Source: Fistulifera solaris
Lineage: Eukaryota
Assembly (NCBI GenBank): GCA_030295235.1
Contig: AP026133.1
Location: 186,001-250,000 of the forward strand
Length of the DNA stretch: 64,000 nt
Direction of reading: 5' to 3'
The notes beneath the pieces were generated by a model. It ran no database searches, was not told the origin of the DNA, and was given only the letters and a program-made list of their open reading frames with translations. Shown piece by piece: positions 1 through 64,000 of this stretch (the stretch's first letter is position 1; the number at the start of each line of letters is the position of its first letter). The position numbers and the translations under genes were made by a program.

Positions 1-10247: not shown

Positions 10248-13200
10248 ATGGGTAAAAACAAGAAAAGAATCAAGACACCGGATACCACCTCCGGTGATGA
10301 CAACGATCTGTCTGATCAGTTTGAGACTCAGAATCTCGATGCCGATGGTCGTTCTCTTGATCCAGATCCTGGCACGAAGAAAGGAAACGAATCTGGTGAC
10401 AAAGAAGAATCGAAGAGGAACATGTTGAAGTGAAAGCCGAAGACACGGGACAAAGTGTCAAGGAAGAGAAACCGAAGGAATTAACTCCTTTCCAACACAT
10501 TATGTTCAATGTGTTCGAATCGCACAAGGATGACCCACTTTACAAGGCTTTGGTACACAACGGGATGGATACTTGCGTTCATTTGAAGTTCGACAACGAC
10601 CCACAGTACTTCACGTCGATTAGCTACGTCCGAAAAGGGAGATACTATTACACCGATTCCTGGAGCTATTATATCTTTTACAAGATTCTATCGATTCATC
10701 AAGTCACTTCCTCCCCGTGAATTTCGTGAATGAAGCAGCTTTCTTTGGCTTGACTCGCCGACATGTGGGAAGAGTTTCGATATAAAACCCACGGTGAATG
10801 GAACACTCCTGCTGAGCCAACTCCCGATGGGTATCGCACTCCTCGTATGGAATCTCCGACCAAGACTGCTCTGGCTCCGACAAAAGCAAATCTTCCAGAA
10901 GACCAAGCGTGAACGAGTCTGCCTTTATGGTTCTCAAGCACCAGAACCAATGGTTGGATTGGTACGATTCCACTCGTCGTCATGCGAACAATCAAGATTG
11001 CAGCACCGTTTTGGACCCAGACTACGTGCGGACACTGATGAGGACGAGGAACTGTTCAAATATCAGAAACGGTACATGTTGGCAGTGTTCAACACCATTC
11101 TTAAGACCGAGAAGAGTCGTCAAATCTTGAATGCCCACAACGATGATCAAGACGCTCAAGCTGTGTTTCGCGAAGTGGTGGAGTATTACACAAACTCGGG
11201 CGAATTCGGAGTTGACCGCGACAGGATCTGCTATCGAAATTGATGCAAGCTCGAATGCTAACGGACGGCAAAGGTATCCGATATGAAACTTACCTCCTCA
11301 AATTTCACGACAAGCTACGCTATTACGACTTCGTTGGTACCTCCGTCTGAACGACTCTCCCGATGCGATGAAGAAATCGCTTGTCATCAACTTGATCAAA
11401 GGAATTCCGTGCTTGATGAACGTTCGCAGTGGGGCCAATATCATGGGTGTTGGAACTGGTTCGAGTCTTACTTTCGACAAGTACATGGAAGGTTTGAATC
11501 TCGCACTTTTCGATCACGATGACTTGTATCGAGGAACTGGGAGTTCCAAGGGAAACAAGTTGATGGTTTACAACCATGTACTTTTCGGAGATGTGGAATG
11601 TGACACTGGTGGATTGTTGTCTCAAGACGACACGTATGAAGCATACATGGCGACTGGTCAAAGTGGATACTTTCCTAAGCTCACTCATGAGCAATGGTCG
11701 AAACTTACCGAGGATCTAAACGTTTGGGATCAGCTTTCCGATGCAGGCAAGTCTACTATCATGCATCGGATGACCACGGGCGTCGAAACCTCCGCCTCCG
11801 AAACGAAGTGAAAAGTACCCAGGCACACTCCGCAAAGTCAATTTCAACGATACAGATCTCAGCTCCGTTTCACTCGGAGACGTGTTGAATGCTTATGTCC
11901 ATGGTCGTGGCGACTCCTCTGAAGAAGACGAGGAAGAAGAATCGCCACCGATCGATGTCAATCAAGCCAACACCGGTACTGGACACGGCAAGAATGAAAA
12001 GTATCCGGCTCATCCGGCCTCTTTTCATCAAACGCTAGAGAAGAAAACGTTACCGAAGACTGGGGAGAACAGTACAGCGAACGTGGTGTCCATTTCAGTC
12101 GTCTCGAAGCGAATGCTGTACACACATATTCTGTCAGCAACCATCTTCTGGGAGACTCCAAGAAATCGTTGATCGATCGTGGAGCCAATGGTGGCGTTAG
12201 GGTGAGGACATGCGACTGATTCGTACAGTTCCTGACAGGTTTGTCGACATCCAAGGCATCGATAACCATCAGTTGCCAAAGGTTCCAATTGCTACTGTCG
12301 GTGGTGTTGTGAAGACACAAGTTGGGGAGCGGATTGCTATTTTCCACCAGTATGCCTACACAGGCCGTGGAGTCAGTATTCATTCTTCGGGACAGTTGGA
12401 ACACTACGGTCACAAGGTCGATGACCGTTCCGTCAAGGTCGGTGGAACTCAGCGCATTCTAACTCATGGGGGTACACCTTGCCACTCGTGATGGTCCGTG
12501 GTCTCTGTCGATTAGAAATCCGACCTTTCAGCGATAAAGAGTGGCGCGAATTGCCCCATATCTTCATGACCAGTGATGCTGAATGGACCCGAGTGTTCTT
12601 GACCACAAGATGGAAGAGAATGAGTGGATTGGCCCGCCTCCCCCGGCACTGGAAGACACGTCGAATCAAAATCTCTTCTGACGAGTTTGGCGAATACCGT
12701 GAATACATCGAGGTTCACATCACTGACAGCGTTGTTGCCACCGCTATTGCGCGAGTTGTTGCCAATGTTGTCATGTCTGTGCCGCCGTTCGACCCAGGAG
12801 AAGACTACGACCGAATGGATCCAGTCCAAGACATTGTAGATAGGTTGATTGTTGCCGATCTCGAGACGAATCCTTCTGTGCCACCAGAAGCCGCATTCCA
12901 ATCGATTGATCCGCCAGCTGATGCTTCGCCGTTGGTTCTTCCGGGAGAAAGAAACTGTCGACACCGACGACCCTCCTTTGATTGCCGACGATTTCCCCAA
13001 GCATGTTGTTACTTCGCAGCCTGATGTAAAATGCAAACCCATTGACATGGAACGCGTCCGCCCGATGCTTGCCTACCTTGGTTTTGATATCATCAAGGAG
13101 ACATTCGCACGAACCACTCAGTTTGCCCGCGAATACAACTCGCCGGTACTCCAGAAGATGTTCAAATCGCCTCATCCAGCGTTGAATGTGGCACGTCGCA

Positions 13201-16200
13201 AGGAAGCTATTGCCACGGATACGATCTATTCCAACACAAAGGCTCTAGGCAGCGGTGTCAAGCATGCCCAGTTGTTTGTTGGCGTCGATTCGTACGTCAT
13301 TGACATCTATCCCCTCAAGAACCAGGCGCAGTTTGCATCGGTCCTCTCGGATGTCATTCGCGAACGTGGAGCCCCGACTTCGGTTACTCAGTGACCAGGC
13401 CAAGGCTGAGATTGCTGACCGCGTCAAGGATATTCTTCGCACCCTCTTTATTGGAGACTGGCAAAGCGAAGGCGGATACCAGCATCAGAATTTTGCAGAG
13501 CGCCGAATCCAAGATGTGAAACGAATATGTGACATTGTCATGGACCGTTCTGGTGCGCCCGACGACCTTTGGTTGGAATGCCTTCTCTATGTGGCCGATA
13601 TCCTGAACCATACTTACAATCGGACCTTGAAGGATGTTCCGCTCCGTTTTCTCGGACGGGCGACACACCCGATATCAGTCCTTTCATTCGTTTTCGGTTC
13701 TACGAGAAGGTGTATTATCGCGTCGAGCATCACTCCTTTCCATCCGATTCACGTGAAGCCATGGGTTACTTTGTTGGTGTATCTAAAAATGTCGGTCATG
13801 CGATGACATTCAAGATTCTTACCATGGGGACTCGTCGGATCATCCACCGTTCCGCTGTTCGTTCTGCTTTGACGACTGATGATCCGAATCGTCGACGAAC
13901 TTCCTGGCGAGACATATGCGGATCGCCCCCACTGATACGGTTGATGGGGAGATGGCACCCCCTCCCTGATCGCAATCTTGTGTTGAACTCTCGCTTGGAG
14001 CTTGATGGGGAGCATGGGTCAAGCCGTGCCAGTGTGCCGATCTTGCATCCTGACGAACTGCTTGGACGCTCTTTCTTGCTCGACCAAGAGCAGCCCGAAG
14101 GACTCCGCTTCCGTGCCAAAGTCGTCAAGATTGAAGACGAGCTTGCGGAATCCGAAGCGATGTTCGAACGCGACCGCAACCGTATTCGATATCGTTGCTT
14201 GGTCAATGATGGGGAACGTGAAGAGACCTTGACCTATGGTCAAATCATGGACTATATCAACCGAGATACGGAGAATCCAACGGTATGGAAGTTTCGCAAG
14301 ATCGTGGATCATCAAGGACCTCTTGTCAAGGGCGACCCTGATTTCAAGGACTCGCCGTACAATGTAAAAAGTTGAATGGGAGAATGGGGAGGTCACTTGG
14401 GTGCCTTTGGACAAGTTCGCTCGTGAAGCACCGGTTGAATGTGCGATCTATGGCAAGGAGCACGACCTTCTTTACGAGAATGGTTGGCGTCGATTCCGCG
14501 CAATGGCAAAGAAGAAGGACAAGATCTTCGAACGGTTGGTGAAGCAAGCTAAGTTGCGTTCGCACAACACGGCACCTCGTTACAAGTACGGCATCGAGAT
14601 TCCGCGGAACTTCTTGCATGCTATCTTGTTGGACGAACGCAATGGTAACACCAAGTGGATGGATGCTACCCGGCTGGAGTCCGAGTCGATGCATGACTAT
14701 TCGACTTTTCGTGACTGTGGGCACAAGGATAAAGTTCGGCCACCTGAAGGGTACAAGAAGATTCGAGTTCACTTTGTTTATGACGTCAAGCATGACGGGC
14801 GTCACAAAGCTTCGCCTCGTTGCCGACGGGCATCTTACGGATATCCCCTTGGACAGTGTTTATGCAGGTGTCGTCACCTTGAAAGGGATTCGTTTGGTGA
14901 TGTTTCTCGCAGAGTTGAATGGTCTCGAGCTGTACGCGACGGATGTTGGAAATGCATACTTGGAGGCAAAGACCCGCGAAAAAGTCTATATTATCGCCGG
15001 TCTGGAGTTTGGTGCTTTGGAAGGTCACATTTTAGTGATCTACAAAGCGTTGTATGGTTTACGCTTCGAGCAATTATCGTTGGGCCGAACGTCTGGCCGA
15101 TGTGCTTCGTGAGTTGGGATTCTTTCCGTCAAAATCGGAACCGGATGTCTGGATGCGTCGTTGTGAGGACCACTACGAATACGTTGCAGTGTACGTGGAC
15201 GACTTGTTGATTGTTTCGAAGCAACCGATGTTGATTGTCGAGGATTTGAAGTTGAAGTATGGTTTCAAGCTTAAAGGCACTGGACCGGTCTCCTTTCACC
15301 TCGGAATGAACTTTTGTCGTGATGCGGCGTGTTGAGCTACTCGCCTACAAAGTACTTGGAACGATTGTTTGCTAACTACGAGAACTTGTTCGGTCAAAAG
15401 CCTCGCAACTATCAGTCGCCGCTAGAACCGAACGACCACCCGGAGTTGGACACGACGGGGTTCCTGGACGATGAGAAGACAAAGATGTACCAGTCGTTGG
15501 TCGGATCGTTGCAGTGGCTTGTCACCATCGGACGGATCGACATTTTCACAGCGGTCATGACTCTCTCTGCTTTCCGTGCGCAGCCTCGATTTGGACATTT
15601 GGATCGCATCAAGCGTATCTACGGTTACTTGTACAAGTTTCGTCACTCCGCGAATTCGCGTCGATGTCTCGGAACCTGACTACAGTAAGTTGCCAGCGAT
15701 TGTCCACGATTGGGACTATTCAGTCTATGGAGACGTGGAAGAGCAGATTCCGCATGACGTGCCTGAAACCTTGGGAAAGCCGGTTTTGACTACAACGTAC
15801 GTGGATGCTAATTTGTATCACGACATGGTGACGGGGAAGTCGGTCACTGGTATACTACACATGGTCAACAATACGCCGTATGAGTGGTATAGCAAGAAGC
15901 AAGCGACGGTTGAAACGGCTACTTATGGAAGTGAGTTCAGCGCCGCACGTACTGCTGTGGAGCAGATTACTGATCTCACGCTTTGACATTGCAATACTTG
16001 GGTGTTCCAGTTCGGAAGACGAGCTACCTGTTTGGCGACAACAAGTCTGTGGTCGATAGCCGTCGCTCCCTGGCTCGAAGCTGCACAAGCGTCACACCAT
16101 GTTGTCGTACCATCGGGTTCGTGAGGCCATTGCAGCAGGCATGATTGAGTTTCATTACATCCCTGGAGAGTTGAATGGAGCTGATCTTCTTAGCAAGCAT

Positions 16201-16303
16201 TGGTCCTACAGCCAAGGTATGGAAAACCTTGCTTCGTCCCTTATTGTTCCTAGTCGGTGGCAAGCCTAGTGACGATGAGGAGGACAATGCGATGGAAGCC
16301 TGA
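10248..16303 (+). CDS. Copia gag-pol polyprotein (many 1-bp frameshifts)
   Basis: Protease LIDRGANGG (~12170); integrase ATDTIYS / LSDQAKAE / HQNFAERRIQDVK; RT YDVKHDGRHK, ATDVGNAYLEA, KALYGL and YVDDLL; RNase H YVDANLYHD...KSVTG...WYSKKQATVETATYGSEF. Confidence 0.9.
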
Positions 16304-16392
16304 CAACTAATGTTGTCAATGGATGGGGAGGATGTGCGGAGGGCACTTTATTTACATATTTACATTGGGACCCTTTGTGTGTGTTGCCTTTT

Positions 16393-16406
16393 GGAAAAAT
16401 GGGGAG
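16393..16406 (+). promoter_or_regulatory. Polypurine tract
   Basis: GGAAAAATGGGGAG immediately precedes the 3' LTR. Confidence 0.85.
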
Positions 16407-16809
16407 TGACAGATAGTTGGATCACTCACGACTCCTTTTTTGAGTCGCGGTCATTGGGTTTTTCCGCAAGACAACGCTGTGACACAAACAGTATGTCTAA
16501 CACGGATTGAGGATTTTTGATTCGGGAGTATCACAGTTTCTCGGCGTAGATAAACGAGCTTTCTAATCACAATATTTTGATCTGTCTTTGCCTCGTTATT
16601 CGTTTATTCGTTTACCGCCTTGTGTTTCTCCCCTTTGCGTTGGAGGAGCACTTGTTGACCGATTGTAATACACTATACCCCTCCTGGATAGTGTGCTGAA
16701 GCGTAGGGTCGCGCCTACTTTCCTCTCGTTCGATTGTTGTTGTCTCTCCCGTTTGGTCGAGGGTGACTAACGATTACAACAGAGGTGCAATTCCTTTGAG
16801 TAATTGTTA
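16407..16809 (+). repeat. 3' LTR (403 bp)
   Basis: Copy of the 5' LTR, followed by the TSD TACCT. Confidence 0.96.
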
Positions 16810-17842
16810 TACCTTCTACCTTCTACTCTTCTACTTGTACTAGAGTCTAACTACTAACTACTGAGTATCCAGTTTCCATTATTGGCTGGATCCGTTCTTA
16901 TTTATGCCTCTCACGAAATGAAAATCAAAATAAAATGGCTTCGTGCTGAGTGCTGAGTGCCAAGTGCTGGTTGCTGGTTGCTGACTGTCTGATTTTTGAA
17001 TCTTCAATCATACATTATCCATTATAGCCATTTCTAATATTATTCTTGTGATACAGCATCGGATACCAACTACCGGTACTGAACTCTACCACATCGTATT
17101 AGTAATTATTATGTATGCAAAGCAAGCTGGCATGAGGATGTGACGCCTGAACTTTGTATTTTCGTTTGTGACTCGTGACACGGACTACGGATTACGGATT
17201 GTCGAGCCACCATCCACAACGTCACAACTAGCCACTACTCTACACACAGCCACTACCCTGTACGTTGTACGTGGTAGTCGAACGTTGTACTTACGGAGTA
17301 TTACTTACTAAGTACTACTTAGTTTGTTAAATGTTAAATCTAAAAGATTTAAACCACTAGCCACGTCAGCCGTACAAAGTAAACAGAGGGCATAAGATTG
17401 TTGACTTGAAGGCTTGTGGTACTGTCACAGTGCGTGCAGTGCGTGCGGCGTGCGGCGCCTGAGTTCCGAGGGCAAGGTACGGTACCGGTACGAGGTACTG
17501 GTAACAAGCTAATCGGCAATTCGCCAACAAGCCACGGAGTAAATTATTTACGGAGTATATAAAAGGTCTGTCACTTGGGCATAACGATTTTTCCGTTCAA
17601 CTATTTCGAATAAATTAGCTACTTTATTCTTTTAGAGTCGTCCTTTGTTTGAAACCGAGGATTTGGTTGGACTTGGACGGCAATCGATACGTCACAAAGT
17701 CTCGATTCGCGACCCATCCATCCGCAGCAATGCATTGCATATTGCATCATTGTTCGTATTCTGCTGTTGTTGGAGTTGTAAACCAACTACATTTGATTAG
17801 TTAAATTCACAGTCGATGCTAATACAATAACGGGTTCATTAA

Positions 17843-18253
17843 ATGAGAGAAATAATCGATATGAGCAGTCACCCGACGCCTATCATGCGTCCTGCGAGCT
17901 TCGATATGTTGACCGATCAAGATCTAGACCAAAGCGAATTTCTACCGATCTCAGACGAAGAAATTTCTCGCTTTCTGGAGGATCAAATAAGTTTAAATGC
18001 TGACAAAGAACGCGTTGAGAATAGCAGTCATGGAGATTCTTTGACGAGCCATCGCGTTACGCCTTCGGAGACAACCTTCGATAAAAAGCGAGCCGGCCGT
18101 GACGCAACCAGCTCGTCGGTCAAGCCTCCAGATCATAAAAAAGACACGGTGTTTAGAGTGTCATGTCAAGAACTTGAGCCTTATTTTCGAAGCATTGAGC
18201 GCCAGTTGACGATATTGTTGGAGGTTTCTAGTGCAATCTATGTAAATGATTGA
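17843..18253 (+). CDS. Hypothetical protein, 136 aa
   Basis: ATG-initiated ORF with protein-like composition between AT-rich flanks; no recognised domain. Confidence 0.45.
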   Translation: MREIIDMSSHPTPIMRPASFDMLTDQDLDQSEFLPISDEEISRFLEDQISLNADKERVENSSHGDSLTSHRVTPSETTFDKKRAGRDATSSSVKPPDHKKDTVFRVSCQELEPYFRSIERQLTILLEVSSAIYVND

Positions 18254-18382
18254 CCACCAGGTATGCTAACAAATGCGATTGTGAATAAGAAAATAGCTTT
18301 CTCTAATAAAGCAACATAATTATCTATTTTAACACGCACGTATAATGAAACGTCATCTGTTTTAATATTGCTTCATTACAAA

Positions 18383-20033
18383 CTACAAATCCTCCTCCAG
18401 TACGCGTTCCGCTATGGGCCTCCAAAGTTTCGCCACACTCCTCGGTTGATGAAGAGCATGACAGAGTCCTCGTAACAGAATCGATGCGCGACCAACCATG
18501 AGATAATCTTTGGGAAATGTAATGATTTGATCGGCGGCTTGTAATTCTTCCATAAATAATTGGATGTGCTTCCCACCCGTGAGTCGTTCTTCGTCGTAGG
18601 CGACTACGGCATATTTGTACAGACACTCGGGAATCATATTACCGGACTGATAGCCAGCGGACTGGGTCAACCGGACTATTTCGGAAAAATTGTCGTCATC
18701 GAGAGCAATGACCAATCTACAAAATAGATGCCGCTGTTCCTTCGACAAACGCTTCACTTGTCCAAAATCAATCAACCCCAAGACTGGCGCTTCATTCTTT
18801 CCATAATAGCATAAGAGAATGTTACCTGGATGAGGGTCCCCGTTGAAAAAGCCATCGACCAACACCTGCTGCCCATGGATACGAATCACGTCGTCCACCA
18901 GTTGCGCGTGATTCAACGGCAAAGTGTTTCGGTCTCGGTAATTCATCCAAACTTGTCCCGGTAACCATCCGACGCTCATATTATACAGTCTCGCTCGAAG
19001 GTTATGCCACCGGCGTTTCATATCTTCCATCTGAATCCAGTATGAATATTGACGATTGCTCACAAACGGAATCTTGGATTTTTCTACGTACCGTTCTTGT
19101 TCCTGCACATACTCTTTGACGGACTTTTCCCGCCATTGACGCTTGCTGTTCGACTTCTCGTTTTAATGCTGCTGCCAATTTCTCACCGGGAAGATATTCC
19201 ATCACCAAAACACGCTTGGTACAATGCGCCAGGAGAGGTTTGGGGACGACGCAGGGCATATTCGCTTTCAACATATTCTGTCGGACCGTCTCCATATTCA
19301 TGGCTTCTTGTCGGTAATCGAATTCCGTCTGAAACTGATGTTCCATTTCCTGCAAAGCGGGAACATGTACCGGTTGCGCCACTTGACAAAACAAGGTCAT
19401 GGTCCGTACATCGCCGCGCAGCAAACGTTCGACGTGTGGATAACATACTTTCACCACGACCGGTTCTCCGGTACTTTTCAAGACGGCCTTGTGGACTTGT
19501 CCAATGGAAGCCGATCCGATGGGAACCGGGTCGATTTGCGCAAACAAATCCCGCCATTGCGGCATTTCTTCGTCCAGTATGGATGTAATAACAGAAAACG
19601 GTAAAGCCGGAACTTGATCTTGCAAGGGGTGCATCGTCTCTTGCCAAATGACCGGAAAAGCATCACCAATATTCGCGGCAGCCATTTGACCGCATTTAAT
19701 GTAAAATCCCTGTAATTGCAGTATCTTTTCGAGCGCTTGTTGCGAAGCTTTCTGATCCAAGGCATCCCACGTTTCTTGCGGTGATTGTCGAAACAAATGA
19801 TAACGATACACGACATACCACGGAATAGCGAACGAATAAAATTGAATGCTGCGCACGAGGCCTTCTACCGTACCTCCGACTAAATCGTAATAGTAGTAAC
19901 CTGCTCCGCATAAGACGAAAGCCGCCGTTGTCGTTTTCGAAAAATACGGTTGCGACGGCTCCCGTTTCTCTGTTGAGAACCGTCGCGCGATGATGCGCTT
20001 TGCGACCATGGAATGTCTCGTTCTTCGAATCAT
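18383..20033 (-). CDS. ABC1/AarF family kinase (ADCK-like); 1-bp frameshift near 19120
   Basis: Motifs LQGFYIKCGQ, LQDQVP, IGSASIGQVHKA, VVVKV, EFDYRQEA, FFNGDPHPGNILL and LIDFGQVK. Confidence 0.9.
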
Positions 20034-20418
20034 TCTTTATTTATGTAATGTAATAAACAATATAATGAGACAAAAATACTATCAGATAACATTAGGATGA
20101 TGAACCCCGTCATTTTGAACTGTTTTCGCTTTCATTTCTCATCGTCGTCGTTTTTTTCTTGTTTTCGCCATTGCTGAATCGTATCGGTACTGAATGACGT
20201 TACCACGTCCGGTGGGCGCGGTTCGAATTATTTTTCGGTGCACGAAAAAAAGGCGGAGCAAAGCGTTGAAAAAAAGACTTTCGCGGATTTTCCAGAGTAC
20301 CAAGTCATCTGCAAGCACACAAAGCTGTGAGTTGATCGTTTTTCTTGGAGAAGACTGGCGTGCGAAAATCTCCTCTTTTCATGAGGCGGATATTATTGAT
20401 GAGAAGCAAGTCGAAACG

Positions 20419-21383
20419 ATGAGAAGAACAGTAATAGCACTGATTTCCGCCGTGATCTTGAAATTCGCCAGTGTGGAAGCCTATTTGTACGAATGTCGAC
20501 TTCCCGATGCCATCATCGAACTACAACACGACCCTGTGACGGACTCTTACATAATAGAGTCGAACACTGTCAATAACACCAACAATAAACGGCGTCTATC
20601 GATGGAAGAACTCGAAAACAAGAGCGAGACGAATCGAGCTCGCTCTTGCGACTGTTTTTCCAGTTACGACGTGGAACCGTTCTACTGCCCCGCACAGTTT
20701 CAATTTTGCGGGGCGTCTCCTTCCAGTGCGAGCTTTGGCTGTTTCAACGCATCGCCCTATCAAGACATTGCGAGCAATGTCTTGTTTGTCGCGTCCGCTT
20801 GTGTGTGTGCGGTATTTGCTTGGGTACTCCTCAGTGAGCCCGGCAAGCACGTCCGCAATTGTGTGATGAGTCAAGTGGCTCCCCAATGGAACGACCATAT
20901 CGTGTCGAACTTGTTACGTCAATATCCCGAACGAGCGTTGCATATGATGCGTTTGCATTTGCGGTATCAAACGCGGGACTCTCAACAAGAATGGATTTTG
21001 GACGCGAATGCCGTTCGTCAACTAATGCTCGATCTAGACAGTCCCTGGTTGACGAATAACAAACCAGAAGATGGGATACGGCCGGTGGCGTTAAAGTTAA
21101 AAACATGCGTGTACCAATCAGAGAAAAGAAACCAGCGCCAACTCACGTGGGCGACGAAGAAGATAGTTTTGATGACTGTGCGATTTGCTATCAGGATCTG
21201 GTGAATGGTGATAGGGTAGGGGCGCTCGTGTGTGGGCACAAATTTCACTCGGCTTGTCTCAAAGAATGGTGTGCTCGCCGCAATGCATGCCCTTTGTGTA
21301 ATTGCAAGAAAATCGCCGCGCCTCAATATCAGAACAATCCACAAGCTATAGTAGCCGACCTACGTCGCAACCTAAGAATATGA
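20419..21383 (+). CDS. Signal peptide + Cys-rich luminal domain + TM + RING-H2 E3 ligase (frameshift near 21125)
   Basis: MRRTVIALISAVILKFASVEA; RSCDC...YCP...C...C; TM helix; CAICYQDL...DRVGALVCGHKFHSACLKEWCARRNACPLC. Confidence 0.85.
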
Positions 21384-21972
21384 CCTTGCACTCATCTTGG
21401 CGAGATCATTTGCTTTCAGTCGGCGAGGAAAGTCTCTTATAACATTTGTTGTAAATTGTTGATAGCAAGCATACCAGATAGCTGAATTGTATAGTCCGCT
21501 ATTTATCCATTAAGCTCAACTAGACCTCAATGGAGAATGCTATGTTGTAAGCGAAAGAAAGATAGGTTTCCTGGCTTGAATGAAATGAGATGAAATGAGA
21601 AGGGATGGAATGGAATGGAATGGAGTCTCTCTCTACTAAACATTCCGTCAGCATCTTGTCTAAGGTACCGTATACGGAACATCCGTAATACTACCAGGAA
21701 GGACTCAAGGCAACACGGGATTCACGGGTACCGGTACATGGACATGTGTTTGTACGTGAAGCATCGTCTTTTTGAAAAGGAGAAAGACCACGTCATGCTG
21801 ACGTGGATCATGTTCTCAAGCAAAAGTTTCGCAAGATTGCGCCGTGACGATATTGTTATGGTTCATCATAAAACCATCACTGATCTCTTTTTCACAAAGG
21901 ACTTTCCACAGTTTTTCCTCCGTCTTTTTCAGATTTAGAGATCTATTCCATGTATTGATCTGGTAGCAAGGA

Positions 21973-23120
21973 ATGCCGGGGACTTGGCGCCTTTTCTTAG
22001 CTGGACTGTTATGCATAACGGTACCCATCTCGGAAGCTTACTTTTCGCGCTATCAGGATTCTTGCTGGATGAATGATGAACCCACTCGTTTGCAATTCAA
22101 TGAAACGTCCGGTGAATACTATGAAGCAAACAGTTCGTCCAATTTTCTGACGAGGCTGCCTGAAGCGACACTATCGATCGAAGCACGCAGCTGCACTTGC
22201 TTCAACCAAACCACTGCTTACTGTCCAGTGTTCTTAGAAACATGTGATAGCAAATCAGAGTCAGCGCACTGCCTCGGGGCGAGTCCCTACCGGAGCGGAT
22301 TGCGGCGGATTATGTTTGTTGGTCTTCTCTGGACTCTCGGTCTTATAGCTTTACTACTCTTTTCAAGTTATGGCATCGATATTTTGAACTTGCTTGTCAG
22401 CCTGATTATTCCAAAATACAACAACTTTTTGGCAGAGAGACGTCCTGACACATTCAGCAAGTGAGAGACAAATGGATAGGAGGCCACACGTTTCTTCGCA
22501 CTGACATACACGCTGATTACATCTTTGACGCCGAAGGTGATCAGCTTTGCCAAATTAGCTCTGAAACTTCCAGAAACCAGAAACATCCATTCATTGTCAA
22601 ATGGAGAAACTATGAATGCTGGAATCTGTAGGGCCAAAGCCGAATTTTGACAAGGAATCCTGAGAAGGCTGTGCTCTTAATGACAGAAAATATTCGGTTT
22701 CGCCATCACATGCGCCGACGGCAACCCGGTACCGATCCAGAGTGGCGGGACGATGCTTGTGCGGTTCGTCAGCTGCGCCTTTCCCGGCAATTACAGCAAC
22801 TACCCGTCACCAAAGAAACAGCAGCGCTGCGATTGAAAACTCGAATCTACAAGGACATGGCTGATAAGCGAGTGGAAGACACGAAAGCCCACAGCGATGA
22901 TGAGGTCGATGAATGCGCCATCTGTTACCAAGAGCTGCGTACCGGAGATCGTGTGGGAGATATACCGTGTGGGCATACATTTCATGCGGATTGTCTCAAA
23001 ACATGGTGTGTGCGCCGCAATGCGTGTCCGTTTTGTCAAAGAACCAACATTGCGAAGCCGATGCGGCGTATAACTCGTGTGCGGGAAGATAACATCGCTA
23101 CCGAAGGAACCTCATTGTGA
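21973..23120 (+). CDS. Tandem paralog TM RING-H2 E3 ligase, interrupted by a ~200 bp insert or intron (~22438-22640)
   Basis: Same architecture (RSCTC...YCP; TM; ALRLKT; CAICYQEL...DRVGDIPCGHTFHADCLKTWCVRRNACPFC). Confidence 0.8.
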
Positions 23121-23379
23121 ACAACTCGAATGCCTGGAACGCTTTTTCAGGGCCTAAGTGTATTTAAAAATGTTATTTTTTACACTTTTGCATTGCTTGG
23201 CTTTAGATATGAAGAGGCTTTTTTTGTGCTAGTTGCGGCAATGTGATCGAATGGTATCTTTGGTCTGTCGTATACACGTCGGTATTTTTATGGTTTTGAC
23301 ATTTTCGATCTCTTTTGAGCGCAAACGAAATAACCAAGGTCAGAATGTCTTTCATTCTCTCTTCTCCCAACTACTAAGG

Positions 23380-24408
23380 ATGCAAAACGATGTTCTTGTG
23401 TTTTCATTTCAACGTCAAAGAAGTTGCGCTGGATCACGTGTCCCTCTAGCAACGACATGGTCCAAGTGATTGAAAAGCGAATCTGTGGAACAGACGTTGT
23501 TGCCGAAATCGGTGCGTAATTACGTTTAGTATCCCATGCTATAGTCAGTCAATCAGCTCGATCCGTTCACGTCGATGTAGCACGTTGCTTCCCGTCGAAT
23601 ACGGACGCTCCACACCGGACGAAAGCCATGCGGCGACCCGGAGATGAAAAGCAATTTACCCAGAAGTTTTTTGAAATGGAGTCCTTGGATGACTGGTGTA
23701 GTCTTTTTCTAAGAGAGAAGCAGCAATATAAGGTTCTGGTGCTAGATGTAAATTCTATTGTGGGAAACAATCTACCTTGGACTTCGTTGCAACTCGTGCG
23801 ACAATTTGTGGCGCTCTATCCGTCGTGTACAACGGTCATTATCAAATCATTGACGCTTCATCAATGGGCGTCTCGGCTTGTTCATGCACGACGCTTTGTG
23901 CAAGAAGCCGGAAAATTCAGTACACTTTTGCTACCACAGATTGTAGCAGCGGTTGGTGTATCCTAATATCGCCAAACGATCGAGTTTGCGGTTCAGGTGG
24001 ATGACATGATCTTGGAATTAGGATGTCATTCGGGATTCACCACCCTCACTGTTAAAAGAGAAGGCTACCCAAACAATAGGTGTAGATGTTGGGTCCAAAA
24101 TCATCAAATCCGCCAAGAAGAAATACCCGTCTGTTCATTTTACTGTGGGTGATGCTTATCGCACCGCCGGTCTGCTACGAATACAGCAAGAGTATTACAA
24201 TCTAGTTCAAGATTCCCTGGCTCCTAAGAGATTCGGATTCGATGTTGTGTTTGTTGATGTTGGTGGCTTGTCGGGGAGTGATGGCATACTTGAAGCATTG
24301 AATTTAATTGATAGTCTACGATTTGCGCTGGAACCGCGATGTATCGTCATCAAGAGCTTATACGTCCAAAGATTGTCATCGACTCTTATTCCCTCGTGGA
24401 AATTGTGA
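23380..24408 (+). pseudogene. Probable pseudogene of a tandem SAM-methyltransferase-fold protein
   Basis: Reads DVVAEIGA*LR and VGVS*YRQTI...ILELGCHSG...IGVDVG...FTVGDA...FDVVFVDVGG; in-frame TAA at 23517-23519 and 23964-23966 plus a frameshift near 24050. Confidence 0.55.
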
Positions 24409-24759
24409 AATCCATCACATTCCACATTCGTGAGTGAATAGGTCTGAGAAGATCGGGAGTCACGAGCATCCCCTTTTCCTTTGCGTCGCTGACCGTTAAC
24501 GCTATCAGTCGAAGTGTACCCATAAGTGAACCCTTTTCTTTTAATCGCGTCCGTTACTGGCTGAGCGTGGTTCCACTACACTTGAATACAAAGTATGTTG
24601 GGCTGTATACGCCTGATTGCACTCTTTATTGTCCGTTCATGTTCAACGCATAATCTCCGTATGATGGCTTTTCTGTCGAAACCTTTTCGTTCAAACGCAA
24701 CATTTTTCGTTCCGTCGAAGACAGATAGCCATGAGTTCAACTGATCGACAAATGATACC

Positions 24760-25506
24760 ATGACAAAACCAAAGCATCCAACGTCCATTGATAATGCTCA
24801 CAGAGTTACGACCACCGGCGATTCATCATCAGACGAACGCTTTGGCTCGATGTTTGACACGCCAATTTACAGGGCAGCTGTATCTGGAGATTGCAACTTG
24901 GTAAAGACTCTTATCGAGGCAGGTCACGATGTAAATCGTAGAATCCGCGGTCATACTGCTATAGAATTGGTTATCAATAACGAGCTACGATACGGAACCC
25001 GACCGCTGCAAATTCTCCTCAGCGCCGGAGCTAATCCAAATCTATGGGTTCGCTGGAAGGATTATTTTGGAAAGCTACATCAAGGCCCTTGCCTTCACCT
25101 AGCTCTTGCAACAGGGAGAATCGCGTCCGCCAAGATTCTTTTGACTTCGGCGTCGACAAATGTACATGCATGTGACTCTGCAGGTCGAACCGCACTCTGC
25201 ATTTCACTAGGAAACGAAGAAACTCACGGAACGCTTGACGCCATGATCCGAGAAATGTCAATTTTGAAGTTTATTGCGTCTAGCCGAGGACTACCAGCCC
25301 CAGCTGCCGCATGGAACCAGATGCCGACTATGTTTTATACACTTTTAAGCAAGGGCATTTGTCCGTTTCACAAAGAGGCGCATGAAGAAAGTGTCTTTGA
25401 GAAAGCCTGCCAGGCCGGTCAGGTTTCTTACGTGTTTGAGATAATACGCAACTATCCTCAACTTTGTATCCGGAATCATTTTGCGAATCCGTACATGGCG
25501 GGCTGA
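24760..25506 (+). CDS. Ankyrin-repeat protein
   Basis: TPIYRAAVSGDCNLVKTLIEAGHDVN, LLSAGANPN, LHLALATG, DSAGRTAL. Confidence 0.8.
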   Translation: MTKPKHPTSIDNAHRVTTTGDSSSDERFGSMFDTPIYRAAVSGDCNLVKTLIEAGHDVNRRIRGHTAIELVINNELRYGTRPLQILLSAGANPNLWVRWKDYFGKLHQGPCLHLALATGRIASAKILLTSASTNVHACDSAGRTALCISLGNEETHGTLDAMIREMSILKFIASSRGLPAPAAAWNQMPTMFYTLLSKGICPFHKEAHEESVFEKACQAGQVSYVFEIIRNYPQLCIRNHFANPYMAG

Positions 25507-27475
25507 TCTTAGCCGCTGCAGCTTCTGCTGCGCTTGTTGACTCGCAGTCTTCGTTAATGGCGGCTATGGTAAAAGTCACGTATAAGTCTCTGCGCGGTGG
25601 TCGCTGTCAGCAGACGCAAACTAGCATAAGCAGAACACTCCTTAAGTGAATGCTACGGAAAATGGGCGACACACAAGAAAGTTCAGAAAGCCAAAGTCAA
25701 CAGATCTATGAGATGACGCTGACACAATGGTTAACCATGCTCACTAATAAACTGTTGAAAATTGAAGATTATAATAAATTTAAACCGAAACAAAACGACT
25801 TGGGTGGCGTCAGGCCAAAGTCTGGAAGGAGGTCAACTCATGCTGCTCTAGCCGGAACGGCTTTGATAACAAGGTATCTTCCGTGTTGGACTGGTTCTGG
25901 TGCAGCTGTCTGTTGTCGGGAAGATTGCAAAGATGGCGACTTGTTTTTGTTTACTTTCATTAAGCGGCGACTGCGCTCGTGTTCTTCCAGTGACACGATC
26001 GGTAGTCTGACTCGTAAAGACGTATAGGACAATTTTTCATTGTAATTAGGCGTTTCGTACATGGCAACATGTCCGAATCGAACACTCTTTGTGGTGTGAT
26101 GGAGGAATGATGAAGCGTGGACGGCATGGAGGTGAGTGGTGAACCGTCGTAGTATGCAATCGTCTGTTTCTTGTGGTTTGGATTGTGATTGTGGTCGCTT
26201 GACTTCTGCCGCATGGGCAAGTGATAAAGCCCGAATCTCCACTGACTTGTGGGTGCATCTATTTTAAACTTGTTGCTCTAACTGGCTCAAGCTGGTAACA
26301 ATAAAAAACGAATGAATGACCTCCGACTCGACCATTTGCTTGTTTCTCTCCGGCTATTGTACTTTAGGGGGGAAATTGTAGTGACTTTTCTTTTTGAAAC
26401 GTGTCCTTTAGTGTTATTTTCTCTATTTGTTAGTGACGGAGGAACGGCTCTAAGTCTTTTCTCAGGTTGTGTATGTGGTACCAGGTAAGCTCCGACGAAG
26501 ACGGATTTTCGCGAAGGAATGAATGGCACTAAAATTAACCAAGCTACCCTATCGTTATCTCCGTGGTCATTTTAAAACTTGTACTCCGTCACTCACAACT
26601 TACAGTCATAAATAGGCCAGTCACCAGTCACACATGACGTATCATTTTTCATACAATGCTGAGTGAATTGGAATTTATCACCTTAGGCCATAGACTCTAG
26701 CCTCTAGCTAGGACTGTGGAGTGAGGAGCAAGGCGAGCACGTGTTCACAATAGAACATTTTATGAATACTCCGTACCTGGTACCTGGTAGTAGGCAGTAG
26801 GCAGTAGGCAAGGCAAGTTCCCACGTTTGGTTTATTGTTTCTTAACTTGGTACTTGATACTTTATAATAAGTAGGAAGCATGAAGAATTCCTCCAGACTT
26901 AGAGAGGGTTAACATAGTCTATACTTATACTTACTGGCAGCTGGCTTTGCCTTGCTGTGAATACCTTTAAAGACTCTCGAAAGCCTGGGAACGGCGTTAA
27001 ATTCTGCCTCGTCGTAGACGCTACGTAGAATCTTGTACAGGGAGGCAGAATTTTAACGTCCTTCCCTAGAGAGTCCTTGGTCGCCGTACCTGGTAGTGTC
27101 GAGCGAACTTCGCACTTTGTTTCCCCTTCTCGTATGAGAGAATCCCCTTTATGACGGCCACACTGTTTCACTCTGGCTCATTACCTTTTCATCCAGAACA
27201 GAATGCATAGTCGTAGTCCAAGGGCGTAGTCACTGACATGCAAAAAGTTTTGATGATTTTGTTTGCCAACGGGTCTCTAGAGAGTGCAGATTGCTTAGAT
27301 TTAAAACGAGTTAGATGTCAGGAACTAACGTGGTCGACATATCTTCGCGAGAATAGCAAACCTGCGCTGCACACCTTCCTGTTTTGTAACAGCCGAGCGT
27401 GGACCATTTTTAAGACGGAATGTGATACAGCAAAATGAAAGCTTTCGCCTTTGATGAGTTTATTCATGATATAAA

Positions 27476-28905
27476 TCATCGCTCGGTTTGCTTTGCTTTC
27501 TCCAAGGCCTCTTGTAGCTGCGTGGGTCCATCAATGCGTTGCAGCGAAACCGGACCGGTATAGCAGAACGTACCGGGTGTTGTAGTCAATTTTTCAATGA
27601 TGCGTTGTCGAGCTACAGGATCCGCGTAACGTTGCTCGGGCAAAGAGACCGTTCCTGGATCGGGGTACTCCAAACAGTCCATGGCGAATTCCGCACACGA
27701 TTGTGCGACACATTGTCGAAACGAATCGTGCGCTTGTACGATTGAAATACCGGATTGATCGTCGAGCGTTGCATCAATTCTCATTGCGTGCGTTTCGCCA
27801 TTCGCGAAAGGGTCTTTCCATTTTAGCCAAGCATCAGTAGCACTCACCAACGGCTGTGAAAAATCTGCCAAGAAGTGCGAAAATCGTTCTTTTCTCCACC
27901 AAGCTCGTGGTATAAGTTGGACAAGAACTCCCAGCATGGTGTTCCAGACATCGGGTGCTGTACCCATGGCAGCAGACGAATCAATACGACGCCATCGAAA
28001 CGAATCTGTCGCATCCTTCAAAATGGTCGGAACGGTTGCTGCCTCCGGAAAGGGCCAAGCAAACACTTGTTTCGTACCCACCCGCTCTCGCACTCGGTCA
28101 TTGGCTTTCTGCAAATGCTCTGGAACCTGTGGCAAAAAGAAATCAACCTTTCCCAACAAACGTCCCGACAATTCCATGAAAAACGCAAAACACCACCATC
28201 ATATTGCGTCATGGGATCGCCAAAACCCACATTAGTAATAAAAAGATTCACGGGTCCACTACCACCCAACCCGGCGGTAAAATACTGAAATCGCAACGAT
28301 TGAATGGTGCGTTGCGGATCCAGTTGCGCCACCGCTTCAACGCCTAACACGTTGGACATGCCCGGAAACGCCCCTGCGGCCACCAAGGCCGTCGTATTTC
28401 CGCCCTTTCGTAGCAAGGCTTGTTCCAAGTAGGGCAAAGGATCCGCAACATCCACATACACACGACAGCCTGTCAATGGCAAAGGAGTCCGATGCGCGTA
28501 CGGTCCGGCTGTATGAATCACGCAATCGACCGAAAATAGCTCTAACATTCGTTGCAGTTCCTGCGCTTTCCAAATATCGACCACGGCATGAAATTCTATC
28601 TGCGCGTGAGGATGTTGTGCTTTCAGATCCAACAACACGCATTGTCCTGTGGCGGCATTCCGACCGACCAAATGAAGAATGGATTGGGGTTGCCTGATTA
28701 ACAAATGATGGGCCACCGCCGTCCCAATGTGTCCCGTTCCTCCCAATAACAAATACGTATACGCAGGTTCGATACTCGTGGCGACAGCATCAAGTTGCTT
28801 TGCCTGTGATCGTGCATTGAAAGACTTTTCGGTAGGAAAAGCCTCAGCAGAATAGTGGGTCAAGAAGAATGAACAGAGTAATGCCGAAAGCGATCGACGG
28901 CACAT
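27476..28905 (-). CDS. Saccharopine dehydrogenase-like NAD(P)-binding oxidoreductase, probably plastid-targeted (frameshift near 28180)
   Basis: Signal peptide with AEAF motif; LLGGTGHIG, VIHTAGPY, YVDVAD, AGAFPGMSNVL, YFTAGLGGSG, WPFPEAATV. Confidence 0.85.
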
Positions 28906-29388
28906 AATTCTGTTACGCGAATGATTCTTCTTGTAAGCAACTGTAATTCTGATTGATTCAGCAAATAGAAGAGAGGCTATATTATCCAGATGATCATTCG
29001 ATGATGATATACAATCAGTTTCAATTGGTCTCTCGCTTGCGTCGCGCTCAGATTCAGCCCTTCCGTTCTTATTCCTAAGAGATGAGTGAGGTCATTCGTG
29101 ACTCAAATCCTGGAGTTCATGCATTCATGCTAATAATTTCGCAATAGTAGGCCACGCACGCCATCCTCCTACCGTGCACCTTCAACAAGAGACCTACTTT
29201 AATGCAGATACTTTTTATTCATTGGCAGTTTGTGTTGGAATTTCGTTGCAGCTCCATTTGTTCCTCTTTTCGATCTCTTTTTTTGTCGTCGTTGCAATTC
29301 GTATTCTTCTACTTTTGCTTTCTCTTTGTTAAAAACAATCTCCTCCTCCTCCTTCGCAAAAGAACCAAGACCCTGGAAACTGTTTCAA

Positions 29389-30552
29389 ATGCCGCGACCA
29401 CGTTTAACATTAGAAGAATGGGACTGCGCTCAGCGCGTTTTTCAACGTCAACGAGTCGACGAAATTCGTTCCTTTCTCCACAATCATCCCAAATGCGTCC
29501 ACCACACCAACCATCTCACCCAAAAGTCCGCTGGTGTATGCCATCTTCACGCAAAAACACGATTTTGGCCGAAATATTGATCGAAATGGGAGCCGATATT
29601 CACAATGGATGTCACTGGCAGAACATTCCGCATTCGCCCCTCTTTGTCGCACTTGTCACACACAATTTCCGTATGGTCGACCGTTTGGTGCAACACGGAG
29701 CCAACATGAACCGTGATATTAACGGTATGACCATTCTACGACGATTGATATTGAACGAAGAGGAGTATGGACTCGAACCGTTGCTGTATGCGCTCCAAAA
29801 AGGGGCCGATCCCAATTGTATGACGACATGGATCAATCGTAATGACAAACACCGAAAAACCGGATCACTTCTGCTCATGGCGTTGGCTTTGGGTCAATTG
29901 TCATCGGCGAAAGTGTTGTTGGATCATCCAAGCACGGATATAACGAAATCAGAAGGTGCATTGGCCGTGGCCATTGAACACAATTTACCAATGGAATGGA
30001 TCCATGCCCTATTTTCCAAGCGAAAGTGTCATTCGGGTGACGTACCTTTAGAGACGGCGGTACGATGTGGAAACACGGACGCCGTTCGTCTTTTTTTTGC
30101 AAAACGGGGCCAATCCGTTGCAACGAAGCTCCTCCGGTATTACTGTCTGGGAACTGGCCTGTTCGGAAGCCAGTATCTCCATCATCTTTGAATTTTTACA
30201 GGCTCATCCGACTCTTTGTTGTTGCAATCGAATGACAAAAGAAGAACAAAATGTGATCACTTTGCAGGATGCAACCAATTCACAAAAAGGGTTATCATTC
30301 CGAAACGACGATGCGCTACATCATTGCGACATGGATTGTTCCATTATGGAGAGCCGCGACGACACCGGAAGTTTCACTCGCTATTCGAGTTGTCATTCTC
30401 ACTTCAGCTCGGACGAATCAAGTCGGGGTAGCTATTCCTTTAAATGGGAAACGCTGGACATGCAGCAGATCAATGATGATGACGACGACGACGACGATCA
30501 TGTCTTGTTCTATAGCTGTTTCGAAGGGTTAAAAGTAGAAGCGATTTGCTAA
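29389..30552 (+). CDS. Ankyrin-repeat protein, paralog of 24760-25506 (frameshifted)
   Basis: EMGADIH, SPLFVAL, LVQHGANMN, QKGADPN, PLETAVRCGNTDAVR, QNGANP; shared C-terminal pattern (VWELAC...IFEFLQAHPTLC versus VFEKAC...VFEIIRNYPQLC). Confidence 0.75.
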
Positions 30553-30905
30553 CAAAGTGTAAAAGAAATGCAACGTCAAGTTTTTTCTGTAACTTGCAAT
30601 AAATAATAAGTGTGTAAAAGGTGTACATCGTACCGGTACCGGTTGGACATCGGTCTATGTGACGTCATCGGCATGAAATAATGCAGAGATGGAAAAATAC
30701 CAGGTACCGGCGTAATGAAAAACGCTCACCCGACGCAATACCCTTTTCATTCTCATATTCATTTTGAAATCCCCTTTTCCCTTTCTTCTTGAATGGCCTA
30801 CAAGCTTTTAGCAAGGTGCAGCGCGTATCCAGCCACTGAAAGAAAAGTAACGCCGGCTTTCATTCTTAAAAACAATTATCAGCAAACTGCAATTCATTCC
30901 AATTC

Positions 30906-32039
30906 ATGTTCACTCCGTTTTCCCTACTCATGTCCGTTCTCCTCGTCCGCTCGATCGGGGCGTGGCAATCTCCAACAGTTTCTCGACTACATTATCGTCA
31001 TTCGTTGGTGTACCTGTATTCTACCAAACGAATTGTGTATTTGGGTACACCTGAAGTAGCCGCAACTACACTTTCGACGTTGCATGACGCTTCCCAAGAC
31101 AATGATTGGGAAATTGTCAGTGTCGTGACCCAGCCACCGACACGACGACGTCGGAAAGGTGACAAATTGGAAGCCAGCCCGGTCGGAAAGACTGCTGAAT
31201 CCCTCGGAATTCCGGTGTTGACTCCGCAAAAAGCAAACGATGCCCAATTTTTAGATGCCCTGCAACAATTACAACCCGATTTGTGTATTACGGCCGCGTA
31301 CGGACAATACTTGCCCAAACGATTCTTGGCAACACCGTCGGCTGGAACGGTCAATATTCATCCGAGTTTGTTACCGAAATGGCGTGGAGCAAGTCCGGTG
31401 CAACGATCGTTGCAAGCGGGGGACAATCCGGTCGGAGTGACGGTGCTCTATACGGTCTCGAAAATGGACGCGGGGCCCATCATTTCGCAAATTTCCGTAC
31501 CGGTGGAAGATTCTGAAACATCGGTCACGGTACTACCGAAATTATTTGAAATTGGTACGAACGAATTGATTCGAGTCTTACCCGACATTTTGTCGGGCCA
31601 AATCACACCCCAAACGGCGACACCCCAAGACGACGCGAAAGCTACGGCGGCCCATTTGATAACTACCGCGGAAAGTGCACTCAAAGTATGGAATCAAACC
31701 GCACGCGAATGTCACAATCAAAATCGTGGATTTGCCATGTGGCCCCAAACATATTTGTGGATTCAACCGGGGGATCGAGAACCGATCAAAATCAAAGTGT
31801 TGGAGACGCGGGTACCGGATATGGATCCCATTGAACCCGTAACAAATGTGGTGACCGTCGGTCCCACCAAACAGGATGGATTGTATGTCACATGCTTTGA
31901 TGGTTCCGTCTTGGAGCTTCTCAAAGTCCAACCAGCGACCAAGAAAGCGTTTGCGGCTCGCGATTTGCAGAATGGTTATCCCGGAGAGACGTTACGGTGG
32001 ATTCGGCAGATAGAAGAGGATGGGGAATCATCTAGCTAG
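30906..32039 (+). CDS. fmt: Methionyl-tRNA formyltransferase (organellar)
   Basis: RIVYLGTPEVA, VVTQP, TAAYGQYLP, NIHPSLLPKWRGASPVQ, KMDAGPII; N-terminal signal peptide. Confidence 0.95.
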   Translation: MFTPFSLLMSVLLVRSIGAWQSPTVSRLHYRHSLVYLYSTKRIVYLGTPEVAATTLSTLHDASQDNDWEIVSVVTQPPTRRRRKGDKLEASPVGKTAESLGIPVLTPQKANDAQFLDALQQLQPDLCITAAYGQYLPKRFLATPSAGTVNIHPSLLPKWRGASPVQRSLQAGDNPVGVTVLYTVSKMDAGPIISQISVPVEDSETSVTVLPKLFEIGTNELIRVLPDILSGQITPQTATPQDDAKATAAHLITTAESALKVWNQTARECHNQNRGFAMWPQTYLWIQPGDREPIKIKVLETRVPDMDPIEPVTNVVTVGPTKQDGLYVTCFDGSVLELLKVQPATKKAFAARDLQNGYPGETLRWIRQIEEDGESSS

Positions 32040-32121
32040 TTGGAACAAGCATGTATAGCAAATGGCTATCAATTCATGAATAACAATACAATTACATCAT
32101 TACACTAGCAACACAGCGAGA

Positions 32122-33638
32122 TTATTCCTCTACCAGGATACTCTCTTCCTCCACACAATTGTTGATTTGTCGTCGACACGTCCGTTGATGCAAATCCAGG
32201 ACCGGGAAACCGGTACCACCTTCCACGTACAAGAACGGATAATTTACAATATGACGGTGCAGATCTTGGATGGTCGAAAGGTTGTAATACCGGTACTTTG
32301 CTCGCCGAAACCCACATTGCCACCAGAATTCGGCGATCCCCGCGCCACACGCCCGGTTATTGAGCAAAGGTATGGAATGATTCATGCCGGGATTACTCGC
32401 ATACCATTTTCCTTGATCGCAACAGGCCATTTGTTCATTTAATGGATCCAACGTCCACATTTGGGTGGTAAATTCCCGGGGCAATATTTTTTCTGGACGT
32501 GTATAGAGTGGGAAATTCTTTTCGTAGGGCAATGGCTGAAACCGATGCGCCGATATACTTTTGTTTTGTCGGAGAATGTCAGTAAAGGCCGGCAACGCAC
32601 TCGGCCGGGCATGCAAAATCAAATCCGGTTCCGTAAAGTACACAAACTCCCACCGTGACGCATTCGGTCCCAGCCATTGATCGGCTTTGGTTTGTGTTAT
32701 TCGTGCGGCTTGAGTTTGGCTTGCGTCGTGTTCGACGCAGTGGGCGGTAACGACCACGTTTGTGTCAGTAATGCCGTCTGCAATCGCTCCAAGGCCGTTT
32801 TCGGCAAGAATTTTGGGTCAACATTTTGCATCTCCATGACATGTAATTCCATAAATCGCATCTCAATTTTGTCTTGTATCGACGCAAAGACCGCTTCAAC
32901 TTGGTGGGTTTCATTTTGATCCAAACGTCCCCCGACCGCTACCACACAACGCCCCATCCCAATTTGCCATAACGACACCAACGTGGCCCGGAGGGCTTCT
33001 TCCGGCAATCGATGATCACTGTTCGGTAATGGCGCCAAGTACGGCAAGACAGCAATCGTGTTGGGTGCCGGAGAATTGGGAAAAATGGGCCACGGGATGC
33101 TTTGTTGCGTATAATTTTGCAAATGCTCGGCAATGACGGCAAAGGCCATCTTATCATGATAGGTTTGACGTTTTTGAAAATGTTTCCAAAACACCGACAA
33201 ATGCGTCACGGACAAATCCATCCAGTCGGTCGGCTGATAGACGGGAAATTTGCGAAACATTTTGAAGGACGCCGCTTCGAGTTGTCGAAAATACGCCGAC
33301 CATTCCACTTGTACAAAGGAATCGCGGGAGGCCCACCACATGCCCGCGTACGCTTGCGTCAACGTGGCCCAGTCATTGCCGTGCAACCATTTGACGGGTC
33401 TGGCGGGTATTGTTGTTGCTGTTATTGTTGCTGTTGCTGCTGCTGTTGTATTATAAAAGAAGAATCTTTGTTTTGGGTTATTGCTGTGTGTAATAGTGGT
33501 ATTGTTGTTTTCGGTTGCAAAGGAAAGGACGGTACCGTAACGATGAACGAGACTTTGTTGTCGTTGAAACATCAGTGTCGCCGCGGCCGCCATTAAATAC
33601 AGAAACGAATAGTAACGATACGGTCGAGATGAAGTCAT
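32122..33638 (-). CDS. Type II membrane hypothetical protein (Golgi glycosyltransferase-like architecture); frameshift near 32750
   Basis: N-terminal TM anchor, Thr/Ala stem, globular domain with W..VYFTEPDLILH and AHRFQPLP. Confidence 0.6.
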
Positions 33639-33952
33639 TGTTGTATGTGTATATGTATTTATGTATTTATATATGTATAGGAATGAACGATTTTATGACA
33701 AAACATGATGAAAAGGTCGAGTGTGTTTCTCTTGTGCATGCCACAGAAAAAGCTCTTGTTTGTGCTTTGTTGATCTTGTCGCTGGTTGTTGATATTTCAC
33801 TACAGTACGACGAGCTACGTAAGTCACCTGGCGATTAGTGCGACTGACGTACAGTTCGTGCAACAGTACAAAACGTTTTTTACACATTTCATTCGCACTC
33901 GGAAGGCAAATGGGCAACGGTCAGAACATCCCAAGCGATAGTCGCGTTTTTT

Positions 33953-35404
33953 TCAACCGAAATAATAACAAATACTACGTAATAATGATGAATGAACAAG
34001 TGAAATAATGGGAGTGGAGGAGGAGTCCGTCAGGAACATCTCCCAACCGAACCGCGTGAGCGGATGCGTGACACGGTAACAAATCCCGTCAATTTGCACC
34101 GTACCATCCTGGCGTTGATGATAGTCTTGCACCAACTGGGAAAGACAAGGCAATGGCGTGGTTTGAATTGTCAGGGGAGTGGGAGGATCCAACAAGGGGC
34201 TCCAGTAACTGTGTCACATAGCGTCCGATGCCTAAACTCGCGGTCAAGCCTGGATGAGAAAAAAAACCAGTGTTGTGAGTAACCCCGACAAAAAAACAAT
34301 CCATCAATCCACATACTATCCACTTACCCGTAGAACGTATACTCGCACAAGCAATCCACTTTTGTGACACGGAAATTTGGTAATCGCAATGCTCCGTTCC
34401 GGGTCGGATGCCCACATAGTCTCCTCGATACGACAGGGGATCCACTTGCGGCACAATCCGTAACAAATGCTGCTCCAATGCGGCACTCACAGAAGGATTG
34501 ACGGAACAATCCTCACGGGACGGTTGATCCAAAGCTCTCGGTCCTACCACGAGTTGATCGTAGAGCGTCGAAAAGACAAATATACCCTTGGTTTGGGGAG
34601 ACGGCACTGGTTGGATGGGACGTGTGACCAACGTGTTTGACGAATAAATGCGGTATTGTCCGCGGCGGGGTTGTGTGGTCCAATGACAGGGCTTGTCGGC
34701 CTGCACGAGATCGGTCCAGAGTCCGGTCGCATTGACGACGGTTTTCCCACGCAATGCCATAGACTTGGTATTTGTTTCGTCGGTTTGTTTTCGCTGGATC
34801 GTCCAAAACCATCCTCACCCATAGCGGATTTTGCAGGATCCATTTCAAATTGTGTGAAAATCGTAGCACCATTTTGTTTTGCGTGAACGGCCAAGGCAAT
34901 TGAAAACAACCACGGATCGACCACCATTTCTCCCGGAATTATGGACCGCTCCGGTGCATTGGTCATTGAGATGAGGCTCCCACTGCCTTATTTCCTCTCG
35001 TGTCAGTCGTTTGGCTTGCGTATCACCTGCCTTGAGCGATTCTTGTAGAACAGTGTCGAGTTTCTCGTGGGCATCATCATCATGATCATCATCATCGTGA
35101 TCATCCCACGGCCACGTACACACCAACGAACCACAATCCCGGTACGGCACCTTCATTTCGTGACAAAATTGCCGTACATTTGAATGTCGTATCAATTCAC
35201 GTTCCAAATAACGGCGCCGCATCGACGCCCGTACAAACAATTCCCGAATTTTGCTTCCCACTGGCCCATGTAGTGCAACAAAATCGCGCTCGCGTATCGA
35301 CGAGTGCACATCGCCATCCCTGCAACGTCGCGGCCCTGTAACACGGCCAAACCAACGACACCTCCACCAATAATAACAAGGACATCGTAAGGATCATCTA
35401 TCAT
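33953..35404 (-). CDS. FAD-dependent oxidoreductase (L-2-hydroxyglutarate / glycerol-3-phosphate dehydrogenase-like); intron 34250-34327, several frameshifts
   Basis: DVLVIIGGGVVGLA, ASG.NSGIVCTG.DA, GSLV, IPGEMVVDPW, VVNATGLW.D, PRRGQY, VGIRPG, IRST|GLTASLGIG. Confidence 0.8.
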
Positions 35405-35849
35405 AATGACAGAGAATGAAGATAGATGACAAACTCGAGTAGATTTGTGTTTTGGAAATGCAGCAAAGAACCATGTTTCGAAACAAAAAAAATTGGGGGC
35501 AGGCTCAGGATCAGGTAGGGATCAGGTTTTTTAGGACGCACGTCATTCTGATGGGGACATGTCGTACCAGCATTTATTACTGTTGATAGGAACTGTACAT
35601 GGGCATGCGTACTTTGTACTACGTGTGTTCCGTTTTTTCTCCGTTCAAAGAACTGCGAAGTTCGGCCTCGTTCGGCTGCTTCGCCTTCGTGCTTACTACG
35701 TATAATATTCATTCGTATAATATGGTGTTGATGTTCCTGTCATACTAGCTTTATTTTTTATTTCACCCAACAACCAGCGCAATAGATACGTCACAGAAGA
35801 AATAAACACGTCGGAGAAGAAATCCAGAGAGACAAAAACAAAGGACCTG

Positions 35850-36921
35850 AATGACACGGCTGCAATATTCGGGACGCGCTCCACCTTTGGGAAGCCATAC
35901 GCGAATTCCAAGAAATGGGTTCGTACAAGTACCGTGGAGCCAGCAAACGTAGTAACGAAATCAACGCATTCGTGGAAACGTCCAGCGCAAGAAATGACTG
36001 CTTTGTCTTGGATGGAAACGACACAAAACGATGCCAAAGCCATTAGAACGTCGGAAACGGCTGTCTCCTCCGGCTATCAAGTGTCTCGCAATAAACTGGT
36101 ACGAAAGGATGTTGAGAAGGAAAGAGCGACTACAGAGAACCACAAAATGACGACTTCAGAACATCCTTTTATACAAAAGATTGAAACGACTCCAAAGGAT
36201 GCCACAGCACATGAATCATCGTCGTCGGAAATGGCTGTCTCCTCCGGCTACCAAGTGTCTCGAAACAAACTGATACGAAATGAAGGAAAGAAGGGGATAG
36301 AAACAGGGACTATAGCCTCTTGCCCAGAAACAACGACGGAGTCATCGACAGCGAACGGCGTTTATACGAAAAACAAGAAAAACAGTTTACGACGACTCAT
36401 CAATTTGGAGGAAGAATCATCCCAGCCGATACCCCACAATTCAGATGCTATTTGCAAGTACTCGCGAGTGTCGAAAAAGCGCAAGCGTTCGGTACCAGCA
36501 AAACGCATTCAAGTAGATTCTATAGATGATTTAGAGGAAAAGCCAGAAGAGGAGGAGGAAGAACGAGGTAAGAAACTGTTGACTGATTTTGCGTACCGTG
36601 AAACCAAGTCGCAAGGCTTGGTGCGTGTGCAGAAAAGACGCGGTGTGTCCCACCTTCTTGCAAGGCATCGAATGCACCAACGTTCGTTGCCTGAAGCGAC
36701 ATGATGTACCCGCAGAACAAGCGATGCCCATCTGCTCGTTTTTTCAACGCAAGGGCATGTGTTTGAAAGAGGATTGTAAGTTTCGTCACGTCAAAGTGAG
36801 TTTCGGTGCTTTGAATTGTCCCAACTTTGAGCGGAAGGGGTATTGTGACGATGTATCGTGTAAATTGATGCATCGCAAACGACCGCGGGTTCCGAATCAG
36901 CCCCAGCGCTCGATCAAGTAG
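35850..36921 (+). CDS. CCCH zinc-finger protein (ZC3H3-like C-terminus); start uncertain, frameshift near 36635
   Basis: Three CCCH fingers: CPTFLQGIECTNVRCLKRH, CSFFQRKGMCLKEDCKFRH, CPNFERKGYCDDVSCKLMH. Confidence 0.75.
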
Positions 36922-37020
36922 TTTTGCTTCATAGTAAATTCAAATAATACAATAGAAAAACACATCTACGTTTATACTTGAATGGTAGCAACGCTTGCAA
37001 GCAAATCACGACAAAGTTCG

Positions 37021-38549
37021 CTAATGACTGGGAATCAGAGAGAAGATTTGTCGGGCCAAATTGGTCAAAGGTTCTCTCGACAACCATTGCGGATGATGCT
37101 CTGTCTGTTGAAGCACCGCAGCCACTTCGGCATTTTGTAACCGCAAAGCCCACTGTAAGCTGGTGTAGCCATTGACCGCCTCCACATCCTTGGCGCCGTG
37201 ACGAAGCAATATTTGTACCGTGGACGGGTTGTTGGAACCTGCCGCGAAATGAAGGGCACTCCAGCCGTTCACATCCCTCTGGTTCACGTCCGCCATGCCA
37301 CCATCTCCATTAGCGGTATCACCTACGCCACGACAGAGAAACTCCAGAACTTGAAGAGACCCGTGGAATGCGCTAGCGTGCAAGGGGCAGGTTTGTGTCC
37401 CATCGGAGCCCACATGAAACCTGTCCACGGGAACGCATTGTTGTTGTACCAGCAACTTGACCGTCTCTAACATATCATCGCTGGCGCATGCATCAATTAA
37501 GCGCGTTGATAGTTGATTTTGAACGTGTTCCGGATATAAAGAGAATTTCTCGGCGCGTCGAACAGTGATAGTCTCGGCAACAGCACGTCGCGAACTCGCC
37601 AGAGCCTTGCGGAACGCCCCTACACATCCGGACGGTACTTGTTTTGGTATCTGCGACACGCTGGATGCCTCCTCCGTACCATGAAACCCTGTATTGGCTT
37701 TATAAGCTTCGTAGACTTTGGCTGCTGACATGCTTTGCATACTATGAGCCAGCGCTTCCATGCGTTCTAGCATGGAGCGTTTTTCCGTTTCGGATACCAT
37801 AGCAGCCCCCATTAAACTTCCCACTACACCTAATCGTAATATAATGTGTGAAAAGTCCGCGGCATCCATCGGAATGGAGTGTTCCGTCATCAACGACGCG
37901 GCGCCGCCGAGCAATGTGACCAAAAGGGCGGCACGGGCGGCGAGAGCCGAGCGATGGGGTGGGTGATGTACATGATTTTTGATCCACTTTCTCAACATCG
38001 TGAGAGAGGGGAGGATCTCTTAAAGATGTATTCGAACATAGATATTCTTGGAGAATGCATTCTAATCGGGATTCATCCAAGGACGCGATTCGGGCGACAA
38101 TCTCCAAGTCGTGTGCAGAAGGAACATCCTTTAGTGAAGCTCGTTGTAACTGGTGCTGTAAGAAATAAAAGCACTCGAAATTGGAATTCTTTGAAGTTTC
38201 GGAAAAGGCTGCTAGATCCGGCAAATCCAGATAGCTTAGTACATGCATCATGACGTCGTTGTAAAGGATTTCGTTCGCCGAAGATGACGCTTCTTCTTCG
38301 GTGTGCTCATCCAGCAACGACAACAAATCACTCACACTGTCTTTCGCCGCATCCGAGGCGGCGACCGAAAAAATAGCAAGAGGAAATTTTGACCAAAGAA
38401 GCGTTGATGCTCGTAGGTAACGTTGCCTCTTCAGTGACATCGAATTCTCCCGATGATGATGTTGATTCGTTCGAGTCGATTTCCGGTAGCAGCTCTGTGT
38501 ATTGTTCCCAGCCTTCATTCGCTGTCCAATTATCATGATTATTAGACAT
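37021..38549 (-). CDS. F-box-like + ankyrin-repeat protein (frameshifts near 38370 and 38000)
   Basis: LYNDVMMHVLSYLDLPDLAAFSETSK (F-box-like); central hydrophobic segments; CPLHASAFHG, DVNGWSALHFAAG, NGYTSLQWA. Confidence 0.75.
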
Positions 38550-39299
38550 TTTTGCTGAGATTCTGTGAGTGGAATGTAATATAGATTAGAAGATACGCTT
38601 TATTCGCATGAATTATGATGAAATGAGCTGTTTCTTATGAACAAGGGAAAACGGCGCTTTTCCCAAAGAGGTCCTGACTCCAGTCTCAGAAATCGCCCGG
38701 ACTTTTGTCATGGAACAATCAATCGCCTGATGTACAGGTAAGATTGACAGTGCATCCCCAACAGCCGTCAAAGTACTTAGAAAGTTTATACTCCGGTCCT
38801 GGATATTTCTACACTAAGTCCAAATGTACTCTTAAGGCACTGCGAAATGCGAAAGCGTTCTCTGTTCTCTTTGTTTCGGCTCTAACGTCTCGTCGTTCTA
38901 CGGTCATTCAATTTCGTCGTAATGGCATCTAATCTAGCGCCATCATTTCTAACATTCTAGCTCTTCATTTCATTGTGGACCTACAACATCACTAAAGGAG
39001 ACACATAGTCGAGCAACATTATTTTCATTTTACACCCTAATGACAAGAAAAAATAGAATAGACCGACGACAGTGGCGGCGTTGTGCCCGCAATTTCCCAG
39101 CTTTGTCTTTCAACACGGCCAGGAGTGATGACGCGGCCGCTCCAACGACGACGAACCACCACCAGCCCATACGGAACCGACCACAGATGCACCTCCAACG
39201 CTACTTCAAATCTACGCGACCGTGTCGCCCATCCCACTTTCTCTTGCCCCTTTTTCCCATACCAAATAATGCCACTCCCGTCTTAACTTGACCACGGAC

Positions 39300-41028
39300 T
39301 TAGAGTCCGAAAGCACCCATGCCTTCCTTCTGTTCCTTGAGGAAAGCCTCGTAAAGGTAAAGATGATGGTGACCGCCAAAAGGATACCCGTTCCGGTACC
39401 AATGGCTCCCATAAAGTCGGCAATGACCGAAAGAGCGCCAATGCACATACCACCAAAGGCGGCCGCCGTGGGGATGTAGCGGTTCAACACATGGATCAAA
39501 GCCGAATCACGGTGACCTTTCATGACCATTTGGTTGTCACGCAATTGCTTGGCAACATCGCGGGCCGAGGCTCCCGACACTTCAATCCACGTTTTGGAGA
39601 AGAGTGCACAGGCCGTCAAAATGAACGTCAAATAAAAGACGGCATGGAATGGGTCGTAAATGATTTCGGCCAGTGACTGTGGGGGTGAAATGTAGTACGC
39701 AATACCGCCCACGGGGATCTTTTGTCCCGGCGATCCTTCGACTTCTTGCCATTTTCCCAACAAACGCACCAACACATTCGTGGGCGCGCGGTTGTAAAGA
39801 AGTTGCGAAACAAAGTAGAGATTGGACACCAATGCCGTTTGTAAGATGATGGGCATGTTGGATGTGTAAAAGAGCTTGATGGGGTAATTTCCTTCCTGGC
39901 CACGGTATTTCTGGTACTTGACGGGCAAGTTGACTCTCCATCCTTGAAAGTAAATGACAATGACAAAGACGAGGACCGTAGCCAAAAGATTGGTCAAGTT
40001 GGGCAAGTTCTGACGATACAATGCTTCTTGCAACGCTTGGACCTTGTTGCTGCGAGTAATCATCAAATGAAAGAGAGCGACAATGGCACCTTCAAACTCC
40101 GTTCCACGACCCGTATTGATCGTGGTGGGAGAAAAGGCCTTCCAGATAATGGTTTCACAAATGTTGGTAGCAATAAAGAGCGAAATACCACTGCCGAGTC
40201 CGTACCCTTTCTGCAACAGCTCATCGAGCGTCAAAACAATAAGACCGGCACAAAAGAGTTGCGCAATGATCAAAAGAGCATTTCCTGCTCCAATCGATCC
40301 CAGATCACCGTACATGCCCGAAACAACATACGCAATGGCTTCTCCGACCGTGATGAGAATACCAAACAATTTTTGGGCACCGGAAAAAGGGCCCGATCTT
40401 CCTTGACATTGTAATCGACTTCAATGATGCGAGAACCGGCCAAAAGTTGCATGACCAAACCGGAGGTGACAATCGGACTGATACCGAGTTCCATGAGAGT
40501 GCCACGATTCGAGGCCATAATGACACGCATCCAATAAAAGGGATCCGAGGATTTGGCGCTCTGGACACCGTAGATGGGAATTTGACAGCAAACCAAGAAG
40601 ATGAAGAGTGTAATTGTTGTCCATAAAAGCTTTTCACGGAAAGGAATCTGATGATAAAAAAGAGGAGAAGTGTGAGGCGAATGCAATGAATGAAACATCA
40701 GGCTGTATCACTAATGATGCAACAAACAATGTTTCTTCAAATAGGAAATGCCGCATACGTCTCGGAAAGGGTTCCAAGCATACGTCGTATGCTGCATGGA
40801 AAGACGCAAACGCCTGTATTCGAACCGTATCTACAAAATAGCTTGAAGGGATGATGAAGAAGAAGAAGAAGAAAAAAACGATCGGCATGCAACGAGCGTC
40901 GAAAACGAAACAAAACACCGTCATCGGGTGGATACGGGTCATTTTCACAATTCGCTCACCTTACGATCCGGACTGGCGACCTCCGGGAGGACGCACATGA
41001 CGGGACGAATTAAATGAAGGAATCTCAT
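39300..41028 (-). CDS. SEC61A: Protein transport protein Sec61 subunit alpha; intron 40648-40959; 1-bp frameshifts near 40380 and 39355
   Basis: [93 protein letters not shown]. Confidence 0.97.
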
Positions 41029-41640
41029 TTTAGTTGTTTTGTTTGTTCAAAAGAAAACAAAATGTACCCCCAAATGACTGGTGTTGTAATAACAGAATCA
41101 CAATATGCGCGCCATGAGCCGTTTGCGACCCCCTCGTCATCGCGACCCATCGACGAGAGGCGAGCGGGAGAGACCGCCGATTGCGGATGGTAGGACGGAC
41201 CAAGATATCGTTCCTGTTTCGTTTGGAGTGTACGAGTGAGAGAGTACAGAAAGCTATAGTCGGTCCACGTGGAGAAACAATAATAGGTCGAGGGATTTGG
41301 GACTTGGGGGAGACGGCCATTTTTACTAGATAGAGCGCTCAATTAAAGGCATTCAATAAAGTAAATGAAAGATGCTATGGTAATTTGATAACTGGTGCTC
41401 TGAATCACATCTGCTTCATATCTCAAAAGGAAGCGCCTAAAAATGGATTGCCGACTACCGGTACTCCATTTCAATGTCAGTCCCGTCATTTGTCTAGGGC
41501 TAACGCATCTCTTTGGGAGAATTCGGCGTACAATGCAATTCTGAGGAAGGCGACTTTGTGAACAGTTGTTGATAATATCAATAACAATGTTCCATCTTTC
41601 ATTAAAATATTTTTGAGGAACAATATCAATGGTCTCACTT

Positions 41641-42714
41641 TCATCTATTTCGGAGTCCCAAAACATCTTTCACGAGTTGTTGATTGACGGGACACGAGAG
41701 GCCCCGTTGTTGACCTTGTTGTACGATAAATCCATTCAAATAGTCAATTTCGGTATCTCGTCCTGCTAATACATCTTGGAACATGGACGATTGATTGGCG
41801 GAAGTAGCCTTGATGACTGTTTCGACGTAGGTTTGCAGAGATTCCACCGCATATTCCTGGCCGGTCATTTGATGTGCGACCATCGAAACTTCTTGTACAA
41901 TTTCCATCATGTAAACATCAAGCGAAGATTCCGGAGGATGATTCCTTTGTTCATACAATCGTCGTATATCGCCATTCCGACATCGATACAGCGCCGTCAG
42001 CGGATTGATGACACAATTGGCGGCCAATTTGTACCACAATTCTCGATCCAGCGTTAAAGACGTTGTGCAATTTAAACCCGCGAGATCCAAGAGATGCGCC
42101 ATGGCGGGATAATCTTCAATCGATGTAGTGCCGTATCCGGCGTGGACTACGTGATAGAGTTCGTCGTCGTCGTCATCGTCGTCACGATACGCACCGTGAG
42201 TCGTCATGGCGAGGTGAATACGGGATCGTTCCTTCAAAAACTCTCGCAAGGTTTCCCGAATCGCCAAAGCACCATTGCAAAGGAGAATGATACGAGTTTG
42301 GGGAGAAATGCGATCGACAACTGTCGTAAGGGCCGGTAGAGCTTGATGCGCTTTCGTCGTGACGAAAAGGTTCTGAAACGGTCTCTTTTGATTCAATTCC
42401 CCGATCAAGGCGGCGGGAACCTGGACGGTGCGAGGAGCTCTTCGAGTGATATTGTGTTTGGCCTGCACGCAAATGGCGACTTTCGACCCGCCCAGGAGAC
42501 GATGTTGATGATTCTTCCGTAACAGCAATTGGACGGGGTAAGACGGTAACGCACTTCGAATTGATGCTGCCCACAGTAAACCGATGGAACCAGCTCCCAA
42601 TATGTGAATGGGTTCTTGAAAATCGAAAAAAGCCGCATTCGTGGCGTGTTGTTGGGAAGCCGAAGTCATCTTCTTTCTGTAGAATTGATCTTGTGTTCCC
42701 TCTTTTAGCCGCAA
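41641..42714 (-). CDS. panE: 2-dehydropantoate 2-reductase (ketopantoate reductase)
   Basis: IHILGAGSIG, VTTKAH, LLCNG, TTHGA, LWYKLAANCVINPLTAL, NQSSMFQDV..GRDTEIDYLNG. Confidence 0.92.
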   Translation of the reverse strand: MRLKEGTQDQFYRKKMTSASQQHATNAAFFDFQEPIHILGAGSIGLLWAASIRSALPSYPVQLLLRKNHQHRLLGGSKVAICVQAKHNITRRAPRTVQVPAALIGELNQKRPFQNLFVTTKAHQALPALTTVVDRISPQTRIILLCNGALAIRETLREFLKERSRIHLAMTTHGAYRDDDDDDDELYHVVHAGYGTTSIEDYPAMAHLLDLAGLNCTTSLTLDRELWYKLAANCVINPLTALYRCRNGDIRRLYEQRNHPPESSLDVYMMEIVQEVSMVAHQMTGQEYAVESLQTYVETVIKATSANQSSMFQDVLAGRDTEIDYLNGFIVQQGQQRGLSCPVNQQLVKDVLGLRNR

Positions 42715-43249
42715 TGCTTCAACAGAGATCAGTTATAATGAATAATGCTCCGTTGAATTGTTGATTTCTGTATTGTGAGAAGGAGGAAGGAATGATTCCC
42801 ATGGCTTTTGTGATGTGAGGGCGCGAATTCTGTGTATTTGTCGCAAGTCGCACGTCAGGCACCCGGAGGTATAATTCATAGCTAGAAGATTTTGCGAAGT
42901 CCAAGCCTTTGTTGTAATCTATGTACGCATGAATGCAAAACCCAATTCGGGCACATTTGAAAACTGCGAAAATACGATAGCTCCTTTCGATTATATGCCC
43001 TAAAGACATGGAAATGCCACAAAAGAAGGGGAGATTGCGTGGGTGAAATCAGAAATCTTTTGGAAATAATTTACCACAATCTAACATGTTTTCTATGAAG
43101 AGGGACTGCATCGTTGACTTAACGAGAAATACACATACAAAACGTTCGGTAGAGATAGCGAGTTTCCCCTTGTGGAACCCTTATTTCCCAACGCCTCGAG
43201 ATGTTTTGCGTCTAGAAAATCCCAATCAACTCGCTCCATTTCACCAAGC

Positions 43250-43819
43250 TTAGATATAATACGAATCGGAAGACCCCGTGGGAGGAAGAAGATTACCAGA
43301 CGATCCCGCATTGGCAATCAACGATGCGCCGACACTCACTGCCGCGAGAACACCAATCCAAAACTGCAAAAGACAAAACGAGTTGAGCGGGAATCCACTT
43401 TCACAACCATTGGGTCGTACCCCTACACGTACCTTCCAATCACCCTTGACGGCATTCCACGTTGGCAGTGAAGGCATATTCGCCGCCGTTTGCAGCGCTT
43501 TTTCTCGCGCTTGATTCGCCGCCCGCAACGCCGCCAATTCGGCTTCACTCTTGTAATAGCCTTTGCCGGGCCGTTCTTCCGGTTGTCCTTGATTCGCGAC
43601 GACTTTTTTCCATTCCGCGTCCCAATCCACACTGTAATCACTCTTGCCTTCGATGGTAAAATCGGAGAAATCGGAATCATCTTTGGGTGCTTTGGCTTCA
43701 TCGTCACTCGCAGCGAACAAGGAATGCGACCGTTGCGAAGTCGCCATTTGTGTGGGAACAAATGAAGTAACCAGCGGTCCTAGGAGTGCGACAAACAGGA
43801 TGTATTGTACGACAATCAT
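43250..43819 (-). CDS. Small plastid-targeted single-TM hypothetical protein; in-frame 69-bp intron 43364-43432
   Basis: Signal peptide with VTSFVP motif; VDWDAEWKKV; GDWK|FWIGVLAAVS; gtacgt...tgcag intron. Confidence 0.7.
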   Translation of the reverse strand: MIVVQYILFVALLGPLVTSFVPTQMATSQRSHSLFAASDDEAKAPKDDSDFSDFTIEGKSDYSVDWDAEWKKVVANQGQPEERPGKGYYKSEAELAALRAANQAREKALQTAANMPSLPTWNAVKGDWKVRVGVRPNGCESGFPLNSFCLLQFWIGVLAAVSVGASLIANAGSSGNLLPPTGSSDSYYI

Positions 43820-44092
43820 GTTTTGTGAGTGTTAATTGCTAGTATTCGAAGAAACAATGAAATGATCATGAGCTGGTTTGCTTTGTGGGAAAGAAAGAGG
43901 TGCCATGGTGGCAGCGCGGACGACGTTTTCCCTTCTGTTTTGGATCTGAGTGCCGGTCGTAAGAGAACCCCCACGTACAAAAATCCTACTGCCGGTTACC
44001 TCCCACTACGGAAGGTTACAGTCGAAGAGAATTCGGCTATGACGTCATGGGTGAAGAAAGCATCTGGCAGTCTGCTGCTCGTGCGTGTTTGA

Positions 44093-46290
44093 ATGTCCTC
44101 GTCACACCATGATAAAAGAGGGGGAAAAAGGCCGGCGTTAGGCCTAAAAATGAGCGGCCTTGGGCTTGGGACGCGACCATGGCGGCCGCATTGCTTTTCT
44201 ATCAAAAAAAATGATGATTTAAAACGAGAACAACACTCATATCCTTCCTACTTTCGAACCATTTGCTGTTCGATCTCGTCTGTAACCCGCAAAATAGACA
44301 CCGTGTCGATCCCTGAACACCATCCTCCGGAGAAAGAGGAGGAAACTCCTTCGTTCGTCGACGCTTTTGCGGCACTCGAACTCGACGAAGAAGCTTTTTT
44401 TACGACCGACGAGCTCTTACATGCCTTGGATGGTATAGACGAATTAGGTGACGAAATTATCTATACCGGCGAAGACGAAGAAGAAGCCATCCTGGAACCC
44501 ATTCAAGTCCTTTCGTCGTCGCCCTTGCCCGATTTCCCGTTGCGCTGGAACGACAACGATAGCTTGTTGAAGGAAGGAAGTGAAGAAGACGCGGAGAGCG
44601 AGAACTGGTTGGAAACATCTAGTGATCTAGCAACAGAAACGGTAGATCCGTCAATTTTAGATCCGCCCGACGACGTGGACGATTTGGCTTTGTTAGAACA
44701 ATTGCAAAGTTTGTCCTTGGGAATCGATCATAATATGACATCTCACGACACGGAGTCTTGGAAAAAGAAGAAGGCAAAGAAAACGATGAGCTACCTCCGT
44801 ACATGTATTGTCAACCGTGCGACGATAGTTTGCCCGAAGCCACAGAGTTGAACTGGATTGACGAACCGGCGGAAGAAGAGTATTCGTTCAAACCACGCCA
44901 GGAAGCCGTGGAGGCGGCGGAGCACTTCATAAAAGCTATGAGTCTTATGAAAAATAATACACCAAAAAACGAACGATCTTGTTTGGGGCATAAGGAACGT
45001 GTCTTGGGTTTGGATTTATCGGAGTGTGGCAAGTTCTTGGCGACCGCCAGTGAAGATTCGACCGTCAAAATATGGGACACGAAATCCAATCGTTTACTGG
45101 CGACCTTGGATCACAATAAAAAGTTTGAGTGTTTGCGTGTCATTTGGGCACCGCAGAGCTGGCGTCAGGAGGAACGATATCTCGACGATCCACTTCAGTA
45201 TTTGCTAGCAACCGGAAGTGCGGATGGTGTCGTTTGTCTCTACTCGTGCTCGGATCCATTGACCAAACCGTGGATCCTACAGTCAAAAATCGATCATTCC
45301 CAGTTGTCGCATTTTGCCGCCACGGAAGACCCGGATGATAAGCCCCAAGTATACTCACTGCAATTCATTGACAATTGGAAAGGTTTAGGAAGTACGGGGG
45401 AGCAGAATAGCTTCTTGTTAACTTCTTCGGATGATCATGTGCATTTGTGGGAATGGGATATGCTGAAAAAAGTGAAACTAGAGATCGGAACGTCCGAGAC
45501 TCGAGTCGATTTTCGTGAAGTAATCAGTATCAAGTTTTCCAATTTACATGGACACGGATACGGTGTTCGTGTCGGTCAAGTGTCTAGTTCGGGGATGTTC
45601 TCGTTACCGCCAACGGTCGTGACGGAGGAAAAGCGTGATTTGACCAACGATATGATGCCAGTGGAAGGCACGTTTGGTGGAGATCGAAATCCCAATGGGC
45701 TTACATTTGTGTTTGATGCGCAGTACAATGCTACGAACGGTTTCTTGGGAGTGGCCTTGTCGGATGGGAGTCTACGAATCCTGAATGGACGCGGAATATG
45801 CTTATCGGTCCTCCAATTGCCGGGCATAAACTCTCATCTGACGTCGTTTGCCTGGGATCGTTCGGGGAGGCGCTTAGTGACCTGCGTCGCATCAGGGCAC
45901 ATTATCACTTGGAATATAGAGTCTCTCGATTCGGATATTCGAGCTACTTGTGTTGCTATTTTTGAAAGGGGGCACGAAGTAGGTAGACCGCTGTTCGGGG
46001 CTCGGTACATTGAGAATCACCAGCACACGGAAGAAATCCTTCTGTCTTGGGGTGTGGACGGGCGACTCTGTCTATGGGATGCTTGTGCGGAAGGAGAAGC
46101 TCACGGTCCACTAGCAATCCTTCTCGCGAAAAAATCGTACCCAATCTATTGTGTTGGTCTTCGACCAAGCCTAATGGCTGTAGGCGGTGGGAATGGCCAA
46201 AACGACTTTATCGGTGTCCCTGTCTACTTATATGACTTTGAACTTAAGTCACCTTCAAGGGAGAGTGCTACAGCTTTAACGGGTCCGTGA
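44093..46290 (+). CDS. WD40-repeat protein with an acidic N-terminus (start uncertain; frameshift near 44765)
   Basis: GHKERVLGLDLSECGKFLATASEDSTVKIWD, LATGSADG, LTSFAWD, SWGVDGRLCLWD. Confidence 0.8.
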
Positions 46291-46453
46291 TGAACCTGTT
46301 ACCCAGTTGAAATTTAATTACGAGTGTCTATGATGGCACCTTTCTCGGTAGCTACAAATTAGAAGTCTAATGGGCATAAATCAAATTATTACATTCAGAT
46401 TAAATCACAAAAGTGTAACCAGAACACCTCTGTAGCTCCGTTAGATGGATGGC

Positions 46454-47353
46454 TTACTCTTGGATATCCTCTTCAACAATTTCTTCGGGTTCTTCGGCAA
46501 CAAGAGCACGGTCCTTGCTCTTGCTGGACTCCTCAGGCTCATCATGGCCGTGTTCCTTGCCACTGAGGCCACGGCTGAAGAGGGCGCGGTCCTTGCTCTT
46601 GCTGGACTCCTCAGGCTCGTCATGGCCGTGTTCCTTGCCACTGAGGCCACGGCTGAAGAGGGCGCGGTCCTTGCTCTTGCTGGACTCCTCAGGCTCGTCA
46701 TGGCCGTGTTCCTTGCCACTGAGGCCACGGCTGAAGAGGGCGCGGTCCTTGCTCTTGCTGGACTCCTCAGGCTCGTCATGGCCGTGTTCCTTGCCACTGA
46801 GGCCGCGGCTGAAGAGGGCGCGGTCCTTGCTCTTGCTGGACTCCTCAGGCTCGTCGTGGCCGTGTTCCTTGCCACTGAGGCCACGGCTGAAGAGGGCGCG
46901 GTCCTTGCTCTTGCTGGACTCCTCAGGCTCGTCATGGCCGTGTTCCTTGCCACTGAGGCCACGGCTGAAGAGGGCGCGGTCCTTGCTCTTGCTGGACTCC
47001 TCAGGTTCATCATGGCCGTGTTCCTTGCCACTGAGGCCACGGCTGAAGAGGGCGCGGTCCTTGCTCTTGCTGGACTCCTCAGGTTCATCATGGCCGTGTT
47101 CCTTTCCACTTAATGCGCGGCTGAAGAGGGCGCGGTCCTTGCTCTTGCTGGATTCCTCAGGCTCATCGTGGCCGTGTTCCTTGCCACTAAGTCCGCGGTC
47201 GAAAAGTCCAGCTCCAGGGGCAACACCACTGGCGGCCGCGAACATGAAGGTTCCAGCAATAATGGCTCCGTAAATAGCACGCTTGCGGAACTTGCTCTCG
47301 GTGGCAACGGCTCCGTCAATGACCGTGTTCATCTCAACATCAAAGTTAGACAT
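46454..47353 (-). CDS. Repetitive peptide-precursor protein (299 aa): signal anchor + 9 x SGKEHGHDEPEESSKSKD separated by RAL-FS-RGL
   Basis: ATG at 47353; KFRKR followed by a hydrophobic segment; nucleotide variants between repeats are almost all synonymous in this frame (CAT/CAC, GAC/GAT, GAG/GAA, CGT/CGC). Confidence 0.85.
   Translation of the reverse strand: MSNFDVEMNTVIDGAVATESKFRKRAIYGAIIAGTFMFAAASGVAPGAGLFDRGLSGKEHGHDEPEESSKSKDRALFSRALSGKEHGHDEPEESSKSKDRALFSRGLSGKEHGHDEPEESSKSKDRALFSRGLSGKEHGHDEPEESSKSKDRALFSRGLSGKEHGHDEPEESSKSKDRALFSRGLSGKEHGHDEPEESSKSKDRALFSRGLSGKEHGHDEPEESSKSKDRALFSRGLSGKEHGHDEPEESSKSKDRALFSRGLSGKEHGHDEPEESSKSKDRALVAEEPEEIVEEDIQE
46500..47205. repeat. 78-bp coding tandem repeat, 9 copies
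   Basis: GTTCCTTGCCACT recurs every 78 bp from ~46552 to ~47176. Confidence 0.95.
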
Positions 47354-48676
47354 GGTTTGAAAAGGCTTTGAAGATGGGCAGAAGTATGAATCGACTGATA
47401 TGACTTTAGTGAGTTTGTGATTTGTGAGTATGCGAAAATGAAGCATAAAAGATCTCCTCTCTTGAAACACCGACGCCGATGATCGGCACTTCGCAGAAGG
47501 ATGACCTGGTGAAACCGAGCTGATACAAAAGTGTACTCTCATACCCAGTTTCAACCGCTAGCCCCTTTTACACTTGCCTCTTTCGGCGGTGTTTACATAG
47601 GAAAGGTCTTCGTTGGCGAGGTACACAACAGAAGTCGACAAGGCTTAAATACTTGTGTCACATAGAGAATTTTGTCAGAATTTCGAAGCGAAGTCTCGTG
47701 TCAACGGACAATAGTGTACTTCTTGGTGTTAGTTCAACGTTCAGAGACCGGTAAGAAAGGCCACACAAATTAGGCGGGACAGGAGACCAAGACGTTGAGA
47801 ACTTTCCAGGGAAATAATCTTAAGTCCAAAGTCCTTGGAACTCTCTACCATGGAGAACTAATTATTTTGTGTTTTTGCTTGTTGTGAGTTACGCAGTACT
47901 AAATCAGACCTTTGAAACTTCCGTTGGAGTTTCTACAAGCTAAGCGATAGTGAACCGCACATTGCTATGCACGTTCATGCATAAGGTCAAGGATAGAAAA
48001 GGGGAAAAGGCTTGCATGCAAAGGTTAAGAAGATGCTGAGCTTACCGAGTCAACAAAAGTGGAAGGAGTGCGGCAATAAAAGCTATCGTGAACGATGTCA
48101 TTTTCTTAAAGGAATGAGATATAGTTGGTCTTTTTTTTCGAGGTGCGACGTCTTGCTGATTAACTGTGACGTTGTCAACCTTGTACTGTACAACTGTCCC
48201 AAGAAACAGCTTGAAACCATGTTGAGAGCTAGTTTCGAGAATATTCTTTCGCTCAATAAGAAATTTCGGCTTTTTAGATTGTCTCTCGACTTATGTTGGA
48301 TCCAAGGGGGTTCCAATCATGCAGTGTTAAACAGGGATAGTAACCATTTGGGATGATGCTATGGTTTGATTTCAGACGTCAATGAATTAATTTTACTGCA
48401 AGGGGAAGCTTGCACTGGACACAAAGACAAAGAAAATGAATTTAGAATATACCTTGATATTTGGATCTTGGTACGCCGGGTATCTATTTCTTTGCTTGGT
48501 ATAGTATTCGCTACGAAATTCAAGCATGTGGACCGACAACACATGTGAATCGCATCAAATTACGATCTGAAAACGAATAATTTACAATTCTGGTTTCTAC
48601 GGTTGTTTTCACTTGAATTGCTCCGCCGGCATGCCCGACCACAAGTCCGGCTTTTCTCAACAAAGCAACAAGCCCT

Positions 48677-49224
48677 CTAAAAAATATCATCTTCTAATCC
48701 TCGTAAATACTCTCCGACATCCGCTTGATGCAGTACAACATTCCCGGTTGGATCCAATTGTTGCGAGTGTTCCGTACTTTGCGCCGCCACACCGAATCCG
48801 AGGGGCGTATCCGTCGACATGCTGTAGACGACGACACCCGCATATTGTGGAGTATTTTCCGTCATGCGTGCCAATCCATTTTTGGTTATGTGACTTCCAT
48901 ATAAGAAACTCATTTCTGCCGATGTTTTGACCCAGACTTTGTACAGAGCGTGTTGGGCGAGATAATCGAGAGCCGTAATGTGCAAGCGAAACTTGCCGCT
49001 CTTGGTGAATTTTCCCAAACAAGTACCGGCGTGTAGTAAATAATCGCGGCTGATACAAGTTGATGCTTTCATGAGCGATTCGCTAATATAGTAGACACGG
49101 TCTTTGATGAGACGAAAACAATAACGCTCGTCACTCCGATTGATGAGATGTTCGACGTTCTTGCCGATGTATTCGGAGAGTTTCAAAAGACCGATTTCGT
49201 TTCTTCTTCAGTTAATGGTCTCAT
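48677..49224 (-). CDS. NIP7: 60S ribosome subunit biogenesis protein NIP7 (1-bp frameshift near 49187)
   Basis: [10 protein letters not shown]...[56 protein letters not shown]. Confidence 0.95.
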
Positions 49225-49766
49225 TCTTTATATCTTTGCTGAGATTTACAATACTTTGTTGTTATCAATGTGCTTATAATATGTCTCGACGATTGGACTA
49301 TCTGGTACCAGATAGTGGCGACGCAATGAAAGAACAAGAAATGCAAGAAAATCTCTTGGAGGAGAAACTGGTTCCGCCTGTCCGCTTCCGGCACCCTATG
49401 ATTGTTTTGTGTACGGTACCCAAAGCCTTATACTTGAAAACTGACGAGAAAAATAAATACGCAATCGATTGCCGTTACGACCTGCGTGAGAACGCTGCTT
49501 GGATTGATTTTTCGACTTCGACGAACGCAAATTTTCGTGTTGTTGTTGTACCTGGTAATCAATGCAGGTTTTGTTGACATTCTCTTTTCAGCAAAAACAG
49601 GAGCCGTCGCGGTTATGAAGAAAGCGTTTTAACGAATCAATTGAATCCTTTACTGTCAAAGAACGAAGCAGTTCTGATAAAGGACGTTGTTTTCATTCTC
49701 CTATCTTTCGAGTATATACTGAGCTGCCTTGAAATAAGTCCTAAAGCTTCCAAACACCCTTCCAGC

Positions 49767-50402
49767 ATGTCATCAACACCTGGATCTCGTGTACGTCGAG
49801 GTGGAGTTACTCGTGCATCGACCGGGTCGCCATTGAGAGGAAAACTCTTTAGCAATAGTCATGCAAGTCAAACAGAAGACTCCTCCTCGAAAACCATATC
49901 GCGACTGTATCAGGGACTTCTGCAGTTACGGAAATTTCGCAACAAAGAGAAGCATGATTCTTTACCGCATCATCATCACACGAAAGACAATGTCCATATA
50001 CAAATACCTTTACGCATGATGGTATCGACTTTGTCGATTTTCTTGATTGGTCCTCTGATGTTGTTTGGTTGGCGACAATGGCATCATCCGATTGTCGATA
50101 GTATGGAAACTAAAAATAGCAGCACTACAAAAGTAATCCACAACAATCATGACAAGTTTCCAACGTGGATGGATGAGATTCAGTTACCACCTGAAATAAG
50201 TGACGAAGCTAAGAATGGGACAGTTGTGGTGATATCAGATGTGGACACGGACTCTAGTCGCGAGGAACCGCCAGCGAACGATCCTGTTCTGGAAGCTGGT
50301 AGTCAAGAAGAAGTGCCGGGTTCCCAAACAAAAGAAAAGGAAGAAACAGACAAGAGAAGAGAACAAGTCGAAGACGAAGAAGTGGAGGAAACATCCAATT
50401 GA
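49767..50402 (+). CDS. Single-TM hypothetical protein with an acidic C-terminus
   Basis: ATG at 49767; TM MMVSTLSIFLIGPLMLFGW; no recognised domain. Confidence 0.55.
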   Translation: MSSTPGSRVRRGGVTRASTGSPLRGKLFSNSHASQTEDSSSKTISRLYQGLLQLRKFRNKEKHDSLPHHHHTKDNVHIQIPLRMMVSTLSIFLIGPLMLFGWRQWHHPIVDSMETKNSSTTKVIHNNHDKFPTWMDEIQLPPEISDEAKNGTVVVISDVDTDSSREEPPANDPVLEAGSQEEVPGSQTKEKEETDKRREQVEDEEVEETSN

Positions 50403-50501
50403 ATTGAGAAAAACGCCTTCATACTAACAATGTACAATATAGACAGCATCTACTACTGACGAGTGTATCTTTATCATTGACATAATTAAGAGTTGCTTAC
50501 T

Positions 50502-53116
50502 CTACTTCTTGAAAGAGCGAGCCAACTGAATGGCATCATCCATGCTGGGAATGAGGGGCGCCGTCTTGATGAACGTTTTGGCCAAAGCCAGACCATGTCG
50601 TTCGCACTGGGCCCGGATATCTGCATCTTTAATACTATCCAAATCTTCGACATGAGCAATCCCGACAATACGACGTAACATTTTCATACCGGCAAAGCCC
50701 AATGTATCCGCCAGTAAATCTTTCATGAAACTTTGCTGTGCGCGTGCCACGGCTTCCGGTGAATGCAATGTGTTGCGACCGTATACGAAACCAGTATGCG
50801 CCGTCGGATCGTTCCATAATTCCAAAAATTGACGCTCAAACGCCGCGTAAAAGGTAACAATCTGTTCCAAGATCCATTCGGCGTAGTCCGGACCCCGATG
50901 GGGGTGACCCGGTTGTGCGACATATGCCAAGAACAAATTGGCCACAAAGGCACCCGTATCAAACCCCATGGGACCGTAAAAGGCGAATTCGGGGTCGATG
51001 ACGTACGTCGCTTGAGGAGAAGGCGCGCACATGACGGAACCGGAATGCAAATCCGCATGAATCAATGCTTGTGTTGAACCGACGAATTTGTGCTTGTAAT
51101 GCGCCGCGGCGTGTTTCAACTCAATGTCTTCTTCAATCGCCTTTTTCTCATCATCGAGTTGCGGACTGGTCCAGCGATTGTTGGTGGCTTCCATGTACGG
51201 CTCGGTAAATACCACCTGTTCGGTCAATGCACACATTTCGGAATTAGCACTCCACATTTCTACTTTGGCACGCAATTCGGTCGTACTGAGAGCAAATCCA
51301 CTCGTCAAAAACAACGTTTTCCCACAAAAAGTACCCATATCCACCGCCATGGTGGGATAACGAATCCCTTGAATCAATCCTTTGCGCAATATAATATGAG
51401 GAGGTTTCAAATATTCCATCACAATCAATCCATTCGGCTTGGAAAAGTGGTACAAACTGGGAACAAATTCGGGACAAGCCGCCTTTTGTGCCGCCAGCGC
51501 TTGATATTCATAATACGCTCGATCCAGCGTCAATGGCCACGATTCCCCGACACAACGAACGTAGGGGAGTGATTGCTTCACAATCACCTGTTTTTCCGGT
51601 TTGTACTTGTTAGTGACAATGAACACCAAATTCAAATTCCCATCCCCCACTTCCACACATTCCAAGTCCTCCGGTTCCACGGCTTCCAAGATTTCCATGG
51701 CGGCCGGCGCATTTTGTGTCAAATACAGAGGCAACGTTTGTACCGTTTGTTCCGTGTAGTCCTGTGTGGAAGGTGCCGCAACGTCGGTTCCTTTCGATTC
51801 GACAAATCGTCGTACATCAAACGTGCCGTCCGCATTTGGATGCAACACACCTTTTCCGTGACAATACCGGTAATATACTGCGCCGGCGTGATATCAAACG
51901 CCGGATTCCATACGTTCATATCGGCCGGTGCTTGACTCGTTTGCACGAATTCGTGGGCCGGTCGTTCTTCAATGACACACTCTTGGCCGGCGGCCGTGGT
52001 CACATCAAGCGTGGTAAATGGTGCGGCCACATAGAATGGAATGTTGTGGGCGCGGGCCACCAATGCCAATTGGTACGTCCCAATTTTGTTCGCGGTATCA
52101 CCATTCGCACACACCCGATCGGCTCCCACCACGATCCCGTGCACTTTATGTCGTTGACAGTAAAAAGCCGCCATACTGTCCGCAATCAACGTCGCTCCCG
52201 GCATTTGTTCGGCTTGCAATTCAAAGGCCGTCAATCGCGATCCTTGATTGTACGGCCGTGTTTCCAACGCAATGATTGCTGCTAAGCGTTGTTGATCGCG
52301 GACCGCCCGGACAATGCCCAAGGCGGTTCCGTACAGTGCCGTGGCGAGGGACCCCGTATTGCAAATGGTCATGAGGGTGAGTTTTTCGTCGGAAGAGGAG
52401 TGTTTGGAGAGCAATTCGTGGGCACCATACTGTGACAATGTTTTATTGTCTTGGACATCCCGTTCGAGCATGAATTCGGCATGTTGTGTCACCGCCTGCA
52501 GCAAGCGTTGTCGTGCAGTTGTTGTGTTTGTATCGTCTTCGTCGTCGTCGATCATCACCATGCGATGACACACGTCCCGCAATTCTTGCACGGCATTGAA
52601 TAAATTGACCGCCGTCGGTCGGGATGTCATGAGAAAGTCCAATTTGGTTTCCAACAAAGCCAAGAGTGCTTCTGCATCATTCGGATCAAGTTGATCAAGT
52701 TCACGGGTGTGTGTCTGCAAATCGACCGCCAATCCCAATACGGCGACAATCGCAATTAACGGAGCTCCTACGAGAAGAAGAAGAAGAAGAAGAAGAAGAA
52801 GAAGAAGAAGAAGAAGAAGAAGAAGAAGAAGAAGAAGGAGAAGAAGAAGAAGAAGAAGAAGAAGCAGAAGCATAAGCAGAAGATTAAAAGGATGAGAAAC
52901 GACGTTTCACGCGACAAAGAGAGAGACGCTCGCATTCTCTTCGTACGCACCACGAATTTGCATATCCCGAATGGCGGTCCATGCCGCCTGTACATCTGAA
53001 ATTTCAATATACACGCGTTCCCCGGGCAACAACAATTGATTCAAGACGTGCAATTTAGGGGGTGTGCCCGGTTCGTAGATCAACGAGCGCAACAATTCCG
53101 TCGATTCTTCTGTCAT
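50502..53116 (-). CDS. mtnA-mtnK: Fused methylthioribose-1-phosphate isomerase (MtnA) and methylthioribose kinase (MtnK); intron 52768-52950; 1-bp frameshift near 51852
   Basis: MtnA motifs MQIRG|APLIA, SRPTAVNL, TICNTGSLAT, ETRPYNQGSRLT, GADRVCANGDTANKIGTY, NPAFDITP...IVTEKG; MtnK motifs EVGDGNLNLVF, VKQSLPYVR, HADLHSGS, IDPEFAFYGP.GFD, RRIVGIAHVED. Confidence 0.92.
52773..52864. repeat. (GAA/TTC)n microsatellite, about 30 units, intronic
   Basis: Near-perfect GAA run with one GGA interruption, ending just before the intron acceptor on the minus strand. Confidence 0.95.
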
Positions 53117-54295
53117 TGCTAATTGTTTGTTAATGAATGAGTCCAAGTATAGTATAGGATTATTATAGTAGTAGTATACTCGTCTTCTTTTGGGTCAAGG
53201 AAAGAAGAAAGAAATAAAGACGCGAAGAATAATAATATGAATGCAATGCGTGTTGACAAAAAAACGCATCGGAGGACCGTTGGTTTTGTCCCGGAAACTC
53301 GGGAACGAACATGTGGACTAAACACGTTTTACTATTAAACATCAAAACCATAAAGCGGTACCGGTACCTACAGTGTTGCGATTTATTACGGGGTACTCCG
53401 GAGTACGGAGTATTATTTTTGACTTCTCTTGCAACCAAAAAGTGATTGCTGTAGTGCTCAATTTGGAGTTCTTTGTGTGAAAACAACCCTGGAAACGTCT
53501 TCCTTTACTGAGCTGGAGGATGACTTGATGATGATGAAGAAGAAGAAGCAAAATGGCCGGCCGACCTCCCTAAGAGGATGAGCGGGTCATATCACTGGAA
53601 TGTAGTCGTGGTGAAGTTCCGCCTAAACACTCTAGAGGAACGATAGTGCGAGCGGCAAACAATGCTTCAGAGAGGGATTTTGGTTTTGACGCACTGAAAC
53701 CGTGTTGCAATGCACCAAAGGGTAATAAAAGTAGAAAAACAGATCATAAGCTGGCAGAATAAATGGAGGTTGTATAGAGGCCTTCGTTTCGAAGCACTTG
53801 GATTCATTCATGACTAAAAATAATTGCAGTCGTGATGAAAGGTCACCGACACGTTTGGGATGTTGTTTGGCCGTATTTTCATAATTTTCGGCGCTGTTCA
53901 TTGTTCATACTCTTTCATTTGTTGAGGAAGAGTGGATGAGGGAAGAGACTTTGTATAACAGGCCTACAAATATTAAAAAAGAACAATTCTACCGAACGAC
54001 GAAGGATGCGATGGTGCAACATTCTGTATAGCTTACACTCCAGGTACAGGTAGCTTTGTTTTTTTTTTTTGTTGTCGAGTGTCGAGGCGCGGGGGAGATA
54101 CGGAACACGGTTTAACGAGTAGTCATGAAACATGATCAGCGAGCGGGCATAGCTCTGAGTCAGTGGGTGGATGATCGGAACGAAAAATCAACACCCTCAT
54201 TATTTTTTATTATTTTCTCGATACCTGGTACAAGGCTTTGAAAAGCCAATGGAAGACAAAACAATTATTATCAGAAGAAAGAGTAGAAGTAGAAA

Positions 54296-55234
54296 ATGAA
54301 CCGACCTATGATTCAGAGCTATCAGCTATTGTTACTGTGCTGCTTCTTGTTTCGACAACAACTGGACGCTTTTCTTTTCTCAAAAACACCGACAAGGCAC
54401 CGGTCGTCACTTTCGGCCACTGAAAACAATGTGCCCGATGAACAACGACGGCAAACGTGTCAACGAATTCTTGCCAATAGCATCTTTTGGACTCCACCAT
54501 TCATCGCCCACGCAAGTACCACTACTACTAAAGAATCTTTGAAATCGCGCGTTGAAAACAATTTACTGACACCACCGTCGTACGGTTTAGAGGGCGCCGA
54601 TGTGTATTATCCAACTTGGTTTGAAGGCAAATGGACCGTCCAATCGTCTCTCACTTCTGTCGAAGCCCCGTGTGGGATTGCTTTATTTGGTGGGAATCGC
54701 ACGTGGGAGACGGCCCAACGCGAACTATTGCAGGATCCGCCGTTGCAATACGAGGCGCGGTTTGTTCCTATCCAGCAAAATCAAATCATTGCCGATCGGG
54801 AATTCAATGTCCGGTCGATGGCGCAAGCCGTCATGGGACCCCAAAGTGTCCTCGACATTCCGTTCGTGACGCCTAATAAACTCACCTGCGTCTTGGCACC
54901 GACGGGAGCATCCTCACCCTTTCAGGTCGATTTGATGACCTTGCAACGTCAACAAGAAAGGGTCACCGAACAGCAATTTGATTGCAGTGAGGTCTCACGT
55001 GAAATCATTACGGCCATTGGTTCTTCTACCACCCGAAGTACCGTGTTGAAAGAAGTAGAAACCATTTCGTTGTATTCGTACCAACCAATCACACAATCCA
55101 TAACATGTCAACAACGGTCGGCCAAATTCATCTTGCCATCCCAACAAGATCCAACCGCCTTGCGTCTGTGGCAAATGACGGGAGGGAAACCGGTAGATGT
55201 GCGGCATTATACAGTTACGTATCAACGAAACTAA
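54296..55234 (+). CDS. Putative thylakoid-lumen protein (DUF6816-like)
   Basis: Signal peptide with LDAF motif, then RR...AHA (Tat-like); DVYYPTWFEGKW, ADREFN and E.SRE pattern recalled for DUF6816. Confidence 0.6.
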   Translation: MNRPMIQSYQLLLLCCFLFRQQLDAFLFSKTPTRHRSSLSATENNVPDEQRRQTCQRILANSIFWTPPFIAHASTTTTKESLKSRVENNLLTPPSYGLEGADVYYPTWFEGKWTVQSSLTSVEAPCGIALFGGNRTWETAQRELLQDPPLQYEARFVPIQQNQIIADREFNVRSMAQAVMGPQSVLDIPFVTPNKLTCVLAPTGASSPFQVDLMTLQRQQERVTEQQFDCSEVSREIITAIGSSTTRSTVLKEVETISLYSYQPITQSITCQQRSAKFILPSQQDPTALRLWQMTGGKPVDVRHYTVTYQRN

Positions 55235-55291
55235 TGTCAACTTCAAAACTACGAAAACTAATTGATGATTCGAATGTATCTACCTGCCGTC

Positions 55292-58200
55292 TCATGGCGT
55301 CATTTGTGGCGACGACACATGGACCGAGCCGGTCAATTGTCCTCCATTCTTCAATTTATTCGGATGCACTTCGACTGTTTGATTCACACGGATCGTCGTC
55401 TCGTCGGTCTCATCTTCTTTTAAATATTGAATAAAACCAAATCGGGCATTCACGTCGACCCACGGAAACACGTGACGGTCTTTGGCGCAATCAAAGGAGG
55501 CCAGATCGTAGTCTTTGGAAGTCCGAACAAATTCGACTTCGTCGCTTAACGGACTCCAATGATGCGTACGCTGAATGGCACCTTCGCCAACGGCACACTT
55601 TTTCAATACACGGCCGTTTCGATTGTGGTGATACACGGGATAGCCGACGGCATCAAAGACGTGCACCTGGGAGTCGTGCAATGCAGATCCGCTCTGTTTG
55701 GTCAACAAATTTGATATCATTTCCAATGACTCGGGTGTAGTGTGCTTTTCAAGAACCCCTTTCAAGGTGCAAGTGGGAACATCGTCCAAGTGCTGAGCCT
55801 CGCGCCAGAATGCTCGGCATCCATCGGCAAGGAAGGATTGTGCCCCTCCTATTGTTTTGTGAAACTGCGATGAATCCAGCAACGAGTTCAAGGCATCAAG
55901 GATAAAGGACGAGAGAGCCCGGCTAACATAGCCTTGTTGGTACTTGAAGAAATCTTCGCACATGACGATCAGCCGCTGGATTTTCTTCTCCATTGCTGGA
56001 CCGTGAAACGATCCGTTGGCGGCCGAAAATAAGAGTTGACGACATACCAGCCCACCATTCGTCTTGGAAAGATAACTCTGTTGTTTGGGGGATCCTGAAT
56101 AAAGCATGGACTCTGCCATTAACACGTTGGCACAACCCTGTGAGTATCCGAGTAGACCAAAGGGTTTCTTCATTGCTACAGCGGCTTCAATCGCCTCTTC
56201 AATGCGGCTCGCATTGTACTCGAACGAACGCGCCGTTGCCGTGTCCGCTCGTATGACTTCCACACCTCGCTTATCTTTCAATCGATTAAAAGCGTTTTGC
56301 AATTCCAAACCTTTCTTCCCCTCGGTGATAACGCCCATAGCCGAAACAATGACAAAGTTGTATTTTCCGGGTCGGTTGGAGATCAGTAGACGAACCAGAG
56401 GGTCAGACCGTAACTTTTCTCTGTCTTTTTCTTCGTAAATGGTAGCATCAATAATTGCATCCACAATCACCTGTTCGCGATGTCGCTCGGGAGCCATGAA
56501 TACATCATCAACTTGTTCCCAATCATTGGCCGATTCTACGACAGGGGTTTGGGCGGGCGAAAGATTCCTACCGCCGATGCGAAGGGCATTTAACCTGCAA
56601 CAAAGGGCATAGTGAGATCACTGTATAGACAGTACTTCTGTGTTGAGATTTCTAACGAACCATCTGCGAGTGTGATCGGTATTTTCCATGACATTATCAA
56701 ACATAGATTTGATCATCAACGCATCGTAATTTCGTTTGTAAAAGGATCGAAACCAATCCACGTGGAAGGCATGTTTGTCGAGGGCAAGAACTTTGGCACA
56801 CTCATCAAACGCTTCCTGATAGGTAGCTATTGTTTCGGCATATTCCCTGGAGAGTTTGGTCTTTTGTTCATCTTTGATGAGTGACCCTAAAACCGACTTT
56901 CCAGCTTCGTCCGCTCGAGCGATTAAAGACTGTGCTTTTGCCGACGCACTAATGACTTTCGCTGTGTTTCGATTATCGCTATCCTCTAAGATTGGTTCGG
57001 CAATTTGAATTTCTGCTTTAGGCTTCGGTAGAGGATCAGGTTCTGCTTTATGTCGTACCCGCTGTACATGCCCTTTCAGGGCCATGTAAGTTTCTGCGTC
57101 GTCCAAAATACTCTTGGCAACAGAGAAAAGAGCTTCGTAGTAGCTTTGTCGAGCCCAGCGTCCGCCTGCCATGTAATCTTCTCTTCTGGGCATCTTGAGG
57201 CCGGGGAACCATGAATCAAGCAGGTCGTGCATATCGATCTGGTGGCTGGTTTTGAAACTTGTTTGGTCAAGTTCCAAGAGAGCCATGAGCGCTGAAGTCA
57301 GATTTCGCGCAGAGCCTTGTCCGCTAGGACTACCGATTTCGGCGAGAACTGCAATGGCGAAAGACCGCGGCTGACTACAGATAAGATCCAAAAGCATTCG
57401 TTGATTCAATTGAACGACTGTCGACGACTTCATCACAGACGTCAGTCCAGCTTGCAGTAATGTCGCTACGTCTTGCGGACCTAGAAGCGAGTCACCCAAT
57501 TCAAATCGTTCGCGGCTAGTATCCGATTGGAGAATCAACGTATGGGGCACCTCGTTTTCCATGTAGTCATCTTCTTTTGCGGCCATTTCAGCAGGAGTAA
57601 CCATGAAATCTTGTTCCTCGTCTACTGATTCCATCACTCGCTTTAAACGTGTGTCGAGAGCCTCAACTCTGTGTCGTCTCAGTGGACCAAATATAGAGAG
57701 TGATCGTGACTTCGATTTCTCACTAGCTGATAATCTAGAAACATGTGAACTCGATGAACCGGAGGCATAGTGTCGACGACGATTGCGCTTGGTCGTATGT
57801 GTAATATTTGCTCTGTGACTACTACGAGTCGCCTCCCCTAAAAAAAACTGACAGGAAGAAGCTCTGCGGCAGGAAAGAAAGACCGCCGTAACTCTCAGCG
57901 ATTTCCAGCACTTTCCTTTTGATAGAATAAACATATCGAATTCTCCTAAGGTCCTGCGACTGCCAGTCTGTTGGGTTTCGGGATTGAAGTATAAATTCAA
58001 CCTGTTTGAAAGTCAAATAAGGTGCAATCTGACTAACAAGTCCCGAGAATTCAGGATCCAGTGGGAGAAGTGGTTTGTCCCGTAGTGTGCTGTAGAGTTC
58101 AGAGGCAGATGGTATACCGACAAATTTTTCTGCATGGTAGGGAAGTTCAGACAAAGGAAGTACGTGTTCCTCGATAGAATGCGGTGCTGACATTGCTCCG

Positions 58201-61200
58201 AGTGCCACCGACAGCCAACGAATAGCCCTATCGAACTCTGGTGCCCATTCATCGTATTTGTCAATGCTATCACGTAGGATTTCCTTGACTTTAACGACGT
58301 CAAGTCCTTCACCTTCGACAACTCTTTTCACAATAGGGAGTATCTGATCAACATCTTCGACACCACCAGTCAAGAAGAGGCTAACAAGACGCGACATTTT
58401 ATACATAGGAATCGCATGCTTCGGGTCCGAAACGCCTTCCTTGTCCAAGATCTCTTTAGCTCTCCATATTTCCTCCAAAACCTTTTGTAGTATATTATGC
58501 AAATCATCACTGACAATCTTAATTACTTGGAGTAGTTTAGTCATCGTTCGCTTGTCGTGTAAGACATCAAGAATGCGGCTTGCTGATTCTTCGTCCGGAG
58601 AAACAAGTGCGTTAAAAAACTTCCAATCGTACAAGCCTTCTTTGTCTTCTCTAGATGTTGCCGCTTTCTTGATACTGATGCCTCCAACGGACGAGACATG
58701 AAAAGAAATACGACCTTGACGCAATGGAGCAACAAGGATTGCAACTTGTTGTTTGTTTTCCGGAAGTGCGTCTTCTGGAGATTGGCCAAGAGATGTAACT
58801 TGAAGGATGGGTGAAAGACCTTGAAAATCCCATGCTAACTCGCATTGGGTCTTGCCCTCAAAACCCATGTCTACGACGCTTTCAATAACGTCAACAACGA
58901 ACGTTGATTCCGATGGAAATATGATTCTTCGGTGACCAGTGGATATCGTGTACTCTTTCATTTTTATTGAGGCCGTAGAACCCGAAAAATCAATCTCGTA
59001 GGCTTCCAATGGATTGAAGACATTTGGTCCAGTGGTTGAAAGCGCCCCACTGAAATGTTGTGGACGAAGATGGGCACGAAGCGACCCAGATAACATGCCA
59101 TGTAAGTTTGTTTTGAGTTTGACTCCGTCGAAAATATCCAGCTCAGGAAACTCTTTAACCGGGCCTTCGCTTCTGATGTGTAAAGAAGGAGCCTCGAAAT
59201 CAGCAACAATTCGTATCCCATCTTCTACCGGTTCATGGCCGGTCGAACCCATACTACTTGCAATCGAGTGATCTTCAGTTTTTTCCATACCACCCAATAC
59301 ATGAATACGCATCTGGCCTTTTTCCAACTTCGGGAGAAATAGTGTTTGTCCGTCATCTGAGTAGCTCTCACTTTCGGGTGGAATGAAAATGTTCTGAATG
59401 CCAAAGTGAAAGTCCGTAGCTGGCAAATGTCGCAAAATATTTCGCTTCTTGTTCATTTCTTTCGGATCTAAAACTGCTTTCTCGCGTGCACTGATAGACC
59501 CGTAAGCATAAATCGTATCCAAGATGCTCGTCACCATGGTACCCCCATTCAACATGGGATGCGTAGCGCCCACCGACACTGTAACGGCATCCAAACTAGA
59601 ATTATCTTGAACATCAAACACGTAATCGTACTGAAGCAAACGGAGTTCGTCACGGAATCCAGCAGACTCATTCGGAAACAGCAGTATACTGGCTACTGAC
59701 GGCGAACCGTCTGTTTGTAACTCGGGGTGACTGAAGGAAGATATTCGCTTGCGCAGTGGCGTCGGTTTTCGAAGCGGTAAAAGCTCTCCGGTCTCATCGA
59801 TATCCTCAGGGCCTACCTTCCAAATGGCAAAACTACCCCGTGCAGCGACTTGACTTGCTGTACCATTATTAGAGTCTTCATGCCGAGCTGACATTTTGAG
59901 AATGTGAAACGACAACTTTTCCGGGCTTACAGTTCCTTTCGCAGCAAACTCCAAAAACCAAGGAACCATGGAATTGGCATCGAACTGTGTCGTTTTCCTC
60001 GCCCCACCCCGCATGTCACTTTCCGACGGTTCGACGTGTGTCGTCCACGAAGACATGGAATTGACCGTCATATGATCTCGCTGATGATTCGTCAACATGG
60101 TTGGATCGGTTTCTGGACGATTTTGTAGACCGTGCGGATCTCTTCCCAAACCAATTTCCATGGCCACCGCCACCCCACCCGGTAACGTGACATCAACACC
60201 CACGGCGGGAGGTGTGGCCACCATTTTGAATTGCACATTCCACGACTCGGCCATATGAATCAAGGCTAGAGCAATCTTTTCTTCGGCAATGTTTTCTCGT
60301 CGCAATCGTGCCGATGCCAATGGTTGCGGTGTTAACAAGAACTCGAGGAGTGCGTGCGGATGAGGAATAATGACCGTCGGGAGTGTTACATTAATGAAAG
60401 GAATGGGAAGGAACCCAAAGAGAAGCACGTGTCCACTGAACGACAGTGAAAGACGCCACTCGGGAGAATAGGGTCCCTTCTTTTTCTTTCCCTCCTCCCA
60501 ATCATCTTCCCCCATAATAAGAGACGATTTTCCTTTGTACACGGGAGTGATCATAATTTTGGAAAGGTGAATTTGGCATTTGCTTTCGATAATCCACAAA
60601 CATTTTTCCAAAAAAGACGAAACGGAAATAATGAGATCAAAGAAAAGGCGGATGATCTGTACGCGGCGCAATTTGGGCACAAATTTATCTTCAAACAAAG
60701 TGGGAAAGTGAATCAATGTGGGTGCCACATTCGAGAGCGGCAAGGGCGGATCCAAGACCAGGCCGGCTTGTTTCACCATGGGCTTGGAGCGGAGTACGGT
60801 TTTGACATCCAGATCTTCTTCGGTCGAGAATCCATCACTGCCCACGACGATGGAGGCGGAGACACGACCGCCGCCTTTGGGCACGAGTAACTGTAATTGC
60901 GGTCTTGACGCATCCTTGTCCAAGGGAACTTCATGACGTCCCTCTTTGAGACGCAATCCGGCTTCGGCACGGACGGCATGAATCAAATCGGGAGTGAGTT
61001 GATTCGTCAATAGTTCGACATGCGAAGACGAAAGGAGTGGTGCAAACGAGTCGGGTAAATCCGTGCTCGTCGGAGCGAATGGAGCGGCCTTTTTTTCTTC
61101 ACTCGATTCTTCTTCCGAAACATCTTCATGATCCAGCTCTTCCAGCGGCACATCTTCCACCAAAGGATTATTATTATTGTTATCATCATTATGATTTCGT

Positions 61201-61540
61201 CGGACGACGCGGAGCGATCGAGCCTGTTCACGCAGCGAGTCTGTCATGTTGGCGGTCGAAATTGATGATTCGGTTTTGACCACCGTTTTGTGTTTGGAAC
61301 GTTTTTGGTTCGAAGAGATATCATCCGGTTGAAAGAGAATCGAAATCGCCGGCCGTTTCGGCAATTTCTTGAGCGGAACCGGAGGAGGTCTCGAAAATGC
61401 CCGTAATTGTACAAATATGAGGCTGAGTAAAACAACAATCGCGGCAATGAGGTAGTTATCCGCATGGGGAATATCTTCCAGCAAAGGATCGCAGCGACTT
61501 GGTCGAAGGGTGACGGCAAGTTGTGATGCGGCAGTATCAT
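55292..61540 (-). CDS. Very large (~2000 aa) membrane-anchored protein with a C-terminal alpha/beta-hydrolase (lipase-like) domain; intron 56595-56670, frameshift near 57840, start uncertain
   Basis: N-terminal TM; long ORFs joined by one homopolymer shift and a gttcgt...tgcag intron; LLGYSQGCAN nucleophile elbow, HDSQV and RTHHWSPL. Confidence 0.75.
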
Positions 61541-62061
61541 ATTTTGCGGTGTGTCTTTTTTCCTTTCTTTGACTCTTTCTTGTGCTGATTGCTGTCTCTT
61601 TTCTTATATCAATGACTGAAGAATCGCACTATTATTATTGCATCTATCAGAATGTCATTCTCCGAATGCTTTTTTTTTTGGTTGTTTCCGTTTTGTCATC
61701 GTATCAATACCTGGTAATGATCGACATCAGAGACGTGTGCCGATTGCCGGCGCGAGCAGTGAGCAAAGACGCTACTCATGTGACGTCACACATTACAGTA
61801 CGAAAAGTAGCAAGACGAAGGGAAACAGAAAAGGTAGATACCGGATGATATTCATAAAACGTGATGACGGATTGGACTGAATTACCCGCAAATTTCGTTA
61901 CTGTACCCGTACAAAGTATTCCACGCTGGGTGTGCGGCCGTATCTTTTCTCGTTTGCAATCTTTTCTTCTAGCTGTACAAGTAGCAGAAAAGCCATTGTG
62001 GTTCATCATTTCCTTTATTCATATCAATTAATATAAGAATATCGACAACAACAACAACAAA

Positions 62062-64000
62062 ATGGTACTTTCGGAAATTAACAACGAGGTGGTATGGCCC
62101 GCAGCGTGTCCACATCCGGCGGAACCATGCTTCGTTTCGGTGTTTGTGCGACCCGGTTACTATCATTTTGCGATTCACCGCGAGAAAGACAAAGGTTACA
62201 TGCCCGAAACCAACTGGAGGTAAGATGTGAAAATGAAAAAAAATCGTTCGAAAACATGTATGATTGTTGTGATTGTCATTTTGGAGACGACGACGACGAC
62301 GACGACTCACTTATCACCATTATTTCTCTCGTTCGTTTTATTATTAGAGTTCCTCGGACCAGTATTCCAGAACAACTCGACGAAGAATCGGACGATTCTC
62401 TTTCCAAAATTGGTCAATATTTTCCCCCTTCGACACTGGGATTGTTTTTCCACCATCCATCGATTACGTCCCGACAGTCGCGGAAGTGATTCAGTACATG
62501 ACGCTGAAACAATCGGTCCCCGTTTCCTTGTACGTGGTCGGCGGGAACGAAACCATCAATCGCAATTTGCAACAATTGTTTCAACGATACCCGGTCCGTA
62601 TCTTGTGTTTGCAATCGACCGATTTTGGTAGACCGCTTCATCCGACTGGTTTATTGGGCGTGACGACGACACACGATGTCGCGGTGGCGGCGTTTGGAGC
62701 TTCCCAGTACCCGGCTATGATGGTGGAGTGCAGTGACTGTGTGACGTTTCTCACCGTCCAGGAACCTGGACGGATTACCAGATACTCTATACACGAGGGG
62801 ATCGTGACGACCTTGCAGTTGGCGTTCCCCGATGTGGAAGACGGAATGAAGCTTCTTGATGATTTCCTCCAACGAGACGGTCCACTCGTCGACACGGAAC
62901 CCGTGGATGCTATTGTGAAAAAGGTATTGAAATCATTCTTGCTCGTCGTGGGGACGACGATGGAGACGTTTGTTCAACTGTACGGGCCGAACATTGTGTT
63001 GCACGGACCCCGCGCGGGTCTCCTTCACGCGCTCTTGCAGCAACACACCAAGGTCGAATTGAAATTTGATTTTGTATCCGATGTACAAGTCGATGATCAT
63101 TACATTCATGCAGCAATCGGCAAGATGTTGATGAAATATGATACGCCGGTGGTTCCGGGATCTTGTCGCGAAACGTGTTTGCAATTTGTCGGACAAAGAA
63201 TCGCCCGTATCTTTGAAACGGAAACGGAGCAGGATTCGATATATCGTGGTATTGTCAGTGGTTTCGGTGCAATCCCACCGGACGGTTCGTGGGATGACAC
63301 TTTATTTGAAGTCATTTACGATGACGGAGATCGCGAGGAAATTAATGTGGAGCAGCTCTACGGTAAGCTTCATTTGTGATGTCTTTTTGACCGACAGAAT
63401 GCAGATCTGACCCCATTCCTTGTCTTTAGCGGCGTTGCGTTTGTACCATACAGTCGGAGAGAAACATCAATTCCCTTCTACGAGTGTTGATGCCATTGCC
63501 TCGAAACGGCAAGCTTCGCAAGCAGGTGCCGCTTTCCTTCTAAAATCGAGTGCGACGGTTCAACGGGCAGTCGAGCGTCAACAAGTCGCATCGTCGGATG
63601 TATCCTACGCAACAGAAAGCGAAGAAGAACCAGCGTGTAAGCGCAAAGGTCCGCAGATACAATCGGTGACTCCTGCAAAGCGTCGGTATCCCAGCAAGCA
63701 GGCGGCACAGAAGCAAACGACCCGGAAATTGACAACAAAGCGGTCAACAAGTATGAAAAGTTCAAACCGTAATACGAACCAGCTTCATGCTGATCAAAGT
63801 CCAACGGATTTCATCGGACAGCGAATTACAAAGTCTTTTGACCAAGGTTACTTTGATGGCACCATTATTTCCTACGATGAAGATGCCAAGTATTGGAAGG
63901 TCCAATACGACGATGGTGACAAGGAAGACTTTGATTATGACGAAGTTACAGAATCGATTAGTCTTAATGTCTTTCTGCATTCAGACCAGACACAATCTGT
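62062..64000 (+). CDS. Protein with a degenerate type III pantothenate kinase-like region and two Tudor-like domains; introns 62220-62347 and 63363-63429; runs off the window
   Basis: FVGQRIARIF...YRGIV...FEVIYDDGDREE and FIGQRITKSF...YFDGTI...WKVQYDDGDKED; splicing restores the frame. Confidence 0.7.

What the first reader, a model, noticed from the sequence alone, without database searches (positions are those of the whole stretch)
46454..47353. RXL-punctuated polyprotein predicted to release nine identical His/Glu/Ser/Lys peptides (silacidin/silaffin-like precursor)
Seen: after KFRKR and a hydrophobic anchor, the 18-mer SGKEHGHDEPEESSKSKD repeats 9 times, each bounded by RAL and RGL, and a final acidic peptide VAEEPEEIVEEDIQE follows the last RAL. 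The copies differ almost only at synonymous sites; the one spacer change (RGL to RAL) keeps the RXL motif, which points to selection on both peptide and cleavage site. Known: RXL (for example RRL) is the processing motif in diatom silacidin and silaffin precursors, whose Ser are phosphorylated and, in silaffins, Lys are polyamine-modified. Inference: this may be an undescribed zwitterionic peptide family for biosilica formation, adhesion or metal binding (HGH plus acidic residues). The sequence is not one I recognise.
Basis: partly seen in the sequence, partly recalled or inferred. Interest (0 to 1): 0.85.

Follow-up and report, generated by a model that had tools for sequence, protein, structure and literature searches.

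The report
Unannotated diatom repeat-peptide precursor gene
A diatom genome carries an unannotated gene for a small membrane-inserted protein that looks built to be cut into nine copies of one acidic, histidine-containing peptide, the design used for diatom silica-shell peptides, but what the peptide does is untested.

Summary
Window 46454..47353 (minus strand) is a single-exon 299-codon ORF. It has a 25-residue hydrophilic head ending in KFRKR and a 26-residue hydrophobic segment. Then come nine identical copies of an 18-residue His/Glu/Ser/Lys peptide in a 26-residue (78-nt) unit, and an acidic tail. Differences between copies are almost all silent.

The gene is real. Three unnamed metagenomic proteins share the head, the hydrophobic segment and the repeat plan. 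Pieces of it occur in a freshwater metatranscriptome, with silent changes only. It is missing from public protein predictions although neighbouring genes are present. The host is a diatom.

Best reading (about 0.55): a secretory polyprotein cut after Leu of the RxL sites, as in silaffin and silacidin precursors. A silica role is a minority bet (about 0.3), and metal binding is comparably likely. Cleavage, location and modifications are untested. It is a new member of a known kind.

The parts
46454..47353 (-). Complete single-exon coding sequence, 299 codons plus a TAA stop at 46454..46456. The start ATG is at 47353 in an ACC-ATG context.
   Evidence: All three relatives start at the aligned Met. 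An in-frame stop lies upstream at 47560.
47279..47353 (-). Residues 1-25: hydrophilic head ending in KFRKR. The F-R-[K/R]-R part is invariant in the 4 family members. On the positive-inside rule it is probably the cytosolic side.
   Evidence: Alignment A1 has invariant F21, R22 and R24. The topology is inferred.
47201..47278 (-). Residues 26-51: Ala/Gly/Ile/Phe-rich hydrophobic segment. It is either a signal anchor or the core of a signal peptide with an unusually long n-region.
   Evidence: The best 19-residue Kyte-Doolittle window starts at residue 26 and scores 1.68; nothing beyond residue 56 exceeds -0.74. The AlphaFold2 single-sequence model has a helix at residues 3-41.
47189..47206 (-). 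Residues 50-55, LFDRGL: the first junction site, immediately after the hydrophobic segment. In all 4 members the R of this first site lies at residue 53 or 55.
46502..47188 (-). Residues 56-284: the repeat array. It holds 8 full 26-residue units (18-mer + RAL + FS + R[G/A]L) and a ninth 18-mer + RAL.
46457..46501 (-). Residues 285-299: acidic C-terminal tail, pI 4.05 and charge -8.2 at pH 7. The relatives P0002 and P0003 also have a tail after a last RxL that lacks the Phe.

Best explanation
This is an unannotated, single-exon diatom gene for a secretory polyprotein precursor.

Proposed mechanism:
1. The conserved head (F-R-K-R) and hydrophobic segment insert the protein into the ER with the repeat region in the lumen. 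This step is inferred.
2. An endoprotease of the secretory pathway then cuts after the Leu of each conserved [L/M]-F-x-R-x-L junction. This would be the still unidentified 'RXL' protease that processes silaffin, silacidin and other diatom cell-wall precursors. The step is inferred by analogy and from conservation.
3. The first cut, after residue 55, frees the array from the membrane. The later cuts release nine copies of one peptide plus an acidic tail. The hydrophobic junction remnant (RAL-FS-RGL, or part of it) is probably trimmed off, as RRIL and RRNL are in silaffins.

The cargo is disordered. It carries two His, six acidic residues and a Ser-Lys patch, so its charge switches from about -3.4 at pH 7 to about -1 at pH 5.5.

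My single most likely use is as a silacidin-like acidic peptide of the silica-forming compartment or cell wall. I put that at about 0.3 overall. Divalent-metal binding by secreted peptides comes close behind, at about 0.2. The 0.55 below is for the processing mechanism, not for the silica role.
For: The frame is under constraint:
- 9 of 10 variable nucleotide columns among units 1-8 are silent on their own. The binomial P is 3.6e-6 if all changes are equally likely and 3.6e-4 if only transitions are counted.
- All 7 differences listed in sequencing-run contigs are third-position and silent. Three of them lie in the unique N-terminal part and come from a freshwater metatranscriptome.

A family exists:
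- phmmer over 1.84 billion representatives gave P0002 (E 5e-16), P0003 (1.6e-10) and P0009 (2.7e-7).
- All pairwise BLASTP values among the four are 2e-7 or better.
- All four share a 22-30-residue head with F-R-[K/R]-R, a hydrophobic segment of about 16-26 residues, a first F-x-R-x-L with R at residue 53 or 55, and then 2-3 repeats (9 in the window protein).

Junctions are conserved while the cargo drifts:
- F-x-R-x-L sites number 9, 2, 3 and 2 in P0001, P0002, P0003 and P0009.
- Each is followed by [S/G/H]-[G/S]-K.
- The x position varies (G, A, D, N, K, S), as an RxL motif predicts.
- RxL is enriched over shuffles in every member: 18 vs 1.24, 3 vs 0.44, 5 vs 0.47 and 3 vs 0.28, with 0, 12, 0 and 2 of 2000 shuffles reaching the observed count.

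The repeat region has no predicted structure. The AlphaFold2 single-sequence model gives pLDDT of about 40-47 and no secondary structure beyond residue 41.

The host is a diatom. The 5 organism names visible among relatives of the neighbouring gene product P0021 are all diatoms.

Literature, read as passages only:
- RXL at the ends of repeats in Sil1p and silacidin precursors, and mature silaffins lacking RRIL/RRNL (PMC4557024).
- Cleavage C-terminal of the Leu by an unknown protease (10.1101/518332; PMC5525289).
- His/Asp-rich domains in the silica proteins glassin and Slp1 (10.1101/518332).
Against: - No cleavage product, localisation or modification has been observed.
- The N-terminus is not a textbook signal peptide: 25 hydrophilic residues precede the hydrophobic core. 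No signal-peptide or topology predictor was available here.
- Runs X1-X3 are only guessed to be RNA, contigs cannot show strand, and DNA can contaminate the metatranscriptome X6.
- There are only 3 relatives. All are unnamed single-member metagenome clusters, so their taxon is unknown.
- The first RAL of each unit is not conserved in 2 of 3 relatives.
- Four of the nine DNA units are identical, so copy identity owes much to recent duplication.
- Four of the 7 silent run variants lie inside the array and may be cross-matches between copies.
- Against a silaffin-type role, each 18-mer has only 3 Lys and no lysine cluster.
- Against a silacidin-type role, the peptide carries Lys and His.
- P0009 lacks the Ser-Lys patch altogether.
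- RxL is a three-residue motif, and it has been studied almost only in silica proteins. The link from RXL to silica may therefore be ascertainment bias.
Confidence: 0.55

Rival explanations
1. The processing is as in the best explanation, but the use is different. The released His/acid peptides act outside silica formation. They could be secreted or wall-bound ligands or buffers for divalent metals (Zn, Cu, Ni, Fe), or, less likely, a multi-copy peptide signal such as a pheromone or stress signal, in the manner of the fungal alpha-factor.
For: The residues kept in all four members' cargo are the histidines, the acidic residues and the G-K start. The Ser-Lys patch is not kept: P0009's unit has 5 His, 6 acidic residues and no Ser-Lys patch. 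As a lead only, the contig word depth over the unique 5' part was 492 and 229 in the small runs X2 and X3 against 19 in X1 of the same study. This could mean strongly condition-dependent expression, but the tool warns that such depth is a poor measure of expression.
Against: No metal-binding test was done. There is no Cys and no canonical N-terminal Cu/Ni site. His/Asp-rich stretches also occur in silica-precipitating proteins (10.1101/518332, passages). No receptor or condition is known. The held library gave no paper on peptide pheromone precursors in diatoms (listing only).
Confidence: 0.25
2. The protein is not cut. It is a membrane-anchored protein with a long disordered, acidic, His-bearing luminal or extracellular domain. 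The regularly spaced hydrophobic L-F-x-R-x-L elements would then be binding or membrane-contact motifs, not cleavage sites.
For: The hydrophobic segment (26 residues, KD 1.68) and the conserved membrane-proximal basic motif suit a stable type II anchor. Conservation of a short linear motif does not by itself show proteolysis.
Against: The first site lies directly at the luminal end of the anchor in all 4 members. A last RxL precedes the tail in 3 of 4; P0009 ends early. The x position is free while R and L are fixed. Copy number varies from 2 to 9 with homogenised cargo. This is the pattern of polyprotein precursors.
Confidence: 0.17
3. It is a young orphan ORF or a neutral minisatellite that happens to be open, with no functional product.
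For: Tandem arrays give open frames on both strands here: four other ORFs of 216-274 codons overlap it. The gene is absent from the public annotation.
Against: Relatives exist with a conserved non-repetitive N-terminal part. Variation is silent only in this frame. The coding part is present in an RNA library. GC3 of the unit is 0.81, against 0.505 +/- 0.04 for 21 neighbouring ORFs.
Confidence: 0.03

Closest known systems
Silacidin precursor of Thalassiosira pseudonana
   Same: A diatom precursor that is highly repetitive and is cut into many copies of a short acidic Ser/Asp/Glu-rich peptide, with RXL motifs at the ends of the repeats (PMC4557024, passages). It is lineage-restricted, with no homologues in Phaeodactylum or Fragilariopsis (PMC5649158, passages). 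The present family is similarly rare.
   Different: No sequence relationship was found: no named hit. The cargo here contains 3 Lys and 2 His per 18 residues and is only mildly acidic (pI 5.05). The junction is an extended L-F-x-R-x-L, not RRL (the RRL form is recalled, not checked here). The N-terminus has a 25-residue hydrophilic head before the hydrophobic core. Phosphorylation and silica association are untested.
Silaffin precursor Sil1p of Cylindrotheca fusiformis (natSil-1A/1B)
   Same: A signal sequence is followed by an RXL, then by repeat units R1-R7 that each end in RRIL or RRNL, which is removed from the mature peptides (PMC4557024, passages). Ser-Lys patches are present in the cargo.
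   Different: Silaffins are Lys-rich and polycationic after modification. This peptide is net negative at pH 7 and has no lysine cluster. His is conserved here and is not a silaffin feature. No homology was found.
Fungal Kex2-processed repeat proteins, e.g. the alpha-factor pheromone precursor (recalled, not checked in a call)
   Same: The same logic: an ER-targeted precursor with tandem identical peptides separated by conserved protease sites and spacer residues that are trimmed away.
   Different: Those use dibasic K-R sites cut by Kex2. No K-R or R-R lies at the junctions here. The kingdom is different and there is no homology.
His/Asp-rich domains of the silica proteins glassin (sponge) and Siliplant1 (sorghum)
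   Same: Repetitive, disordered proteins that combine His/acidic stretches with Lys-containing stretches. Slp1 also carries RXL at some repeat ends (10.1101/518332, passages).
   Different: They are unrelated in sequence and organism and are much larger proteins. The resemblance is in composition only.

Membership tests
Diatom RXL-processed repetitive peptide precursors (silaffin/silacidin type) | Encoded in a diatom nuclear genome | tested here: met
   Among the listed relatives of the neighbouring gene product P0021, 5 rows show an organism name and all 5 are diatoms: Mayamaea, Bacillariaceae sp., Nitzschia sp., Skeletonema and 'Cosci...'. The window's Pfam content is that of ordinary eukaryotic nuclear genes.
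Diatom RXL-processed repetitive peptide precursors (silaffin/silacidin type) | N-terminal ER signal peptide | tested here: inconclusive
   A hydrophobic segment at residues 26-51 (KD19 1.68) follows a 25-residue hydrophilic head, and a helix is predicted at 3-41. This could be a signal anchor or a signal peptide with a long n-region. No SignalP or TMHMM-type tool was available.
Diatom RXL-processed repetitive peptide precursors (silaffin/silacidin type) | R-x-L at the end of the pro-region and of every repeat unit | tested here: met
   There are 18 RxL in total, 9 of them in F-x-R-x-L form, one before each peptide copy. 0 of 2000 shuffles reach 18.
Diatom RXL-processed repetitive peptide precursors (silaffin/silacidin type) | The junction motif is conserved in relatives while the cargo diverges | tested here: met
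   P0002, P0003 and P0009 have 2, 3 and 2 F-x-R-x-L sites at their junctions (alignment A1).
Diatom RXL-processed repetitive peptide precursors (silaffin/silacidin type) | Actual endoproteolytic release of the peptides | not testable with these tools
   This needs mass spectrometry or Edman sequencing of the native products.
Silaffins | Lys-rich cargo with lysine clusters that carry polyamine or methyl modifications, and phosphoserine (definition partly recalled; PMC4557024 passages for the modifications) | tested here: not met
   For composition: 3 Lys in 18 residues, charge -3.4 at pH 7, no cluster. The modifications are not testable here.
Silacidins | Strongly acidic Ser/Asp/Glu-rich peptides, phosphorylated on Ser, recovered from biosilica | tested here: inconclusive
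   Ser+Asp+Glu make up 10 of 18 residues, but there are also 3 Lys and 2 His, and the pI is 5.05. Phosphorylation and silica association are not testable here.
Silaffins/silacidins | Sequence similarity to a described member | tested here: not met
   phmmer against 1.84 billion representatives gave 18 hits at E of 0.001 or better. I read 11 of the 18. Three are the unnamed relatives and 8 are unrelated repeat proteins. The other 7 were not read. No named hit appeared. These families are not defined by sequence similarity, so this feature weighs little.
Kex2-processed repeat proteins | Dibasic K-R or R-R directly before each released peptide | tested here: not met
   The junctions are R-x-L followed by S-G-K. 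There is no dibasic pair at the cut position. The resemblance is functional only.
PEXEL/TEXEL-type export motifs of apicomplexans (recalled) | R-x-L-x-[E/Q/D], or R-R-L near the N-terminus, cut after Leu by an aspartyl protease | tested here: not met
   The fifth position is Gly (R-G-L-S-G), and the motif recurs 9-18 times and not once. Only the Arg at P3 and Leu at P1 are shared.

The most novel reading that the evidence does not exclude
The four proteins define a new class of diatom ribosomal peptide precursors that has nothing to do with silica. On this reading, a membrane-tethered polyprotein is cut at an extended F-x-R-x-L site, and its multi-copy His/acid peptides are secreted as metal-scavenging or metal-buffering ligands or as an extracellular peptide signal. 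It would be switched on massively under particular conditions. The RXL protease would then be a general pro-peptide convertase of diatoms, not a cell-wall speciality, and this nine-site substrate would be a handle for identifying it.
Probability: 0.15. Interest if true: 0.8.

Novelty: new member of a known kind. Interest (0 to 1): 0.5.

Why it matters
Peptide precursors punctuated by RXL are how diatoms make the small modified peptides that shape silica, yet few such families are known and the protease is still unidentified. Three things make this gene useful:

- It adds a family with no sequence relationship to the known ones.
- It shows that gene callers miss this kind of gene. It is absent from the public protein set while neighbouring genes are present.
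- Comparison of four members yields an extended consensus for the cut site: Leu/Met-Phe-x-Arg-x-Leu, followed by x-Gly/Ser-Lys. That is a concrete, testable statement about the protease's specificity, and the protein offers a natural nine-site substrate.

If the peptide is in the frustule, it would be a new His-containing, pH-switchable component. If it is not, RXL processing is broader than biomineralisation.

Tried and rejected
Homologue and database searches:
- Word-indexed homologue search with the whole protein, candidates of 164-524 aa: nothing. The relatives are 101-150 aa and lay outside that length range.
- Profile search with alignment A1: only the same three proteins.
- Two scans of JGI metagenome contigs, one with A1 and one with P0001: 49 and 74 pattern matches, none confirmed by tblastn. 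No DNA of the relatives could be read, so no dN/dS between species and no gene context for them.
- Own-genome search: no genome is held, so paralogues outside the window are unknown. Within the window, tblastn of the four proteins gave 14 hits outside the locus, all with E of 0.085 or worse.
- Pfam: the only hit above cut-off (PF24410, 34 bits) has no single stretch that passes on its own. It is a repeat-inflated composition match and I reject it.
- ESM Atlas: no usable hit. PDB sequences: none. Rfam and tRNA scans of the window: none. The Atlas look-up of a neighbouring gene gave no useful taxonomy.
- Earlier findings of this scan: nothing relevant.

Sequencing runs:
- Runs X2 and X3 have contigs only between about 46506 and 47423, while X1 also covers both flanks. 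The tool states that parts without cover prove nothing, so I draw no transcript boundaries from this.
- The 30-letter loose end of an X2 contig at 47373 has no match in the window at up to 3 mismatches. There is no AG acceptor at that point, so I reject a simple 5'-UTR intron. An allele, a paralogue or a library adapter remain possible.

Literature:
- No paper in the held library came up for histidine-rich RXL repeat precursors in diatoms (listing), for a link between diatom RXL and plasmepsin V-type proteases (listing), or for an identified RXL protease since 2020 (listing: 3 papers, none about it by title or abstract start).
- The comparative silica-proteome preprint 10.1101/2021.09.18.460806 has zero occurrences of 'histidine', 'signal anchor', 'repetitive' or 'type II'.
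- Supplementary protein lists of the silica-proteome papers were not opened and could hold a relative.

The same numbers were then obtained from the stored files by coordinates.
Full report
1. What is in the sequence

The minus strand of window 46454..47353 holds an uninterrupted ORF of 299 codons. In order it encodes:
- a 25-residue hydrophilic head ending in KFRKR;
- a 26-residue Ala/Gly/Ile/Phe-rich hydrophobic segment;
- the hexapeptide LFDRGL;
- nine copies of one 18-residue peptide, starting at residues 56, 82... 264 at an exact 26-residue spacing;
- a 15-residue acidic tail.

The best 19-residue Kyte-Doolittle window starts at residue 26 and scores 1.68. Nothing after residue 56 rises above -0.74.

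The repeat unit is the 18-mer, then RAL, then FS, then RGL. Tandem Repeats Finder reports period 78, 8.7 copies and 97% matches at 46509..47188. The only other tandem array in the 64 kb at score 100 or more is an AGA trinucleotide run.

2. Is this frame really coding?

Ten nucleotide columns vary among units 1-8. They fall in 8 codons, of which 7 are silent. The only replacement is Gly to Ala in the x position of the R-x-L of unit 1.

Taken singly, 9 of the 10 columns are silent. In this unit only 46 of 234 possible single changes are silent, or 26 of 78 transitions. This gives P = 3.6e-6, or 3.6e-4 counting transitions only. The columns are not fully independent events because units copy each other. 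Units 4, 6, 7 and 8 are identical in DNA, so recent homogenisation explains much of the identity. The silent-only pattern is nevertheless what purifying selection on this frame predicts.

The start at 47353 has an ACC-ATG context, and an in-frame stop lies upstream at 47560. All relatives begin at the aligned Met. GC3 is 0.81 in the unit, against 0.505 +/- 0.04 in 21 neighbouring ORFs.

3. Presence in sequencing runs

One search found 11 runs holding part of the stretch, and I laid four of them.
- X1, X2 and X3 come from one study and one coded organism. The tool only guesses that they are RNA. Their contigs match the coding region; a 205-nt piece over the unique 5' part has 0 differences.
- X6 is a freshwater metatranscriptome library. 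It has 11 contigs on the gene, 6 at 99% identity or more and 5 at 95-99%. One of them is a 120-nt piece over the head and hydrophobic region with 4 differences.

All 7 differences that the tool lists inside the coding region are third-position and silent. Three lie in the unique part (X6). Four lie in the array, where cross-matching between copies cannot be excluded.

Contigs show neither strand nor transcript ends, and DNA can be present in RNA libraries. Transcription is therefore likely but not proven.

4. The host, and the gene's absence from annotation

The exact products of two neighbouring ORFs (41641..42669 -, and 30906..32039 +) are in the public protein collection, from NCBI, UniRef and EukProt, on a 268,757-bp contig. 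This was 2 of the 10 ORFs looked up.

The repeat protein is not in the collection. No near-identical protein appeared in the word-indexed search or in the exhaustive phmmer search. The gene therefore seems to have been missed by the public annotation.

Among the listed relatives of the neighbouring formyltransferase P0021, the 5 rows that show an organism name are all diatoms. The best named one, Mayamaea pseudoterrestris, is 59% identical. The other window ORFs are ordinary eukaryotic nuclear genes: WD40, Sec61/SecY family, NIP7, IF-2B family, ABC1 kinases, ankyrin and others.

5. Relatives, and what they conserve

phmmer against 1.84 billion representatives gave 18 proteins at E of 0.001 or better. 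I read 11 of them and did not read the other 7.
- Three are true relatives: P0002 (120 aa, E 5e-16), P0003 (150 aa, 1.6e-10) and P0009 (101 aa, 2.7e-7).
- Eight are unrelated repeat proteins.

The three relatives are single-member clusters from metagenomes and carry no names. All pairwise BLASTP E-values among the four proteins are 2e-7 or better. A profile search found no further member.

The alignment shows an invariant F-R-x-R before the hydrophobic segment, then L-F-x-R-x-L-x-G-K. The site table shows the following:
- Every repeat junction in every member is [L/M]-F-[S/N/D]-R-x-L followed by [S/G/H]-[G/S]-K. There are 9, 2, 3 and 2 such sites in P0001, P0002, P0003 and P0009.
- The R of the first site lies at residue 53 or 55 in all four, directly after the hydrophobic segment.
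- The x residue is free (G, A, D, N, K, S).
- A last R-x-L without the Phe precedes the C-terminal tail in the three members that have a tail.

The cargo between sites has diverged in length (18-22 residues before the junction) and in sequence. It keeps only the G-K start, two or more His, and acidic residues. The Ser-Lys patch is present in 3 of 4 members and absent from P0009.

P0002 and P0003 have non-basic hydrophobic residues there.

RxL is enriched over residue shuffles in all four members. The counts are 18 vs 1.24, 3 vs 0.44, 5 vs 0.47 and 3 vs 0.28, and 0, 12, 0 and 2 of 2000 shuffles reach the observed value.

6. Mechanism

Three features together are the signature of a polyprotein precursor: fixed junctions with drifting cargo, variable copy number (2 to 9), and a first site at the luminal end of the targeting segment.

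The literature passages I read say the following:
- In diatoms, RXL motifs end the pro-region and the repeat units of the silaffin precursor Sil1p and of silacidin, frustulin and cingulin precursors, and mature silaffins lack the RRIL/RRNL (PMC4557024).
- Cleavage is C-terminal of the Leu and the protease is unknown (10.1101/518332; PMC5525289; PMC5647440; PMC5501833).

I therefore infer three steps: ER insertion with the repeats in the lumen, cutting after each junction Leu, and release of nine peptides and an acidic tail. Each of these steps is inferred and none is shown.

The positive-inside argument for topology is recalled knowledge and was not tested. So is the resemblance of the membrane-proximal basic motif to ER-export signals of type II Golgi proteins.

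The single-sequence AlphaFold2 model has a helix at residues 3-41 and no structure in the repeats (pLDDT about 40-47). This fits a disordered cargo, but single-sequence models are weak evidence.

7. What the peptide may do

The 18-mer has pI 5.05. Because of its two His, its charge is -3.4 at pH 7 and -1.0 at pH 5.5.

For a silica role:
- The processing style is that of silica-peptide precursors.
- The peptide is Ser/acid-rich with a Ser-Lys patch.
- His/Asp domains occur in glassin and Slp1 (10.1101/518332).
- The narrow distribution is typical of such genes; silacidin has no homologue in Phaeodactylum or Fragilariopsis (PMC5649158).

Against a silica role:
- There is no lysine cluster.
- The acidity is only moderate.
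- The Ser-Lys patch is not conserved.
- There is no localisation or silicon-response evidence.

The conserved His-plus-acid chemistry fits metal binding equally well. I put processing at about 0.55, a silica or cell-wall role at about 0.3 overall, metal binding or another secreted role at about 0.25, and an uncut anchored protein at about 0.17.

8. Novelty

The kind of thing, an RXL-punctuated repetitive peptide precursor of diatoms, is known. This family is not known: it has no real Pfam match and no PDB, Atlas or named relative. My literature searches returned nothing similar (listings plus the passages cited). I did not open any supplementary protein lists.

It differs from the described precursors in its long conserved head, the extended Phe-containing junction, and its His-bearing cargo.

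9. Left open

- The 30 unmatched letters at the 5' end of an X2 contig, 20 nt upstream of the ATG.
- Paralogues elsewhere in the genome, since no genome is held.
- The taxon and gene context of the three relatives, since both metagenome scans found nothing.

Noticed in passing
window 47373 (20 nt upstream of the ATG at 47353): A contig of run X2 matches 47169..47373 exactly and then continues for 30 letters that are unlike the window and occur nowhere else in it at up to 3 mismatches. There is no AG acceptor at that point. An allele, a paralogue with another 5' region, or a library adapter are all possible.
   Followed up: partly
window 47169..47373: Contig word depth over the unique 5' part of the gene was 492 (X2) and 229 (X3), against 19 (X1), in runs of one study. 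If these are RNA, this hints at very strong, condition-dependent expression. The tool warns that such depth is a poor measure, so this is a lead only.
   Followed up: no
window 52773..52883: An (AGA)n trinucleotide run of 37 copies, 90% matches, overlaps the 5' end of the minus-strand IF-2B-family ORF (51719..52873). On that strand it reads TCT, so it would give a long poly-Ser N-terminus if translated.
   Followed up: no
window 18383..20036 (-) and 3322..4521 (+): Two overlapping minus-strand ORFs (18383..19162 and 19002..20036) each carry part of one ABC1 atypical-kinase domain (profile positions 149-242 and 2-169). This suggests an intron or a frameshift between them. A second ABC1 gene lies at 3322..4521.
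   Followed up: no
window 46290..46454: The repeat gene and the WD40 gene (44803..46290, +) converge, with only 163 nt between their stop codons. Their 3' untranslated regions probably overlap.
   Followed up: no
protein P0007 (a hit, not in the window): A 361-residue protein from the public collection has a signal-peptide-like start and five long near-identical repeats, each bounded by an R-R-D motif. It looks like another, unrelated secreted repeat precursor.
   Followed up: no
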